From the IMG/VR virus record IMGVR_UViG_3300042545_001167, positions 32,001-96,000 of that record: a stretch of 64,000 nt of DNA; one strand, 5' to 3'. The translations under genes were made by a program, and so were the position numbers. This document shows, one piece after another, positions 1 through 64,000 of the stretch (position 1 is the first letter of the stretch; each line of letters begins with the position of its first letter). The notes beneath the pieces were generated by a model, which saw only the letters and a list, made by a program, of their open reading frames with translations, searched no databases and was not told where the DNA came from. Source of the stretch: a virus.

Positions 1-986
1 GTAAAACTTGCGGTAGTTCCAAATAAGGATGCTGTATAAGTTGTTATTCCAGAGAAGGTAGAAACACCAGAAACATTTAATTGTGCAACAGATGCAATAC
101 CACCCATAACTGATGTAGCAATACCACTAGAAGTAGCATAAGTTGCTGTACCACTAGAGGTTGCATAAGTAGCAATACCACTTATAGGAACATTTGTTAA
201 TCCAGAACCATTTCCAACAAATGATGCTGCGGTTATGATACCAGTAGTATTAACTGATGCTGCTGCCGTAAGTGCAGAAGAAATTCCAGCACTAGTTGCA
301 TAAGTTGCAATACCACTAGAGGTTGCATAAGTTGCTATACCAGCACTAGTCGCATAAGTTGCAGCAGTAGAAATTCCTGCAGTTAATGCATAAGTAGCAG
401 TACTAGAAATACCACTAGAGGTTGCATAAGTTGCTATACCAGAATTTATGGCATAGACAGCAGAAGAAGCAGAAATATTAGTAAGTTTAGAACCATCACC
501 ATAATAAGTTACAACACCACTTGTACTTGTGGCAGTTACAATACCAGAAAATATTTTTACCGTCCCAATTGTTGCAATACCAGTGATATTGGCATTAAGT
601 GCAGTAAACCCACTAAAGGATATACTACCCCCAATATCCAACTTTCCAGTAACACTTGTATCGCCTTGAACATAAAGTGCTGTTTGTCCTGTAGAGACTG
701 AAGAACGAACATCTAATAAGTAGTTTGGCAGTGCTGTTCCTACACCAACAGAACCACTACCTAATGCTGTAAGAACCGTTCCATTCGTTCCGACGTTTAG
801 TTCGTTTATAACAGTTGAGATTCCTGTTAGATAAGAATCTGTTGCAATAAACCTACCACGTAGATCTAATTCCACTCTTGGAATAGTAGAACCTATGCCA
901 ACATTTTTAGTTTGACCGCTTACAATAAGAACGTCAGAATTAACTTCTAATCCGTCTTTTATAACAAACGCTTTTTTAATTGCCAT
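1..986 (-). CDS. Tail fibre / virion structural protein, truncated at the window edge (not in ORF track)
   Basis: ATG at 986 opens MAIKKAFVIKDGLEVNSD..., open to position 1. Contains VGIGSTIP/VGVGTALP fibre motifs, GDGSKLTN/GNGSGLTN motifs and GIATYATSS repeats. TATAAATA late promoter upstream. Confidence 0.8.
   Translation of the reverse strand, partial: MAIKKAFVIKDGLEVNSDVLIVSGQTKNVGIGSTIPRVELDLRGRFIATDSYLTGISTVINELNVGTNGTVLTALGSGSVGVGTALPNYLLDVRSSVSTGQTALYVQGDTSVTGKLDIGGSISFSGFTALNANITGIATIGTVKIFSGIVTATSTSGVVTYYGDGSKLTNISASSAVYAINSGIATYATSSGISSTATYALTAGISTAATYATSAGIATYATSSGIATYATSAGISSALTAAASVNTTGIITAASFVGNGSGLTNVPISGIATYATSSGTATYATSSGIATSVMGGIASVAQLNVSGVSTFSGITTYTASLFGTTASF
116..445 (-). 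repeat. Imperfect 27-bp coding repeats (GIATYATSS/A)
   Basis: Recurring gcataagttgc(t/a)atacca(c/g)... units inside the fibre gene. Confidence 0.7.
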
Positions 987-1014
987 AGGTGGAGAACGCC
1001 AACCTTATTTTAAG

Positions 1015-1022
1015 TATTTATA
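1015..1022 (-). promoter_or_regulatory. T4-type late promoter TATAAATA
   Basis: Exact gp55 consensus about 30 nt upstream of the fibre ATG. A divergent AATAAATA at 1030-1037 precedes the oxygenase. Confidence 0.75.
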
Positions 1023-1067
1023 ATAAAGAAATAAATACGAATATGAACAATTTTAAAATTCACATTT

Positions 1068-1637
1068 ATGTCTTATCCATTGGTAATTAGAAATTTTATT
1101 ACAGAAGAAGAAAATGATTATTTTTTAAACTGGATAGAAGAAAATAAATCTTCATATGATCAACATATAAGTTCAGAAGATTACTGGTCCAAAAGATGCA
1201 TATATTATTCTTCAATTAAGGAAGAAGAAGTTAGAGAAAAATTAATTAAGTTAATTGTATCAATTAGAAGTGTTGTAGAGAAAACTTCTATATCTGACCA
1301 AAAACTTTTTATAGAATATCCACAATTTGTTAGGTGGGAAAATAAAGTAGAACTTACTCCACATGCAGATAATATTGAGCAAGATGGAGTTACTCCAAAC
1401 TCATCTCCTTGGAGATCGCACGGAAGTGTTCTTTATTTTAATAGTTCTTTTGTTGGTGGAGAATTATATTATCCAAATTTGAATATAGAAGTTAAACCAG
1501 AACCAAGAATGCTAGTTGTTCATCCAGCAGATTTAAAATTCACACATGGAGTTAAAAAAGTTGAGAGCGGCGTTAGGCAGACATTAAGCGTTTTTTTGAC
1601 TTATGATCCACATGCCGCTCCCGTTTATAACGATTGA
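1068..1637 (+). CDS. 2OG-Fe(II) oxygenase, prolyl hydroxylase-like
   Basis: HxD (PHADN), LYFNxxFxGGEL, distal His (THGVKKV) and 2OG-binding Arg (GVRQTL). Confidence 0.85.
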   Translation: MSYPLVIRNFITEEENDYFLNWIEENKSSYDQHISSEDYWSKRCIYYSSIKEEEVREKLIKLIVSIRSVVEKTSISDQKLFIEYPQFVRWENKVELTPHADNIEQDGVTPNSSPWRSHGSVLYFNSSFVGGELYYPNLNIEVKPEPRMLVVHPADLKFTHGVKKVESGVRQTLSVFLTYDPHAAPVYND

Positions 1638-1641
1638 ATTT

Positions 1642-4600
1642 TTATTTGCCTGTTGGTGGTGGTGAGACTAGTTTATTGTGAGATAATAAGTTTTCTGAGA
1701 TATAGGTGTGACCACCATCAACTTGAATTGCAACAACCTTTCCAGGTTCTGCACTTTCAATTTTTATAATTGTATGCCCAGAAATAATATCACCAACTTT
1801 TAAACTACAAGCTAAAACCCAACCACTTTCTTCACTATAAAATGTATGAGTAGGTGAGCAGGTAAATTCAACATGATCAAAGATAATTTTCAATCTTTCA
1901 GAATCAACTTGCTTAACATAATCAATTAAGTATTCACCCCATTCTAAAGTATGTTCATGTCGAGTTGTAATTAAATCACCAACTTTTAGATCACCTGCAT
2001 TCTTTTGAGTTCCATCTGCCATTAAGATCTTTGTCCATGGAGCAGGACAGGATGTAATTGGTGGTGATGGATTCGTTACAGGTGGATTCGTTACTGGTGG
2101 AGTAACTATCTTTAAATTGTGAGATAATAATCCTTCACAGATATAAGTGTGAGCACCCTTAATTTGAATTGCAACGACATCTCCATATTCATAATCATCA
2201 ATTTCAAGTAAGGTATGTCCACTTATAATATCCCCAATTACCATATCACAAACTCTAGTCCAACCTTTATTTTCAACATACATTTTATGAGATGTTGAGC
2301 AGACCAAATCTTTGTGGTCAAATTTCATTTTAAATCTATCTTCTTGAACGATAGAAACTTTTAATACAGAGTATTCACCCCATTCTAAAGTGTGTTCATC
2401 TTGAGTTTTTATTAAATCACCAACTTTTAGATCACCCGCATTCTTAAGAGTCCCGTCAGACATTAATATCTTTGCCCATGGTGCAGGACAAGATGGTGCC
2501 AGTGATGGTGGCGCAACTGGTGGCGCAACTGGTGGCGCAACTGGTGGCGCAACTGGTGCGGGTGGCTTTGGCGCTTTTGGTGGTGGTGCTTTTGGTGGTG
2601 GCGGTGGCGGTGGTGGTGACACAAATGCTAACAAGGGGTCTTGCTGTGTTCGTGGGAGAACAAATGGAGGTGGTGGCGGTGATTTTGGCGGTGGTGGCGG
2701 TGGTGGAGGAGGATTTCTTCTGTTGTGCGATAATAATCCGTCACTAATAAAAGTATGTGCATCATCAACTTCAATTGAAACAACATCACCATATTCAACA
2801 CTCTCCACACTTATTAATTTTTGATTACTTACAACATCACCAATTGCCATATCACAAACTCTAGTCCAACCTTTATTTTCAACATACATTTTATGAGTTG
2901 GAGAAAAAATAACCTTAGCATTATCAAAAGTAAGTTTTAATCTTTCCGACTGTAAGGTTGAATTATGTGTAATTGGATACTCTCCCCATTCTAAAGTATG
3001 TTCATGTTGAGTTTTAATTAAATCACCAACTTTCAAATCTCTAGCATTTTTTTGAGTCTTATCTGACATCAAAATCTTTGGAAATGGATTAAAAATTGGC
3101 AGTGGAGATTCTGTTAATTCAATCTTCACTGTACGCGATAACAATCCTTCACCAATAAAAGTATATGCCTCATCAACTTCAATAACAATAACATCTCCAC
3201 TTTCAGCAGGTTCTACTGACAATAGTTTTTGATTACTTATAACATCACCAATTACCATATCGGTAACTAATATCCAACCTTTACCATCAACATACATTTT
3301 ATGAGTTGGAGAGCAAGTAAAGTTAGACTCTTCAAAAGTGAGTTTTAATCTTTCTGAAGGACTTACTTTTTTATAAGTAATTGGATACTCTCCCCATTCT
3401 AAAGTATTTTTATGCTGCGTTTTAAGAATATCTCCAACCACTAAATCGCCTGCATTCTTAAGAGTTCCATCTGCCATTAAGATCTTTGTCCATGGAGCAG
3501 GACAAGATGGTGGTGGTGGCGGCGGTGGTGGAGGAGGTGGTGGGGGTGGTACATATTCGCGAATTACAACTTTTCCAAGACCGGCATTACCACCTTGTTG
3601 CGTAGAAGTAATTATTACAGACCCATCACTATATCCACTTCCACCTCCACCACCTCCACCGTTACCACCATTGCCGCCAGTTGCACCACTGCCGCCATTG
3701 CCTCCAGAATTTATTCCTTGTCCTGCAGTGCCATTAATTCCATATCCTGGTTTATATCCTCTTGCAATTGTTGCCGTATTTGTACTTACTCCTGCAGTAG
3801 GTGTATAGTACTTTGTATTTCCAACATCAGCACATGCAGAAAATCCTAGAGTGGCCCAATATTCACCTTTAGTGCAAGGTAGTACTCTACCTCCGTTGGG
3901 AGCAATTGCTAAAGTATCTCCAGATTTAAGTGTTACGAATTGAACACTAGAACCAAATATACCATTTGAGGGTAATGTTCCTGCAGCATAAAGACTTCCA
4001 CCAGACCCACTGGCAGTAAGACCTGCTACGTTAACGCCACCACCGTCACCGCCACTACCATTTTTTCCTGCATTTCCTCCTCCACCAGCAACAGCAATTA
4101 ATTTTGCTTTTTTATATAGAAAAACACCTCCACCATTTTTAGTTAGAGAAAGAGGCGTGACAGCATATTCTTCATTTTTATTTAATGTTAATCTGATTGT
4201 AGATACTCCACCTCTTCCTCCAACAAAAGTTCCATAATCTGCTCCAGCAGTTCCGTACATATCAATATATGCCTCAATACTTAGTTCTGGTGCATAAAAT
4301 GTAAGAATACTTCCAGGTGGTATTTGATCTGGATTTATTGTATATGGACCTTGAGTAACAATATTCCAAGAATATAATAGTGCCTCAGTACTGTTATCAT
4401 CCGGAATTACTTCAACGTTAAGTATTTTTCTAGGAGCAACTACATCAAGATTGGCATTATTTGTATATAATGGAGAGTTTGAAGCAGTGGGATGAGTAAT
4501 TTTTGCTCTAACAGTATTAATCCCAATATTTGGTAAAGAAATTAAAAGTTCATTTGTTTTAGAACCTTGTATAGTTGCACTGTCCGAAAGATCAGAACCA

Positions 4601-5145
4601 TTTAATTGCCATTGATAAGAAATATTTCCTTGACTAGTATCTGTAATTGATGCATTAGTAACAAATCTTGTATATGAGTTTTGTCCAATAGTACTAATGC
4701 CAGGTTGTTTTGTTACCGATAATGTTGGATAGACTGTTAAAACTGCACTACTAGATGAAATTGGATCATTTATTGCATTTCCAGTTGATCTGGCAGTACC
4801 AACTGTAATTGGATTTTCTCCATATGCAGATGGTATATAATCTGCATTTAAATAAAACTGTTTATTATGATCAGTTGGACTAACGACATTAGAAATAGTT
4901 AATGTCGTAGTTGCAGATCCAGTTACATTTGCACCATCAGTTAATGGTCCATTTTGATCATACCATCGATAAGAAATATATCCAGTGGGTATTGCAGGAT
5001 TTGGTGGAGTTTGTATGGGAAATGTTGCTGTTGCAATACCGATAAAAGTTGCAGATCCACCATTAGTAGTTGCTGCTCCAACTGGATTTGTAGTAAATGA
5101 TAGAATTGGACCGTTTAGATCTAAAGTTGTCTGTTTGTTTAACAT
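1642..5145 (-). CDS. Virion-type protein: two Ig-like domains, Gly-rich domain, then four tandem Hint domains with polyproline linkers
   Basis: ISYRWY/ISYQWQ Ig-like repeats and a GGGGG-rich region. Four 125-aa repeats with C-PAPWxKILMxDG...SxxH...GLLSHN Hint motifs. Confidence 0.85.
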   Translation of the reverse strand: MLNKQTTLDLNGPILSFTTNPVGAATTNGGSATFIGIATATFPIQTPPNPAIPTGYISYRWYDQNGPLTDGANVTGSATTTLTISNVVSPTDHNKQFYLNADYIPSAYGENPITVGTARSTGNAINDPISSSSAVLTVYPTLSVTKQPGISTIGQNSYTRFVTNASITDTSQGNISYQWQLNGSDLSDSATIQGSKTNELLISLPNIGINTVRAKITHPTASNSPLYTNNANLDVVAPRKILNVEVIPDDNSTEALLYSWNIVTQGPYTINPDQIPPGSILTFYAPELSIEAYIDMYGTAGADYGTFVGGRGGVSTIRLTLNKNEEYAVTPLSLTKNGGGVFLYKKAKLIAVAGGGGNAGKNGSGGDGGGVNVAGLTASGSGGSLYAAGTLPSNGIFGSSVQFVTLKSGDTLAIAPNGGRVLPCTKGEYWATLGFSACADVGNTKYYTPTAGVSTNTATIARGYKPGYGINGTAGQGINSGGNGGSGATGGNGGNGGGGGGGSGYSDGSVIITSTQQGGNAGLGKVVIREYVPPPPPPPPPPPPPPSCPAPWTKILMADGTLKNAGDLVVGDILKTQHKNTLEWGEYPITYKKVSPSERLKLTFEESNFTCSPTHKMYVDGKGWILVTDMVIGDVISNQKLLSVEPAESGDVIVIEVDEAYTFIGEGLLSRTVKIELTESPLPIFNPFPKILMSDKTQKNARDLKVGDLIKTQHEHTLEWGEYPITHNSTLQSERLKLTFDNAKVIFSPTHKMYVENKGWTRVCDMAIGDVVSNQKLISVESVEYGDVVSIEVDDAHTFISDGLLSHNRRNPPPPPPPPPKSPPPPPFVLPRTQQDPLLAFVSPPPPPPPPKAPPPKAPKPPAPVAPPVAPPVAPPVAPPSLAPSCPAPWAKILMSDGTLKNAGDLKVGDLIKTQDEHTLEWGEYSVLKVSIVQEDRFKMKFDHKDLVCSTSHKMYVENKGWTRVCDMVIGDIISGHTLLEIDDYEYGDVVAIQIKGAHTYICEGLLSHNLKIVTPPVTNPPVTNPSPPITSCPAPWTKILMADGTQKNAGDLKVGDLITTRHEHTLEWGEYLIDYVKQVDSERLKIIFDHVEFTCSPTHTFYSEESGWVLACSLKVGDIISGHTIIKIESAEPGKVVAIQVDGGHTYISENLLSHNKLVSPPPTGK
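1675..2049 (-). other. Hint domain 4 (aa 1033-1157), both ends intact
   Basis: S|CPAPWTKILMADG...CSPTH...NLLSHN|K. Confidence 0.85.
2116..2490 (-). other. Hint domain 3 (aa 886-1010), both ends intact
   Basis: S|CPAPWAKILMSDG...CSTSH...GLLSHN|L. Confidence 0.85.
2506..2553. repeat. Perfect 12-bp tandem repeat x4 encoding (VAPP)4
   Basis: tggtggcgcaac four times. Confidence 0.95.
2722..3096 (-). other. Hint domain 2 (aa 684-808): Cys1 lost (Ile), C-terminal HN intact
   Basis: IFNPFPKILMSD...FSPTH...GLLSHN|R. Confidence 0.8.
3130..3504 (-). other. Hint domain 1 (aa 548-672): Cys1 intact, C-terminal HN replaced by RT
   Basis: S|CPAPWTKILMADG...CSPTH...GLLSRT. Confidence 0.8.
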
Positions 5146-5156
5146 ATCAATCTCCT

Positions 5157-8100
5157 TTAGTTAACAAAGTTTTGTCCGTCAACGAAACCGTACCAAGATA
5201 CTCCACCATCAAAAGTCTTGAATGAATATATATCCGCTCTATTTGCAGTTGGTGTTATGGTTGGCAGAACACCACCACCAGGCCAATAAACCGGTAAAAT
5301 TCCTCCACTAGAATTTCTAAAGTCATCAATATCAACCAGATATCCACCAATTGCATTTTGTGCAATTTTAATAACAAATGAACTTGCTCCAGATGGTGCA
5401 TTAATAATCGTAAATTGATTAACTGTTTCCGATAATGTAAAATCGAATGACTGTGCCTGAGACAGATCAATTGTGACAATATTAGACGAACTTGAGATTG
5501 TTTGAACAACTTCGGAATATGTCTTAAATCTTGTATGCCCCTCAATGTCAAGTTTTGCTCTTGGTACTGCTGTTCCAATACCAATTAATGGACCATTAGT
5601 TGTGAGCGTAGTTCCAGCACTACCAACTATAAGATTTGTTGTAGTAACAATACCTGCTCTAATTTGACCCGATGTTGACTTTAGATCAAATGCCGTTGCG
5701 GTTAGCATTCCGCTTACAAATACATTATTTGCGGTGATAATTCCAGCAAATACTGCCTCTCCATTAACATAAAGTGTCGTTGCAGATGTTCCAACAGGAC
5801 CAACTTCAAGATTAAATCTAGGAACTGATGTACCAATACCAACAGTACCCAATAATGTATTATAAATTCCACCACTAATTTGAGACCACCCGGCAGCACT
5901 TACATTTATATTTGTTAATCCACTTCCATCGCCAGAGAAGTAAGAACCGTAGCAAGTGCCGATGAAATTTGTACTGCCATTTATCTGAAGTTTAAATTGA
6001 TTTGCACTGGTTCCAATGCCAACACCACCACTTGAATTAATGGAAACAATTGAAGATCCACCACCAACCTGAAGAAGATTGGAACCGGGACTTGTGGTTG
6101 CAATACCAACCTGATCAAAGAGAGCAATATTTAAATCTTTGGAAAGGCTGACAGCACCAAAACGATACCATTCATTGTCAGTAGTATAAACCCATCCAAG
6201 ATATCCACCCTTCGTTGGATTTTGATAGTAAATTACATCTCCAGGATTACCCGAAAGTATTGGTGTAGTAACTCCAACGGTATATTTTCTAGAAACTGTA
6301 GCATCGCCCTGCAAGAACAGCGAGAATGCTTCAATACCTTTATTGGAAGTTGATGTTATCTTATTTCCAAATACAACAGGTCCATTAAACTCAGAAATTG
6401 ATTTGCCATCACTACCACCATCAACACGAATTGAACGACTAAATGTTCCTTGAACTGGAGTAATAACATTTAATCCAGGAAGTCCTCCAATATCTTCACC
6501 AGTTACAGTTTGGACAGGAGTATCAAAGATTTCTTCTTGACCTGTAACTGAACTCAATCTCTTATTTCCTGAGTATGAAATACCCTTATCATTCATACCA
6601 GTATAGAAGTTAATACCACCATCTTTTCTGGTTGATTGTGCAAGGAGTTCCTCTATTGAAGAAATCTGACGATCTTGTTTATCTGGGAATGCAGTTGAAT
6701 AGTTACCAGGACCAAATCCAACATATTCAAATGTATGACCAGATGCACGAATGATTGAATGCCTACGGAACTCAATTGGATTGGCATAAATTCTTCTTAC
6801 AACAGAGTTGACTGAATGACTAACTGCTTTTGTTCCAAGAACTCCACGGAAAACATAAATTGGATTTGTTGGAGTACTTGGAATAGTTGTTTTTACTCTC
6901 ACGATTTCTTCGTCAATTACCAAATAATCACCAATTTTAATATCAAGATTTTCAATATTTTGAATGTTAATCTGGTCCGTAAGTGCATCTGGAATAAGTG
7001 CTGATAAAGTAGTTGTAATTCCAGCATAAGTTGGAATCATTCTGCCATTTAAATTTTCATTATCAACTGTAATTGTACCACCATTTGATGTTACACCTTC
7101 GCGATATGCATAAAGAGTTCCTGCTGCTGAAGGAGAAAATGTTCCAACACCAATCGTAACGGAGAATGAATTTAGATTGAGATTTTCTTTGACAACAAAA
7201 TCTCCGTTATATATTTCTTCAGTAGATCCTATTAAACGAATCTTATTATCAACCTTTAACCCATGACGGTTAGAAGTTGTAATAGTTGCAATTCCAGAAT
7301 TATTATCATATGCCAATGAACTAACTCTAATTGCTTCTCCAGTTAGGTCAGCAAATGCATTTAATGTAAATTGCGTTCCAATACCAAGTGTTGAACCAAC
7401 TGAAATTGAAGATGCAGAAGAAACTGCAAATCTATACCCAGCTCCAACAGTAACATTTGTAATTCTATAAAGATCATTAAATGTAGAATAACCTTCGGAG
7501 GATACTCCAGAAATTCTGATAGTATCTCCAACATTATTATAGATTTGAGTAACTGTTACTACTGCCGGAGAATATCCTGTGGTTGTTGCAACACCTACAA
7601 CAGAAAGAGTATTTCCAATTCCATAAGAAGACCCACCATCCATGATTACAATATCAGAAATAGATCCTGATCCATCTACTGATATTTTGGCAGTAGCGAA
7701 GGCACCTGTAGCAGATCCAGCAAATCCAACAAGACTTGCATTATATAAACTTGTAGCACTTCCATACCCATATCCAGATCCAGCATTAGTAATACTGACT
7801 TGTGTGATACGATTTAATCCATGATCAATAGCAGTATGTACAGTATGTGTAGATGCATCTGTTGAAGTAATATCTGTAATAGCAATGCCTACATTACTAT
7901 CCGATAGAACTTTGGAGATTGTTTCTTTTGTAATACTCTTACGGACATCATTAACTACAACTTCACCAATTACTGATGAAGATGCAAACGATTGAGTCTC
8001 ATCTGGATCTGATTCTGGATTATCACGATTTGTTTGCGGATAAAGTTCTTTTACTGGTTGAGAATATTTTTCCTCAGTAAAAGGATCAACACTTGGGGAA

Positions 8101-10991
8101 TTGGAGGAATTTAGAACAGTTAAGTAATAGACACCATCTTGTTGCCCTGCAATATATTTTTGTGCTTCTTGAGTTTTGAGATTATAATAGGTATTCTTAT
8201 ACTTACTTCTTTTAAAATATGGAAGAGAAGAATCTCTTGCTGAAATATCATTTGTTAATGCACCTGGATCAGTGTCTAAAGCAAATGTAAATACTTTAGC
8301 ATTTGTAATTGTACTTACTACATAAGTTCCATTATATCCAGAATTACTTGCACCAATTACATTATTTGAACTTTTAATATTAAAAAATGTGACTTCAGAT
8401 CCTACTGATAAATTATGAGGAAGTTCTGTAGTGATATATGCAATACCTGCTTGCCACTGGGCATCAGCAACGAATCTAAAGTTTCTTTGCTGATTTACAT
8501 TTGAAATAGAACCAGCACCAAAATAAGTTTGAATTTCTCCGCTAGTTGCTCCAATAGTGGTATTAGATTCTTGAATAACAAATCCATCACTTGGTGGTCT
8601 TGCATACAATCCAGAAGATGCGGGAATTACATATCTTAGACGATAAATCGTATCATTTGCATTTCTTGAATCTTGCTTACGATTGATATATGTTCTAGGA
8701 GTTGCTGCACCAAGAATAGTTGAACCAAAACTTACGATTGCTGGATAAATCTTATTATCAGTTTCACTGTTTGATACCTGAATATACCATTGTGAATTAT
8801 TGTAATCAAACTGAACTGGGTGTCCAATGTCCCCAGAATTCTTATCAGATACTCTACTTACAACACTTAAAATACCACCTTTGTTGTTAATTAAAATCTC
8901 ACTTGCACTGATGGCATCGTTTTGAGTTTTTGCAAGTTTCAGTTGCGTAGTTGTTGTAAGTCCACTGCTTGCATTACTACTCGTAATTGCATAATAAACT
9001 GTATTTGGCAACAAACCATCAGGAAGTTGTCCATTATCACTCAATATGCGAACTGATTCTCCATTTATAAATGTATGATTTTGTGTTAATGAAAGTGTAT
9101 TGCTGGAAATATTATTAATACCAGAAATACTACGACTTACATAGAATTTCTTCTCAGAAGTTGTCTGAGATCCAGGCATTACAATACGAGCACTATATTC
9201 TGATGCAGTGCTTCCTGCTGAAATTATAACTTTTAGAGTATCATTTTCTCTAGCACCAATACGATATCCTTCTAGAACATTTTCTGGTGCAACATCAGAG
9301 TTTGTTTGATTATAAAGATAGAGATATCCTGTTGAAGCAACCCCAACGGTCTTACTTACGTCAATTGAATTAAATTCAATTGCGGTTTCAACCTTTGGAA
9401 TTTCTTTTGGTGGAATAATATGAGTGATATAACCAAGATCATCTTGAGGAAATGCATTTCTTCTAAAACCTGAAGCAACAAGTGCCTTTGCTCCAAAGTT
9501 AGAGTTTGAGTTGGTAACTGAAAAGTCACCACCACTTTCTACAGCAAAATGTTCAGCATAACCAATCGCAAAGATTGAAACATTCTGAACAAATGCATCA
9601 TTAATTGCCTTAATATGGAAATTCCTATATGTGGGTTTAAAGATTGCTCTTGAATTTGTACTAATTGTCTCATTTCCAGGAACTGTAGTATCATCATAAG
9701 TTCCCGTAGATGAATTGTACAATACAAACGCATTATCATCTTTCTGCAATCCAATACCCGTGAATTGGGCAATAACCATTGATTTAAATCCTGATGCCTT
9801 ATCACCATCAGCAAGAACTCCGCACATTCCATAAACAGAACGTAAAGAGATGTTAAAGATGTATGGAGATGCTGAAGTTACAGTATCGGAAGTAAGTGAT
9901 AAAGTTGACCCAGTTGATGATGGGAAAGCAACCAATGGGGCATTTTGAACTTGATATTTAATTACAGTGTCACTTAATTTTTCAGTTACAACAAATTGTC
10001 CGTTATAACCTTCTGCAATAATACCAGAAATTCTGAATGGAGTATCTACATCAAGGCCAGATACGCCAGATTCAGTAGTAACTGTAATTATTTTTGATGG
10101 AGTAATTCCATTACCAGAAATAATACTTGAAATACCAACAGATGCTCCAGTAGAACCTACAATACGATATTCATCAATCTTGGGTTGAATATCAATGCTA
10201 GATGAAGGATAATCTGGTTCAATTGCACGACCAGATGATTGTCCATATGCAAGTCCAACTTTCTCATAATACATATCCAGGTCAGTACGATCTGTTGAAT
10301 ATGTTTGAAAAACATCATCAATATTTACATCATTTACTCCATCAGCATATTCAAAGCAAGATAATTTGTGATGAGAGAAGTTAGGTACAAAAAGATTTTC
10401 AGTGTAATCAAGATAGCACTGTCCATTTGGATCGGCATCAAATAAAGAAAACTGCCATATATAACATCCGCCGGTTACACGGAAAATAGTCGATCTTTCA
10501 ATATTATCGTTAGTTGGATTGGGAACATACTTTGGACGAATTTTAGTCTTTCTTAAATCGAGTCCAACAATTGAAGTACCACGAGGAATAATAACTCCTC
10601 CATGAATACTATTCATTTTATAAAGTACGTTATCTGATGTAGTGAGATCAAAGTTTGATGTTAAATCCCAAGCAGGAAAATTATTACTTGTAGAACCATT
10701 CCTAAGTCTAAAATTATTTGAACCATCAGGAATCCATCCTGGACGATTATCTATAACGTGATCGCCTGGATATAGAAGAATTGTTGTTTTACCAAATCTA
10801 TCATTATTCAGTCCTCTTTGGTAAGAGAATCTTGATGCCTCAATTAGTGCTCTTTGAATCGTTTTAAATGGACGAGTCAGTGAGTTTCCTTGATTCTCAA
10901 TACTATCCGTAGAATCAAGACTGTTTGGATCAACATATATGATTGTACCACGAACAGACTTTAGAAAATTATCTAAACGAGAGAGACCCAT
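5157..10991 (-). CDS. Large virion structural / tail fibre-associated protein (1944 aa)
   Basis: N-terminal GNSLTRPFKTIQRAL motif typical of cyanomyovirus structural proteins, repeated beta domains (HGLxV, GSGY), VGIGT fibre repeats near the C-terminus. Confidence 0.75.
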   Translation of the reverse strand: MGLSRLDNFLKSVRGTIIYVDPNSLDSTDSIENQGNSLTRPFKTIQRALIEASRFSYQRGLNNDRFGKTTILLYPGDHVIDNRPGWIPDGSNNFRLRNGSTSNNFPAWDLTSNFDLTTSDNVLYKMNSIHGGVIIPRGTSIVGLDLRKTKIRPKYVPNPTNDNIERSTIFRVTGGCYIWQFSLFDADPNGQCYLDYTENLFVPNFSHHKLSCFEYADGVNDVNIDDVFQTYSTDRTDLDMYYEKVGLAYGQSSGRAIEPDYPSSSIDIQPKIDEYRIVGSTGASVGISSIISGNGITPSKIITVTTESGVSGLDVDTPFRISGIIAEGYNGQFVVTEKLSDTVIKYQVQNAPLVAFPSSTGSTLSLTSDTVTSASPYIFNISLRSVYGMCGVLADGDKASGFKSMVIAQFTGIGLQKDDNAFVLYNSSTGTYDDTTVPGNETISTNSRAIFKPTYRNFHIKAINDAFVQNVSIFAIGYAEHFAVESGGDFSVTNSNSNFGAKALVASGFRRNAFPQDDLGYITHIIPPKEIPKVETAIEFNSIDVSKTVGVASTGYLYLYNQTNSDVAPENVLEGYRIGARENDTLKVIISAGSTASEYSARIVMPGSQTTSEKKFYVSRSISGINNISSNTLSLTQNHTFINGESVRILSDNGQLPDGLLPNTVYYAITSSNASSGLTTTTQLKLAKTQNDAISASEILINNKGGILSVVSRVSDKNSGDIGHPVQFDYNNSQWYIQVSNSETDNKIYPAIVSFGSTILGAATPRTYINRKQDSRNANDTIYRLRYVIPASSGLYARPPSDGFVIQESNTTIGATSGEIQTYFGAGSISNVNQQRNFRFVADAQWQAGIAYITTELPHNLSVGSEVTFFNIKSSNNVIGASNSGYNGTYVVSTITNAKVFTFALDTDPGALTNDISARDSSLPYFKRSKYKNTYYNLKTQEAQKYIAGQQDGVYYLTVLNSSNSPSVDPFTEEKYSQPVKELYPQTNRDNPESDPDETQSFASSSVIGEVVVNDVRKSITKETISKVLSDSNVGIAITDITSTDASTHTVHTAIDHGLNRITQVSITNAGSGYGYGSATSLYNASLVGFAGSATGAFATAKISVDGSGSISDIVIMDGGSSYGIGNTLSVVGVATTTGYSPAVVTVTQIYNNVGDTIRISGVSSEGYSTFNDLYRITNVTVGAGYRFAVSSASSISVGSTLGIGTQFTLNAFADLTGEAIRVSSLAYDNNSGIATITTSNRHGLKVDNKIRLIGSTEEIYNGDFVVKENLNLNSFSVTIGVGTFSPSAAGTLYAYREGVTSNGGTITVDNENLNGRMIPTYAGITTTLSALIPDALTDQINIQNIENLDIKIGDYLVIDEEIVRVKTTIPSTPTNPIYVFRGVLGTKAVSHSVNSVVRRIYANPIEFRRHSIIRASGHTFEYVGFGPGNYSTAFPDKQDRQISSIEELLAQSTRKDGGINFYTGMNDKGISYSGNKRLSSVTGQEEIFDTPVQTVTGEDIGGLPGLNVITPVQGTFSRSIRVDGGSDGKSISEFNGPVVFGNKITSTSNKGIEAFSLFLQGDATVSRKYTVGVTTPILSGNPGDVIYYQNPTKGGYLGWVYTTDNEWYRFGAVSLSKDLNIALFDQVGIATTSPGSNLLQVGGGSSIVSINSSGGVGIGTSANQFKLQINGSTNFIGTCYGSYFSGDGSGLTNINVSAAGWSQISGGIYNTLLGTVGIGTSVPRFNLEVGPVGTSATTLYVNGEAVFAGIITANNVFVSGMLTATAFDLKSTSGQIRAGIVTTTNLIVGSAGTTLTTNGPLIGIGTAVPRAKLDIEGHTRFKTYSEVVQTISSSSNIVTIDLSQAQSFDFTLSETVNQFTIINAPSGASSFVIKIAQNAIGGYLVDIDDFRNSSGGILPVYWPGGGVLPTITPTANRADIYSFKTFDGGVSWYGFVDGQNFVN

Positions 10992-11035
10992 CTTATTTTA
11001 TTATAAGTTCCGTTATGGATTATTTATCATACAAC

Positions 11036-11056
11036 AAAACCTCCACAAGGGAGGTT
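11036..11056 (-). terminator. Intrinsic terminator
   Basis: AACCTCC-CTTGT-GGAGGTT hairpin followed by TTGTTGT on the minus strand. Confidence 0.6.
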
Positions 11057-11080
11057 CTGAAGCACACGGAAGGGATTTGG

Positions 11081-11710
11081 TTAAGTATCGCCTTTAATAT
11101 TATACCATTCTTGTTCTTTCCAAGTCAACTGTTGTTTAAGTTTTTTGTCGAAAACCATAAGATACCGATGTTTACGACTCCTATCACGCCACTCACCATC
11201 AGCACCTTTGACACTACCTCGTGAATGTTTAGTTCCATCAGCATAGTAGAAATCTTTTTTAGCGTCAGTTAAACCGTAGTACTGAAAATTACAAGCTCTG
11301 TATATAATTCCAGAGTGGTGATTAGAGTCAGCGTAACTAAGAACAGCACGAACCGTGGCATCTTTTCTAAACCTCTTAATACATCTACTTACAAACCAAG
11401 ATGTGATATTATATTCTTCTTTCTGAACTTCTGGATGAATACAGAGACGGGAAAGTTCAAATAAACCTTCTTGCTCATCTCTCTTCAATCCAAAAGCACC
11501 TACGGCAATTTCTGGAACTGGGAGACCAGTAAAAATGCAAACACCAAGGCAGTTGCCAATCCTAAGGACATCTGTGAAACAATTGCGGTAAAGTCCATAA
11601 TTGAAACCTGATTTAAAATCTTTGGATTTGTCTTTTAGATAATGGTGAGTATAAAGTAAGTTTTTTACTTCATCCTTTCCAACTTTATCTATATAAAAAT
11701 CCGATTTCAT
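11081..11710 (-). CDS. Mom-like GNAT-fold DNA modification protein
   Basis: HHYL, ELSRLC, LSYADxxxHxGxIYRACNFxYxG motifs of the Mu Mom family. Confidence 0.65.
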   Translation of the reverse strand: MKSDFYIDKVGKDEVKNLLYTHHYLKDKSKDFKSGFNYGLYRNCFTDVLRIGNCLGVCIFTGLPVPEIAVGAFGLKRDEQEGLFELSRLCIHPEVQKEEYNITSWFVSRCIKRFRKDATVRAVLSYADSNHHSGIIYRACNFQYYGLTDAKKDFYYADGTKHSRGSVKGADGEWRDRSRKHRYLMVFDKKLKQQLTWKEQEWYNIKGDT

Positions 11711-11720
11711 TTAAGTATTA

Positions 11721-11894
11721 TTACTCATTTTGTTTGCATTCTAACATATATTCTACAGTATTTGCTACATCATTCATAGCATCACGAAGAAATGGTTGTT
11801 GTCCTGATTCTTGTCTGCGAATAGGACGCGAACTGTCAGTAAGAGTCCAACGCCATTGTTTCATGGACTCGCAATACCAAAGATTAATGTTCAT
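11721..11894 (-). CDS. Small hypothetical protein (57 aa, MNINLWYCESMKQWRWTL...)
   Basis: ORF read manually; fills the gap between tRNA-Thr and the mom-like gene. Confidence 0.6.
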   Translation of the reverse strand: MNINLWYCESMKQWRWTLTDSSRPIRRQESGQQPFLRDAMNDVANTVEYMLECKQNE

Positions 11895-11916
11895 TTTGGA
11901 GTTATAAAGAACTCAA

Positions 11917-11988
11917 AGCCCCCGATCTGATTCGAACAGACGACCAACGGTTTACAAAACCGTTGCTCTACCACTGAGCTACAAGGGC
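11917..11988 (-). tRNA. tRNA-Thr(UGU)
   Basis: GCCCTTG-TAGCTCAGTGGTAGAGC-A-ACGGT-TTTGTAA-ACCGT...GTTCGAATC cloverleaf; CCA not encoded. Confidence 0.93.
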
Positions 11989-11990
11989 AT

Positions 11991-12260
11991 TTAATCAACA
12001 GGCAACATTTCTGGATTTTCCAGTTCAAGTTCAAACAACATTGGATGACACTCTTCATCAATCAAATAGAATGATGTTCTGTATAAATCCTCTGGTTCAA
12101 ATCTTCTTTCTGTATCTGCTAATTTGATTAGTTCCAGATCATAAATTGAGTCGTCTGGAAGTTCGTCAAAAGTAAAAGGAACTTGATTTATAAAGTACAT
12201 CAGAACAATTTGTGCTCCTTGATTATACCAACAATACCTGGCATCAATTCTGTACTTCAT
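11991..12260 (-). CDS. Hypothetical protein
   Basis: 89-aa ORF between the two tRNAs, with a TAAATA late-promoter-like motif upstream. Confidence 0.65.
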   Translation of the reverse strand: MKYRIDARYCWYNQGAQIVLMYFINQVPFTFDELPDDSIYDLELIKLADTERRFEPEDLYRTSFYLIDEECHPMLFELELENPEMLPVD

Positions 12261-12309
12261 AGGAACTTTTCCTACTTTTGTTTATTTAGAGGAAGTTTAT
12301 ATCCTCTAA

Positions 12310-12382
12310 TACCCGTGGTCAGATTCGAACTGACGCTGGAACGATTTTAAGTCGTTTGTCTCTTCCGCTGGACTACACGGGC
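12310..12382 (-). tRNA. tRNA-Leu(UAA), short variable arm
   Basis: GCCCGTG/CACGGGT acceptor, AACGA-CTTAAAA-TCGTT anticodon arm, GTCAG-TTCGAAT-CTGAC T arm, A73; 73 nt. Confidence 0.88.
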
Positions 12383-12391
12383 ATAAAAAAC

Positions 12392-12571
12392 TCAGAGAAG
12401 ACTGAGTTGATTGCTACATTCTACCATATAAGTAGCAGGATGTAAACGGCAGTATTCATTAAAGGTAATCTTCATTTCTTTATTTGTAAGATTACAGTTT
12501 TCTGCTGCCTTTGGAATGTTCCACTTTGCTGTGAAAAGCATTTCCATTGATTCTCTTGTTTCTGGACGCAT
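12392..12571 (-). CDS. Small hypothetical protein (59 aa, MRPETRESMEMLFTAKWNIPKAA...)
   Basis: ORF read manually; co-oriented and fills the gap. Confidence 0.6.
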   Translation of the reverse strand: MRPETRESMEMLFTAKWNIPKAAENCNLTNKEMKITFNEYCRLHPATYMVECSNQLSLL

Positions 12572-12630
12572 TTTAAAAAAAGTATCGTGTGAGAATTTTT
12601 ACCGGGTTTTTTTACCCCCAAAAATGAAAC

Positions 12631-12813
12631 TTAAAGTGGATTTGCGTATGAGAGAGTACTTTCATCAAGTGTTGAACGAACAAATTCTAGCACATTCATA
12701 AACTCATCAACAGTATCACAGGACACTTGCTTTTCTGTCCCTTCACTAGAATAAAGATACACGGTACGCTTAATAGGGTCTACGACACAGCGGGTCAGGT
12801 ACTCGCCTTGCAT
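12631..12813 (-). CDS. Hypothetical protein
   Basis: 60-aa ORF downstream of a sigma70-like promoter. Confidence 0.6.
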   Translation of the reverse strand: MQGEYLTRCVVDPIKRTVYLYSSEGTEKQVSCDTVDEFMNVLEFVRSTLDESTLSYANPL

Positions 12814-12839
12814 TCGGTTCGTTTCGTGATTACCTAGGT

Positions 12840-12869
12840 ATCATAGCAGGTCCTGGAGAGGCGTGTCAA
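12840..12869 (-). promoter_or_regulatory. Sigma70-type (early) promoter
   Basis: TTGACA-N18-TATGAT with TG extended -10. Confidence 0.6.
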
Positions 12870-13609
12870 GCCCTTATACCATTAATCACATATTGAGAAT
12901 TGTCACCAGGATAATCGGCAGGACTTGTTCCTTGATATTCTGAAATATTCTTATCAACATCCTTTCTTTCTCCATAGACAACATAAGAACAATTAACAGC
13001 ACCACCTGCATTATTTTTTACAATAATCTTGGTCCCCCACTCAATTTTTTCCACGAAGAGTTCTTGATAGCACCCAATAGGGGTTAGAGTTACGCCCACA
13101 GTTTCAATATCAACCAAATCTTTCCAATAATCTGGAAGTTCTATAACATTTCCATTAGAAAGTTTTCCCCTAAAATAAACTTCTGCCTCTGGACCTTCTA
13201 CGCAGATATATCTGAGTCTATATCCTTCCTTTGAGGGATGAGAAATATCAAAAGACTTTTTGCTATTTACATCACTAACTAAACTTGACCAAGCAGCACC
13301 TGCAAATGAAGGGGCAGATATTGTTCCAGTGGCAGTAATATTGCCATTAAAATTAGTTTGTGTTGCATTAAAATTGAAAACAGGAATGTTCCCATAACTT
13401 GCTTCAAGCGTTACATTAGCAGTGCTTGTTCCTGCAAGATGCATATACACATAATCATTCGGAGAAGATAATGTGTTTACAAGAATCATTCCAACATCGT
13501 CTGGAAAAGTTAAGTCAGTAAATTGTAAAGAAAAATCATCATTATCTCTATATTCAAAATCAAATCCTGGTCCCGTAAAGGAACCTGATTTTTGGAATGT
13601 AATTGCCAT
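12866..13609 (-). CDS. Tail/baseplate-associated protein with C-terminal KxFxIxHP...EGPE...LPxYW domain
   Basis: Domain type seen at C-termini of phage fibre/spike proteins; paralogous to the next gene. Confidence 0.55.
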   Translation of the reverse strand: MAITFQKSGSFTGPGFDFEYRDNDDFSLQFTDLTFPDDVGMILVNTLSSPNDYVYMHLAGTSTANVTLEASYGNIPVFNFNATQTNFNGNITATGTISAPSFAGAAWSSLVSDVNSKKSFDISHPSKEGYRLRYICVEGPEAEVYFRGKLSNGNVIELPDYWKDLVDIETVGVTLTPIGCYQELFVEKIEWGTKIIVKNNAGGAVNCSYVVYGERKDVDKNISEYQGTSPADYPGDNSQYVINGIRA

Positions 13610-14268
13610 TATTCTTGAACCTCTACTTCTAATCTAGGAATATCTTTTCTTGTAGCAAAAATATGATAAAAACAATGAATTGGCATACCAGGTTTTGCTT
13701 GCAAGTATACCTTACTCTCATCGATTCTTTTTACAATAACGTCTTGATGAGAACCAATCGGAGTTAATGAAACCGTAATTGTAGTTTCATCCACCAAATC
13801 TTTCCAATAACGAGGAAGTTCAATATAATCTCTATTTAAAACTTTTCCTCGAACATAAACACCATTCTCTGGTCCTTCCAAACATCCATAAATTAATTTC
13901 TTTCCTTGTTCTGAAGGGTGATCAATTAAGAAATGTTTGTCTGGACAATAAAAGTGTTTGCAATAAATTGTTTCTGCTTCTATGTATTTTGATTTCAATA
14001 AAACATCAACGCGAACAAAATTTTGAAACCTTGAATAAAGTCTTGCCCATAAAGAATATAGTGGAGACTTAGATTCAGAATTAAAAGTTTGACCAACCAT
14101 TAAAGTTGCATCAACTTTTCCAAATTGCTGAGCTGCACCAACCTGCATTGGTCCTTCAACAAATGCAGAACCATTAATTTTAGAGGGACCAACTCCAAGT
14201 GAAGGAGGTAATCCTGCACCTACCATTAATTGACCGCCAACTGCAACATCGTCTTGACAAGATGACAT
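13609..14268 (-). CDS. Tail/baseplate-associated protein, paralog of 12866-13609
   Basis: KHFLIDHPS...CLEGPENGVYVRGK...IELPRYWKDLVD. Confidence 0.55.
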   Translation of the reverse strand: MSSCQDDVAVGGQLMVGAGLPPSLGVGPSKINGSAFVEGPMQVGAAQQFGKVDATLMVGQTFNSESKSPLYSLWARLYSRFQNFVRVDVLLKSKYIEAETIYCKHFYCPDKHFLIDHPSEQGKKLIYGCLEGPENGVYVRGKVLNRDYIELPRYWKDLVDETTITVSLTPIGSHQDVIVKRIDESKVYLQAKPGMPIHCFYHIFATRKDIPRLEVEVQE

Positions 14269-14279
14269 TTATTTTCTCC

Positions 14280-14906
14280 TTAAAAAATTTCTTGACTTAC
14301 TTGGAATCTTCTTCCACCAACTTTAGAATCTTTTACTGCACAAGCGTCAGTAACTCCTCTAATTATTGAACCGTACATACTTAAGCAACTATTTGCTGCA
14401 ACTTCAACCTTTCCACTAGATGCTATTTTACAGAAACTTGAGGCATTTATCAAGACCTTTTTGGCGTCCATTTCAATAGAACCGCCTTTTGCATTCATAC
14501 GAATATTTCCTTTACTTCCACCCTCCCCAATTGCAACTAATTCAATATCAGTACCCTGAAGTCTCAGTTTTCCATTACTAGCAATGATACAAACATTACC
14601 ATTCACAGCATTTATAAACAGAGTATCTTCTGCTTCATTCTTATCAAGACCACATTGAATTTGAAAATTACCAGGAGATGTTATTGAGGTACATCCTTTT
14701 CTTGGGCCATCTTTATCTAAAGTGATTTGATGACGACCATCAGATGCTTGAAGTTGTACGTCAGCAGTCACATCCCCTTGTTTCGAAACATGACCAAAGT
14801 TAATTGAACCATGGTCATTTCCATAACTAATTTCAGTATAATTTTGTTTTGATGTAGTGTTATTTACTCTCGTATTATTTGGTTTACTATTTGGAGGAAT
14901 TGCCAT
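14280..14906 (-). CDS. Probable spike/baseplate beta-helix protein
   Basis: About 8-residue beta-strand periodicity in the C-terminal half, reminiscent of gp5/VgrG needles; lies in the baseplate module. Confidence 0.45.
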   Translation of the reverse strand: MAIPPNSKPNNTRVNNTTSKQNYTEISYGNDHGSINFGHVSKQGDVTADVQLQASDGRHQITLDKDGPRKGCTSITSPGNFQIQCGLDKNEAEDTLFINAVNGNVCIIASNGKLRLQGTDIELVAIGEGGSKGNIRMNAKGGSIEMDAKKVLINASSFCKIASSGKVEVAANSCLSMYGSIIRGVTDACAVKDSKVGGRRFQVSQEIF

Positions 14907-14943
14907 CAGAAATGTGAATTCAATGTAGTACTATTTAATAGAG

Positions 14944-17900
14944 TTAAATTAGATTCTCTGGAGTTCCTGGAATATTGAGACGTGGATCATTACTTGTAAC
15001 ATCCGTACCAGATCTTTCAATTGCACTTGCAGGAGTAGTTACCTTAGTAGTAATACTCTCCTGAAGAGTATTATAGACACGAATTGGTGTACCAATTGTC
15101 TTATAGTATCCCGCATACTTAACACCTCCATCATAATATACTGCACCATAATATGCACGACCATCGACATATCCAGTTTGCTTGAGACCAACCAAATCAG
15201 TAACTTGAATAATATTATTTGGAGATATTGCCGGATCTAAAGGATCTCTTATTACTTCAAAGACTGGTGTAAACTTTGCATTTACTCCGGTTTCTGATGG
15301 AAGAGTGATTCTTGGGTAACTTGTAAAAGGTGTGCCAGAATCATCAACAGTCACTGTATTAATAACACCAAAGGCATTGCAGGTATAACTCAATTTTGCA
15401 CCATTATCTGGTGTAATTTTAAGTTGATCGCCACCACAATTATAATTGATTCCACCATTATCAACAAGTACTTCTTTCAATTTAACAATAACTGGATATC
15501 CAATTGTAGGATCTTGTGGTGCAAGATATCCGTTACCAGGTTCATCTATAATAATTTTTTCTACTACGCCCTTACCACTAATTTTCTTTGGACAGGGTGG
15601 AGAAATTAAAACCGCAGAAACTCCAATCGGATTTTCTGTCCAAGATTTTGATGAACTATCTCTTACAGATATATCCTTTTCAATAACCAAGGAAGTTCCT
15701 GTTGGATTATTTGAAAACTTATTGGTTCTATCTTTGATATTCGTCAGTTCAATTACAATATCATATGTTCCTGCAGTTATATTTGTTTGAATTGTTGCAG
15801 GATCTCCATAAAAATCTGTGGTCTTTTGAACTTGTTTATCACCAATTTTAAGAACACCAATATTATCTGCCTGAAATCTAACTCTGTAATCCCCATCTTC
15901 AGGAAATTTTACGTTTTTCCAAGTTAAAGTAAACGTTCCATTTATTCTTTCGTCAGGTTCGGATATACTCTTAAATACTTTTGGAGAGACTGAATACTTA
16001 TTCATAAAGTCTCCCCAGCCCTTACCTGTTGAACCACCTGTGGTTTGAATGTGATGAAAAATTTCTGGACCCTGATATATTACACCATCCTTTGATGTAC
16101 CAGAAGAAACAGAACTTGACGTAACTGAATTTTTTGCAGTTTGTTCTATTTTAGAAATTTCAAGTTTGATATTTTCATCAGTTCCAGCAGCATCAAATAG
16201 AGATAACTTATTATTGAAAACTTTTGGAGTTCCTGCACCAACTGTAGCACCTAATATTTGTATTGGTCCATAAATTTTACCTCCAGTAAATTTACCAGAC
16301 TTTTTAATGGTCTCTTCTTTTGGGATACTAAAATATGCAATAGAATCTCTTTGAGATATACCAGTTCTAGTAAACATTAACTTACCACCGTCTGAAGGAA
16401 TAATAACTTCCTTCGCAGCAAGACCAGCGATGTAAGGTGCGTCATTGACATCCATCACAAAAGAAATTTCGCCAGATCCAAATCCAGATACATCCAAATA
16501 ATAATCTTTTCCTTTCTGAATAAACTTTGCCTTTATATTAGAAGATGTAGATGCCAGAGGAGATTGCCAGTCAAGAGTACTAAAGATTTTTTGATTTATT
16601 GTTGAGAAAGATTCGGAAGAATAATTTTCAACCTCAACTTTTATCGTATGATTACCTTCTTCCAATAAAACTTTTTCCGAACCACTAGTTTTCCCAACTC
16701 TTCTTGATAGATCCAGAACTAAATTTCCATCAACATAAATTTTTGCAATATCATCAACCTCTCCACGAACCTTATAATATCCTCTAAAAGGAGCATTGAC
16801 ATTCCAAGAATTTGAATAAGATATTCCACCACTATCACTTCCAGGAGTGTCTAATGGTTTTACTGGAGATAGTGCATATCTATTCAAAAATTTAGACCAT
16901 TTGGGAAAACGAACTGGATACCAATTTTCCTTTGCACTTGGAAATCTTGTAGACCAAATAGGATTTGGTGGACATCTACCTTCTTGTACAGGAGGTTTTT
17001 CTTGAGGAACAGGTTGTGGTGGAGCATCAATTGTTACTGAAATGCCCATTGGATTTTGATTCCAAGATTTTGATGATACAACTGTACCTGTAGCAATATT
17101 TGAAACTGTAGATTTTTGTGGTTCTACGTTATCAATTTCAAACTTAATATTTGCATCATCTCCTTCAGCATCTCTGAGTTCAAGTTTTTTTGAACCAGAT
17201 AGTTTTGGAGGAAGACCTGTTGGATTTTGGTTGATTATTTCAATAGGACCATAAGTTTTACCTCCAGCAAATTTACCAGACTTTTTAATGGTCTCTTCTT
17301 TTTCATATGCATTTGGAAAATATTGTCCGTTGATACTTACAGTTGACTTTCTTTTTAATGAAATAGTACCACTTTCAGAAGGAACTCTAATTTCTGATGC
17401 TGCTATTCCTGCAATATAGTAGGCATCATTCACATCCATTTTAAATGTTATATTTACTACACCTGTTCCACCAACTTGAATATAATATTGACCTTTCTTC
17501 TCAATAATTTTTGCTTCTGGTAGTACATAATCTTTAGGATTCTGAGTAGTAATTGATGCAACACTTGCGGTAGATGCTGACGTATTAATTGAAGTTGTGG
17601 TTGCATTTCCTTTCACATTTGTAATAAGAAACTTGATATTTTCATCAGTTCCAGCAGCATCATATAAAGCAATTTTGTTGCTATTTACAGTTGGTTTTGC
17701 AACTCCAATAGTTGCTCCTAATATTTGTATTGGACCATAAGATTGACCTCCAGTAACATTAATAGTCTTCTTAATGTTTTCTACTTTAGGTGTGCCAGTT
17801 GCCCTTGTAAATTTTACTTTGCCCTTATCCGAAGGAATAATAATTTCTCTCGCAGCAAGTCCTGCAATATAAGATGAATCATCAATTTCCATTAATAAAT

Positions 17901-19047
17901 CTACTTCACCAGTGCCACTTCCAGTAACATCGAGATAAAAATCATTTCCTCTCTTTGCAAATTTAGCATTTATTTTAGAAGTGACTGAAGTTGTTGTTGA
18001 AGTATTTGTTGTTATTGGAATATTCAATAAGTCAATTCTAATAAGATAAACACCAGATTTTAATGTTTTTTGAATTGGCTGCACCGAATCATTAAATCCT
18101 TTTAAATCGGAGATTAAATCACCATCAATATACAGTTTTGCAAGATTATCACATAGTCCTCTAAAAACATATTCGCCATCATACGGAAAATTTTCTTCCC
18201 ATTCAAATGTAAATATTCTTCCTGCAAAATCACTACCAGCAACATTTGAAGGAGCAACTGGAGAAATTGCATAAGAATTCATAAAGTCATTCCAAGTAGG
18301 AAATGTCACCTCATAAGAAGAAAAATCTTTGCCTAAAGAACTAATTCTTACTGGTAGTTTTTTTCTTGTTGTCCAAAAAGGATTTTTATATTTTGTAAGT
18401 GACTCTTGATACTTTTCAATCTCATTTTGAATGGGATCTTTTGCCGTGCTTGTGTATGAATCTGGGTCCCAATCACCTAAATTTTCTCCATTGGGTCCGT
18501 ATTTTATACCATATCCAACATCAGTATCCTCACATAATTCATATTCTTCAAAGTCTTCTTCTCCCTCAAAGGTTTCATATTCTTCTACAGTTTCGCCAAG
18601 AATTGCTCTTAATACTGAACCAGTTCCATATTGACATTCATCTTTTGCTTGAGTAATTGGAGGGAACTGATATCCAAATCCACCGCTTACCAAATCTACT
18701 GCAAGAATCGCACCATCTTCTCCTACAACTGGATTTCCTACAGCACCTACTCCACCGCCACCAAAAATTTGAATCTTTGGTGGACCGCATTCTTTTATTT
18801 CTTGATATCCACCACAAGTGCTTGTTGTAGATACAATGTCATTTGTAGTTAATAAATTAACTTCATTAATAGTTAAGTACTTAATATTATTGCTACCATC
18901 CCTAAAAACAAATACTGTTCCAGGATTTTTGTACGCATAATCATTTGCTTGACAGACTGTAATGCCATCAACAAACCCAAGAGATGGATCAACATATCCA
19001 ACTCTAATAGAATCTATACTAATTGGTGTATTAAAACTATTTGGCAT
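14944..19047 (-). CDS. Baseplate-associated structural protein with PA14-like domains and internal repeats (1367 aa)
   Basis: Three GxYxxRxxxDx-type PA14-like segments and three roughly 115-aa repeats (YIAG(L/I)AAxE...(I/Y)GPIxI...DxNIKxxI). Confidence 0.65.
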   Translation of the reverse strand: MPNSFNTPISIDSIRVGYVDPSLGFVDGITVCQANDYAYKNPGTVFVFRDGSNNIKYLTINEVNLLTTNDIVSTTSTCGGYQEIKECGPPKIQIFGGGGVGAVGNPVVGEDGAILAVDLVSGGFGYQFPPITQAKDECQYGTGSVLRAILGETVEEYETFEGEEDFEEYELCEDTDVGYGIKYGPNGENLGDWDPDSYTSTAKDPIQNEIEKYQESLTKYKNPFWTTRKKLPVRISSLGKDFSSYEVTFPTWNDFMNSYAISPVAPSNVAGSDFAGRIFTFEWEENFPYDGEYVFRGLCDNLAKLYIDGDLISDLKGFNDSVQPIQKTLKSGVYLIRIDLLNIPITTNTSTTTSVTSKINAKFAKRGNDFYLDVTGSGTGEVDLLMEIDDSSYIAGLAAREIIIPSDKGKVKFTRATGTPKVENIKKTINVTGGQSYGPIQILGATIGVAKPTVNSNKIALYDAAGTDENIKFLITNVKGNATTTSINTSASTASVASITTQNPKDYVLPEAKIIEKKGQYYIQVGGTGVVNITFKMDVNDAYYIAGIAASEIRVPSESGTISLKRKSTVSINGQYFPNAYEKEETIKKSGKFAGGKTYGPIEIINQNPTGLPPKLSGSKKLELRDAEGDDANIKFEIDNVEPQKSTVSNIATGTVVSSKSWNQNPMGISVTIDAPPQPVPQEKPPVQEGRCPPNPIWSTRFPSAKENWYPVRFPKWSKFLNRYALSPVKPLDTPGSDSGGISYSNSWNVNAPFRGYYKVRGEVDDIAKIYVDGNLVLDLSRRVGKTSGSEKVLLEEGNHTIKVEVENYSSESFSTINQKIFSTLDWQSPLASTSSNIKAKFIQKGKDYYLDVSGFGSGEISFVMDVNDAPYIAGLAAKEVIIPSDGGKLMFTRTGISQRDSIAYFSIPKEETIKKSGKFTGGKIYGPIQILGATVGAGTPKVFNNKLSLFDAAGTDENIKLEISKIEQTAKNSVTSSSVSSGTSKDGVIYQGPEIFHHIQTTGGSTGKGWGDFMNKYSVSPKVFKSISEPDERINGTFTLTWKNVKFPEDGDYRVRFQADNIGVLKIGDKQVQKTTDFYGDPATIQTNITAGTYDIVIELTNIKDRTNKFSNNPTGTSLVIEKDISVRDSSSKSWTENPIGVSAVLISPPCPKKISGKGVVEKIIIDEPGNGYLAPQDPTIGYPVIVKLKEVLVDNGGINYNCGGDQLKITPDNGAKLSYTCNAFGVINTVTVDDSGTPFTSYPRITLPSETGVNAKFTPVFEVIRDPLDPAISPNNIIQVTDLVGLKQTGYVDGRAYYGAVYYDGGVKYAGYYKTIGTPIRVYNTLQESITTKVTTPASAIERSGTDVTSNDPRLNIPGTPENLI

Positions 19048-19095
19048 TTTTAGTAGTATTATATTTCAAAGTCTTTCCATTAACCTTATTTATCA

Positions 19096-20796
19096 TCAAC
19101 ATCCTAATTGGACATTTACATCCTGAACATTTGTGGATGGAGTTGCAAATTGAACATTACCAATTTTTGGTGCCTTAAAGGAAATTTGTGCCTGATAGTC
19201 AACATTCGGGAATTTGGGAATCTGACAATCTTTAGCGTCACCACTTCCAATTTGAAGTGTATAATAGGATGATGCTGCACAATTTGGAGTTATATCACAC
19301 CCAAAAATAGAGATACTTATATTTTGAAAACTTAGTGCGGAGGTTAAACTTGAACTTATAGAATTAATCAATTCATTAACGCTACCTATTACCGATGATA
19401 CTTCGTTTAGTTCCCCAACAATATCGCCCAAGAATCCATTAATGCTTGCTAAGACATCATCAATTCCCTGATTCATAGCATCCATATTTGCAGAAATTAC
19501 CTTACCAGTTAAAGATTCAACAGAACATATAGGTGTTGTAGGTGAAGAAGTTTCTGGTGGAATTGTTTTTGTATCGAGTTCGCCATCAAGAATTCCTTGG
19601 ATTAATGCACAAAGGTTATTAGTAATTTTTTGATATAGGCAGTATATTAATTGAGTAATCTTTTCTTTGATGTCTAAGTACCTATGTCTCTGATTTGGAT
19701 ACATCAAACTGACAGTTGGAGACATTGCTTTATTAATTTTCTTCAAAACATATTCCATAATTTTATCAAAGATTGTTTTCATATACTTTGCAATTTCGCA
19801 AGCAGCATTTGAAATTAATGTTTGAATTTGTGAAAGGATATCAGTAGCAGCATCGATATAACTTACTAAAGCATTTAATTTTTTATTAATATCATTTGTT
19901 AGATTTTCAATCACAACTTGCATTGCTTTTAATGCAGAATTTGTAACATCACAAGGCGACATTAGAACAACCTTTCTATGATAAAGATCATTCTTCTTTA
20001 CGTCAGCAACACTTTGTTGATGAGGATTATCGGGTTGCTCTATTGTTGCTCCAGGTCTTGCTGAAGATGTTGAAGAGTTTGCCTGCTCACAACGATTTTT
20101 GATTCCGTTTTGAACCGCATTCTTGACAAACTCATCAAAAGCATTACCAGTTAAATTTCTTGCGTTTGCTTCCGCAGATGCACTTTGAATATCTTGCAAC
20201 TGTGCTTTCGTTGCTTTTCCATACGGAAGTCCATACTTATCCAGAGTAACCCCAGATACTATGGGCGAACATTCCTGTGATTGTTCAGAACCTTTTGGTT
20301 TAGTAATTGCAAGATTTTTATCTGCAACTGAAATGTTTGGATCAGGATTAGGATCATCTACACGATTATATCCAGTTAAAGGAACAAATCCCTTATCGCC
20401 AGTTTTAACACCAAGTTGAGTTTGGGCGTTGTTACCAAGAACTCCCATAATAACTGGAACTTGTTGGTCAGGTCCATCCAAGAAAAATCCAAATACAAAA
20501 TTTCCTTGTCTTAATGCAGAAGTTGCAGAAGAACCTGACTGACCACCACCAGCAGTCACAGGATACATTACCTGTGCCCAAGGAAGTTGTTCCGAAGGAA
20601 GTATGGTACTCTCTTGGTCGTGAAGACCAATGATTCTTACTTTATACCTACGACCCCACCCAACAATTTGATCTTTATTTTCAAACTTTCCAGGAAGAAT
20701 ATTATCTCTCCAAGTGGAATCCTCAGCAATTTGGCCAATCCACCAATTGAAATCTGCACCCAAAAATCCAGAATTAAATAATGTTCCTTCAGACAT
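19096..20796 (-). CDS. gp5: Baseplate hub protein gp5 (N-terminal OB domain; no lysozyme motif seen)
   Basis: RYKVRIIGLH...LPWA...G.FVFGFFLDG..QQVPVIMG. Confidence 0.8.
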   Translation of the reverse strand: MSEGTLFNSGFLGADFNWWIGQIAEDSTWRDNILPGKFENKDQIVGWGRRYKVRIIGLHDQESTILPSEQLPWAQVMYPVTAGGGQSGSSATSALRQGNFVFGFFLDGPDQQVPVIMGVLGNNAQTQLGVKTGDKGFVPLTGYNRVDDPNPDPNISVADKNLAITKPKGSEQSQECSPIVSGVTLDKYGLPYGKATKAQLQDIQSASAEANARNLTGNAFDEFVKNAVQNGIKNRCEQANSSTSSARPGATIEQPDNPHQQSVADVKKNDLYHRKVVLMSPCDVTNSALKAMQVVIENLTNDINKKLNALVSYIDAATDILSQIQTLISNAACEIAKYMKTIFDKIMEYVLKKINKAMSPTVSLMYPNQRHRYLDIKEKITQLIYCLYQKITNNLCALIQGILDGELDTKTIPPETSSPTTPICSVESLTGKVISANMDAMNQGIDDVLASINGFLGDIVGELNEVSSVIGSVNELINSISSSLTSALSFQNISISIFGCDITPNCAASSYYTLQIGSGDAKDCQIPKFPNVDYQAQISFKAPKIGNVQFATPSTNVQDVNVQLGC

Positions 20797-20798
20797 AA

Positions 20799-21011
20799 TC
20801 AATAATCATATACTCTACATTCCAGTGCTTCAGGATTTGAATCACAATAAAGTTCCAAAGAAGATGGATCGTGATGATCTTCTGGATGGTTCTTAACCCA
20901 CTTTTCTAATGCTTCCAATTCCTCTTCAGTATGACGACGAGATTGTGGAGAAATTAAAGGATCGTCAAGAAGTTTTTTATCATACTCTATATGCTTTTCT
21001 ACACTATCCAT
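20799..21011 (-). CDS. cp12: CP12 Calvin cycle inhibitor
   Basis: EEELE core and C-terminal LELYCDSNPEALECRVYD. Confidence 0.9.
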   Translation of the reverse strand: MDSVEKHIEYDKKLLDDPLISPQSRRHTEEELEALEKWVKNHPEDHHDPSSLELYCDSNPEALECRVYDY

Positions 21012-21045
21012 TTTAGTGATTGTATTGTACTACTATTTAACAAAC

Positions 21046-22395
21046 TTAAATTGCATTATAAGTTGGAGATCCCTTTTTACCTACAGAATCCCTTACTAAT
21101 GTAAGTTTTGTATACCCACCCTGAGCCTTATTAATATAATGACATAAATCTGCAATAAGATATGAACCACTATGAAGAGTTCCTAACTCTTGTCCAGGAA
21201 CACCAGCATCAATGAAAACCAAATCTCCTGCGTGCAAACTAAAATCAGCAACTATTGTAATCGTTGTTCTTGTACTAAACAACTGATTATATCTCATTGT
21301 CGATTGATTCAAGATATTTTTGGGGTCAAAGTTTTTTAATTTTGATTTTTCTATTTGCTGTTTTGTATCACCTGTAGGAAGAGCACCAGTATCAATCAAC
21401 ATATATTGAGTTCTTGTAAAATTGGTTTTAAACTCTGGATTAAACTTTGGAAGTTCTTTCCCAGCAAGTTTAAGATTTCCTTCAGTAATCTCAGTTTTTG
21501 GTAACACTACCTCATAGTAACAGTTAAATGGATCAAACAGTATTGTTTTTGTTGAGTATGTTCCTATTTCAAGTTTTGTTTGAACATTTCCACTTACGTC
21601 ATCAACATTATGCTCCAATATTTTTGCACTATATCCAGGTGGAATATTTTGCCCAGAACCATCTGGAGTCTGATTGTAAATTAAACTTTTAATGTCCTTT
21701 TTATTACCAGTTTTTGAATCTGTAGTAGATAAAAGATTATCAACAGATTTGAATTTAAATCCATCAGATGTCTCATAGAAAAAATAACCTGCAGTATTTC
21801 CTGGTTGAATTCCTTTTGGTACTGCTTTTTTTGACAACCAGATGGCAGCATAAAAAGGTTTCTTATTATTGCCTATAAAATTATAAGTATTATTAGTTTC
21901 TTCAATATCAATATTTTTTTGAGTGTTCAAATATTTTGAATCAGTCAAAATTCTTGAAATATGATCAGATATTTTTCCATCAAATCTAGTATTAATTCTT
22001 ATTTGATGATTTAAGATTCCTTCTTTAGAAATTAAATCAAGTCCTACAAAAGACTTTGTGGTGTCTTGTTTTACTGGGGTTATTTTATTAACATACAAAG
22101 TTAGTTTTAATTCAACATTATTAGCATCTTTTATTGCCAAAGATACTTTTTCTTGTCCAACAATAGGCAATCCCTCAAGAATTGTCTTTTGTTTGCCATC
22201 CTTTTCAATAGATGTACCAGCATCAACATACATTACAGATGCTCTGATCGTTTCCTGCAAGACACTTTCATAGTAGTAGATGTCAGTCCAAACATCTCTA
22301 ATATCTGCATTTGTTTTTTGATCATTTGAAATCACATTGATGGTTGGAACATCAATACTTCTAACGTCTCTTGTAGTTAATACTTGATTATTCAT
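21046..22395 (-). CDS. Probable baseplate hub / tail protein (gp27-like)
   Basis: YYESV, GYFFYETSDGFKFKSVD, GSYLIADLCH motifs; position next to gp5. Confidence 0.55.
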   Translation of the reverse strand: MNNQVLTTRDVRSIDVPTINVISNDQKTNADIRDVWTDIYYYESVLQETIRASVMYVDAGTSIEKDGKQKTILEGLPIVGQEKVSLAIKDANNVELKLTLYVNKITPVKQDTTKSFVGLDLISKEGILNHQIRINTRFDGKISDHISRILTDSKYLNTQKNIDIEETNNTYNFIGNNKKPFYAAIWLSKKAVPKGIQPGNTAGYFFYETSDGFKFKSVDNLLSTTDSKTGNKKDIKSLIYNQTPDGSGQNIPPGYSAKILEHNVDDVSGNVQTKLEIGTYSTKTILFDPFNCYYEVVLPKTEITEGNLKLAGKELPKFNPEFKTNFTRTQYMLIDTGALPTGDTKQQIEKSKLKNFDPKNILNQSTMRYNQLFSTRTTITIVADFSLHAGDLVFIDAGVPGQELGTLHSGSYLIADLCHYINKAQGGYTKLTLVRDSVGKKGSPTYNAI

Positions 22396-22417
22396 AAGAC
22401 TTTATTTCCTACACTAT

Positions 22418-25147
22418 TTAATGGCCCATATAAGTTGAATCATAATCAGAATCTACTGCAGAAGACCCTCCTGGCAGCATTCCACCACCAACAGGAACTG
22501 GTACAGGAACATATGATACTTGTGGTGCAGGAACTTTGACTTTAATTCTTTGTCTTCCACCTGCCTCATATCCTGCATAGAACTGAAGAATACTCATCAG
22601 TTGTTTTGCTGAATTTTTTCTTTGTGCAACACTTTCAGTTTGGTTGATTATATCAAAGAAATCAATTCCAAAAGCATCTACAGAATCTTTATCAATAATA
22701 TATTCGCCGGGGTGTGTTCTTACAATTCCACCCTTTCCAGTCGAACCACCACCAAAGAATGCTACGTGGACATGATTGTAGTGTGTGCTAGCAGCAATTG
22801 GAGGAACTTTCTTTCCATCCTTTATACTAAATCCAAGTGGAGTATAAAAAATTTCTTTTGCTGTGGCACCATATCTCTTGATTAGTTCTTTAGCCAGAGA
22901 AAGTTGTTGTGGTGTTCCATTACCAACACTGTCATTTGAAAAATCCATTGCTCTTCCATCATAATGATAACTATCCGGATTATCTTTCCTTACATGAGAA
23001 TATAAAGGAACTCCCATACTTTCAGCAAGACTTTTTACTACAGAAAGATTTCCTGCACCAGCACCAAGAGCAACACCGGTTGGAATATTATAACCACTCT
23101 TAGTTTTATATTTTTCCAAACTAGCAAGATATTCTCTGTGTATTCTTGGACCTTCTGTATTTTGAATATATTCTGCAGGTCTTTCCCATTTTCTCATAAA
23201 CCAATCTGCTGCTTCTTGTGGAGAAGAAAATTTTGTAGAGAGATATTGTTGTCCAGGTTCACCCGGTTCTCTCAGTGCATAATCTATTTGCCCCTTCCAG
23301 TTTGTTGCATAATCAGGAACTGCCTTTAGGAAAGCATCTTTTCTTCCACCACTTGAATATTGGAATAGACCAACTCCAGGTCCTCCAGCTTCAGAAACTC
23401 CAGGTCTAAATCCACTTTCTCTGGATATGTTTGCCATAAGACCTAATGCATGAGTGTCACTCATTCCCTTTGAGAGAAGGTATTGATATATTTCGCCCTG
23501 AAGTCCTTCTGGAGAATATTGTCCACCAACATCTGGAGTGGTAGATGGAACATTTTCTTTCTTTTCACCTTCAGCAGGTTTTAGCATCATCTGCTTCATC
23601 AAATCTTGGATACTTCCTTCAAGTTGTGATGAAATATTATCTTGCAGAGACTTGGCAATTACTTGAGTTAAGTCTTCACCCCGTAAAAACATATCGGCAT
23701 TTACTTCACCACCACTAGCAAATGCACCACCTCTCAATACACCAGAACTGAATGTCATATTCATCCAGGCATTAAGTCCTTGTGCAGCAATACTATAGTC
23801 TAATGGTGTTGGTTTTTGACCAACTAATGCCTTGTCCCTGAGAGATAATAGTGCTCCAAAGAATGGTGCATTCTTAATTTTTTCATTGGATTTTTTAATA
23901 TATCCAAGAGGATTTACTTGCTTATTTTTATCTTTACCTTGAGGAGATGGAAAAACTTTTTCAACATTTTTTTGACCACCAATGTCAGCACCTGGTTTTA
24001 ATTTTGTTGGTTGTGCAGTTACTCCTCTCTTTTTAGTTTTGGAAACTCCTCTTTTTGCAGGACCACCAGTAAACTTTCCACCTCTTGTTATTGCTCCACC
24101 TTGAGCACGACCTTGAACTTTTGGTTTTTGTGGGGTTTTATTTCCAAAAAAAGTATCGTATAAAAGTCCACCTAACCAATCACCAACACTACCACCGGCA
24201 ATACCACCAACAATATTTCCAAAGAAAGGAATTGCAGAACCAAGTGTTACACCAAGAACCGCTCCAAGTGTAGCACCAATAGATTTAAATGCTGCTCTTC
24301 CAAGTGGTTCTTTAAAAATAAAATAATTTATTGCAAAATCAATAAGACCTCCAATTATAGGAATTGCTTTTAAAAGTGGTCTTGCGGCCCTGAGTGCTAC
24401 TTTTGCACCGCCCCTACCAAGTGTTCTTATTAATGTTCTTTTGCCGAATCTTGATGCTGTTTGACCAGATCCTGATGAGGGAACACCGCCAGATGGTTCA
24501 GTTTTAGGCCTATCAAATGAGGGTAATTGTGTTGCGGCAATTGCAGCAATAATAACTGCATTAACAGCATTATTAAATCCATCAAAAATTTTAACTGCAT
24601 TATCCCCACCCACGGTCTTTAGAAATCCACGAGTTTGTTTTGATGCTTCATCTGTTTTTTGAATAAAAGTTCCCAGTGCATCAATCAATCCTACAGAAAA
24701 ATCTGCAGCAAATTCAACACCAGTACTAACTACTTTTACTACTCCAAGTAACTTTGGAAGATTTGGAAGCATCTTAACAACAAATCTTCCAAGTAAAACT
24801 GCGAAGATAATATTTTTAATTCTTTCTAAAAATCCCAATTTGGGAACCCCAGGAACTTTAACTTTTTCTGTTCCTGGTTGTTCTTTTTTTGTTTCAAGTT
24901 CTGCTTCTTTTTTTGAAAATTTATCCCTCTCTTCTTGTTTTCTTTTTTTGGTTATTTCTACTTGCTTTAATAAAGTAGAACTTTTGATCAAGTTTTTTAC
25001 TTCTATAACTTGAGTTTTAATAACTACCAAATCACCTTTTTGAGGTCCAATATTGTTTGATACACTAATTTTTTTAATTGCAAAGGAGGAACCACCTAGA
25101 AGTTTTGTTGGATTGATTTTTGCAGGTGCTAGTGCTTTTGGTTCCAT
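22418..25147 (-). CDS. Tape-measure-like tail protein with phage tail lysozyme domain and Zn-peptidase-like domain
   Basis: Helical/hydrophobic N-terminal half; ANISRESG...GLFQY...WERP lysozyme motif; SYHYDGRAMD...HYNHVHV peptidase motif. Confidence 0.65.
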   Translation of the reverse strand: MEPKALAPAKINPTKLLGGSSFAIKKISVSNNIGPQKGDLVVIKTQVIEVKNLIKSSTLLKQVEITKKRKQEERDKFSKKEAELETKKEQPGTEKVKVPGVPKLGFLERIKNIIFAVLLGRFVVKMLPNLPKLLGVVKVVSTGVEFAADFSVGLIDALGTFIQKTDEASKQTRGFLKTVGGDNAVKIFDGFNNAVNAVIIAAIAATQLPSFDRPKTEPSGGVPSSGSGQTASRFGKRTLIRTLGRGGAKVALRAARPLLKAIPIIGGLIDFAINYFIFKEPLGRAAFKSIGATLGAVLGVTLGSAIPFFGNIVGGIAGGSVGDWLGGLLYDTFFGNKTPQKPKVQGRAQGGAITRGGKFTGGPAKRGVSKTKKRGVTAQPTKLKPGADIGGQKNVEKVFPSPQGKDKNKQVNPLGYIKKSNEKIKNAPFFGALLSLRDKALVGQKPTPLDYSIAAQGLNAWMNMTFSSGVLRGGAFASGGEVNADMFLRGEDLTQVIAKSLQDNISSQLEGSIQDLMKQMMLKPAEGEKKENVPSTTPDVGGQYSPEGLQGEIYQYLLSKGMSDTHALGLMANISRESGFRPGVSEAGGPGVGLFQYSSGGRKDAFLKAVPDYATNWKGQIDYALREPGEPGQQYLSTKFSSPQEAADWFMRKWERPAEYIQNTEGPRIHREYLASLEKYKTKSGYNIPTGVALGAGAGNLSVVKSLAESMGVPLYSHVRKDNPDSYHYDGRAMDFSNDSVGNGTPQQLSLAKELIKRYGATAKEIFYTPLGFSIKDGKKVPPIAASTHYNHVHVAFFGGGSTGKGGIVRTHPGEYIIDKDSVDAFGIDFFDIINQTESVAQRKNSAKQLMSILQFYAGYEAGGRQRIKVKVPAPQVSYVPVPVPVGGGMLPGGSSAVDSDYDSTYMGH

Positions 25148-25151
25148 TTAC

Positions 25152-27293
25152 TTATCTTACTCCATATATCTTTGCATTTCTGACTGCATTATTAGATGCA
25201 TGAACATTACTAAATGATGGTACTTGAGGAGAACCACCAAGACCACCTACAGATGGTTTTGTTGAACTTGGAACAGCAACTTCATAAACTATTTCTGGCA
25301 TAAAATTAGTTGGTGCAGAAATATTTCTTTGAGATGATCTAGATTTTGAAGCAGAGAAAGTCATTGTTGGAATTGATGATGACTTTCTCTGAGAAGAATC
25401 TGGAGAAAGTCCACCTGCAAATCTTGGTTTAGGTTTGGAAACTGGTTCTGCTTTTGCTGGTTGATTTAATCCAAACATAGATGCAATACCAGTTCCAACT
25501 TTCTGCAGAATATTTGGTTGCTGACCTTTTGGTTTTGGTTTTGATGCAATATTTGCAGATGAACTTGAATTTAATATTCTTTTAGCCGCTGCCATTCTTG
25601 CAGATTCGTGCGGTACGCTTGGTGCTTCATATCCAAGCATAAAATTCTTGGTTGCTTCACTTAAATTTTTTGAACCTAACCAAGCACTCTTCGTTTCTCT
25701 TCCCCAAGGAAGTTGAGGTCTTCCTTGAGAGTCTGGATTGCCAGTATCCATTTCATACTTAACATAATCCATTTGTTGCTTCAGGTTATTAAAAACTCCA
25801 GGACCATATCTCTTTACTGCAGTATCCCATCTTCCAGGAGTTTCCCATTGTGCCACTCCTCTACCAGGACCTCCACCGTCTTGAGCAGTATTTGGTTTTA
25901 ATCCAGGTGCCTCAATTGAGAAATTGCCAAGAGCAGCAGCAATATGATAAGGTTTTGCTGATGGGAAATTTAATTTGAGTTGATTGTATGCAATTTTTTC
26001 ATTTCCGCCCAATGGAGGATCAACACTACGAGTTCCAATCTGCCCACCACCTGCAGCATAAGTTGTTCCAGTAATCATTCTTGGTCTGTTTGTTCCTCCA
26101 CCAGAAGCATTCATTGCCTCTAAAGTGCTTGTACCGTACTTCTGGACAGCACCACGCGACATAACAAATTCACCATCACTCAACATTGCGGGAATTTTAT
26201 CTACACCCTTTTGTCCACTGATGTATCCAGGTCTTGTACCACCACCAAAAAATCCAAATAATTTTTTAAAGTTTGCAAGTCCACCACCAGCAAATTTAAC
26301 TCCACCAAAATCTTCAATGCCTTTACTCAGTGCCATAGTACCGGCAACTGCTGTACCAATTTCTAATCCAGCACCTAATAGTTTCCCACCTCTACCGCCA
26401 AGGAATCCTGCAACCTTACCAGCACCTCTCAATCCTGCTCTTGCTGCCAATCCTGCTGCTGCTTGAACAAGTCTTAAAGTTCCCCTGATTAGAAGTGAAG
26501 ATAAACCTCCAATAAATTTACCAAGACCTGTTCCAAATCTTAGATACAGTGCAAGTAGTTTTGGCCAATGTTCACCAAGAAACTTAAAGATGCTCTTGAC
26601 TTTTTCTTGATTATCTTTATTACCAAACCATTCAATTAGTTTTACAATAGACCTTCCAATAAAAATAGCAATGATTGCATCAATAATTTTATCAAGTAAT
26701 GACTTGATAGGTGCCAACATCTTTTGTGCTGCACCAAGTGCCTTAGTAAATCCTTTTTCTAAAAGTGCTTCTGCTCCTGCTCTTTTTTCCTTTTCACTCT
26801 GTATTCTTTCTCTTTCTAATATCTTTTTCTGAATTTTATTCTGTTCTGTTAAATTGGCAATGATTTGAGATAGAGCATTTTTAATATTATTAATATCATT
26901 TGCCCCAGACATATTATCAATCGCTGAAGGCAATGCCAATCTTTTAGTTGATATTCCCTTAAGTAATTTTTGTTTTCCTAATTGGATTCCTACAGCACTT
27001 CCTTTTTTAAAACTTTCTACACTAATTTTTTTTGGTTTAAATCTACCTTTCTTTGATTTTACTCTCTTCCATTCATTTGTGATTAATTCTGTTTCCAAGG
27101 TTGAATATCTAGTTTTAGACATTCTGGAAGCAACCATTGCTTCTTTTAAATGTCCAGAATATTCATCATAGGACAATTCATATTCATCCTGAAGACCAAG
27201 CAGTTCTAAAATCCTTTCATCAATTTTTTCAGTAGATACCTTCTTCCCATTAGAGAGAACTAGAGAACTAATTTTAGAAGGATTGACCGCCAT
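25152..27293 (-). CDS. Tape-measure-like tail protein with phage tail lysozyme domain
   Basis: Coiled-coil N-terminus, AMLSDGEFV motif, GNFSIE...GRGVAQW...QMDYV..E...YEAP. Confidence 0.65.
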   Translation of the reverse strand: MAVNPSKISSLVLSNGKKVSTEKIDERILELLGLQDEYELSYDEYSGHLKEAMVASRMSKTRYSTLETELITNEWKRVKSKKGRFKPKKISVESFKKGSAVGIQLGKQKLLKGISTKRLALPSAIDNMSGANDINNIKNALSQIIANLTEQNKIQKKILERERIQSEKEKRAGAEALLEKGFTKALGAAQKMLAPIKSLLDKIIDAIIAIFIGRSIVKLIEWFGNKDNQEKVKSIFKFLGEHWPKLLALYLRFGTGLGKFIGGLSSLLIRGTLRLVQAAAGLAARAGLRGAGKVAGFLGGRGGKLLGAGLEIGTAVAGTMALSKGIEDFGGVKFAGGGLANFKKLFGFFGGGTRPGYISGQKGVDKIPAMLSDGEFVMSRGAVQKYGTSTLEAMNASGGGTNRPRMITGTTYAAGGGQIGTRSVDPPLGGNEKIAYNQLKLNFPSAKPYHIAAALGNFSIEAPGLKPNTAQDGGGPGRGVAQWETPGRWDTAVKRYGPGVFNNLKQQMDYVKYEMDTGNPDSQGRPQLPWGRETKSAWLGSKNLSEATKNFMLGYEAPSVPHESARMAAAKRILNSSSSANIASKPKPKGQQPNILQKVGTGIASMFGLNQPAKAEPVSKPKPRFAGGLSPDSSQRKSSSIPTMTFSASKSRSSQRNISAPTNFMPEIVYEVAVPSSTKPSVGGLGGSPQVPSFSNVHASNNAVRNAKIYGVR

Positions 27294-27450
27294 TTGCTTG
27301 TTGTTTGAGTTTCTCTTCTTCCAGATGTTGCTTCAATAATTCAACATAAACATCCCTTTCCCAAGGAATCATATTTTCAATCTCTGTTAATGAGTATTTA
27401 TGATACTGCATTAAAGCAAAGTTAAGTCTGAAGTAGTTCTCAAGGTCCAT
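27274..27450 (-). CDS. gp51: Baseplate hub assembly protein gp51-like (58 aa; possibly made as a frameshift fusion to gp26)
   Basis: MDLENYFRLNFALMQYHKYSLTEIENMIPWERDVYV, read manually. Confidence 0.8.
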   Translation of the reverse strand: MDLENYFRLNFALMQYHKYSLTEIENMIPWERDVYVELLKQHLEEEKLKQQANGGQSF

Positions 27451-27461
27451 ATGGACCAGTG

Positions 27462-28181
27462 CTATGCGAAAAAAGATGCTAACCCTTCTAGAACTACTTC
27501 ACTCTCTACTTTAGTTTTTGGATTTGTAACTGTAATTTTATGAGAAAGTCTTGGCATTGTTTCAAAGAATTTTTCAATTTCTTTGAACTGAGCAGAATTC
27601 ATCTGCTCTAAAAATTCAAGAAGTTCTTTTTTAGTTACATCAGATGCTGCCCACACTTCATCTTCAGTATAAATTTTATCAATACAAGATGCAATCAATT
27701 CAAATGATTGATCCATTGCATTATCATTTTTAAAATCAAAATTAGTCTTAATAAATTGATCCAATGAAGGATACTTCATTTCCATTATAATAGTAGGATC
27801 TACTTTAATTTTATTTGTATGAGTTTCTTCCTTTTGAACTTTAATGTCGTCTAGATTGATACTGACGGCAACATTAGTTTCTTCGTCGTCAGGACAAATA
27901 ACATTAACTTCGATTTCTTCTCCTACCGACTTTCCACGAATATTTAAGAACAAATATTCAATATCAAAAGTAGGAAGAGATTCTACCTTAACACCTTTTG
28001 TGATAATGCAATTTTTAATTACTGTCTTAATAGCAGTAGTAATTTGCTTAGTATCTTCACTCTCTAAAGCAATTACTAGTACCTTTTCTTCTTTTACTAG
28101 AAATGGTCTGTATTGAACTGTTTCCCCTGTTGATGGCAATTCAAGTTGATAAATTGGCGTACTAATCTTTGGTAAAGGCAT
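27462..28181 (-). CDS. gp26: Baseplate hub assembly protein gp26
   Basis: MPLPKI...YRPFLVKEEK...FDIEYLFLNIRGKSVGE...GLASFF. Confidence 0.85.
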   Translation of the reverse strand: MPLPKISTPIYQLELPSTGETVQYRPFLVKEEKVLVIALESEDTKQITTAIKTVIKNCIITKGVKVESLPTFDIEYLFLNIRGKSVGEEIEVNVICPDDEETNVAVSINLDDIKVQKEETHTNKIKVDPTIIMEMKYPSLDQFIKTNFDFKNDNAMDQSFELIASCIDKIYTEDEVWAASDVTKKELLEFLEQMNSAQFKEIEKFFETMPRLSHKITVTNPKTKVESEVVLEGLASFFA

Positions 28182-28225
28182 AATGTCCTATAGAAAATTT
28201 CAGGTATGATTATTTATTCTCAAAA

Positions 28226-29074
28226 TCAAAGATTAAGATTTGCTGCCTGTTGCAAATTAATAGAATTTCCAGATAACTGAGATGCTGACAAAGAAACTCC
28301 ACCAATTGTTTGGTTTGGAATAATCTGTGGATTTGTAAATACAGATTGATTGAATATTAAACTATTTGCTGCCGCAAGTTGTTGTGGACTTGATCCATTT
28401 ACATTAGTATTTGGGGTAATGACAGGATTTACAACATATCTAAGATATGTAAGAGAAACTGTACATTTTAATAAGGAAGCAGTATCGTAAGATACAGGTA
28501 TTGAAGAAACACTGATAGGGAATACTTTTACAAAAGTATACTCCAAAGACCCACCAGTATAGTTTGAGTTTTTACCAGTTCTTTCAAATTTTGTAACTTT
28601 CATTCCATCAGCAACATATCCACCACTTGGATTTTTTCCACCAGTTCCCTCAGGATAGTTCATTCTATAAAAATAATTACTACCAGTTGTTCCCACTCTA
28701 CCACCTTCTTTTTCTGAAATATTTTCCCCAACAATATATTTCATCCAGGTTTCAAAGTATCTGATAGGAAGATAATTTTCTGCATCAACATAAAAACTTA
28801 AATCAATTCTATCATCATATAATCTTCTATATACATGTCTTTCAGTTACTCCTGTAAAATCATTATTGATTTCGTGAGTTGCTAGACTTGACCCAGGAAG
28901 AGAAGCCTCAGAACACAATAAATTTAATTTGATTTGATCATACTTGACTCCATTACTCGACAAATAATCTGACGTTAATCCACCAGGTCTTGGAATACTT
29001 ACCTCAAAATGAGAGGTAAGAGCAGGTTGTAGAAGGTTTGCCTTAATTTGGTCTACTGTCCTATTAGTAGGCAT
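28226..29074 (-). CDS. Tail tube-fold protein (gp54/gp19-like tube initiator)
   Basis: LLCSEASLPG, YRRLYDDRIDLSFYVD, FETW, FPISV...TVSLTY. Confidence 0.65.
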   Translation of the reverse strand: MPTNRTVDQIKANLLQPALTSHFEVSIPRPGGLTSDYLSSNGVKYDQIKLNLLCSEASLPGSSLATHEINNDFTGVTERHVYRRLYDDRIDLSFYVDAENYLPIRYFETWMKYIVGENISEKEGGRVGTTGSNYFYRMNYPEGTGGKNPSGGYVADGMKVTKFERTGKNSNYTGGSLEYTFVKVFPISVSSIPVSYDTASLLKCTVSLTYLRYVVNPVITPNTNVNGSSPQQLAAANSLIFNQSVFTNPQIIPNQTIGGVSLSASQLSGNSINLQQAANLNL

Positions 29075-29075
29075 C

Positions 29076-29083
29076 TATAAATA
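29076..29083 (+). promoter_or_regulatory. T4-type late promoter TATAAATA
   Basis: Exact consensus 33 nt upstream of gp4. Confidence 0.75.
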
Positions 29084-29116
29084 CTTTTTGATCCGTTATA
29101 TTATGTAGTAAGGATA

Positions 29117-29560
29117 ATGGCAGAAAGTATTAAAAGCAAATACAAACCATCATTTCCACAAAAGTATAAAGGTGATCCTAATAATATCATATGCAGAAGT
29201 AGTTGGGAAAGACGATTTTGTCATTGGTGCGATTTAAACGAAAATATTATTGAATGGGGAAGTGAAGAATTTTGGATTCCATATCTTTCTCCAGTTGATA
29301 ATAGGGTTCATAGATATTTTCCAGACTTTATAATTAAAGTAAAAGAAAGTACTGGACAGATTAAAACATATGTGATTGAAGTCAAACCAAAAAGACAAAC
29401 GGAACCTCCAAAGAAAAAAACAAGAGTGACTAAATCATATCTTTATGAAGCAAAAACATATGCAGTCAACCAGGCAAAGTGGAAAGCTGCAGTTGAATGG
29501 TGCGAAGATAGGAGATTGGAGTTTAAGGTGATAACCGAAAACGAATTAGGCATCAAGTAA
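29117..29560 (+). CDS. gp4: Head completion nuclease gp4
   Basis: KYKGDP..I..RSSWE...WGSEE..IPY...HRYFPDF...EVKP...NQAKW. Confidence 0.9.
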   Translation: MAESIKSKYKPSFPQKYKGDPNNIICRSSWERRFCHWCDLNENIIEWGSEEFWIPYLSPVDNRVHRYFPDFIIKVKESTGQIKTYVIEVKPKRQTEPPKKKTRVTKSYLYEAKTYAVNQAKWKAAVEWCEDRRLEFKVITENELGIK

Positions 29561-29946
29561 TGGCACAAGGATTTGGACAGTATGTTGGATCTACTCCAAG
29601 AGTCAGAGAACTTAAAAAAAGAATTGATAAAGCAAATACAAAAGATCCAGAAGACTTAATGCTCATCATCATGGATGTTCTTAAGGAAGAAGTTTTATAT
29701 CCAGAACCAGGAAAATTCTATACCTTTATATACAATCCAAAAACACCAAATATTAGATATGACCAGCACCCACTAATTGCCTGCATGGAGTTACAAAAAT
29801 GGGGATTTAAGGCAATCAATTTTCATTGGAGAAAATCTAGAAACTATACTTGGGAAGAAATTGCAGGAAAACTTCATGTTGTTAAATATGAAGAACTTGA
29901 TGAATTACTCTCAATACCTTATGCAAAATTTCGTCTAAATAAATAA
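29560..29946 (+). CDS. DNA end protector gp2-like
   Basis: PGKFYTFIYNPKT...YDQHPL...INFH; follows gp4. Confidence 0.6.
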   Translation: MAQGFGQYVGSTPRVRELKKRIDKANTKDPEDLMLIIMDVLKEEVLYPEPGKFYTFIYNPKTPNIRYDQHPLIACMELQKWGFKAINFHWRKSRNYTWEEIAGKLHVVKYEELDELLSIPYAKFRLNK

Positions 29947-30018
29947 AAACTATGTGTCAATGTTTAGAACAATAAGACAACATATTCTAAACATCCTCTC
30001 TTCTGGGGAGGTATCTTA

Positions 30019-31389
30019 ATGCCAGCAACGAGTTATAGTTTTAAAGATGGTTCTTCTCCTGGTGCCAAAGGATATACAAGCGACCCCTTTCGAGTAAAAG
30101 TTGGAAATACTGTAACCAATTACACAGTAAAAACTGATGCGAATGTAGATAAAGATGGTAATATTATTGCGTCAAAATTGACATTACAAGATACTGTAAC
30201 TGCAAGAAGTGGAAAAACAGAAAGGGCTCTTGCAGTTTCTTTTGATGGTGGAAGAAATTGGTACGATCCCTCTTCTGGTGGAAAATCTAATCTAGTTCCA
30301 CTTAAACAGGAAATTTTAACAGCAGAACAAATTAAAGCATTAAAACCTGGAGGATCATTATATACAGGATCTAGACAAGCTGGGCAAACATCTGCACAAA
30401 AAGCAGAAGCAAGCAAACCTCAACAAGAACAATTGGGAGTTGGAAATGTTGCGGAATTGCCGAAAAAAGATGAACAATCAAAAAACTTTGAGGAGACAGA
30501 GAACGAAGTTAATAAAGGTCCTGCGGAAGGAACAAGAGAAAATTACAATGGAACAACTATATTAAAATATCCAGAAAATCTTCAATTAGAACACCAAGAT
30601 TGTATAAAATTTAGCATATTTAAATATGATCCAAGGGGATTGGGTCTTGTAGAAAATAGAGAGAGAAGAAGACTAAACAAAAAAACTCCAATAGGAACAA
30701 TTGTTCTTCCCGTCCCTGCAGGAATTAGTGATTCGAATACTGCCGATTGGCAAAAAGATGATCTAGATCTTGCAACTGCAGGAATTTCAGACTTCATTAC
30801 ACAATTTGTCTCTAAGGGCAAAGATGCGGGTGTTGCATCGGCAAAAGAAACACTTGGTGCATTGAGTGATACTGATTCAAAAACTCTTGCATCAATCGTT
30901 GCAGTAAAAACTGCCCAAGCAGTAACCAATACAAATGTTCTTTCAAGAGCATATGGGCAGGTCTTAAACCCAAACTCAGAACTATTATTCAGTGGACCAT
31001 CATTGAGAACCTTTAGTTTCTCATTTAGGTTATCACCAAGAAGTGAAAGTGAAGCAAAGATAGTTAGAACTATTATCAGATACTTCAAACAGGCAATGTC
31101 AGTTCAAAGAAGTCAATCCATTCTTCTTCTAAGAGCACCAAATACTTTTGGTATAGAATACCTAACTAGTGGTCAAAATTCACACCCATACTTAAATAAA
31201 TTTAAGGAGTGTGCATTAACTCAATGCAATGTTAATTACACTCCTGATGGACAGTACATGACTTATGCTACTGAAAAATCAATGACTTCTTATGAGATGC
31301 AATTACAATTCCAAGAACTTGAGCCAATCTTTAATGATGATTACACTGACGCTGATAATGGTAAATCAGATTCAAACATAGGTTACTAA
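30019..31389 (+). CDS. gp48: Baseplate tail tube cap gp48
   Basis: NPNSELLFSGPSLRTFSFSFRLSPRS..EA, CALTQCNVNYTPDG, LQFQELEP. Confidence 0.85.
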   Translation: MPATSYSFKDGSSPGAKGYTSDPFRVKVGNTVTNYTVKTDANVDKDGNIIASKLTLQDTVTARSGKTERALAVSFDGGRNWYDPSSGGKSNLVPLKQEILTAEQIKALKPGGSLYTGSRQAGQTSAQKAEASKPQQEQLGVGNVAELPKKDEQSKNFEETENEVNKGPAEGTRENYNGTTILKYPENLQLEHQDCIKFSIFKYDPRGLGLVENRERRRLNKKTPIGTIVLPVPAGISDSNTADWQKDDLDLATAGISDFITQFVSKGKDAGVASAKETLGALSDTDSKTLASIVAVKTAQAVTNTNVLSRAYGQVLNPNSELLFSGPSLRTFSFSFRLSPRSESEAKIVRTIIRYFKQAMSVQRSQSILLLRAPNTFGIEYLTSGQNSHPYLNKFKECALTQCNVNYTPDGQYMTYATEKSMTSYEMQLQFQELEPIFNDDYTDADNGKSDSNIGY

Positions 31390-31390
31390 A

Positions 31391-32089
31391 ATGGCAAATC
31401 CATATTTCCGTCAAGTTCCAAATCTTGATTATGTTAGCAGACTTCCAAATGCTAAGATAGGAGACTATATTCAAGTAAAAAATCTTTTCAAGAAAGGAAA
31501 ATTAAGAGAAGATATTTTTCAGAACTTAGCATTCTTTGAGAAATACAAGATTCTTGGAGATAACAGACCTGATAATGTTGCATTTGAAGTCTATGGAGAT
31601 TCAACATTAGATTGGGTAGTTCTTCTATCAAATAATATTGTAAATATTCAATCAGAATGGCCATTAACACAAAATTCATTTGATGATTGTCTTTTTAACA
31701 AGTATATGCAACAAGATGATTATACTGAAGAAGATGTTTATAATTCAGTCTACAATGGAATACATCACTACGAAACAACCGAAGTAAAAAATAGTCAAGG
31801 AGTAGTCATTGTTCCTGCAGGTCTCCAAGTCTCTTCAGACTATTCAGTAAGTTATTATGATTACTTTATTGACAATCAAGTTGATAGTGGAAATATTGCA
31901 GTGCCTGTCACCAATTATGAGTATGAAGAAAGATTGAATAATGATAAAAGAAATATCTACCTTCTCAAATCTACGTACTTAAATATTATTCTTGATGATA
32001 TGAATGATAATATGCAATACAAAAAAGGGTCTTCGCAGTATGTTAGCGAGACCCTTAAGAGAGCAGATAATATCCGTTTAACTAGTTAA
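31391..32089 (+). CDS. gp53: Baseplate wedge subunit gp53
   Basis: YFRQVP, RPDNVA..VYGD..LDWVVLL.N, IHHYET, NYEYE...N..KR.I. Confidence 0.85.
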   Translation: MANPYFRQVPNLDYVSRLPNAKIGDYIQVKNLFKKGKLREDIFQNLAFFEKYKILGDNRPDNVAFEVYGDSTLDWVVLLSNNIVNIQSEWPLTQNSFDDCLFNKYMQQDDYTEEDVYNSVYNGIHHYETTEVKNSQGVVIVPAGLQVSSDYSVSYYDYFIDNQVDSGNIAVPVTNYEYEERLNNDKRNIYLLKSTYLNIILDDMNDNMQYKKGSSQYVSETLKRADNIRLTS

Positions 32090-33037
32090 TCACTCTTCCG
32101 CCAATTTTTGGAAATAGGAAAGAGCATCATCTTCATCATCATCAACTTCCTTAGTAACTACAGGAAGTGAAGGAGACTTAGAACGAGCATAGGACTGCTC
32201 CAGTTCTTCTACGACACGACTTTCTGCAGTAGGAGTTACTGAATAGGACTCGTAATCATCCTCTTGCTCAACAACAGCACGAGACTGTGCAGGAGCAACT
32301 TTCTGACCCAGAACCATCTTCAGACGACGCTCAAGATCTTCATAAGACTTGAATTGGTCAGGAGCAGTTACTGCAGCAAGAGAATACTCTTTCTTCCAAA
32401 GTGCTTCCAGAGCATCATCGTCATCCAGTAGGGGTTCTACAGGACCAAACTCAGACTTATCATAGTTCCAGTAACCATCTTTCTTGACAATCTTCAGTTT
32501 GAAGTTTGCACCTTGCCAGAAGTCAAAGGGATTGATAGGAGTCTCATCTTCAAACTCAGGTTGCATAGCTTCCATAACCTTATCAAAGATTTTCTTACCA
32601 TACTTAAACAGGAAGACTTTACCTTCATTTGCAGGATTTACGGGATCCTTTACAACATAGATGTTGGAGTAGTAAGACAGTTTACGCTTCTGCTTACGGA
32701 CAGTTTCTTTATTTGATTCAGTGCCAGTGTTCCACAGTTCGCGGTTGTATTCACCAAGAGGATCTTTACCTCCAATGGTGGTGAGAGAGTTCTCAATATA
32801 CCAACCACCAGGACCTTGGAAAGCGTGAGAATACATCTTTGCCCAGGGAAGTTCTTCACCTTCAGGGGCGGGCAGGAAACGAATCACTGCGAATCCGTTA
32901 CCAGTTTTATCCATCTCGGGTTTCCAGAGACGCTCATCAGCACCACCAGAAGTAGTGCTCATCTTCTCAACTTCCTTTACCAGTTTGGAAGTGAGGGAAC
33001 CCAGTTTGGATTGTTTTTTGAGATCAGAAAAAGACAT
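32090..33037 (-). CDS. gp32: Single-stranded DNA-binding protein gp32
   Basis: DERLWKP, GFAVIRFLPA, HAFQGPGGWYIENSLTT, acidic tail. Confidence 0.95.
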   Translation of the reverse strand: MSFSDLKKQSKLGSLTSKLVKEVEKMSTTSGGADERLWKPEMDKTGNGFAVIRFLPAPEGEELPWAKMYSHAFQGPGGWYIENSLTTIGGKDPLGEYNRELWNTGTESNKETVRKQKRKLSYYSNIYVVKDPVNPANEGKVFLFKYGKKIFDKVMEAMQPEFEDETPINPFDFWQGANFKLKIVKKDGYWNYDKSEFGPVEPLLDDDDALEALWKKEYSLAAVTAPDQFKSYEDLERRLKMVLGQKVAPAQSRAVVEQEDDYESYSVTPTAESRVVEELEQSYARSKSPSLPVVTKEVDDDEDDALSYFQKLAEE

Positions 33038-33081
33038 TTGTATACCTCGGATTAATTGGATTTGGCTTTTGGTACTTCGTT

Positions 33082-33110
33082 ATTCTACTTGTCAGAACCA
33101 GTTTTGTCAA
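33082..33110 (-). promoter_or_regulatory. Sigma70-type promoter of gp32
   Basis: TTGACA-N17-TAGAAT. Confidence 0.7.
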
Positions 33111-33429
33111 TCTGTTCTTTCATTACTTCAAGCATCTTGGACATATTGTTCAAGATGATATTCATATCAGTGCCTGGTGGCATACCCATCATAATTGCAG
33201 ATTGCGTAATGCGTTCTTTCATTTCAATTGCTTCAGGGTCATCAGAAAGACTTAAGCGAGTATAAAGAACTTGCTGTTTACTTAGAAGTTTATCTAAAAG
33301 ATTAACATGACGAATTTTATCATCAGTTGTCATTGTGGGAAATTTAAAGACACTTCCATAAACTTCCTCTTGCAGTTCGGATATTTCTGCCATCTCTGCA
33401 CGAACAATTTCAGAATTAAAGAAACTCAT
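33085..33429 (-). CDS. Conserved cyanophage protein (DUF1825-like)
   Basis: MSFFNSEIVR...RLSLSDDPEA. Confidence 0.7.
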   Translation of the reverse strand: MSFFNSEIVRAEMAEISELQEEVYGSVFKFPTMTTDDKIRHVNLLDKLLSKQQVLYTRLSLSDDPEAIEMKERITQSAIMMGMPPGTDMNIILNNMSKMLEVMKEQIDKTGSDK

Positions 33430-34022
33430 GAATCTCCTAAAATTACTTCTTTCAAAATCTTCCTATAACGAAATACATCAATATTTAGAAAAGGGTTGTA
33501 CTTTTTAATTCTACGACTGACGGTTTCCCATACTGGGTCTTTGAGTTTCTTATCAAAGTTATTACCGTACTGGAAGATTCTATCACAAATCACCAGTGTC
33601 TCTAGAGAAATCTTCCCGCTCAGGAATTTTTTAAGAAGTGGTGGGTGTCCTTTTGAACAATCAAAGACTTCCTCAAACTTATTTTCTTCAAATATCTTTT
33701 GAGTTTCTTCCTTAAAGACATAAGATAATGATTGAACTTTCTTCTGCCATTCCTTATATCTTGTTTCCCCTTCTTTCATAATCTCTCCAATCCAAAGAGA
33801 TTCTGGATCATTACAAGATACAAAATTTGCAACAAAGAATTCTACGATTTCTTTATCGGTCTTTTGGCGAGTAACCTTTTCAAACCAGAAACGATCTTTA
33901 CGCTTATAGAAAGATTGAAGAGTTGCTCTACTTTTACCGCAGTACTTATGATAGTCATAAGAATCTTTTGTAAAGTGATTCTTTAGAGCAAGATATTCGC
34001 GATAGGCATCAAAGGGCATCAT
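33426..34022 (-). CDS. gp59: Helicase loader gp59
   Basis: YLALKNHFT..YDYHKY.GK...FYKRKDRFWFEK; adjacent to gp32 and gp33. Confidence 0.85.
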   Translation of the reverse strand: MMPFDAYREYLALKNHFTKDSYDYHKYCGKSRATLQSFYKRKDRFWFEKVTRQKTDKEIVEFFVANFVSCNDPESLWIGEIMKEGETRYKEWQKKVQSLSYVFKEETQKIFEENKFEEVFDCSKGHPPLLKKFLSGKISLETLVICDRIFQYGNNFDKKLKDPVWETVSRRIKKYNPFLNIDVFRYRKILKEVILGDS

Positions 34023-34076
34023 TAAAAAAGTAATATAGTGATTTTTTGCCGGGAAAAATTTCGCCCCTAAAATGAA

Positions 34077-34334
34077 TTAGAGGGGTAATTTTGCCCTGGA
34101 ACTTCTCTTGAGAAAATTAAGTTCCATTGCTTCGTACTTAATCTTTTCCTTAAGAGGTTTAGAAATAAGTTTAGGGACTGACTCCACATCAATACTATTC
34201 AGTTCACAAAAGTGAATGATTGCATCAATGTAACTCATATCCCCATTAATTTGAACAAGATTTTCAATCTCTTGAGCGAATCTTGACGGGCAAAAGAATT
34301 TACTTTCCAGTACCTTTTCTAGTTCATTCTCCAT
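34077..34334 (-). CDS. gp33: Late transcription coactivator gp33
   Basis: YIDAI..FCE...I..E.V.KLISKPLKEKIK.EA..LNFL; start taken at MENELE. Confidence 0.85.
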   Translation of the reverse strand: MENELEKVLESKFFCPSRFAQEIENLVQINGDMSYIDAIIHFCELNSIDVESVPKLISKPLKEKIKYEAMELNFLKRSSRAKLPL

Positions 34335-35004
34335 CTGACCCAGTATTGTGATGTACAAATTTTTTGATATACCGAACTAATAACTTAATATAATCGCCTT
34401 TGTTCCTTTTGTCAAATACTTTAACTTCACCACTAGGAGTAACCATTAAAGTAATCAATTTAACTGGAGCAATATCCGTTAGTTCGTAATAGGCAGCAGC
34501 ATAAAATGTTTCTTGAACAAAGTAATTTTCAATCCACTCTTCAGGTTTAATCTTATCCGATGTCTTAAAGTCTATAACTGCAAGTTCTCCTTCATATTCA
34601 GCAATACAATCAACTCTTCCAGCGAGTCCAAAATATTCTGAGTATAAAGTCCTTTCAATTGCATGAATATTATTTATCTTATCAAGATAAGGCTTAGCAT
34701 GAATGAACATAATCTTTGTCATTGGTTGGTAATTGTTCCAATCCAATTCCTTGTTTTCCAAATAATCCTGACAGACTTGGTGAAAATCTGTTCCTCTTGC
34801 AGTTGCTCTTTTAGTAATACGGTTTGCTTCTTCAAGACCAACTCTTTGTCTCCACTTAACAAAGATGTCCTTGTTATAAAAAGAAGTTACAGAAGTAATA
34901 GAAGGCACCCATTCTCCATTGGGTAGGTTATAGAGACGGATGCTTTCTGTAGTTTTACATTCTAGTTCAATGTCACCCAGATAATTATGATGAATAAAAC
35001 TCAT
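34324..35004 (-). CDS. PD-(D/E)XK exonuclease
   Basis: PSITSV, RGTDFH, AGRVDCIAEY...IDFKTS. Confidence 0.85.
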   Translation of the reverse strand: MSFIHHNYLGDIELECKTTESIRLYNLPNGEWVPSITSVTSFYNKDIFVKWRQRVGLEEANRITKRATARGTDFHQVCQDYLENKELDWNNYQPMTKIMFIHAKPYLDKINNIHAIERTLYSEYFGLAGRVDCIAEYEGELAVIDFKTSDKIKPEEWIENYFVQETFYAAAYYELTDIAPVKLITLMVTPSGEVKVFDKRNKGDYIKLLVRYIKKFVHHNTGSDGE

Positions 35005-35753
35005 AGACCAGATTCCATTTTTGCAATAATATACTCTTTAACAAATCCAGAGCGGACAATATCTCCTACACCAAATTCAACAATATCAATTGAAGGCATT
35101 ACACGGAGAATCTTCATAAAATCAATAATACCATTCTTTTCGTTTGTTTTAACTAAGTCAGATTGAGTGGCATCACCACAGAACATAATCTTAGAATTTT
35201 CACCAACACGAGTAATGATACTATCAAGTTCGTGAAAGTTTAGATTCTGAAACTCATCTACAATAATGATTGCATTGTCCAGAGTAGTTCCCCTAATAAA
35301 AGAAGTACTCCAAAAACTAATCGTTCCTTGAGTTTTGAGGTTTCCATATAGCATTTCGAACGATGCTTCATCAGGCAACTCAAACATATACTTCACCATA
35401 TTCTTATAGGGAATTTGGTAAAGAGAAGACTTATCTTCATGGTCTCCAGGAAGGAAACCAATCTCACGAGTTGCAACAAGAGACCTTACAATATAGATTT
35501 TCTCATAAGGAGTTTTTTCATCAAGAACATCTTTTAGAGCATTATACAAGGTAATAAATGTCTTACCTGTACCAGCACATCCATAAGCAACAATATTTTG
35601 TTCTAACTTATAAGACTTAAATAGTGCTTCTTGATTATCTGTGAGAGGTTCAATATCTCTTATAATATCAAGACTAATTGGTTTTTTCCTTTTCATTTGC
35701 CTATTACTCATACCAAAAGGAACTGGATTCTTGGGAGTATTTTTTCTTGCCAT
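35001..35753 (-). CDS. phoH: PhoH family ATPase
   Basis: GCAGTGKT, IGFLPG, RGTTL, DEFQN, GDATQSDL. Confidence 0.93.
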   Translation of the reverse strand: MARKNTPKNPVPFGMSNRQMKRKKPISLDIIRDIEPLTDNQEALFKSYKLEQNIVAYGCAGTGKTFITLYNALKDVLDEKTPYEKIYIVRSLVATREIGFLPGDHEDKSSLYQIPYKNMVKYMFELPDEASFEMLYGNLKTQGTISFWSTSFIRGTTLDNAIIIVDEFQNLNFHELDSIITRVGENSKIMFCGDATQSDLVKTNEKNGIIDFMKILRVMPSIDIVEFGVGDIVRSGFVKEYIIAKMESGL

Positions 35754-35761
35754 AATAAGAG

Positions 35762-36010
35762 TCAGATAGATTTTACTTTTGAACCAGGAACCTTTGATGC
35801 TCTATGAAGAACATCATTCCAGCCTGGATGGGATTTCTTCAGTCTATCATAAACTTCTCCCAGTTCTCCTGAACTTGGGCAAGTAGATGGATCAGACCAA
35901 TCTCTATCCCACTCTGGATTGTCCTTTTTCCATTGATCCCAATCATGAACACTCATTACAACATCTTTTTGTTCACCAGTTTCTTTATTAATAACAGGAT
36001 AAGTTGCCAA
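35762..36010 (-). CDS. Conserved hypothetical protein (TTG start, MATYPVINKETGEQK...)
   Basis: GGAG Shine-Dalgarno before the TTG; this position between thyX and phoH is typical. Confidence 0.65.
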   Translation of the reverse strand: MATYPVINKETGEQKDVVMSVHDWDQWKKDNPEWDRDWSDPSTCPSSGELGEVYDRLKKSHPGWNDVLHRASKVPGSKVKSI

Positions 36011-36039
36011 CTTTATTACTCCATAGTATGTAAGGGTAT

Positions 36040-36753
36040 TTATTCTATGCAAATAGAGGGTGCATCCACACATTCTGTACAACCTTCACGAGTCCATTCA
36101 AGTGCAGAAGATACAGCAGGAAACTGACAAGTAAAGAGGCAACGAATTGCTTCTGCAATATCCTTATGTTCTTTCTGAGTACCGTGTGCTGAGCGAAGGT
36201 CGATATAGTGAATCCAGGACCTCACAGAACCCGTCATATAGAGGCGTGTAGGCGTTGCAAGAGGCAGGACGAACCTTGCACACTCCTTTGCCACTCCTGC
36301 CTCTAGGAGGCGGTCATAGAGTCTCTGAGCAGCAGCAAAATGAATCCTAATATCTTCAAGCAATGTCAGTTTCAGATAATCGCCCATATCATTAATTGAG
36401 TTCTGGCGATTCTTTGTATCCTGACGACGAAGTTCTGGTAGAGGAATAGTTCCACCAAGCAGATTCGTATCTGCATATCGTTGAGAAAACTCCTGAAATG
36501 TAAATGACCTGTGTCGCAGTATCTGAGCTGCAATACCACGAGTCGTATTAATCTCAACAGTCATTGTTGCCTGTTCAAAAATACTCCAGTGTTGGTGCTT
36601 AATACAATACTTAAGTAATCCAGAGAAATTATCATTCTCTTGATTGTTTGGATTACTTACACGAGCACAATATGCCATGTGCTTCTCTGCATCAGGAGTA
36701 ACACTAATTAGTTTTACTTCTGGTTTCATAAGTTCGTAGTCTTCAAACTTCAT
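36040..36753 (-). CDS. thyX: Flavin-dependent thymidylate synthase
   Basis: QILRHRSFTFQEFSQRY signature; start approximate. Confidence 0.93.
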   Translation of the reverse strand: MKFEDYELMKPEVKLISVTPDAEKHMAYCARVSNPNNQENDNFSGLLKYCIKHQHWSIFEQATMTVEINTTRGIAAQILRHRSFTFQEFSQRYADTNLLGGTIPLPELRRQDTKNRQNSINDMGDYLKLTLLEDIRIHFAAAQRLYDRLLEAGVAKECARFVLPLATPTRLYMTGSVRSWIHYIDLRSAHGTQKEHKDIAEAIRCLFTCQFPAVSSALEWTREGCTECVDAPSICIE

Positions 36754-36916
36754 CGTCATAAAATACTTCGTCGTAATCTGCAATGTACTGAGAAATCTGT
36801 TCGTATGGTAGAGGTTTATATTCATCTACATCTACATCAGAACAAATCTCTGACTTAAGACATTCTACCAGAGATTCAAGATTTTGTACAATTAACTTAA
36901 GCTTTTCTTGATCCAT
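36743..36916 (-). CDS. Small acidic hypothetical protein (57 aa, MDQEKLKLIVQNLESLVE...)
   Basis: ORF read manually, downstream of a consensus promoter. Confidence 0.6.
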   Translation of the reverse strand: MDQEKLKLIVQNLESLVECLKSEICSDVDVDEYKPLPYEQISQYIADYDEVFYDDEV

Positions 36917-36939
36917 TCATATCAACCCGGACAAAGGTA

Positions 36940-36968
36940 ATTATACACAAAAAAAGAGGGGTAGTCAA
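36940..36968 (-). promoter_or_regulatory. Sigma70-type promoter overlapping a terminator
   Basis: TTGACT-N17-TATAAT. Confidence 0.65.
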
Positions 36969-36980
36969 GTACCCCTCTTT
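36949..36980 (-). terminator. Intrinsic terminator
   Basis: GAGGGGTA-CTTGAC-TACCCCTC followed by T7. Confidence 0.8.
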
Positions 36981-36981
36981 C

Positions 36982-37302
36982 TCAATCTCTTTGTCTCCAG
37001 TCATCTGGTTTATCTTCAGTGAAGAAATCTATAATATCATCAACTGTATTAAATCCAGATACTCCTTTGGACTCATGACCAATTCCACCAATATCAAGTT
37101 GGTTCAAAAAATCATCTAATCCACCTTCTTGCATATCAGGATTTTCTGCTTTACGTCTTGCCTGACGAAGCAGTGTGCCAGCACTTCTATTTGCCTGAGC
37201 AAGTTTCTCTGCCCAGATCATCTCACTTAATTCTACCGATTCACCTTTTACAATTCGTTCACATATTGCTTCAAGTCGAAGACGATATTGTGTAGAGAGC
37301 AT
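36982..37302 (-). CDS. Conserved hypothetical protein
   Basis: MLSTQYRLRLE...DWRQRD. Confidence 0.7.
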   Translation of the reverse strand: MLSTQYRLRLEAICERIVKGESVELSEMIWAEKLAQANRSAGTLLRQARRKAENPDMQEGGLDDFLNQLDIGGIGHESKGVSGFNTVDDIIDFFTEDKPDDWRQRD

Positions 37303-37331
37303 AAACTTTACCAGATATAGTGTTATTTATT

Positions 37332-37658
37332 TTAGCGTTCAATATAACTCAGAGTATGATTCTGAGCATAAAGTTGTTGGATAATGATGTCACAACCAAT
37401 CTTAGGATTGCAATCACCACAAGTGTAGACATCAACTGCTGCTTTACCTTCTTCAGGCCAAGTATGAATTGAGATATGACTTTCTGAAAGCAAACAAATA
37501 ACGGTGACTCCTTGTGGTTCAAACTTCTTTGAGATAGTCTGAATCACAGTAGCACCGCTTGCAACTGCTGCGTTTTCTAGTAAGTCTATAAGACAACGCT
37601 CGTTATCCAAAAGGACAAACGAGCATCCGTACAAGTTAAGTAAGTAATGCTTCCCCAT
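37332..37658 (-). CDS. speD: S-adenosylmethionine decarboxylase proenzyme
   Basis: GKH...FEPQGVT...LSESHISIHTWPE...AAVDVYTCG. Confidence 0.92.
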   Translation of the reverse strand: MGKHYLLNLYGCSFVLLDNERCLIDLLENAAVASGATVIQTISKKFEPQGVTVICLLSESHISIHTWPEEGKAAVDVYTCGDCNPKIGCDIIIQQLYAQNHTLSYIER

Positions 37659-37662
37659 CAGA

Positions 37663-37848
37663 CTATGGATTCTCCTCTGCTTCTTTAATTAGTTCACTCA
37701 CATATGTCTCAGTTCCATCCATAGTCCTAACTGTAAACAGAGGAGACTTCATATATTTTTTGACTTTTTTATACTTCTTCAGTAATTTTTTAACTTCATC
37801 TTTATAGATTGATACTTCAATCTTTTCTTCACTAAAACCTTCACTCAT
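37663..37848 (-). CDS. Hypothetical protein
   Basis: Tightly packed co-oriented ORF. Confidence 0.55.
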   Translation of the reverse strand: MSEGFSEEKIEVSIYKDEVKKLLKKYKKVKKYMKSPLFTVRTMDGTETYVSELIKEAEENP

Positions 37849-38213
37849 TTTCTTTTCTTTTTTTCTTCAGGTGCTTTGTAACCCCATAGTTTGGGATTAA
37901 CTCTTCCATAACCAAAGTCAATTTTTTGAATAGAACCTGGACCATATTTGTCATAGTACATATCAAAAAGACTTACTTTTTTCGCTGCACGACAAAGATC
38001 AATACATTCTTTACCATCAACAACATACCAAACTAGATATGCATCGCTGGGAAAAGAAGCATCTTTTGTTTTTTCAATTGCAGTTTTTTCTAAAAGAATC
38101 TCACAACCATACTGAGAAGGAACAATATAATTTTCATTTACCTTATCCAATTGTTGCTCCTCCTGTTCATTTCTTACAACATTACGAAGTCTGCTCACGA
38201 ACGACCACCCCAA
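37845..38213 (-). CDS. Hypothetical protein (start uncertain)
   Basis: FDMYYDKYG...GYGRVNPKLWG. Confidence 0.65.
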   Translation of the reverse strand: MGWSFVSRLRNVVRNEQEEQQLDKVNENYIVPSQYGCEILLEKTAIEKTKDASFPSDAYLVWYVVDGKECIDLCRAAKKVSLFDMYYDKYGPGSIQKIDFGYGRVNPKLWGYKAPEEKKKRK

Positions 38214-38773
38214 GTAATTTCAGGATATGCACTCTTTACAATTTCATGATTGATTTTATATTTATCAACAAGTCTTCCATCTTTAACAAGAATCAAAAGT
38301 TCTGCTTCTTTCGGATGAAGACCCTGAAGAAGATTGATAAACATCATCTCTCTACGAATAGTAGAAAGTGTATTATTACCACCCTTTACATAGTGATAAA
38401 GATTTTGATATTCTTTACGCAAAGAAGTGCGTCCCCTACCATCTAAATCTTGTCCAGTAGCAGATTCGCCACCAACTGCTTCTCTAGATAGATTTTGTGA
38501 CAGAGTTCCAGAATATACATTCTGATCCTTTAGGTCTCCATAAGGAACATCTCCTTCAGGAAGAAGAGAGATTACAGTATCATCAAAATTCCAAATAAAA
38601 ATAGTCTTAAGAGAATCGTGTTCGTAGGTTTTAAGAACCTCAATTTTCTTTTCTGTAGAACGTTGCTTAGAAGCAAGTTCTAGAATTTCAAAAACAAATG
38701 GATTGGAAGGAAGACTGTCAATAGGTTTTTCAGTCGTCTTCTTCGTCTTCGTCGTAGTCATAGTCATTCTCAA
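38195..38773 (-). CDS. Conserved T4-like hypothetical protein
   Basis: LPEGDVPY, RREMMFINLLQGLHPKEAELL. Confidence 0.7.
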   Translation of the reverse strand: MRMTMTTTKTKKTTEKPIDSLPSNPFVFEILELASKQRSTEKKIEVLKTYEHDSLKTIFIWNFDDTVISLLPEGDVPYGDLKDQNVYSGTLSQNLSREAVGGESATGQDLDGRGRTSLRKEYQNLYHYVKGGNNTLSTIRREMMFINLLQGLHPKEAELLILVKDGRLVDKYKINHEIVKSAYPEITWGGRS

Positions 38774-38960
38774 ATCGTACTGCTAAAATTTCATCAGGAA
38801 TAATATTCCCATTTTCATCAAACATCTCTGGATGTGTGTTTAGTGAAGCAATATAATTTCTTTCATAGAAATGTTGCTTTGCCATCCATCCTAACATACC
38901 ACCAACAAAAAAGAACATTATTGAAACTAATGTGCCGATGGTTAGAGTTACTGCTAACAT
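38730..38960 (-). CDS. Small membrane protein
   Basis: N-terminal TM helix, HPEMFDENGN. Confidence 0.65.
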   Translation of the reverse strand: MLAVTLTIGTLVSIMFFFVGGMLGWMAKQHFYERNYIASLNTHPEMFDENGNIIPDEILAVRFENDYDYDEDEEDD

Positions 38961-38978
38961 TTTTCTTTCTCCAGAGAG

Positions 38979-39221
38979 TTATTTTTTTCTAATATCGAAG
39001 TGAAATTCAATGAAGAAATGAAACTCTCTACGAAAGAGAGAAATCATTTTACCAAACTTCACTTGAAAAGTTTTTGGCTTTGATGACTCTCTCTTCCTCC
39101 TATTCCTAAGTAACAGTTCAACACCCCGATTAATCTGGGGTTCTGGTTTATTTAGTTTGTTTTTTCCTTCTTCCCGGTCGTTTATCATAATTATATTTCC
39201 AAGCGTCTTCAAGAATTGCAT
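38979..39221 (-). CDS. Hypothetical protein (start uncertain)
   Basis: NRGVELLLRNRR...SLFRREFHF. Confidence 0.5.
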   Translation of the reverse strand: MQFLKTLGNIIMINDREEGKNKLNKPEPQINRGVELLLRNRRKRESSKPKTFQVKFGKMISLFRREFHFFIEFHFDIRKK

Positions 39222-39507
39222 AAAGATAATTTCTTATCTTTCTTGCTTGCGGTTTTGGAATATGACCATAACCTTCACGCAATTGTTTATGTATTTCATC
39301 AGCACCACCTTCTAGGTATTCGTCCAGATCCATAACAAGATTACTAATCTCACTTGCGGTGGCACTTTCAATAAACTCTTCTACCTCACGCCTAAGTGTT
39401 CCACGAATTTTTAAGTAATCATAAAACTTCAAAACAAATTGTCCATTGAAAGCAAGATCGATTGCCTTTTCAACATCAAAATAAACTTCGTGAAAAGTAG
39501 ATTCCAT
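39148..39507 (-). CDS. Hypothetical protein
   Basis: LREGYGHIPKPQARKI. Confidence 0.7.
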   Translation of the reverse strand: MESTFHEVYFDVEKAIDLAFNGQFVLKFYDYLKIRGTLRREVEEFIESATASEISNLVMDLDEYLEGGADEIHKQLREGYGHIPKPQARKIRNYLYAILEDAWKYNYDKRPGRRKKQTK

Positions 39508-39746
39508 TAGACTAGATTTTGCTCCTTAAGATATTGAACAGTGTCTGTACATCCACCAAGATGTGTTTGATCATTCAGGATAACTTGAGGAAATGTAGAA
39601 CCTTCTCCAAATTCAGAATAAAATCCTTCACGATCAAAATTAGTCCCTAGGGTATAAACTACATGCTCAAGATTTGCCAACTCTAACACCTGCTTAATTT
39701 TGCTGCAATAGGGGCAACCGTCTTTTGAATAAACTGTAAATTTCAT
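39507..39746 (-). CDS. Glutaredoxin
   Basis: CPYC, TFPQV, GGCTD. Confidence 0.92.
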   Translation of the reverse strand: MKFTVYSKDGCPYCSKIKQVLELANLEHVVYTLGTNFDREGFYSEFGEGSTFPQVILNDQTHLGGCTDTVQYLKEQNLV

Positions 39747-39769
39747 GATTGTTAAGTATATAAGATAAT

Positions 39770-40057
39770 TTATACGATTACAGGTTCTGCCATACTTTCG
39801 GGCAAAACATTTTGTGCTTCAAGTTGTTTATCATCTTCCATTCTTGTTGATGGAATATTTACAACTTGATCAAGAAGAATTTTAACTTGCTTGTAAGTCC
39901 TCCCCTCTGCAAAAGATACCATCAGCATGGCATCATGAATTGTTGCAGTATCACAAATTTTCTTACCATTCCTATCAAAGACTGAATAGTGATCAGTATA
40001 TTCAATCTGTTGAAGTTTTTGTATCTGATTCATTTGATGTAGATGGTGGCTTCTCAT
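39770..40057 (-). CDS. Hypothetical protein (may start at 40033)
   Basis: Co-oriented ORF. Confidence 0.55.
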   Translation of the reverse strand: MRSHHLHQMNQIQKLQQIEYTDHYSVFDRNGKKICDTATIHDAMLMVSFAEGRTYKQVKILLDQVVNIPSTRMEDDKQLEAQNVLPESMAEPVIV

Positions 40058-40145
40058 TATAGGTCTTTTTTGGCATATTGTAAAGACCAGGCCAAGTGTC
40101 TCTAATAATTTCTGCGAGTTTGTATGGAGTTGTTGAATTTATCAT
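40002..40145 (-). CDS. Small hypothetical protein (47 aa, MINSTTPYKLAEIIRDTWPGLY...)
   Basis: Read manually; ATGA-coupled to the HNH stop codon. Confidence 0.55.
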   Translation of the reverse strand: MINSTTPYKLAEIIRDTWPGLYNMPKKTYNEKPPSTSNESDTKTSTD

Positions 40146-40513
40146 GAAGCATTATTCCTTCTTGGGCGATAACTATAAAGATTTGTGGGTTTTGGTGGTT
40201 TCATCCAGTCCTCTATTTTATCCAAACTATCTTCATTATAGAAGTCTTGTTGGACATACCACAACTTCCAATATTCATGTCCTTTGGATTGATTGCAAGA
40301 ATGACAACAGCATACCACATTTCTTGTAATATCTAAACCACCTTTTGATTGTGGAACAACGTGGTCTAATGTTAGATTTTCTTCAGAGTTGCAGTAAGCA
40401 CATTTATGATTCCAACTTTCTTTTATGTGTTTTCTCCATAATCGTTTTGCTTCAGATGAACTTGTTGTCTGCAAATTAAACAAGTATTCTTGAGGCGACT
40501 GGAGAATATCCAT
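40142..40513 (-). CDS. HNH endonuclease
   Basis: CAYC...LTLDHVVPQSKGG...NVVCCCHSCNQSKG; AATAAATA late-promoter-like motif at 40534-40541. Confidence 0.88.
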   Translation of the reverse strand: MDILQSPQEYLFNLQTTSSSEAKRLWRKHIKESWNHKCAYCNSEENLTLDHVVPQSKGGLDITRNVVCCCHSCNQSKGHEYWKLWYVQQDFYNEDSLDKIEDWMKPPKPTNLYSYRPRRNNAS

Positions 40514-40541
40514 AAGTACCTGCGACTTGTGAATATTTATT

Positions 40542-41585
40542 TCACCTAACGTGGTGTCCTCCAAACATATAACGCATTCCGTTCAGGATTTTTGCTCCGA
40601 AGGATCCGAGATTGCGTGAGTTAAATCTTTCAAATAGTGCAGTAGTAATGACAGGAGCGGGAACCCCCAAATCCACAGCGGCAGAAACAGTCCAACGACC
40701 CTCACCGCTGTCGGATACGCCTCCAGAGAACTGTTTAAGGCTACCATCCCTGCGTAGCACATCAGCAGTAAGGTCAAGTAACCAAGACCCAACCACGCTA
40801 CCACGACGCCATAACTCAGCAACCTCAGCAACATCAATATCATAGCAATAGGATTCTGGGTCTGCCATAGGGGCAACCTCTGCATCACCTTCTCTAACAT
40901 ACTGAGCACCTGCATTAGCGTTCTTGATGATGTTAAATCCTTCTGCGTATGCTTGCATAATACCATACTCAATACCATTATGCACCATCTTTACAAAGTG
41001 TCCTGCACCTGGACCACCACAATGCAACCATCCATATTCAGCAGAAGTTATGTCTGAGTCAAACTGAGTCCTGGGGGCAGCATTGATTCCTGGGGAGAGT
41101 GCGTCAAAAATGCGCGAACAAGTGGAGACTGCAGTATTTCCACCTCCAACCATAAGACAGTATCCACGATCCAAACCATAAACACCACCGCTAGTGCCAC
41201 AATCAATATATTGGATACCAAGTTTTGCCAAGCGTTCTGCTCTCTTCCGACTGTCCTTAAAATTGCTATTGCCATGATCAATAATAATATCTCCTTCGTC
41301 ACAATATCGTAGTAACTCATTGATTGTCTCCTCTACTGTTTCTGCAGGCACAACCATCATGAAGATGCCTGGACCATATTTGTCTGATACTCCGCTCTGA
41401 GTATGTTTTACTACTTGAGCAAGGCTTTGTATAGAAGTTGTAACACCGTTAACATATCCGTTTTCGTATGCTTCTTGCGCTTTTTCATAGTTCCTACGAT
41501 AACCCCAAACTTCTATTCCTGCCTTCATCATACGACGGGACATACCTTCACCCATTCGTCCCAGTCCAATCAATCCAACTCTCAT
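40542..41585 (-). CDS. gnd: 6-phosphogluconate dehydrogenase
   Basis: GLGRMG, DHGNS, SGG, GAGHFVKMVHNGIEY, DSGEGRWT, FGGH. Confidence 0.95.
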   Translation of the reverse strand: MRVGLIGLGRMGEGMSRRMMKAGIEVWGYRRNYEKAQEAYENGYVNGVTTSIQSLAQVVKHTQSGVSDKYGPGIFMMVVPAETVEETINELLRYCDEGDIIIDHGNSNFKDSRKRAERLAKLGIQYIDCGTSGGVYGLDRGYCLMVGGGNTAVSTCSRIFDALSPGINAAPRTQFDSDITSAEYGWLHCGGPGAGHFVKMVHNGIEYGIMQAYAEGFNIIKNANAGAQYVREGDAEVAPMADPESYCYDIDVAEVAELWRRGSVVGSWLLDLTADVLRRDGSLKQFSGGVSDSGEGRWTVSAAVDLGVPAPVITTALFERFNSRNLGSFGAKILNGMRYMFGGHHVR

Positions 41586-41788
41586 TTTTCCCAATCCTCG
41601 TAAATTTTTCTAAAATAAACATCAACTTTTGACAAACTATCTAAATGAATATCACAAACATAATTATGATCATCACACCACTGAAGTGCAATCTCATGAA
41701 ACTTTTCTTCACTTATAACTCTTTTAACACCATACAATCTGGAGAACGATGACATCACAAAATGCCAACATTGATCTTCAGATTTCAT
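41582..41788 (-). CDS. Hypothetical protein
   Basis: 68-aa ORF coupled between talC and gnd. Confidence 0.6.
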   Translation of the reverse strand: MKSEDQCWHFVMSSFSRLYGVKRVISEEKFHEIALQWCDDHNYVCDIHLDSLSKVDVYFRKIYEDWEK

Positions 41789-42443
41789 CTTTCTTATCTA
41801 AAACAGATTCCCAATCCTTCTGAAAAAGTTCTAGACCCTTATCAGTCATAATGTTCTTATACATTGCCCAGAATACAACGGGAGGAATTGTAACCACATC
41901 AGCACCAGCAAGAGCAGATTGTTCTACCTGCCTTACATCACGAAGAGATGCTGCAAGAATTTGTGTAGATGTTCCTGAGTAATCAAATGCCTTACGAATG
42001 TTTTTGATGAGTTCAATTCCATCTACAGAATTGTCCATCCAACGACCAACGAAAGGTGAGATGAATGTTGCTCCTGCTTTAGATGCAAGAATTGCCTGTG
42101 CCACTGAGAACACAAGAGTTACATTAACTTTAATTCCTTTATCGGAAAGTGTCTTACAAACCTTAAGTCCCTCTACAGTACAAGGAACTTTGATTGTAAC
42201 TGGAGGAGCAATTGTGTAATAATTTTGTGCTTGGGAAAGCATTTCTTCTGCGGTATCAGCAACAACTTCTGCAGAAATACTTTCTAGTTTTGAAAAAGAA
42301 TTTGATATTTCTTCAATAACTTCTTGAAGTTGTCTACCACTTTTAAGAATCAAAGTGGGATTTGTAGTAACTCCATCTAATAGTCCAGTCTCATATGCTG
42401 GACTAATCATTGAAACATCTGCGGTATCTAAAAAGATCTTCAT
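41778..42443 (-). CDS. talC: Transaldolase (TalC/FSA type)
   Basis: IFLDTA, GVTTNPTL, IKVP, NVTLVFS, SPFVGR, LAASLR. Confidence 0.95.
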   Translation of the reverse strand: MKIFLDTADVSMISPAYETGLLDGVTTNPTLILKSGRQLQEVIEEISNSFSKLESISAEVVADTAEEMLSQAQNYYTIAPPVTIKVPCTVEGLKVCKTLSDKGIKVNVTLVFSVAQAILASKAGATFISPFVGRWMDNSVDGIELIKNIRKAFDYSGTSTQILAASLRDVRQVEQSALAGADVVTIPPVVFWAMYKNIMTDKGLELFQKDWESVLDKKDEI

Positions 42444-42521
42444 AAAAAAGTAAGAACTCATAAGTAATTATACGGAGTTCTTTCTAAGGTGTCAGATTTT
42501 GTTATGAATTAAAGACATAAT

Positions 42522-42543
42522 AAAAAAGACCCCGAAGGGTCTT
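42522..42543 (-). terminator. Terminator after psbD
   Basis: AGACCC-TTCG-GGGTCT followed by a T-run. Confidence 0.85.
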
Positions 42544-42549
42544 ATAAAA

Positions 42550-43611
42550 TCAAAGAGCATTTCCTCTAGGAAGAACTTCCTCAGGAAACACAAAGTTTTC
42601 GTGAGGTTGATCTGCGGGTGCCATCCAAGCACGTAAACCTTCATTCAGAAGAATGTTCTTCGTGTAGAAGGTTTCAAACTCAGGGTCCTCTGCTGCACGA
42701 ATCTCCTGACTTACAAAGTCGTAAGCACGAAGATTAAGAGCCAAACCAATAATACCAATGCTACTAGTCCATAACCCCATGACAGGTACAAACAGCATGA
42801 AAAAATGAAGCCAACGCTTATTACTAAAAGCAATGCCGAAAATCTGTGACCAAAAACGATTTGCTGTAACCATTGAATAGGTTTCTTCTTCCTGGGTCGG
42901 TTCAAACGCTTTGAATGTATTTGCTTGCTCACTATCTTCAAATAGAGTGTTTTCTACAGTTGCTCCATGAATGGCACAGAGAAGTGCTCCACCCAGTATA
43001 CCAGCAACTCCCATCATATGAAAGGGGTTAAGAGTCCAGTTGTGGAAACCTTGTAGGAACAGCAGGAAGCGGAAGATAGCAGCGACACCAAATGAAGGTG
43101 CAAAGAACCAACTGGATTGCCCCAGAGGATACATTAAGAATACAGAAACAAATACTGCGATAGGACCAGAGAATGCGATTGCATTATAAGGTCTGATACC
43201 TACCAGACGAGCAATCTCAAACTGACGAAGCATGAATCCAATCAGACTAAAGGCCCCGTGGAGTGCCACAAAAGTCCAGAGTCCCCCAAGTTGGACCCAG
43301 CGGACGAAATCCCCCTGAGACTCAGGACCCCAAAGTAGAAGAAGAGAATGACCCATAGCGTCAGCAGGCGTTGACACAGCTGCTGTGAGGAAATTAGCGC
43401 CCTCAAGGTAACTAGACGCCAACCCGTGGGTGTACCAACTAGTAACAAACGTTGTGCCAGTAAGCCAGCCACCAAGCGCCAGATAAGCAGTGGGAAAAAG
43501 AAGTAATCCAGACCAACCAACAAAGACAAAGCGATCTCGTTTAAGCCAGTCATCCAGGACATCAAACCATCCTCGTTGTGAAATAGGTTGTGAAAGTGTT
43601 GAAGAAGTCAT
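42550..43611 (-). CDS. psbD: Photosystem II D2 protein
   Basis: [22 protein letters not shown]...[10 protein letters not shown]; uninterrupted. Confidence 0.98.
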
Positions 43612-43678
43612 AACCTCATATGTATTTCTCATATTTATCTTAACATAAGTTAACAAAGGGGTCAATGAGTGATTCTAC

Positions 43679-43798
43679 TCATTCATAAATCATCCCAACA
43701 GTCAGTAAGACAAAGCAGAGTATGGTGAATACCATCATACCTACACCTGCCCAGATCACCCAGTTAGGCATAGGTTCGTGTTGAGTATTATGAGACAT
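43679..43798 (-). CDS. Small single-TM protein (39 aa, MSHNTQHEPMPNWVIWAGVGMMVFTILCFVLLTVGMIYE)
   Basis: Read manually; overlaps the endonuclease stop. Confidence 0.5.
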   Translation of the reverse strand: MSHNTQHEPMPNWVIWAGVGMMVFTILCFVLLTVGMIYE

Positions 43799-44222
43799 TG
43801 AGATATTGAATCATTTTTTGTAAGGTATCTATATTATCTCCTACAAGACCCAATGCGGTATTGCAATGATGACAAAGTAGTTTTCTTACTTTACCAGTAT
43901 TGTGGCAGTGGTCTACAACAAAATAATTGCTCGTATGTCTACCACCAGGTTCAGTTGTTTTGCAAATAGCACACTGATTATTTTGTTCTGCAAGCATTAC
44001 ATCATAATCTTTCTGGGTGATACCATACATTCTTTTAAGTGCTTGTTCTCTTTTTATGATAGATGGAGTTGCAGAAACTCTTTTTTTAGTGCATTCTTTA
44101 CAATGGTTATGTCTGGTGTTTGGCGATTGCTTTCCACCTCTTTTATAAAACTCTACAATATCTTTTGTCATCCCGCACTTGGTGCAAGTTTTAGTTCCAG
44201 TAGTTTGAGTAGGTCTAGACAT
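43788..44222 (-). CDS. Endonuclease VII-like free-standing homing endonuclease (F-CphI-like)
   Basis: CTKC/CKEC Zn knuckle, YGIT..DY..ML..Q...CAIC, VDHCH.TGKVR.LLC..CN..LG; directly downstream of psbA. Confidence 0.8.
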   Translation of the reverse strand: MSRPTQTTGTKTCTKCGMTKDIVEFYKRGGKQSPNTRHNHCKECTKKRVSATPSIIKREQALKRMYGITQKDYDVMLAEQNNQCAICKTTEPGGRHTSNYFVVDHCHNTGKVRKLLCHHCNTALGLVGDNIDTLQKMIQYLNVS

Positions 44223-44254
44223 TCGTGTATTATATTCGTGTATTATTATATATG

Positions 44255-44281
44255 AAAAAAGGGACTTTTGCAAGTCCCTTT
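44255..44281 (-). terminator. Terminator after psbA
   Basis: GGGACTT-GCAA-AAGTCCC followed by T6. Confidence 0.85.
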
Positions 44282-44305
44282 GAGTATTATTCAGTTTTAG
44301 GAAAC

Positions 44306-45388
44306 TCAACCAATGGAAGGAGCAGTCAGAGCAACAGGAGTTGCTTCGGCAGCAGCGAGGTCCAGAGGAAAATTGTGAGCATTCCTTTCATGCATAACTT
44401 CCATGCCCAGTCCAGCACGGTTGAGAACATCAGCCCAGGTGTTAACTACACGGTTCTGACTATCAACGATTGATTGGTTAAAGTTGAAACCATTCAAGTT
44501 AAATGCCATCGTAGAAACACCAAGAGCAGTGAACCAGATGCCAACTACAGGCCAAGCAGCAAGGAAGAAGTGCAGCGAACGTGAGTTATTAAAGGAAGCA
44601 TATTGGAAGATAAGGCGACCAAAGTAACCGTGAGCAGCTACAATGTTGTAGGTCTCTTCTTCTTGTCCGAACTTGTAACCGTAGTTCTGTGACTCATTTT
44701 CTGTAGTCTCACGTACAAGACTAGAGGTGACAAGAGATCCGTGCATAGCAGAGAAAAGAGAACCACCGAAGACACCAGCAACTCCCAACATGTGGAAAGG
44801 ATGCATAAGAATGTTGTGTTCTGCCTGGAAAACAAGCATGTAGTTGAAAGTTCCCGAAATCCCCAGAGGCATTGCATCAGAGAAGGATCCTTGACCGAAG
44901 GGATAGACCAGGAACACTGCAGAAGCAGCAGCAACGGGTGCAGAGTAGGCAACACAAATCCAAGGACGCATACCAAGTCGGTAAGAAAGTTCCCATTCGC
45001 GTCCCATGTAAGCATAGATGCCAATCAGAAAGTGGAATACGACCAGTTGGAAAGGTCCACCATTATATAGCCATTCATCAAGAGAAGCAGCTTCCCAGAT
45101 GGGATAGAAGTGAAGTCCGATTGCATTAGAAGAAGGAATAACAGCACCAGAGATGATGTTGTTTCCGTACATGAGTGAACCAGCAACGGGTTCACGGATA
45201 CCATCAATGTCCACAGGGGGAGCACCAATGAATGCAATGATGAAACAAGTAGCAGCAGCAAGCAGCGTTGGAATCATCAGAACACCGAACCAACCAACAT
45301 AAAGACGGTTATCGGTTGAAGTAATCCAGGAACAGAATTGTTCCCAAAGGTTTTCGCCAGAACGGCGTGAAGCGATTGAAGCAGTCAT
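44306..45388 (-). CDS. psbA: Photosystem II D1 protein
   Basis: [14 protein letters not shown]...[13 protein letters not shown]; 360 aa, no intron. Confidence 0.98.
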
Positions 45389-45512
45389 TTGTTTAAAAGG
45401 GTAAGTAAAAGTCCAGGGGGGACTGGATGGTTACAGTATATCCCACAACACCCTCCATTGTGGGTATGAGAGACGTTTTTATACACCCCATAGGTCTCGG
45501 TTAGTGGGTGTT
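45389..45512 (-). ncRNA. Structured psbA leader, PhotoRC-II-like RNA motif
   Basis: ACACCC/GGGTGT stem whose loop GAGAC can pair with downstream GTCTC (pseudoknot), followed by a CCCACAA/TTGTGGG hairpin, directly 5' of psbA. Confidence 0.65.
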
Positions 45513-45556
45513 TGTCAATGTTAAGAATTATGAGAATTCCGTAACATTTGTTTACC

Positions 45557-45590
45557 TATTTATCATAACACTGTTAGCAAATACTGTCAA
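45557..45590 (-). promoter_or_regulatory. psbA promoter: sigma70 site overlapped by a late-type motif
   Basis: TTGACA-N17-TATGAT, with GATAAATA overlapping the -10. Confidence 0.75.
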
Positions 45591-45669
45591 GAGGTCCAAT
45601 TTCCTAGGTGGCACACGATAAATAAGAACCATTTTTCATAAATATTCTTATACCATTCGGAGTAATGCA

Positions 45670-45783
45670 GTGGCAAAATCTGCAAACAAAGGTAAGAAAG
45701 GATCTGCTGGTGGTAAGCAATCTAAACAAAACCAAGGTAATGCGACTGCGAAGAAAGCAAAAAACGGTGGTAAGAAAAAGTGA
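45670..45783 (+). CDS. Small Lys/Gly-rich basic peptide (37 aa, MAKSANKGKKGSAGGKQSKQNQGNATAKKAKNGGKKK)
   Basis: GTG start with GGAG upstream; two ATAAATA late motifs at 45618 and 45638. Confidence 0.55.
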   Translation: MAKSANKGKKGSAGGKQSKQNQGNATAKKAKNGGKKK

Positions 45784-45789
45784 GGATGT

Positions 45790-45981
45790 ATGCCAAGAGA
45801 GTGGAATACTCCCAAACGTGAGTGTTGGAATGCTCCGATTCATAACATTCTAAAAGCAATAGACAATCACACTCAAGAATACTTCAAGAGTGGTGATGTT
45901 TGGCATCTAGAAAAAGCAGATATGCTAAGGAAATATCTACACGAACTTAAGACTTGGATACATAAAGAAGAAGGAAGATGA
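45790..45981 (+). CDS. Hypothetical protein
   Basis: GAGG Shine-Dalgarno; 63 aa. Confidence 0.65.
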   Translation: MPREWNTPKRECWNAPIHNILKAIDNHTQEYFKSGDVWHLEKADMLRKYLHELKTWIHKEEGR

Positions 45982-46044
45982 AAAAATTATTCTTAATTGG
46001 TCTATTAATTATAAGATTGATTACCAATGATGGAGTATTTTTAA

Positions 46045-46365
46045 ATGCCAGAAGAATACCACCAAGAAAACAATTCCCCGAAATCATCAGATTCATCAGA
46101 AGACCAGCCAAAAAAGGTAGGAAAAAATTTTCGTACTTTAGATAAACTTATTGCGTCTTTAGTGATATGTACCTTAGGATATATTGGAGTTACTTTTTTA
46201 AATTGTAACTTTATGGTTCCAGGTTCACTGGAAAGAGCAGATGCTTTAGGTGGTTTAGTAAATCCCCCACCATTAGATTGCAAAGAATCTGAAAGTAGAG
46301 CATACAATGCATTGTTTACTCTACTCACTGCTCTGTTAGGTCTTAAAGCGAAGATGGAAGATTAA
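46045..46365 (+). CDS. Small membrane protein next to the endolysin (possible lysis accessory)
   Basis: Two hydrophobic segments; convergent with the lysozyme. Confidence 0.45.
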   Translation: MPEEYHQENNSPKSSDSSEDQPKKVGKNFRTLDKLIASLVICTLGYIGVTFLNCNFMVPGSLERADALGGLVNPPPLDCKESESRAYNALFTLLTALLGLKAKMED

Positions 46366-46850
46366 GATACCCAGAGGTTCCCTTCCGCTTTTCTGCGTCT
46401 CGCTAATCCTGCCTCTACATTGCTACCAGGATTGCGGTAGAGATATAAAGCATCTGGAACTAAATTCCACTCTTTATTCTTCAATCTGCTCGTGATAGTA
46501 TTAAACCCACCAGCACCATAGAAATCAGCACCGAGATTGTAAGCAAAACTGAGAAGTGCTCCACGTTGATTATCATTCATTTCATTCCAATAAGGTATCT
46601 TTTGCAAAGAGGGTAGAAATCTATTTTCAACATCAAATAGCAATAAACTATCAGCATATTTTTGAGTAATAGTTCTTCCCATCTTAAAATAAGAACCATT
46701 AAAATCTCTAGTGCTTCCCCATCCTATTGTGATAGGAGGACCGCCAGTTTTTGGATCTGGATAGGCATTTAAATGACATCCCTCAAATTCTTTGATTAAA
46801 TCAACACCACATTGAGGGACTTTTAACTGTGATGTTGATTCTACTTTTTT
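46362..46850 (-). CDS. GH24 lysozyme domain with no own start upstream of the catalytic residues; predicted -1 frameshift extension of the upstream gene
   Basis: LIKEFEGCHLNAYPDP...ITIGWGST lies upstream of the first ATG (46682); ALLSFAYNLG, GLARRRKAE. Confidence 0.85.
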   Translation of the reverse strand, partial: KKVESTSQLKVPQCGVDLIKEFEGCHLNAYPDPKTGGPPITIGWGSTRDFNGSYFKMGRTITQKYADSLLLFDVENRFLPSLQKIPYWNEMNDNQRGALLSFAYNLGADFYGAGGFNTITSRLKNKEWNLVPDALYLYRNPGSNVEAGLARRRKAEGNLWVS

Positions 46851-47542
46851 ACATCAAAGATTCTACCCCATCCAGTTTTATCTTTACCATTTTCCAACCA
46901 ACGATAAGTCAAATCAGACTTCTTATATACAGCACCTTTACCATTTGTTACTGGTCCAGTATATCCATCGTTCAGAGAACCGTAAGGATCATTTACAACA
47001 TAGTCTTCACCTTTCTTACCAATCACTACAACCATGTGCCCACCAGAAGGTGCAGATAGAGTACCGCGATGATAAATCCCGATAACAACAGGTCTCCCAG
47101 CGGCAAGCTCACGATCAAGATCAGAAAACCCAAGATTGTAACTAAAGTGTGACTTAACTCCATAACCATCCAAAACTTTTGTTTGGACAGAGTGATCAGT
47201 TGTATCACCAACTGCAAAGACTTTTTGGACGTAGGCGTCATCGCCCTTTGCTCCCTGAAGAGTTCCTGGTTTAAAGTACTCTAAACACATCGCACAAGAA
47301 GATGAATTACAGGTTCTCTGTGCGTCTCTGTAATTATCTGTTTGTGGGAAATAAGGAACATTAAGAATTCCAGGAATTACTGGTTCTAATTTTGTTCTAA
47401 AAATTTTTACCCAATTTGAAGTATCCTCAATCAAATCTGGATTCTTAATCGCAAGATCAACTTCAAGTTGTTCTACTGCAGCAACGTGCTTTGGATTCTT
47501 TGGATCGTAGTATTGAAAGAAGTTATGAAGATCTACTCTCAT
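46841..47542 (-). CDS. Endolysin N-terminal part: C39-like (papain-fold) peptidase domain
   Basis: NVPYFPQTD...TCNSSSCAM, GHMVVVIG, VNDPYG. Confidence 0.8.
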   Translation of the reverse strand: MRVDLHNFFQYYDPKNPKHVAAVEQLEVDLAIKNPDLIEDTSNWVKIFRTKLEPVIPGILNVPYFPQTDNYRDAQRTCNSSSCAMCLEYFKPGTLQGAKGDDAYVQKVFAVGDTTDHSVQTKVLDGYGVKSHFSYNLGFSDLDRELAAGRPVVIGIYHRGTLSAPSGGHMVVVIGKKGEDYVVNDPYGSLNDGYTGPVTNGKGAVYKKSDLTYRWLENGKDKTGWGRIFDVKK

Positions 47543-47573
47543 TGTTCCTAACCGTTCAGTAAATCTATTTATT

Positions 47574-47598
47574 AAAAAAGGAGGGATAAACCCTCCTT
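47574..47598 (-). terminator. Terminator after peroxiredoxin
   Basis: GGAGGG-TTTAT-CCCTCC followed by T6. Confidence 0.8.
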
Positions 47599-47602
47599 CT
47601 CA

Positions 47603-48130
47603 TCAGACCAATTCTTCTTCTAGAATAGTAGATTTAATATAACTATAGACATTTTCGGGAGTAGTCTCTTCATAAGGATCAGAGTCAGCATTATCACGCT
47701 GTCCTGCTTCAACAAACAGTTTTTCAATAATACCTTTGTCTACCACAGCAGCGTAACGCCAAGAACGCTCACCGAAGCCAAGATTTGACTTGCTAACGAG
47801 CATACCCATTGAACGGGTGAAGTATGCATTTCCATCGGGAATCAGTTTTACGTTTTGAATATTTTGATCTTGTGCCCAAGAATTCATCACAAAACCATCA
47901 TTAACAGAGATGCAGTAAATAGCATCAATACCCAGTGCTTGAAACTCTCCAAACTTTTCCTCAAATCCAGGAAGTTGATATGCAGAGCAAGTAGGAGTAA
48001 ATGCCCCAGGCAGTGAGAAAATCACAACACGCTTACCATCAAAAAGTTCTGAGGATGTACGAATTACGAATTCTCCAGATTCACGAAATACGAATTGGAC
48101 TTGTGGAACTTGATAACCTTCTTTACGCAT
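47603..48130 (-). CDS. Peroxiredoxin (type II / Prx5-like)
   Basis: LPGAFTPTCS, SVNDGFVM..W, GERSWRYA; start at MRKEGY with GGAGG Shine-Dalgarno. Confidence 0.92.
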   Translation of the reverse strand: MRKEGYQVPQVQFVFRESGEFVIRTSSELFDGKRVVIFSLPGAFTPTCSAYQLPGFEEKFGEFQALGIDAIYCISVNDGFVMNSWAQDQNIQNVKLIPDGNAYFTRSMGMLVSKSNLGFGERSWRYAAVVDKGIIEKLFVEAGQRDNADSDPYEETTPENVYSYIKSTILEEELV

Positions 48131-48141
48131 TTTAACCTCCA

Positions 48142-48261
48142 TCAGAATACGCCAGGGATGATTTGACCAGTAGTGGCGTAAGTACCCATTGCAACGATAA
48201 CTCCGATCATTGCTGCCCAACCGTTAATACGTTCGGCACGTTCAGTAAAAAGATTTTTCAT
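48142..48261 (-). CDS. hli: High-light inducible protein (39 aa)
   Basis: AERINGWAAMIG...TGQIIPGVF, read manually. Confidence 0.92.
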   Translation of the reverse strand: MKNLFTERAERINGWAAMIGVIVAMGTYATTGQIIPGVF

Positions 48262-48533
48262 TTTGTTTCTCCTTGATAAGAATGGTGTTGTTTAAGTTCA
48301 GGATTAGATTGAGAAGAAACCACAGGGTTTCTAGTTTTATTTTTGATGACGATAAACGCATCGTTCTGGTAAGTTACAGTTCCGTATGGTTTCGCCCACT
48401 TTGGATTAGCGTTGGGATTAGTAGCAGTTCCCGTAACTGCCACGCCACCAATGTTGACTTCCAATTCATCGTTAGTGTCCCATCCAAGTTTCTCAAGAGC
48501 AATCGCAAATTGCCCTAACATTTCAGCACTCAT
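48258..48533 (-). CDS. Conserved cyanophage hypothetical protein
   Basis: KWAKPYGT...DAFIVIKN..RNPVV. Confidence 0.7.
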   Translation of the reverse strand: MSAEMLGQFAIALEKLGWDTNDELEVNIGGVAVTGTATNPNANPKWAKPYGTVTYQNDAFIVIKNKTRNPVVSSQSNPELKQHHSYQGETK

Positions 48534-48619
48534 CAGTAAGTTTCTGCGACTTTCTCTACAGCATAACCCAAAAGTACAAAAAAGGCAACTGCAGTGAGTG
48601 TGAAGATTACTTCAGTCAT
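48533..48619 (-). CDS. Very small single-TM protein (28 aa, MTEVIFTLTAVAFFVLLGYAVEKVAETY)
   Basis: TGATG-coupled to both neighbours. Confidence 0.6.
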   Translation of the reverse strand: MTEVIFTLTAVAFFVLLGYAVEKVAETY

Positions 48620-48828
48620 CAGAATACACCGAAGAAAAAGTTACCAGTTGCTGCATAAGAAATAATGCCTGCTACAAATCCCAGCATTGCCCAACGACCA
48701 TTAGCAAGTTCTGCTCGTTCGTTGTGCGTCATCATCCCATACTTAATAGCATCAGCATCAGAGATGTACATTTGGGGTTCGCGGGCAAACATATTTTGTT
48801 GTCCACGATCATTAGTCGTTACAGTCAT
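48619..48828 (-). CDS. hli: High-light inducible protein (69 aa)
   Basis: MTVTT..GQQNMFAREP...AELANGRWAMLG. Confidence 0.92.
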   Translation of the reverse strand: MTVTTNDRGQQNMFAREPQMYISDADAIKYGMMTHNERAELANGRWAMLGFVAGIISYAATGNFFFGVF

Positions 48829-48855
48829 TTTCGTTTTATTACGAATTGTTACACA

Positions 48856-48884
48856 ATTATATAGGAAAAATAAAGAGGTGTCAA
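48856..48884 (-). promoter_or_regulatory. Consensus sigma70 promoter of the hli-peroxiredoxin operon
   Basis: TTGACA-N17-TATAAT. Confidence 0.85.
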
Positions 48885-48902
48885 GCACCCCCCTGTTATG
48901 AT

Positions 48903-49868
48903 TTACTTACCGATACGACCAACAGCAATCTTTGCCTTGTTCAAGATAGACCCACTCAAAGGAACATAACCCAAATCATCAGCAAGCATCTGTGCCTTTC
49001 CACTTAGAGCATACTTAAGTGCTGATTGAATGTCACCAGTTTTGGCACCATTACCACTCTTATATGCAAGAACCCAAGTCAGAGTGGAGATTGGATAAGC
49101 ACCAGCACCAGAAGGATTAGGATTTTCACCTGCAAGGTTGCTATCTAGAGTAATACTATTCAGAGCAGCAGCACCAGAAGTAGCAGAAGGAAGAACAAAC
49201 TTACCTGCTTTGTTTTGAATTGCAGCAGCCTGGAGTTTGTTTACCTTTACAAATCCAGTATTCACATAACCAATAGAACCAGGAGTGTTACGAATGGTTC
49301 CTGCAACACCTTCATTACCTTTACCACCAACCCCAACTGGCCAAGAAACAGACTTACCAACAGTCTTCCAAGATGCATCAAATGCGTTCAGAGAGTTGGT
49401 AAACGCAAAAGTAGTACCAGAACCATCAGAACGATGAACAACCCGAATAGGACCATTACCACAGTTAGGGAGTTGTTTCCAATCCTTAATCTCACCTTGG
49501 AAAATATCAACCACTTGCTTCTGTGTCAGTTTCAGAGAGCATCCAGGTTTGTTGTATGCGACAGCAATCGTTCCACCCACCATAGGAATTTGAACGACAC
49601 CACGCTTCACTTGCTTTGCTTCTGATGCTTTGATGGGTTCATCGCTTGCTGCGAAGTCAACTGTGCCCGCAATGAATTGACGAACACCAGCACCAGAACC
49701 AACGGACTGATAATTAACCCTACTCCCAGAAGTTCGTGCATAATCTTGGAACCATCGTTGATAAATCGGTGCTGGGAAGGTGGCACCAGCACCATTCAAA
49801 GCAGGTCCAGCAAATGCTGCAACAGGAGCAGCAACCAGACCAACAGCAATAAAGTTTTTGAGTTTCAT
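48903..49868 (-). CDS. pstS: Phosphate-binding protein PstS
   Basis: GAGATFPAP.Y, YQSVGSGAG, RSDGSGTT, YPI. Confidence 0.95.
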   Translation of the reverse strand: MKLKNFIAVGLVAAPVAAFAGPALNGAGATFPAPIYQRWFQDYARTSGSRVNYQSVGSGAGVRQFIAGTVDFAASDEPIKASEAKQVKRGVVQIPMVGGTIAVAYNKPGCSLKLTQKQVVDIFQGEIKDWKQLPNCGNGPIRVVHRSDGSGTTFAFTNSLNAFDASWKTVGKSVSWPVGVGGKGNEGVAGTIRNTPGSIGYVNTGFVKVNKLQAAAIQNKAGKFVLPSATSGAAALNSITLDSNLAGENPNPSGAGAYPISTLTWVLAYKSGNGAKTGDIQSALKYALSGKAQMLADDLGYVPLSGSILNKAKIAVGRIGK

Positions 49869-49892
49869 AAAAAGTGAATAACTTCGTAAGTA

Positions 49893-49937
49893 ATGATACT
49901 GGAAGACAATCGTAAAGTCCACTAAGATTTGGTTAAG
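49893..49937 (-). promoter_or_regulatory. Putative pho box plus -10 upstream of pstS
   Basis: CTTAACC-N4-CTTAGTG-N3-TTTACGA repeats, then TATCAT. Confidence 0.6.
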
Positions 49938-49953
49938 GTTTTGATTGCCTAAT

Positions 49954-49980
49954 AAAAAACCACCCCAGAAAGGGGTGGTT
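49954..49980 (-). terminator. Terminator after the porin gene
   Basis: CCACCCC-TTTCT-GGGGTGG followed by T6. Confidence 0.85.
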
Positions 49981-50003
49981 CTACTCATTTTATGAGTTAC
50001 TTA

Positions 50004-51506
50004 TCAGAACGTGAACTTGGTCTGAATTACACCACCCCAACTAGAGGCATTGTCAACCAGACGTTGGTTGTCACTTGCATAGAAGACTGCAGGAGTGATG
50101 CTGATATTGTCAGACACTTGATACTTGTAGAAGACTTCAAGCATCGTTGCTTTTTCAAGATTAGTTCCTGTAGGAGCTTGACCAATAGCAACACCAGCAG
50201 AGTTACCCTTAGCAAATACATCTGCCCACTGAAGACCAGTGAACCAGGAGTCGCTATTGGTAGCATCGCTAACCGTACCACTTACATTATTCCAACCGTA
50301 GGCAGCAGAGATAGAAGGGACCCAACCAGACTGCTTAGGTTGCCAGTAAGCGTTGATAGCATAACCATTGGAGGTTTGACCAGGAACCAGAGTACCACCA
50401 GCACCGTTCAGACCGTTGTAGGTACGAACACGAGTACCTTCAGTACCATAACGATAACCAAAAGCAATACCGTAGTTAGTACCACGATAACCAATCTGTG
50501 CCAGAGTATTCAGAGCACCAGATTCATCAAATTCACCTTTAGAAGAATCAGAACCATTCTGAGCAATGTAGTTTACACCAGCAACCAGACCTTGCTTACC
50601 TTTTTGCTTCCACATAGCACCGAAACCAGCACCAGTTGCCTTGTTATAGACACCAGGAGCGCCAGCAACTTGGAAGAAGTCAAGAATCTCAGACTTATAA
50701 GCAGTGGGCATCCATGCCATCTCAGTGTTACGAACCTTAGCACCAGCAGTTAGAGTAGTGGTGTTATTGAACGCAGGGAACTGATAGTACAGACGATCAA
50801 TAACTACGTTATCACCATTAGCACTTGAGAAGTTGTCTGCCTTGTCCAGTTTGAACAGTGAAGAAGAACTGCCGAACGGATCAGAACTGAAGTTAGAAGA
50901 ACGAAGACGAGTACGAAGCAGGTCTTGTCCAGTAAACGAGGTATCAAAGTTCAGACGAACATCATAATTGAAAGCAGTTCGTGCGACATCATCAGTTGTA
51001 ACATCAGTAGCACTACCTGCCTTAGTGCGGTAATCATCTACACCACCAAGAACAAAGGTTGCTTCACCACGAAGTTTGGTAGTGGTAGAGAATTGTTGTG
51101 CTTCTAGTTGACCAACTTGTGCTTCCAGTTTATCAACACGACCACGAATGACAGCAAGTTCCTGAGCAAATTCTGTTTGAAGACGCTTAAGTTCATCAGT
51201 AACTTCAGTCACACGGTCAAGACAAGCATTCAGAAGTGCTGCTGCTTCATAGCGAGTCATTGCCTTAGTGCCACCATAGGTGCCGTTAGGATAACCAGCT
51301 ACGCAACCATAACGCTCTACGAGGTTGCTGAGTGCCTGATATGCCCAATCGGAAGGTTGAACATCAGAGAATTGAGTGACGCTTGTTGCCTGTTCAGAGG
51401 AGTATTGATTGACTGCTGCAATATTAAGGTCTGCGGCATTCGCAACAGCAGGAGCAACCATTCCCAGAGCAACAGGTGCAAGCATCAGTTGTTGAAAGAA
51501 TTTCAT
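50004..51506 (-). CDS. Cyanobacterial outer-membrane porin (SomA/OprB-type, SLH domain)
   Basis: Signal peptide; FSDVQPSDWAYQAL..LVERYGC..GYP SLH domain; coiled coil; FSTTTKLRGE; C-terminal TKFTF. Confidence 0.92.
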   Translation of the reverse strand: MKFFQQLMLAPVALGMVAPAVANAADLNIAAVNQYSSEQATSVTQFSDVQPSDWAYQALSNLVERYGCVAGYPNGTYGGTKAMTRYEAAALLNACLDRVTEVTDELKRLQTEFAQELAVIRGRVDKLEAQVGQLEAQQFSTTTKLRGEATFVLGGVDDYRTKAGSATDVTTDDVARTAFNYDVRLNFDTSFTGQDLLRTRLRSSNFSSDPFGSSSSLFKLDKADNFSSANGDNVVIDRLYYQFPAFNNTTTLTAGAKVRNTEMAWMPTAYKSEILDFFQVAGAPGVYNKATGAGFGAMWKQKGKQGLVAGVNYIAQNGSDSSKGEFDESGALNTLAQIGYRGTNYGIAFGYRYGTEGTRVRTYNGLNGAGGTLVPGQTSNGYAINAYWQPKQSGWVPSISAAYGWNNVSGTVSDATNSDSWFTGLQWADVFAKGNSAGVAIGQAPTGTNLEKATMLEVFYKYQVSDNISITPAVFYASDNQRLVDNASSWGGVIQTKFTF

Positions 51507-51599
51507 AAATTTGTTTTTGTTTGTACTATAGGACAAATGTTAAGAATTACAACTGAATTCTTAAGTACTTATTTAGTATAGAGGATTTCTTTTTGAATG

Positions 51600-52409
51600 T
51601 CAAGGATTTTGTTGGGCAGCAGAGTTTTCAGTGATGCGACCAAGATAAGGATCATAATTCATATAGTCTCGAATATCAATATTTGCCCCATTCTGTTCCC
51701 AGAAATTCGATAGTGCCTTGTAGTTGCCTACATGGAAAGCATCAATATGCTCAGGATGAATTGAAGAACCCAATTCAATTCTATAGATTAGAAGTGGAAT
51801 TGAGTAAGTATTCCCAGAATTATAAATCAAATCGTCTGCAACTGGGCGAGGTTTAACTCCATTATCGAGACGATACTTATCACCTTTAACATGATATTTC
51901 AGTAATTTTTCTGCATGATGGCGATTAATCAAATAGCAAGCTGTAGAAAAATCATTCACAAATCTCTTGTGAAGTTTAACATGAATATCTCCAGTGCAAA
52001 TAATTGCGATTTGTACAACATCCCAATCATAAGGAATATGTGCATAGAAATCATCCCAAGTAAAATTCCAATACTTGACAAGATCTAAATTACAATCATC
52101 CTCCATAATGATTGCATAGGGACTATCAGATGTCTCATACCAATACTTAATTGCTTTTAGGTGAGAAGTGATGCACCCAATCTCACCAGAAGTCATCATC
52201 TCAGGATAACGACCAACTAAAATATCACTCAAATCATCATCTCTACCATCATATGCAGAGATACGAGTATAGTTTTCAACTTCCCAATATTTAAACTGAG
52301 ACTCCATATACTCTTTCCTTTCAGGTTGTCCATCAAGGTTTAAGTAATAAATTGGACCTATATTATTGAGTTTGTATGTAGATTTATTTTTATCGTTTAA
52401 TTCAAACAT
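51600..52409 (-). CDS. Glycosyltransferase family 25-like
   Basis: YYLNLD...R, RISAYDG, GEIGC..SH, IMEDD. Confidence 0.8.
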   Translation of the reverse strand: MFELNDKNKSTYKLNNIGPIYYLNLDGQPERKEYMESQFKYWEVENYTRISAYDGRDDDLSDILVGRYPEMMTSGEIGCITSHLKAIKYWYETSDSPYAIIMEDDCNLDLVKYWNFTWDDFYAHIPYDWDVVQIAIICTGDIHVKLHKRFVNDFSTACYLINRHHAEKLLKYHVKGDKYRLDNGVKPRPVADDLIYNSGNTYSIPLLIYRIELGSSIHPEHIDAFHVGNYKALSNFWEQNGANIDIRDYMNYDPYLGRITENSAAQQNP

Positions 52410-53118
52410 GATATTTGGAATTATTTTTTGCTAAGTGTACTATCTTTGGTTCAAATTCACAATACTCAGTAAATACTTCAGGATATGCATACTCAGAACC
52501 TAAAACATTTAGATGTTCTTTATTTTCGATGAAGAATTTATTCAAATGACTCTCATCATGCCAAACAGCAATTACATTATTCTTTAAATCAATATTGACT
52601 CTCTGCTCAAGTTCATCAATCATTTCAAGGATATTAGGAACTTTTCCTCCCCAAAGACAACCTTGATAATATACTGATAAATCATCATCCTCAGTTATAT
52701 GGGCAACTGAAAGTGGATTAGTCTCAAATGCTCCAGGATATTGATTGTGTGGGGGCATTTGGAGAAAATGGCAAGGATGATGCACACCAAAGAATGATTT
52801 TGTAGTATCAAAAAATTCTTCTTCAGTAATGGTGTCCACAACTAAAGCATCAGCATCAATAAAGACAAACCAATCATTCTTTGCAATTTCTTCCTTTGCC
52901 TTTTGAATAATCTCAAATCGTTTAAGAGTAACGTAAGGCCAGTCTAGATGTTCTTGCTTATATACCTTTACATCTTCAGGGAAATCACCTTCTCCATCCG
53001 TAAAAACTAAAAAAGTTTTTTCACTGTTAGGCAGAAAATACTCTTGAATATTCTCATAATACTTTGGAAGAAAATTTAAATATTTTCCAGTTCCAATAAA
53101 ACAAATAGCAACTTTCAT
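52402..53118 (-). CDS. Glycosyltransferase family 6
   Basis: IGTGKY, VFTD, WP.VTL.RF, DAD, YYQGCLWGG, AVWHDESHLNK. Confidence 0.88.
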   Translation of the reverse strand: MKVAICFIGTGKYLNFLPKYYENIQEYFLPNSEKTFLVFTDGEGDFPEDVKVYKQEHLDWPYVTLKRFEIIQKAKEEIAKNDWFVFIDADALVVDTITEEEFFDTTKSFFGVHHPCHFLQMPPHNQYPGAFETNPLSVAHITEDDDLSVYYQGCLWGGKVPNILEMIDELEQRVNIDLKNNVIAVWHDESHLNKFFIENKEHLNVLGSEYAYPEVFTEYCEFEPKIVHLAKNNSKYHV

Positions 53119-53912
53119 CAAATAACCATCCAAGTTTCAGGAATTAAATCTTTAGTATCTAGGTGCTCATTGTCAGAACCCAAAAACCATCCAGACGGGG
53201 CAATAACATTATTATTCTTTGCTAACCAAGCACCCCACCAAGAGAATGAGGAATTTGCAATAATATGTCCTGAGCAAAGAGTCATCAAACACAAATCAAC
53301 ATAGTTTGTATTTCCCTCAGCAATTAAAAATCTATCACTAGAAAATAACTGCTGCTCATTACACCACTTAGGGTCATCAGAGAAAACAAGAACTGGAACT
53401 TCGCTGCCAAATTGCTCTAGTGCTTTTTGATAATATTCCAATCCAAGTGCAGTATGATTTGGATTTGTAATATAATCAGTTCTGCGAATATGCAAAGCAA
53501 TTGGAGATTTATCTAATTGAGATATCATTTCCAAACAAGGAGTTAGAATTTCATCTCTAAATTCAAAGTCTTGTTTAATCTCGTCTTCAATGTGCTTAAA
53601 GTATTTCTCGGACTGAAAAAATCCCTGAATAGAAACCCAATCAGGACATCCATTAAATAACTTTTCGTCAAAAGAAAAACTTCCTTCAGAAATAGTTGGT
53701 CTATCCAAATCGATGAATTGTACATTTAGTTGAGTAGTATTATTCAACTTAAATGGATTGAATAATTGATGGTCTACCCATTCATTTTGATTTTTTGTGG
53801 GGGGAAAACAATATTCATACCCCATATTCCTAGCAATACCTTTAAGAGCAGCAAATTGAAACATCTGATTTCCAAGTCTGCCCATCTGCCCTAGTGCATT
53901 AAATCCAATCAT
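53118..53912 (-). CDS. Glycosyltransferase family 11 (alpha-1,2-fucosyltransferase)
   Basis: GRLGNQMFQ, GFFQSEKYF, HIRRTDY, IANSSFSWWGAWL. Confidence 0.9.
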   Translation of the reverse strand: MIGFNALGQMGRLGNQMFQFAALKGIARNMGYEYCFPPTKNQNEWVDHQLFNPFKLNNTTQLNVQFIDLDRPTISEGSFSFDEKLFNGCPDWVSIQGFFQSEKYFKHIEDEIKQDFEFRDEILTPCLEMISQLDKSPIALHIRRTDYITNPNHTALGLEYYQKALEQFGSEVPVLVFSDDPKWCNEQQLFSSDRFLIAEGNTNYVDLCLMTLCSGHIIANSSFSWWGAWLAKNNNVIAPSGWFLGSDNEHLDTKDLIPETWMVI

Positions 53913-53926
53913 TTTATAAATGGCAA

Positions 53927-54874
53927 TTAATTAGTTTGAATTATTGTTTCTACATTTGGAAGATAGTGGGTTTTAATAATATTAACCCAATCAAATTCTC
54001 TCGAATACTCTAAAATTTCCTCACGGTTGTTTATAGAATAATTTCTATTTTCAAGAATTTTTTCTTCAACATATGCAATATCTCCAATCTTACTCTCAGG
54101 AATAATTGTAATAAATTGTTTCGATGCATCCAGATTTGCCTTACCCCATTCAGTAACAACAACACCTAAGCCAGCAGATAATGCCTCCATACAAACAAGA
54201 GGATGTGCTTCACCGTCGCTTAGAAGAACAAGATTACCATAATCAGTTAATTGATCGTGGAGTGTTGGTTTGTTCCACTCACCAAGATAGTTTTTAGAAA
54301 CATCAAATCTAGAGTCTGCATTATTACCAGCAAACCACAGACTTTCAATAGATTGGAACATATACTGACGCTTACGATAATCAATCTTAGCAAGATAGAT
54401 TGAGCGATCCGAATGTCTTGGAGTATTAGTGTATCTAAATGCCTCACAATTAACACCATTTGGAGTTACAAAAAGTTTCTCCTCAGGAATATTCATCAAG
54501 ATTTTATATACATTCTTAATTCCTGCAGACAAACAAAAAACATTTGGTCTAATCTGCCCAAATGCATTTGCGATATTTACATATCCACCAAACATTTCAG
54601 GTCTTTCAAGATACCCAAAGTGACTTGTAATTGCCTTTGGGTATTGGATATATGGATAAACTCCAATAAATTCATCATAATGAACATGAACAAAATCTGG
54701 TCTAAATGAATTTATTTCATTAATAATCTGATTAGGGTCTTTGGTGTTCACTATTTGAACTTCATGACCCAACTTTTTAAGAGCATTTCTTGTATCCCAA
54801 ACAAGAATTTCTACTGCACCCCACCCCGTAGGTGGAATTGGCATAATCCCAGGACCAACTAAAGTAATTTTCAT
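53927..54874 (-). CDS. GT-B glycosyltransferase (GT4-like)
   Basis: PIPPTGWGAVE, PNGV, E..PLV.MEALSAG. Confidence 0.8.
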   Translation of the reverse strand: MKITLVGPGIMPIPPTGWGAVEILVWDTRNALKKLGHEVQIVNTKDPNQIINEINSFRPDFVHVHYDEFIGVYPYIQYPKAITSHFGYLERPEMFGGYVNIANAFGQIRPNVFCLSAGIKNVYKILMNIPEEKLFVTPNGVNCEAFRYTNTPRHSDRSIYLAKIDYRKRQYMFQSIESLWFAGNNADSRFDVSKNYLGEWNKPTLHDQLTDYGNLVLLSDGEAHPLVCMEALSAGLGVVVTEWGKANLDASKQFITIIPESKIGDIAYVEEKILENRNYSINNREEILEYSREFDWVNIIKTHYLPNVETIIQTN

Positions 54875-55680
54875 CTCTTGCCTAACTCCTCAAACAATGC
54901 CATATGCTTACCATTATGACGCTCAAAAACTTCAAAATCATCTGGATATTGTTTAAGAATATATCCAAGAGCAATTTGCTCATTATTCACAAATCCATCA
55001 CCAATCATTTTATTCAAGAAAGTATTTTCAATTTCTGTTGATACTTTTTGAAGTGCATTGGATGTACCACCAAACATAGAACCAAGCACATATGATCTAT
55101 TATCCAAAAGATAGCTCTTAGGAAGAATAGATGCATTTGCAAGATCTTTGTAATATTCCATATTCATTTGTATAAGGAATTTATCCCCCATACCCTCCAA
55201 TGCTTCAAGAGCATTCTCACTCGGATATTCTAAATCCAAATCATATTGACCAAAGAACCTAGACCCGCCAGCGTCCATCCAAAAGAAAAACTTACTATCA
55301 AAAGGATTTTCTTCAATTGCCTGAGATATCCACTTAAACTTGGAATATTGGACAATAGAATACATTGAGTACTGACATTCAATTCTATCTGGATCAGAAA
55401 TCTTATTCCGATATTCTTCAGTAGAAATTAATTCATCTAACTGATCTTTAAGATAATAATAAGGTATCTCCTCAATCTTTTGAGAAATTACTTTGGTGGG
55501 AAGATCCCCTCTTTTTTCTGCAATGAAATCAACAAGATCCTCAGTGACAAACAGGATCATTGGGCATTTTAATTTGAGAGTGATTTCGAACCAGTCAAGA
55601 TAGTCTTTCCAGGTTCTACCGTCCATACCTTCTCTTTGAATATTAAAGAGAGAGGAAACTATAACAAAATCTTTATTCAT
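54871..55680 (-). CDS. HtrL/WlaTC-like putative glycosyltransferase
   Basis: SKF...AIEENPF.S.FFFWMDAG, FGG, NEQ. Confidence 0.7.
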   Translation of the reverse strand: MNKDFVIVSSLFNIQREGMDGRTWKDYLDWFEITLKLKCPMILFVTEDLVDFIAEKRGDLPTKVISQKIEEIPYYYLKDQLDELISTEEYRNKISDPDRIECQYSMYSIVQYSKFKWISQAIEENPFDSKFFFWMDAGGSRFFGQYDLDLEYPSENALEALEGMGDKFLIQMNMEYYKDLANASILPKSYLLDNRSYVLGSMFGGTSNALQKVSTEIENTFLNKMIGDGFVNNEQIALGYILKQYPDDFEVFERHNGKHMALFEELGKR

Positions 55681-56407
55681 AATAAACTTTAAATTGATGA
55701 ACTAATGGATTGGGTTTTGAGTGCCAGTTTGCGTCTCTATTACACTCTATAATTTCAGGATTAAATGTTTCTTCTTCTCCTACAAGTGCGAATAGAGTTG
55801 GGAGTAATAAATCATGAGCAAACATTGCATAATACTCCATTGATAACCTATCAAGGATTGTTATATCAGATTTTAGCACATTAAGTGCTTTAAGGAAAGT
55901 CTTTGTTTCAAAGATTGCAGGAGTTGCCCCCCAACAATCTATAACTTTCGATTTACCAACTGATGATAAAACTTTTTTAAATCCTTCAGGAAGACCACTA
56001 TTAATTCTAGATCCTAATAACTTTACTCCTTTAGGAATAGTAAGTTTTCCTCTCACTAAGGCATCTGGGTCTAACATTAGAATATAATCAGTTTTGCAAT
56101 ATTCTATTGCTCTTTCCAATCTATCCAAAACTGCGAGAGCACATTTTTTAATTGCTGTCTGATTTTCCTCTTCCCTAAAATTACCAGTTACTTGGTCACC
56201 AGTAATTTTAAATGTAGCAGACATTGTATCCTCTTCTAAAGATACAAATATATTACCATCAGACTCTTTTAAATAAGAAAAATCCAATCCCCCATCAGAT
56301 ACAAGATAGATTGGAGAATCTGGATAGTACTTTCTTAATTCAGATAGAGAATATTCTACCGCTTTCTTTTCGGTATAACAACTATAAAAAAATCCAAGAC
56401 TACTCAT
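55673..56407 (-). CDS. Putative GT-A glycosyltransferase
   Basis: LVSDGG, LDPD; cluster context. Confidence 0.5.
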   Translation of the reverse strand: MSSLGFFYSCYTEKKAVEYSLSELRKYYPDSPIYLVSDGGLDFSYLKESDGNIFVSLEEDTMSATFKITGDQVTGNFREEENQTAIKKCALAVLDRLERAIEYCKTDYILMLDPDALVRGKLTIPKGVKLLGSRINSGLPEGFKKVLSSVGKSKVIDCWGATPAIFETKTFLKALNVLKSDITILDRLSMEYYAMFAHDLLLPTLFALVGEEETFNPEIIECNRDANWHSKPNPLVHQFKVYYE

Positions 56408-56409
56408 AA

Positions 56410-57375
56410 CTAAAGAATTGATAATAAACTATGTATTCTGTTGATGTAAGTATGATTTTCTTTAACATACTGCATACCTTTTAAAATGAGGTCATAATTT
56501 TCTTTGTTAGAAATTCCGTCATAGAAAAGTTGTTCAGTATCTTGATTATAGATACAATTTCCATCAAGTTCTTCATAGAGTGCTTTTGAATTTGTTAAAC
56601 CAAGATGTCCATAACTGATATTCTTAAATAATCTACAAGTTAAAAGACCTTGCTTCAAATGCTGCGGTCCACGAATATCAATACCTAGAAGAGATTTTTT
56701 TGCTCTAGTAATAACTTCCTCAGTGGAAAGTGGATTTGCCCAAGGGTCATTATGCACAAATCCAATATTATTTTCCTGACACGCTTTTATAAAAGGAATA
56801 AAGTTGGAATAGTTTTCACAAACTCCATGGCCAGAAATTGTACCAGAGTAATATATTACATTTTCTCTTTCTAACCGAATATCATTTTCATTAAACTCGT
56901 CAGGAAGAAGATTGGTTGCCCAACTAATATAAACCTTATCATAATCATCCATTTCATAATCAACATAATCGTTGTTGACTCTTACTTTTCTTGATTGCTT
57001 AGGGTCAAAATAGCAGGCAGGTCCAAGTTTGATTGCCTTTGTTTTGTCTAAAGAATATTCTTGAATATGATCCTTAAAATTGACAGCAGACATCCTAATA
57101 TCAACATACCTCTCCGCATTTTGATATTTAATCGGAGAAGGGCAATACATTATAAAGTAGCAACTAGTATCATTGATTGGAATATTTTTATCAGCAAACC
57201 CCTCTCCAATAAACAAAGAATTGCTGTAATCAAAGTCTTCTGGATAATCTCCATCGTGGAACCAATATACATCATATCCAAGATGTTTAAATGCCTTATA
57301 GTAAGCATCATGAACATATGAATGTGTATGGGAATAAAGAGGATGTCCCCAAATAATCACCTTAGAATACTTCAT
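56410..57375 (-). CDS. Putative glycosyltransferase (CgeB-like C-terminus)
   Basis: AFKHLGYDV, CRLFKNISYG, VKENHTYINR. Confidence 0.5.
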   Translation of the reverse strand: MKYSKVIIWGHPLYSHTHSYVHDAYYKAFKHLGYDVYWFHDGDYPEDFDYSNSLFIGEGFADKNIPINDTSCYFIMYCPSPIKYQNAERYVDIRMSAVNFKDHIQEYSLDKTKAIKLGPACYFDPKQSRKVRVNNDYVDYEMDDYDKVYISWATNLLPDEFNENDIRLERENVIYYSGTISGHGVCENYSNFIPFIKACQENNIGFVHNDPWANPLSTEEVITRAKKSLLGIDIRGPQHLKQGLLTCRLFKNISYGHLGLTNSKALYEELDGNCIYNQDTEQLFYDGISNKENYDLILKGMQYVKENHTYINRIHSLLSIL

Positions 57376-58307
57376 TTTAAACTATCATAACAAGTATTTT
57401 CAGTAAACCACTGATAAGTTTTAACGAGTCCCGAAAGAAGACTATGCTTTGGTTTCCATCCAAGTTCAGACATCTTTGAATAATCTAAGGGACGATTAGG
57501 AGTTCCATTTGGACGGGAAGAATCCCAATTAATTACACCACTATACCCAACAACCGCTGCAACAGTTTCTGCAAGTTCTTTGATACTTACATTATATCCA
57601 GAACCAATATTAATCAGCTCAGCATTTTCAAATTTATCCATTGCAAACAAACACGCATCTGCAAGGTCATCAGAATAAAGAAATTCCCGCATAGGAGTTC
57701 CATCACCCCAAAAAGTCACATTCTTTCCATTAGAATTATTAAACTTAGTCATCATCGCAGGAATTACATGCCCATTTTCTGGATGGAAATTGTCACCAGG
57801 ACCATACAGATTTGAAGGCATAAGAGATACCGATTTAAATCCATACTGCTTACGATATGCCTGGAGCATTTTAATTCCAGAAATCTTAGCAACAGCATAC
57901 GCATCATTAGTAGGTTCAAGGTATCCAGTAAGAAGAGATTCTTCTTTTACAGGAACTTCTGCATACTTAGGATAGATACAAACTGACCCAAGAAACAAAA
58001 ACTTCTCTACACCATATTTCCAAGAACTGTGAATCAAATTAGTTTGTATTTGAATATTCTCGTAGATAAAATCCCCAGAGAATGTATCATTTGCATAGAT
58101 TCCACCTACACGAGCAGCAGCATCAAAGACATATTCCGGTTTTTCTTTTTCAAAGAAATTCGCAACATCTTGTTGATTGAGAAGATCAAGTTCCTGACGA
58201 GTTTTTGTAATGATATTCGCATACCCACGATCCTTAAGGGCTCTGACAATAGAGGAACCAACAAGACCTCTATGCCCAGCTACAAATATTTTAGAGTCTT
58301 TTTTCAT
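57372..58307 (-). CDS. fcl: GDP-L-fucose synthase
   Basis: AGHRGLVGS, AAARVGGI, YAVAK, NLYGPGDNF, REFL. Confidence 0.93.
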   Translation of the reverse strand: MKKDSKIFVAGHRGLVGSSIVRALKDRGYANIITKTRQELDLLNQQDVANFFEKEKPEYVFDAAARVGGIYANDTFSGDFIYENIQIQTNLIHSSWKYGVEKFLFLGSVCIYPKYAEVPVKEESLLTGYLEPTNDAYAVAKISGIKMLQAYRKQYGFKSVSLMPSNLYGPGDNFHPENGHVIPAMMTKFNNSNGKNVTFWGDGTPMREFLYSDDLADACLFAMDKFENAELINIGSGYNVSIKELAETVAAVVGYSGVINWDSSRPNGTPNRPLDYSKMSELGWKPKHSLLSGLVKTYQWFTENTCYDSLK

Positions 58308-58311
58308 AACA

Positions 58312-59550
58312 TCAAGGAATTACAACTTCAGGATTGGGGAGAGGGAACAGTAATTTTTTGCCTTTAAACTTTGGATTGTTGACGAAGAAGTTTTTAAAGT
58401 GCCAAGGAAGAATCACAAAGACATCATACTCATCAATTACAGAATCTTCACTCTTAATAGGAATCCAAGTTCCTGGAGTAAATGATCCATCTTTATCAGG
58501 ATTAACATCACCAACAACTTCAATAAATTTCGAAGTAATTTCCCAAGTTTGAAGAGTTACATTACCCTTAGTGCTTGCTCCAAGAGCAGCAATTTTAAGA
58601 CCATCTTCTTTAAACTGGCGAATCAGATTCCAAAATCTAACTTTACACTCATCAATACGGAAAGAAAAATCTTGCCAAGGTTGAGTTGTATCAAGTTTAA
58701 GATCAAGTTCTTCTTGCACCAAATCATTAACTTTAATAGTTGCTTCATCATACTTACTATTCTTATTAGCAACTACAACAGAAATACTTCCACCATTTAC
58801 ATCATTAAATTCAAAATCAATAATTTTTAAGTCTGCACTATCCATAATGTATTTTAGTTGCCTCATTCCATAATAGGAAAGATGCTCGTGACATACGGTG
58901 TCGAAGGAATTGGCACGAATCATCTCTGGCATATAACTCTGCTCAAGAACCCAGATACCTTCATTTGGATCTAGAACTGAATTAACTTCTCTTGCAAATT
59001 GACAAGGATCTTCCAAGTCATAGAACATTGAGAATGAAGTTACTAGTTTTGCTTTTTCTTCACCGAAGTAAGTTCTATAAGTTTTTTCTGTAAAGAAATC
59101 TGCAATGTAATCTACATGCTCTTTATAATATTTCGAAAACTTCTTAGCAGTAGGGTCAATGCTAACAAGTTTTAGTTCTGGAGAAAAGAATCCTAGAAAT
59201 GTTCCGTCATTTCCTGCAATGTCAATTACAAGGTCCCTTTTTTTCAAATCAAGGAAATTGACAATCTTTTCATACTTTCCTTGAAGATGCTTCACCATGC
59301 TGGCATTTAGGCCAGAACGGTATCCATATTCTTGCCCATACATTGTAGGCAAGTCAAAGGTATGCTCCAATTGAACATGTCCACAACCACCTGTTGTTTC
59401 GTTGCATTTAACAAGTTTTAGTGGACCCCGATACATTTCAACATCCACAGTCTTAGGGAAAATCCCTGACAAGTATTGATTACCTAAATCCAAAACTGTG
59501 ACAAGATGCTCATTGCCACATACTCGACATTTTTCAATTTTATAAAACAT
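58312..59550 (-). CDS. NDP-sugar C-methyltransferase-like protein
   Basis: CRVC Zn site, YGYRS, DIAGNDG, HEHLSYY, GASTKGN, LPWHF. Confidence 0.8.
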   Translation of the reverse strand: MFYKIEKCRVCGNEHLVTVLDLGNQYLSGIFPKTVDVEMYRGPLKLVKCNETTGGCGHVQLEHTFDLPTMYGQEYGYRSGLNASMVKHLQGKYEKIVNFLDLKKRDLVIDIAGNDGTFLGFFSPELKLVSIDPTAKKFSKYYKEHVDYIADFFTEKTYRTYFGEEKAKLVTSFSMFYDLEDPCQFAREVNSVLDPNEGIWVLEQSYMPEMIRANSFDTVCHEHLSYYGMRQLKYIMDSADLKIIDFEFNDVNGGSISVVVANKNSKYDEATIKVNDLVQEELDLKLDTTQPWQDFSFRIDECKVRFWNLIRQFKEDGLKIAALGASTKGNVTLQTWEITSKFIEVVGDVNPDKDGSFTPGTWIPIKSEDSVIDEYDVFVILPWHFKNFFVNNPKFKGKKLLFPLPNPEVVIP

Positions 59551-59551
59551 A

Positions 59552-60553
59552 TCAGTGCTCATTGATACACATATCCTCAACTAATTGTTTAAATGAAGTC
59601 TTAGGTTTCCAACCCAGTTTCTCCTTTGCCTTAGAGGCATCACCCAATAAAGTTTCAACTTCAGAAGGGCGGAAATATTTAGGATTTACACGAATGACCT
59701 CATTTCCAGTGAATACATCATATCCAACCTCATCCAATTCTTCACCTCTCCATGTAATTTGCATTCCAAAATAAGGTGCTGCTTCATCAATAAAATCACG
59801 AACAGAATATTGCTCACCCGTAGAAATAACAAAGTCATCTGGAGAATCTTGCTGTAGCATCATCCACATTGCTTCCACAAAATCTTTGGCATGACCCCAA
59901 TCACGCCTTGCATTTAGATTGCCAAGATGAAGAATATTTTGTTTTCCCTCAGATATTGCTTTCAGACCTCTAGTGATTTTACGAGTTACAAAAGTTTCAC
60001 CCCGTCGTGGAGATTCGTGATTGAAAAGAATACCAGTGCAAGCATACATTCCATAAGACTCCCGATAGTTCTTTGTAATCCAGTATCCATAGAGTTTCGC
60101 TACCCCATAAGGAGAACGGGGATAAAAAGGAGTAGTTTCGCGTTGAGGAGTTTCTTGAACCAATCCATAAAGTTCACTTGTAGATGCCTGGTAAATGCGT
60201 ACACGCTCTTCCATGCCCAGGAGACGCACTGCTTCAAGAATACGGAGAGTTCCCATGCCATCCACATCAGCAGTGTATTCAGGCATCTCAAAGGATACTT
60301 TGACATGACTTTGAGCACCAAGATTATAAATTTCATCGGGTTGTACTTTTTGAATAACTCTTACTATATTAGTAGAATCTGTTAGATCTCCATAGTGAAG
60401 ATGCAACCTATTGTAAATATGATCAATTCTATGAGTATTAATTAAGGAAGATCTCCTAATAATACCATGAACCTCATATCCTTTTTCCAAAAGAAGTTCT
60501 GCAAGATAAGATCCATCTTGCCCAGTAATACCTGTAATTAATGCTTTCTTCAT
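59552..60553 (-). CDS. gmd: GDP-mannose 4,6-dehydratase
   Basis: [37 protein letters not shown]. Confidence 0.96.
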
Positions 60554-61293
60554 CCGTGATATACCATTAAGTCAATTAATAAAGGTTTAATTTTATTGTT
60601 TTGTATGTGATGTTTAATTAACAATTCATTACACCACCAACCATCAATTTCATTTGATTGTTTTACCAATTGCCCAATGTGGTTATATACTCCACAAAAA
60701 ACATTCATAGAATTATTAGTTCCAATTGCAAACCAATCACTATACATTCCATAGGATAGTCTAGAATCGTGACATATTAATGTGTCATCGTCCAAATTAA
60801 TAGCATCAAAATTAATAACTCCATAAGGAGAAAAATCCATTCTGCTACGAATTACTAAATCATATTCAATATCATTCGAAACTGAATATTGTTCTTTTAG
60901 TAGATTAGACATCATTATACTATAGAACATACTATTTGTCATATCACTAAGGTATCCTTTAGCAACATCCAAACCCTGTTCCACATCTAATGCCCAACTA
61001 GGTCCATCAACAAAGCATTTATCTGGAAAGTGATATTTTCTTTTCCAAGTTTTTGGTTTTTCAATATAAATCTGCTTTGGATTATAGTACTGAGCAATTT
61101 TTTCTATTGCATCAGCAGAGAGAGTTTTTCCTACTCTATCAGGAATAACTGAGTTTGTACTCAGATTGTTTGGATCAAACCAGGTATGAACAAAAACATC
61201 GACATCGTTACCATCCAATATTGCCTGTTTTATTTTTGGGAAAGTAACATCAATATCTCTTGGTTGTCCAGATAAACACAATGCAATTTTCAT
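60550..61293 (-). CDS. Hypothetical glycan-related protein
   Basis: [28 protein letters not shown]. Confidence 0.55.
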
Positions 61294-62078
61294 CAGTATC
61301 CCTCCTCATCCCATCCCTCATAAAGAGGATCATAGGGTAAACAATAAATGTTATTCTTTGGCCAAATAAAATCAACTCCCCTTCTTGGAAATGATTTAAA
61401 TGCCTTTTGCATTACTTCTTTGCTTATAATTTTTGCTTCTTGCCAGTTAGGTGCATTATCATAAAGATATTGTTCTTGATTTTCTACCATTTTCTTAACT
61501 CTATCATCAAACCTACTGCAATAGTATGCTCCAATATAAGTTTCTGGGCGAGTTAATAAATGCATGTAACTGGCGGCGTTGCTTCTATCAACACCAAGTT
61601 TTTGACACAAATCATTTACTTCAAATGGGATATCAAAAAGATTAATCATATCTTCTTTATATCCCCAGAACACATGGTCTCTTGGATGAAATAGAAAAGA
61701 AAAATAATCTCCACAAATAAAAATTTTTTCTTTCTTCTTGTTGCCAATGAAATAATCAAACATATTCAACATACCTTGATGATTGAATTTTTGATCACTT
61801 CGCATCTTTCCAACCAAATTAGAAGAAGATGCTTTAACTCCAGCAAGAGATGTAATAAGTTGTAAGTTGATATTCATAACTCCAGAATATGGAGGATATT
61901 CACTATTCCTTATATAACTTACTCTATTAGATTGGTATTCAGTTTTCTTATCATTTTCCCAACAAGAAACAATAATATTATCTACAAAATTAAGTTGCAA
62001 ATAAGAGTCAATAATTTCATCAGTAAAATCTGTATATGGACCCTGAAGTACCAAATCCATTTTTTCTTTTGATGTCAT
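61293..62078 (-). CDS. WavE-like LPS synthesis protein
   Basis: VLQGP, IIVSCW, NINLQ..TSLAG, KMRSD, FHPRDH. Confidence 0.65.
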   Translation of the reverse strand: MTSKEKMDLVLQGPYTDFTDEIIDSYLQLNFVDNIIVSCWENDKKTEYQSNRVSYIRNSEYPPYSGVMNINLQLITSLAGVKASSSNLVGKMRSDQKFNHQGMLNMFDYFIGNKKKEKIFICGDYFSFLFHPRDHVFWGYKEDMINLFDIPFEVNDLCQKLGVDRSNAASYMHLLTRPETYIGAYYCSRFDDRVKKMVENQEQYLYDNAPNWQEAKIISKEVMQKAFKSFPRRGVDFIWPKNNIYCLPYDPLYEGWDEEGY

Positions 62079-62509
62079 AACAGAGAAGGATAATCAGTAC
62101 AAATTGCGTAAGGAACTCCATTTAAAGACTTATCAAGAGAACTATCATCAAGTAATGGAATGATAGTATTTTCATCAATTTGCATATCTAAATCATGTAA
62201 CCATATCTTTCCAGTTGAGGTGTAAATAAAAGGATCTTGAGTGTGGCAGAATGACTGATATTGCCAACATTCTTTTGCGGATTCTAGATTTTTACAATGC
62301 AACCAAAGACAATCTCTGCGTTTTTCTAACCAGGTATGTTCAACTTTATATTGAGGTTCATCATGTCCCAACCAAAGTTCTCCATTAATTGAGCGAATAT
62401 CAATCTCAACATCATACCCATTGCCAATGGCACAATCAATATAACTTGGACGATTTTCTTGATTTGAGATTATGCCTCTAATATTACCTCTATGAGAAAT
62501 AATTTTCAC
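62075..62509 (-). CDS. Small phosphodiesterase-like (GDPD/PLC fold) protein
   Basis: ISHRGN, EN, DVEIDI, GHD, ICTD. Confidence 0.6.
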   Translation of the reverse strand: MKIISHRGNIRGIISNQENRPSYIDCAIGNGYDVEIDIRSINGELWLGHDEPQYKVEHTWLEKRRDCLWLHCKNLESAKECWQYQSFCHTQDPFIYTSTGKIWLHDLDMQIDENTIIPLLDDSSLDKSLNGVPYAICTDYPSLL

Positions 62510-62817
62510 AATTCTTCAATCCTCAACGATTTGTCTTCAATAAAAAGATCATAGAAGGGTTTATTAACCTTCAGTTCATGATATTTTGCACCCCACTCTT
62601 CAAGTTGCTTTTTTGTCAACTCTGTCCAGTCAATTTGTTTACGACTACCACGAGCAGTCCAATAAACAATAGTATGACCTTCATCATACAGATTGTTAAT
62701 CTTTTCTATGTTTTCTAGAATTGGTTTTGCTTTAGTATAATCATGGGTCGTACCAAAATCAACACAAGTTTCTCTATGACAAATAGTTTCATCAATATCA
62801 ACATAAATGACTTTCAT
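62506..62817 (-). CDS. HAD-family capsule-biosynthesis phosphatase-like protein
   Basis: DIDETI, WTARG, KP, EDK. Confidence 0.75.
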   Translation of the reverse strand: MKVIYVDIDETICHRETCVDFGTTHDYTKAKPILENIEKINNLYDEGHTIVYWTARGSRKQIDWTELTKKQLEEWGAKYHELKVNKPFYDLFIEDKSLRIEEL

Positions 62818-63494
62818 TGATACATATCTCTCCTATAGTTTTCATTGGGGCAAGTATCAACTGCAGCAACCTCTTGTTTGGTGAGAAACTTAACTCCCCC
62901 CAATAACTTTGCACCAATAAAAATCTCTGCAGATTTTTCACACATCAAAGTAGAAGCTGCACAATCTTTTTGAGATGCAGATGCTGATATTATACCGTGA
63001 TTCTGCAACAAAATCAACTTAGGAAAATATCCCTCAGTATCTACAAACTTTGAAACATGCTCATCAACTAACTTTAGAATTGCTTCACCGGGAGGAGCAT
63101 AAGGAACAACACACGACTTGATTCCATTTCTTACAATCTGGTCAGGAAACCATCTATGATCTGCAAAATCATAAATTTCTTCTGAGCAAAGAATTTTTGT
63201 CGTGTGTGGTGGATGAGTATGAGAGATGAAATTAATCTCAGGAAATGTTTTCATAATCCAAGCATGAAAAGAAGTTTCAATACTTGGTTTTTTGTGGAGT
63301 AATTCTATTTGTGCTCCGTTAGTATTACATAAAGTTAAGTCTTCTTCTGATAAAGTATGAAGACTTGTTCCACTTGCTTTAATCAAAAAGGTGTCTTCAC
63401 TTTGCCTAACTGAAACATTTCCTTCTCCACAGATAGTAAAAGGACTTACAGTGTGTGCAAGAGATAATAGTTCATCAATTTGTGAAATAGTCAT
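62814..63494 (-). CDS. Class II aldolase/adducin family protein
   Basis: GEGNVSVR, PSIETSFH, HTHP, LQNHG. Confidence 0.85.
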   Translation of the reverse strand: MTISQIDELLSLAHTVSPFTICGEGNVSVRQSEDTFLIKASGTSLHTLSEEDLTLCNTNGAQIELLHKKPSIETSFHAWIMKTFPEINFISHTHPPHTTKILCSEEIYDFADHRWFPDQIVRNGIKSCVVPYAPPGEAILKLVDEHVSKFVDTEGYFPKLILLQNHGIISASASQKDCAASTLMCEKSAEIFIGAKLLGGVKFLTKQEVAAVDTCPNENYRRDMYQ

Positions 63495-64000
63495 TGTCGT
63501 AAGAATAAGGGTGCCAGTCTACTTTATTAAAAAATGTTTGCCAATATTGATAAGTTTTTAAATCATTAGGAGTTCCCCAACAGATATACTCATCAATCTC
63601 GAAGTTCTTTACAGTATAACCAAGTTTAATAGATTCATTAATAAGGTTATCAATATAAAACTCTCCATTAGTTTTAATATTTTTCTCGTAGAGTTTTTTC
63701 AAAGAACTTAGGTATATATTCTTATTGCGAAAGAACATCGTTCCAACTACTGCATATTCTTCAACAGGATTGTTTCCAATAAAATTCTTTACATCCACAC
63801 AACGCACATATCCATCACTATCAACATCCAACCAAGAATACATATTCGGATTATGATGACTTGTATAATTATTGCGATAACTCCAAATAATTACATCATT
63901 ATTTTCATCTTTGACTAGTTCGAGAAATTTATCCGAATCATAAAACATTCCATTGTCACATGCAGAGATAATAATTGATTTATCATCAACAATATTCACT
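63475..64000 (-). CDS. Sugar-phosphate nucleotidyltransferase-like protein, 5' end outside the window
   Basis: ACD, AVVG..FF, NGEFYID, WGTPNDL. Confidence 0.7.
   Translation of the reverse strand, partial: VNIVDDKSIIISACDNGMFYDSDKFLELVKDENNDVIIWSYRNNYTSHHNPNMYSWLDVDSDGYVRCVDVKNFIGNNPVEEYAVVGTMFFRNKNIYLSSLKKLYEKNIKTNGEFYIDNLINESIKLGYTVKNFEIDEYICWGTPNDLKTYQYWQTFFNKVDWHPYSYDNDYFTN

Follow-up and report, generated by a model that had tools for sequence, protein, structure and literature searches.

Complementary catalytic losses on either side of one linker in a four-domain Hint array of a cyanomyophage tail-fibre cluster protein

Type-A BIL domains reportedly go back to the work of Amitai et al. 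2003 and Dassa et al. 2004, and the BUBL loci of ciliates, in which BIL and ubiquitin-like domains alternate, are said to have been described by Dassa, Yanai & Pietrokovski 2004. In engineered inteins, mutation of Cys1 to Ala leaves C-cleavage only, and mutation of the terminal Asn to Ala leaves N-cleavage only. According to passages of two articles (PMC4031507, PMC7664689), type-A BILs carry out N- and C-cleavage by independent chemistry, have no nucleophile at position +1, and yield mostly cleavage products; parts of these articles and of a third (PMC7765530) report that related BIL domains are experimentally active. The Hedgehog Hint domain uses the N–S acyl shift only, as stated in a portion of PMC7664689, and BUBL BIL2 forms an isopeptide bond via the ε-amine of a lysine, as stated in a portion of PMC8616854.

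A tandem array of four Hint domains is encoded in the window, the 64,000-nucleotide stretch (positions 32,001 to 96,000) of IMG/VR virus record IMGVR_UViG_3300042545_001167 that was analysed. The open reading frame (ORF) at 1642–5145 on the minus strand encodes 1167 aa (stop included) and consists of a conserved N-terminal body and four C-terminal Hint domains, each of them minimal, 125 aa long, and without an insert. Its start matches that of the orthologs P0003 and P0020. Residues 548–808, which span Hint1, the inner linker, and Hint2, correspond to nt 2722–3504. Numbered along the window, the features of the ORF are as follows.

3550–5145, minus strand: N-terminal body, aa 1–532, with a Gly-rich module at its end; phrog_24848 (unknown function); the majority of orthologs stop near its C-terminal boundary
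3505–3549, minus strand: Pro14-Ser spacer, aa 533–547, the N-flank of Hint1
3130–3504, minus strand: Hint1, aa 548–672; Cys1 and block B (Ser612, His615) kept, C-terminal cleavage set lost
3502–3504, minus strand: Cys548, position 1 of Hint1, the retained nucleophile of the outer N-junction
3163–3165, minus strand: Tyr661 (TAT), which replaces the block-F His in Hint1
3130–3135, minus strand: Arg671-Thr672 (CGT ACA), replacing the terminal His-Asn of Hint1
3097–3129, minus strand: inner linker VKIELTESPLP, aa 673–683 (11 aa)
2722–3096, minus strand: Hint2, aa 684–808; Cys1 lost, block B (Ser748, His751), block-F His797, and terminal HN kept
3094–3096, minus strand: Ile684 (ATT) at the Cys1 position of Hint2
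2722–2727, minus strand: His807-Asn808, the retained outer C-junction of Hint2; RRN follows, with no Lys within +4
2491–2721, minus strand: 77-aa Pro-rich spacer, aa 809–885, 52% Pro
2116–2490, minus strand: Hint3, aa 886–1010, every catalytic position canonical
2050–2115, minus strand: 22-aa spacer between Hint3 and Hint4, aa 1011–1032
1675–2049, minus strand: Hint4, aa 1033–1157, every catalytic position canonical, Lys at +1
1645–1674, minus strand: 10-aa C-terminal tail KLVSPPPTGK

The gene product belongs to the tail-fibre gene cluster of a cyanomyophage, and the Hint array is an accessory C-terminal extension of it. Homologs of the N-terminal body are present in cyanomyophages, and none of the 120 best N-domain homologs carries a Hint domain. 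Among 16 homologs whose C-terminal ends were inspected (14 of the best 120 together with the Hint-bearing P0003 and P0020), four stop directly past the Gly-rich module and 10 bear other C-terminal modules. Against a phage collection, a megablast search of the ORF gave no matches. By tblastn against the same collection, only the N-terminal body (aa 1–470) matches cultured cyanophages, and the Hint part matches one unrelated faecal phage contig at 32%; neither search of this collection found a cultured ortholog of the Hint array.

In the AlphaFold2 model of aa 548–808 (pLDDT 91.4, pTM 0.51), Hint1 and Hint2 form two separate β-rich Hint folds, and the inner linker between them has a pLDDT below 50 and is predicted to be disordered. 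A Foldseek search with this model gives 53 PDB matches at E ≤ 1e-3; among the matches listed, all are BIL, intein, or Hedgehog structures, led by Tetrahymena BUBL BIL2 (E 1.4e-8), mini-inteins, and the Clostridium thermocellum BIL 2lwy, with TM (target) values of 0.72–0.83 in the top ten. The best PDB sequence match is also 2lwy (E 3e-4). In Pfam, the whole protein scores 46.9 bits with Hom_end_hint (cut-off 32.1) and 41.0 bits with Intein_splicing (cut-off 35.8), and single Hint domains score under the gathering thresholds. By predicted fold and by profile, the array domains belong to the HINT (Hedgehog/intein) superfamily.

Within this superfamily, the array domains are probably type-A BIL-like autoprocessing domains, a likeness judged from shared features and from the sequence match to 2lwy, which serves as a proxy for A-type motifs. 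The phage domains as a family share with type-A BILs the Hint fold, an N-terminal Cys, and the block-B x-x-His. As described in parts of PMC4031507, PMC7664689, and PMC7765530, type-A BILs also share with them a C-terminal His-Asn, the lack of a +1 nucleophile, and a location in variable host-protein segments that are not conserved. The type-A N-terminal Cys/Ser nucleophile is present in Hint1, Hint3, and Hint4 and is Ile684 in Hint2; the C-terminal His-Asn is present in Hint2, Hint3, and Hint4 and is Arg-Thr in Hint1. Unlike the type-A BILs, which are found in bacterial proteins, the phage family is found in marine phage structural proteins, has a near-universal Lys at +1 or +2 and Ser rather than Thr in block B, and forms arrays with Pro-rich spacers, and in the present array Hint1 has no C-side set and its neighbour Hint2 has no Cys1.

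The other described systems differ more. BUBL BIL2 (6y75/6tmm), the best structural match to the model at only 15–16% identity, likewise belongs to a polyprotein with several intein-like domains and short “cargo” segments between them, but the host there is a eukaryote and the cargo consists of ubiquitin-like domains, whereas the cargo here would be unfolded Pro-rich spacers; the passages of PMC8616854 on BUBL drawn on here say nothing of adjacent domains being inactivated in a complementary way. Similar to the array, the Pretoxin HINT domain (PF07591) of polymorphic toxin systems precedes a variable C-terminal module, which it is thought to release. Precomputed annotation places PF07591 on 18 of the 58 homologs listed; in the array, it matches Hint4 with an E of 1.2e-4 and 22.8 bits, under the gathering threshold of 27.7, and does not match the other three Hints. 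In contrast to Pretoxin HINT, no toxin module is found, and just 10 residues follow Hint4. Canonical class 1 inteins occupy a conserved site in an essential host protein, often with a homing endonuclease, whereas the array is appended past the body and has no Cys, Ser, or Thr at +1 for splicing via a branched intermediate.

The first domain of the array starts with Cys548 and ends in GLLSRT, the second starts with Ile684 and ends in GLLSHN, and Hint3 and Hint4 have both Cys1 and SHN. Cys548 and Ile684 align to the Cys1 position of canonical inteins, of Pfam Hom_end_hint (position 5 of this profile is residue 552), and of the family HMM, in agreement with the residues and coordinates given in the original prediction. 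Hint1 has lost the block-F His in addition to HN: the motif reads EAYTF rather than AHTF or AHTY, and Tyr661 occupies a column where 93% of 160 family sequences have His. Each of the catalytic changes costs one or two point substitutions. The residues at +1 of Hint1 to Hint4 are V, R, L, and K, none of which is a nucleophile; across the 207 family instances, this residue is Lys in 153, Ser in 4, Thr in 3, and Cys in none. The paired losses are complementary, and both adjoin the same 11-aa linker. As had been claimed, the catalytic residues are lost at both inner junctions and kept at both outer ones; Hint3 and Hint4 are intact.

The linker, VKIELTESPLP, was said to be the only spacer without a PP run, and it is: it contains 18% Pro, and PP occurs in each of the other four spacers, whose Pro content is 30–93%. 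The spacers are Pro-rich low-complexity segments of 10–77 aa in which no Pfam domain is found. The start of the Hint3–Hint4 spacer (LKIVT..P) resembles that of the inner linker (VKIELT..P). This resemblance and the intact reading frame of the linker exclude a frameshift or deletion scar at the Hint1/Hint2 junction. Duplication of a two-Hint unit (Hint1/2 = Hint3/4) is excluded by pairwise identities of 55–63% aa, which show no such pairing, and a class 2 or class 3 intein mechanism for the Cys-less Hint2 is excluded by its +1 residue, which is Arg and not Cys.

Losses of this kind are rare in the Hint family, for which a set of 207 instances with scores of at least 60 was assembled; 21 family proteins start inside the domain (at a conserved Met6 or Met10, or later) and cannot be scored for Cys1. 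Position 1 is Cys in 180 of 182 scorable instances, the exceptions being Ile in Hint2 of the window and Gly in P0232. The C-terminal pair is HN in 203 of 205, the exceptions being RT in Hint1 of the window and HD in P0232. P0232, a stand-alone homolog, is thus the sole other case of Cys1 and terminal-Asn loss in the set, and its Gly1, an Arg at block F, and the His-Asp end all fall within one domain. Neither Cys1 nor HN is substituted in any of 76 instances from 71 other viral loci (two of them truncated on the N side and three on the C side), and conservation in the 160 family sequences reaches 99–100% at Cys1, at the block-B His, and at the terminal HN. The inner junctions are both intact in all 14 other tandem arrays of the family. 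Given this rarity, the paired loss exceeds chance. If one N-loss and one C-loss are placed randomly in a four-domain array, they adjoin in 3/16 cases, so that adjacency alone is weak evidence and the case rests on the family-wide rarity.

The same paired substitutions are carried by one sister lineage, seen in five IMG/VR contigs, and are therefore not a sequencing artefact. At a dS of about 0.15, the sister lineage keeps the whole array, the ORF is intact in both lineages, and the other 20 catalytic positions of the four Hint domains are unchanged in both. The dN/dS ratio is 0.095 for Hint1, 0.358 for Hint2, and 0.168 for the two pooled, and omega is 0.06–0.36 across all four Hint domains. 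The pooled value reflects 11 nonsynonymous versus 17 synonymous changes (binomial p = 4e-6 against neutrality); Hint2 alone, with six versus four (p = 0.11), is not significantly below neutrality. Two of the six amino-acid differences in Hint2 lie within its first 13 residues, and one of these is Pro4, a position that 99% of the family fill with Pro; to judge from these positions, relaxation is local to the dead N-end of Hint2. With a family HMM built without the window, Hint1 to Hint4 score 162, 170, 184, and 175 bits. The retained arrangement, the pooled omega, and the scores of Hint1 and Hint2 uphold the claim that the array is not undergoing decay. Between the two lineages, conservation within the array is lowest in the Pro-rich spacers, which show indels and a different repeat type, and the 77-aa spacer changes in both length and repeat type. 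The inner linker has identical amino acids in the sister lineage and one synonymous change.

Scans of viral contigs with Hint1–Hint2, with the N-domain, and with alignment A2 recovered just the sister lineage and distant Hint-less N-domain homologs, and no intermediate lineage that orders the two losses was found in them. A scan of metagenome contigs with Hint1–Hint2 gave 64 pattern matches, none of which was confirmed. One sequence, L006, was considered as a 52% relative and rejected, as it is a fragment of the same sister lineage beginning at Hint3. Sharing of the paired loss by homologs, which had been proposed as a check, thus holds for the sister lineage and does not extend to the 14 other arrays. 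The paired loss is a single evolutionary event, and selection is consequently inseparable from a neutral or compensatory second loss.

From the residues we infer each cleavage step and the order of losses as follows. In an intact family domain, Cys1, aided by the block-B Ser-x-x-His, would form a thioester at the N-junction, and cyclisation of the terminal Asn, aided by the penultimate and block-F His, would cut the C-junction. Since there is no +1 nucleophile, cleavage is expected, or at most amine-mediated ligation. With all three C-side residues replaced in Hint1 and Cys1 replaced in Hint2, neither end of the linker is expected to support any chemistry; Hint1 would be left as an N-cleaver only and Hint2 as a C-cleaver only. 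Hint2 and Hint1 would thus be natural counterparts of the Cys1-mutant and Asn-mutant inteins, with Hint1 also resembling the Hedgehog Hint; unlike in the engineered proteins, the substitutions are natural and the two half-active domains stand side by side in one chain. The body would be freed at 547|548 and a further cut made at 808|809, and the predicted by-product is a single 261-aa Hint1–linker–Hint2 piece of two independently folded domains. What had been called one excision unit survives in this sense, as a piece predicted from BIL and intein chemistry, and not in the sense of cooperation, given the separate domains of the AlphaFold2 model. The pairing would have arisen once, as a lineage-specific event, the second loss being neutral or compensatory after the first; if Cys1 of Hint2 was lost first, a dead Hint1 C-side would prevent ligation of the body to an unremovable Hint2. 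This explanation as a whole, with a type-A-BIL-like array, half-active Hint1 and Hint2, a predicted 261-aa by-product, and no rule tied to Pro-rich flanks, is the one that we favour and hold to be somewhat likelier to be right than wrong. If it is correct, N-cleavage-only and C-cleavage-only Hints occur naturally side by side within one phage protein, and a Hint array can keep its domains while one of its inner junctions falls silent. The terminal HN is kept even with just 2–7 residues after it (P0050, P0052, P0054), so Asn cyclisation may serve something besides release of a C-terminal product, and the by-product logic would then be incomplete.

The original prediction held that processing is selected only at junctions bordering Pro-rich peptides, with the peptides and the body as functional products and Hint1–Hint2 shaped into one excision unit. 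The sole PP-less spacer is the one with both junctions dead, the outer junctions as well as Hint3 and Hint4 are intact in two lineages, and family Hint flanks are moderately Pro-rich (a mean of 17% Pro on the N-side and 19% on the C-side in 12-aa flanks), all of which is in keeping with such selection. Selection restricted to Pro-rich junctions is not supported, however, by the 14 other arrays, among which P0003 (LVGKGS), P0179 (LVGKGGG), and P0192 (KLDS) keep both inner junctions despite Pro-free linkers of 4–7 aa, or by the many family members with intact junctions and Ala/Lys-rich, Arg-rich, or Gly-rich non-Pro flanks. The Pro-rich spacers vary and the inner linker is identical; were Pro peptides a conserved product, the reverse would be expected. 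The argument also draws on one evolutionary event. We consider the adaptive account unlikely. That a selfish or redundant repeat array has begun to decay, with the paired loss as its first visible damage, is very improbable. Such decay would fit an extension that is dispensable in most orthologs, and Hint1 and Hint2 do deviate from 31 highly conserved family columns at seven and six positions, compared with two and three in Hint3 and Hint4; the intact ORF in two lineages, the low omega in all four Hints, and the confinement of catalytic substitutions to one junction speak against it. The Hints could instead be non-catalytic in vivo and have a structural or binding role within a fibre-associated protein, so that boundary substitutions have no consequence for processing. 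Purifying selection covers whole-domain folds, and P0232 persists as an ORF despite its losses at position 1, at the block-F His, and at the terminal Asn. The conservation of Cys1, the block-B His, and HN in the family and in the viral instances is hard to explain without catalysis, however, and the activity of related BIL domains also makes this an improbable account.

A further alternative is Lys-directed conjugation, as reported for BUBL BIL2: the thioester at the N-junction would react with the amine of a Lys, either the one that follows the Asn or one in another virion protein. Hint1 would then hand the body over to Lys674 or to a partner, and the Hint1–Hint2 pair could remain as a branch. 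Of 194 family instances, 184 have a Lys at +1 or +2 relative to the terminal Asn, as do all 73 viral-locus instances. Hint1 keeps Lys674 though its HN is dead, and Hint2, which has no Cys1 and hence could form no thioester, is among only three of the 194 without Lys within +4 (C-flank RRN). For the closest structural match, BUBL BIL2, isopeptide formation is reported. Its low identity to the array domains, the mostly cleavage products of type-A BILs, and the possibility that the conserved Lys tunes Asn cyclisation or merely marks the flank weigh on the other side, and we regard conjugation as distinctly improbable. A broader form of the idea, in which the Hint family is a self-contained ATP-independent conjugation device, Hint1 transfers the C-terminus of the fibre-cluster protein to Lys674 or a partner, and Hint2 trims the far end, is speculative by analogy and likewise has little chance of being right. 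Were conjugation to operate, the “double unit” would amount to a conjugation module with altered wiring, and its outcome would be a virion protein that is branched or cross-linked, with no excised by-product.

The paired loss itself is a modest, lineage-specific curiosity, and the wider point is the Hint family in marine phage structural proteins. No work on phage structural proteins with Hint or BIL arrays turned up in a literature search, and this large family of BIL-like domains is apparently undescribed. With a threshold of E ≤ 1e-3 it comprises 2138 cluster representatives, and with E ≤ 1e-10 it comprises 449; its host proteins include unrelated ones, DUF4815 proteins and basic Arg-rich proteins among them. 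The Lys that almost universally follows the Asn in this family hints at ligation or conjugation, a chemistry that a model of plain cleavage leaves out of account.

The C-terminal region of the Hint-array ORF is a phage array of BIL-like Hint domains in which one inner junction is predicted to be silenced. The virus record containing the window comprises 116,709 bases (window, bases 32001-96000) with an estimated completeness of 53%, and the G+C content is about 35%. The ORF, its upstream neighbor and the four domains are arranged as follows:

1642-5145, minus strand: Hint-array ORF, 1167 aa
5157-10991: tail fibre protein, 1944 aa, upstream neighbor of the Hint-array ORF (phrog_529, E = 0)
aa 548-672: Hint1, 125 aa
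aa 684-808: Hint2, 125 aa
aa 886-1010: Hint3, 125 aa
aa 1033-1157: Hint4, 125 aa

The N-terminal 540 aa match phrog_24848 (function unknown), and relatives in the cultured cyanomyophages Bellamy, P-TIM68, S-SM2, and SynMITS9220M01 cover aa 1-470 only (tblastn). This N-terminal body is followed by a Gly-rich module, a run of 14 Pro, and the four 125-aa repeats, which are separated by spacers of 11, 77, and 22 aa (Hint1-Hint2, Hint2-Hint3, and Hint3-Hint4) and end in a 10-aa tail. Downstream, an open-ended minus-strand ORF (3-986) with many GIATYATSSGI-type repeats has a fibre-like look; it is separated from the Hint-array gene by a 2OG-Fe(II) oxygenase-like gene of opposite orientation (189 aa, 1068-1637, plus strand; phrog_61, E 2.4e-12).

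In a Pfam search with the whole protein, Hom_end_hint and Intein_splicing exceed their gathering scores. Modelled by AlphaFold2 from a 26-row alignment, aa 548-808 reach a mean pLDDT of 91.4 and a pTM of only 0.51, with pLDDT below 50 at model residues 129-138, which cover the linker plus residues 1-2 of Hint2; the model thus shows Hint1 and Hint2 as two independent domains joined by a flexible tether. The top Foldseek match in the PDB is the BIL2 domain of the Tetrahymena BUBL1 locus (E 1.4e-8), accompanied by the mini-inteins Ssp DnaB, gp41-1, and MchDnaB-1 and by the Clostridium thermocellum BIL domain 2lwy, with the Hedgehog Hint lower down the list. By sequence, 2lwy is also the best PDB match of Hint4 (E 3e-4). 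The +1 residues of Hint1-Hint4 are V, R, L, and K, which excludes canonical splicing via a branched intermediate. According to reviews (PMC4031507; PMC7664689; PMC7765530), type-A BIL domains carry Cys1 and a C-terminal His-Asn without a +1 nucleophile, yield mainly N- and C-cleavage products, can ligate through attack on the thioester by the amine that Asn cyclization releases, and lie in the variable parts of proteins that are not conserved. All of the traits so described match the Hint domains of the window, except for the residues missing in Hint1 and Hint2. The literature searched, in which BIL domains are covered by reviews, yielded no account of phage structural proteins with Hint/BIL arrays, nor of Hint domains in tandem.

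The translated sequence bears out the residues that the original prediction had read within Hint1 and Hint2 (aa 548-808, nt 2722-3504): Hint1 runs from Cys to SRT, Hint2 from Ile to SHN, and the linker between them, VKIELTESPLP, is the sole spacer of the array without PP. An additional departure is Tyr661 of Hint1, which occupies the block-F His position, so that, together with the SRT end, all three C-terminal cleavage residues of Hint1 are lost. The codon changes at the boundary (CAY to TAT, CAC AAT to CGT ACA, and TGT to ATT) amount to one or two point substitutions each; the junction is in frame, and no deletion scar is seen there. Hint2 is directly followed by RRN and has no Lys within +4, which is rare in the family (3/194, Hint2 included). 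The Hint3-Hint4 spacer opens with residues similar to the inner linker.

Over their initial 75 nt (3430-3504, 2416-2490, and 1975-2049), Hint1, Hint3, and Hint4 share 81-89% identity; the remainder of the domains shares 52-80%, and Hint2 is just 65-72% identical to the other Hints over its own initial 75 nt. This pattern suggests gene conversion among the 5' ends of Hint1, Hint3, and Hint4, or strong constraint on them, from which Hint2 would have escaped.

Because the N-side and C-side reactions of BIL-type domains use separate residue sets and can run independently, Hint1 would still cleave, or activate, the 547|548 bond and Hint2 would still cut 808|809, with no reaction expected at 672|673 or 683|684. 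The predicted outcome is a 261-aa two-domain piece, Hint1-linker-Hint2. This piece agrees with the double-sized excision unit that had been proposed. The model contains no contact between Hint1 and Hint2, so that "one unit" denotes a product rather than a cooperative catalyst.

The five IMG/VR contigs L001-L005 each encode an ortholog of 1152-1154 aa that has all four domains and repeats the substitutions of the window at the boundary (EAYTF...SRT, followed by IFNQFP). These contigs are near-identical to one another and are therefore counted as one sister lineage, of which L006 is a fragment. The paired loss is thus shared with one sister lineage, and no further array-bearing ortholog was found.

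Substitutions between the window and L001, a contig of the sister lineage (Nei-Gojobori)
Hint1: dN/dS 0.095; synonymous/nonsynonymous 13/5; p versus neutrality 6e-6
Hint2: dN/dS 0.358; synonymous/nonsynonymous 4/6; p versus neutrality 0.11
Hint1 and Hint2 pooled: dN/dS 0.168; synonymous/nonsynonymous 17/11; p versus neutrality 4e-6
Hint3: dN/dS 0.060; synonymous/nonsynonymous 4/1
Hint4: dN/dS 0.088; synonymous/nonsynonymous 11/4
N-terminal body: dN/dS 0.228; synonymous/nonsynonymous 53/39
Inner linker: synonymous/nonsynonymous 1/0 (dN/dS not meaningful)

The low dN/dS argues against decay of the array, in keeping with the earlier view that it is functional. Two of the six replacements in Hint2 fall within its first 13 residues, one of them at Pro4, where 99% of the family has Pro; these changes fit a local relaxation around the dead N-end of Hint2. 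Scores against a family HMM (160 sequences, window excluded) are 162, 170, 184, and 175 bits for Hint1-Hint4, and departures at the 31 columns conserved at 85% or more number 7, 6, 2, and 3, respectively, the extra departures of Hint1 and Hint2 being mainly junction residues.

The proposal that selection acts only at junctions bordering Pro-rich peptides fails as a rule. Among the matches listed, 14 other tandem arrays (P0001-P0006, P0179-P0184, P0186, and P0192) all have inner junctions that are intact on both sides, including three with short Pro-free linkers (LVGKGS, LVGKGGG, and KLDS). Furthermore, the Pro spacers are the fastest-changing parts: those at 2491-2721 and 2050-2115 differ from L001 by indels, repeat type, and length, and look like slippage-prone low-complexity DNA. 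Examples of such differences are VAPP repeats versus plain Pro runs, TPPVTNPPVTNPSPP versus TPPPPPPAQPPPPPP, and Pro14 versus Pro13 or Pro15. Unlike these spaced, Lys-flanked arrays, the distant Hint relatives P0269, P0312, and P0050/P0051 are back-to-back arrays with 0-2-aa linkers (...HN-CF...), in which the Cys1 of one domain can be the +1 nucleophile of the preceding domain.

No Hint was found in the best 120 of 1327 N-domain homologs at E <= 1e-3. C-termini were inspected in 16 N-domain homologs (14 of the best 120, P0003, and P0020). Four orthologs of 674-713 aa (P0068, P0078, P0085, and P0118) stop directly past the Gly-rich module, where the protein of the window runs on into Pro14 and Hint1 (3505-3549); 10 carry unrelated C-terminal modules; and the remaining two, P0003 and P0020, have two Hints and one Hint, respectively, all catalytically intact. 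By this comparison, accessory modules are swapped at the C-terminus of the protein family of the body.

Searching with a profile built from Hint1-Hint4 yields 2138 cluster representatives at E <= 1e-3, of which 449 reach E <= 1e-10 and 80 reach E <= 1e-30. Residues were tabulated for 207 domain instances with scores of at least 60, drawn from 58 + 150 homologs among the matches listed plus the window; each alignment short of the ends of the model was inspected individually.

Catalytic positions in the 207 domain instances
Position 1: Cys, 180
Position 1: Ile, 1 (window Hint2)
Position 1: Gly, 1 (P0232)
Position 1: not scorable, ORF start inside the domain, 21
Position 1: not scorable, second half of an insertion-split domain, 4
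C-terminal pair: His-Asn, 203
C-terminal pair: Arg-Thr, 1 (window Hint1)
C-terminal pair: His-Asp, 1 (P0232)
C-terminal pair: truncated, 2

At the block-F His position the constraint is looser: about a dozen instances carry K, R, A, F, E, S, or G. P0232, a 163-aa stand-alone Hint homolog, combines Gly at position 1 with Arg at the block-F His and a His-Asp end, and may represent a non-catalytic copy that has decayed or been domesticated; catalytic residues can thus be lost elsewhere in the family, yet not in a complementary manner in this protein. Its N-terminal motif is similar to that of the window. None of 76 further instances from 71 viral loci (two cut at the N side and three at the C side) has a substitution at Cys1 or His-Asn, in a sample somewhat biased toward intact domains, as a locus was retrieved only if one or more of its domains had an intact block B or a "..SH" end.

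Were the two losses random events within the array, they would be expected to abut in 3/16 cases. Such losses are so rare in the family that two independent hits on one linker are very unlikely, and the two losses are probably causally linked. The second loss could have been neutral, since separating two by-products would serve nothing. Alternatively, it could have been compensatory: with Cys1 of Hint2 gone first, a Hint1 still active on its C-side could join the body to a Hint2 that cannot be removed, and inactivation of that side would restore clean release. The pairing represents a single event, and the scans returned no intermediate lineage that would order the two losses.

In 184/194 instances of the phage Hint family, Lys occupies +1 or +2 relative to the terminal Asn (+1 in 143/194 and +2 in 41/194), as it does in 73/73 instances of the viral-locus sample, which suggests that the Lys amine, or its charge, would have a role in Hint chemistry. 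The corresponding window sites are 2722-2724, 2116-2118, and 1675-1677 with their flanks. The terminal His-Asn is kept even where just 2-7 residues follow it. For BUBL BIL2, the best structural match, Lys isopeptide formation is reported in passages of PMC8616854. By this analogy, the near-constant Lys and the His-Asn kept near the ends leave room for conjugation chemistry in the family, although it is improbable.

In 21 family proteins (e.g., P0032, P0039, P0218, and P0228), the ORF starts within the Hint domain, mostly at one of two conserved Met residues (model positions 6 and 10). If these starts are real, the proteins would be N-terminal Cys-less Hints able to cut on the C-side only; the starts may also be gene-calling artefacts. 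In the viral loci L063 and L064, a second ORF in another frame, a 752-aa frame adjoining a full Hint-bearing ORF, weakly matches part of the Hint model (19 bits, positions 1-99), with Cys1 and block B present and the C-terminal part absent. An insertion of ~30 aa after model position 37 defines a subgroup in very basic Arg/Lys-rich proteins (P0182, P0184, P0224, P0233, P0235, P0239, P0243, P0246, P0252, P0265, and P0305).
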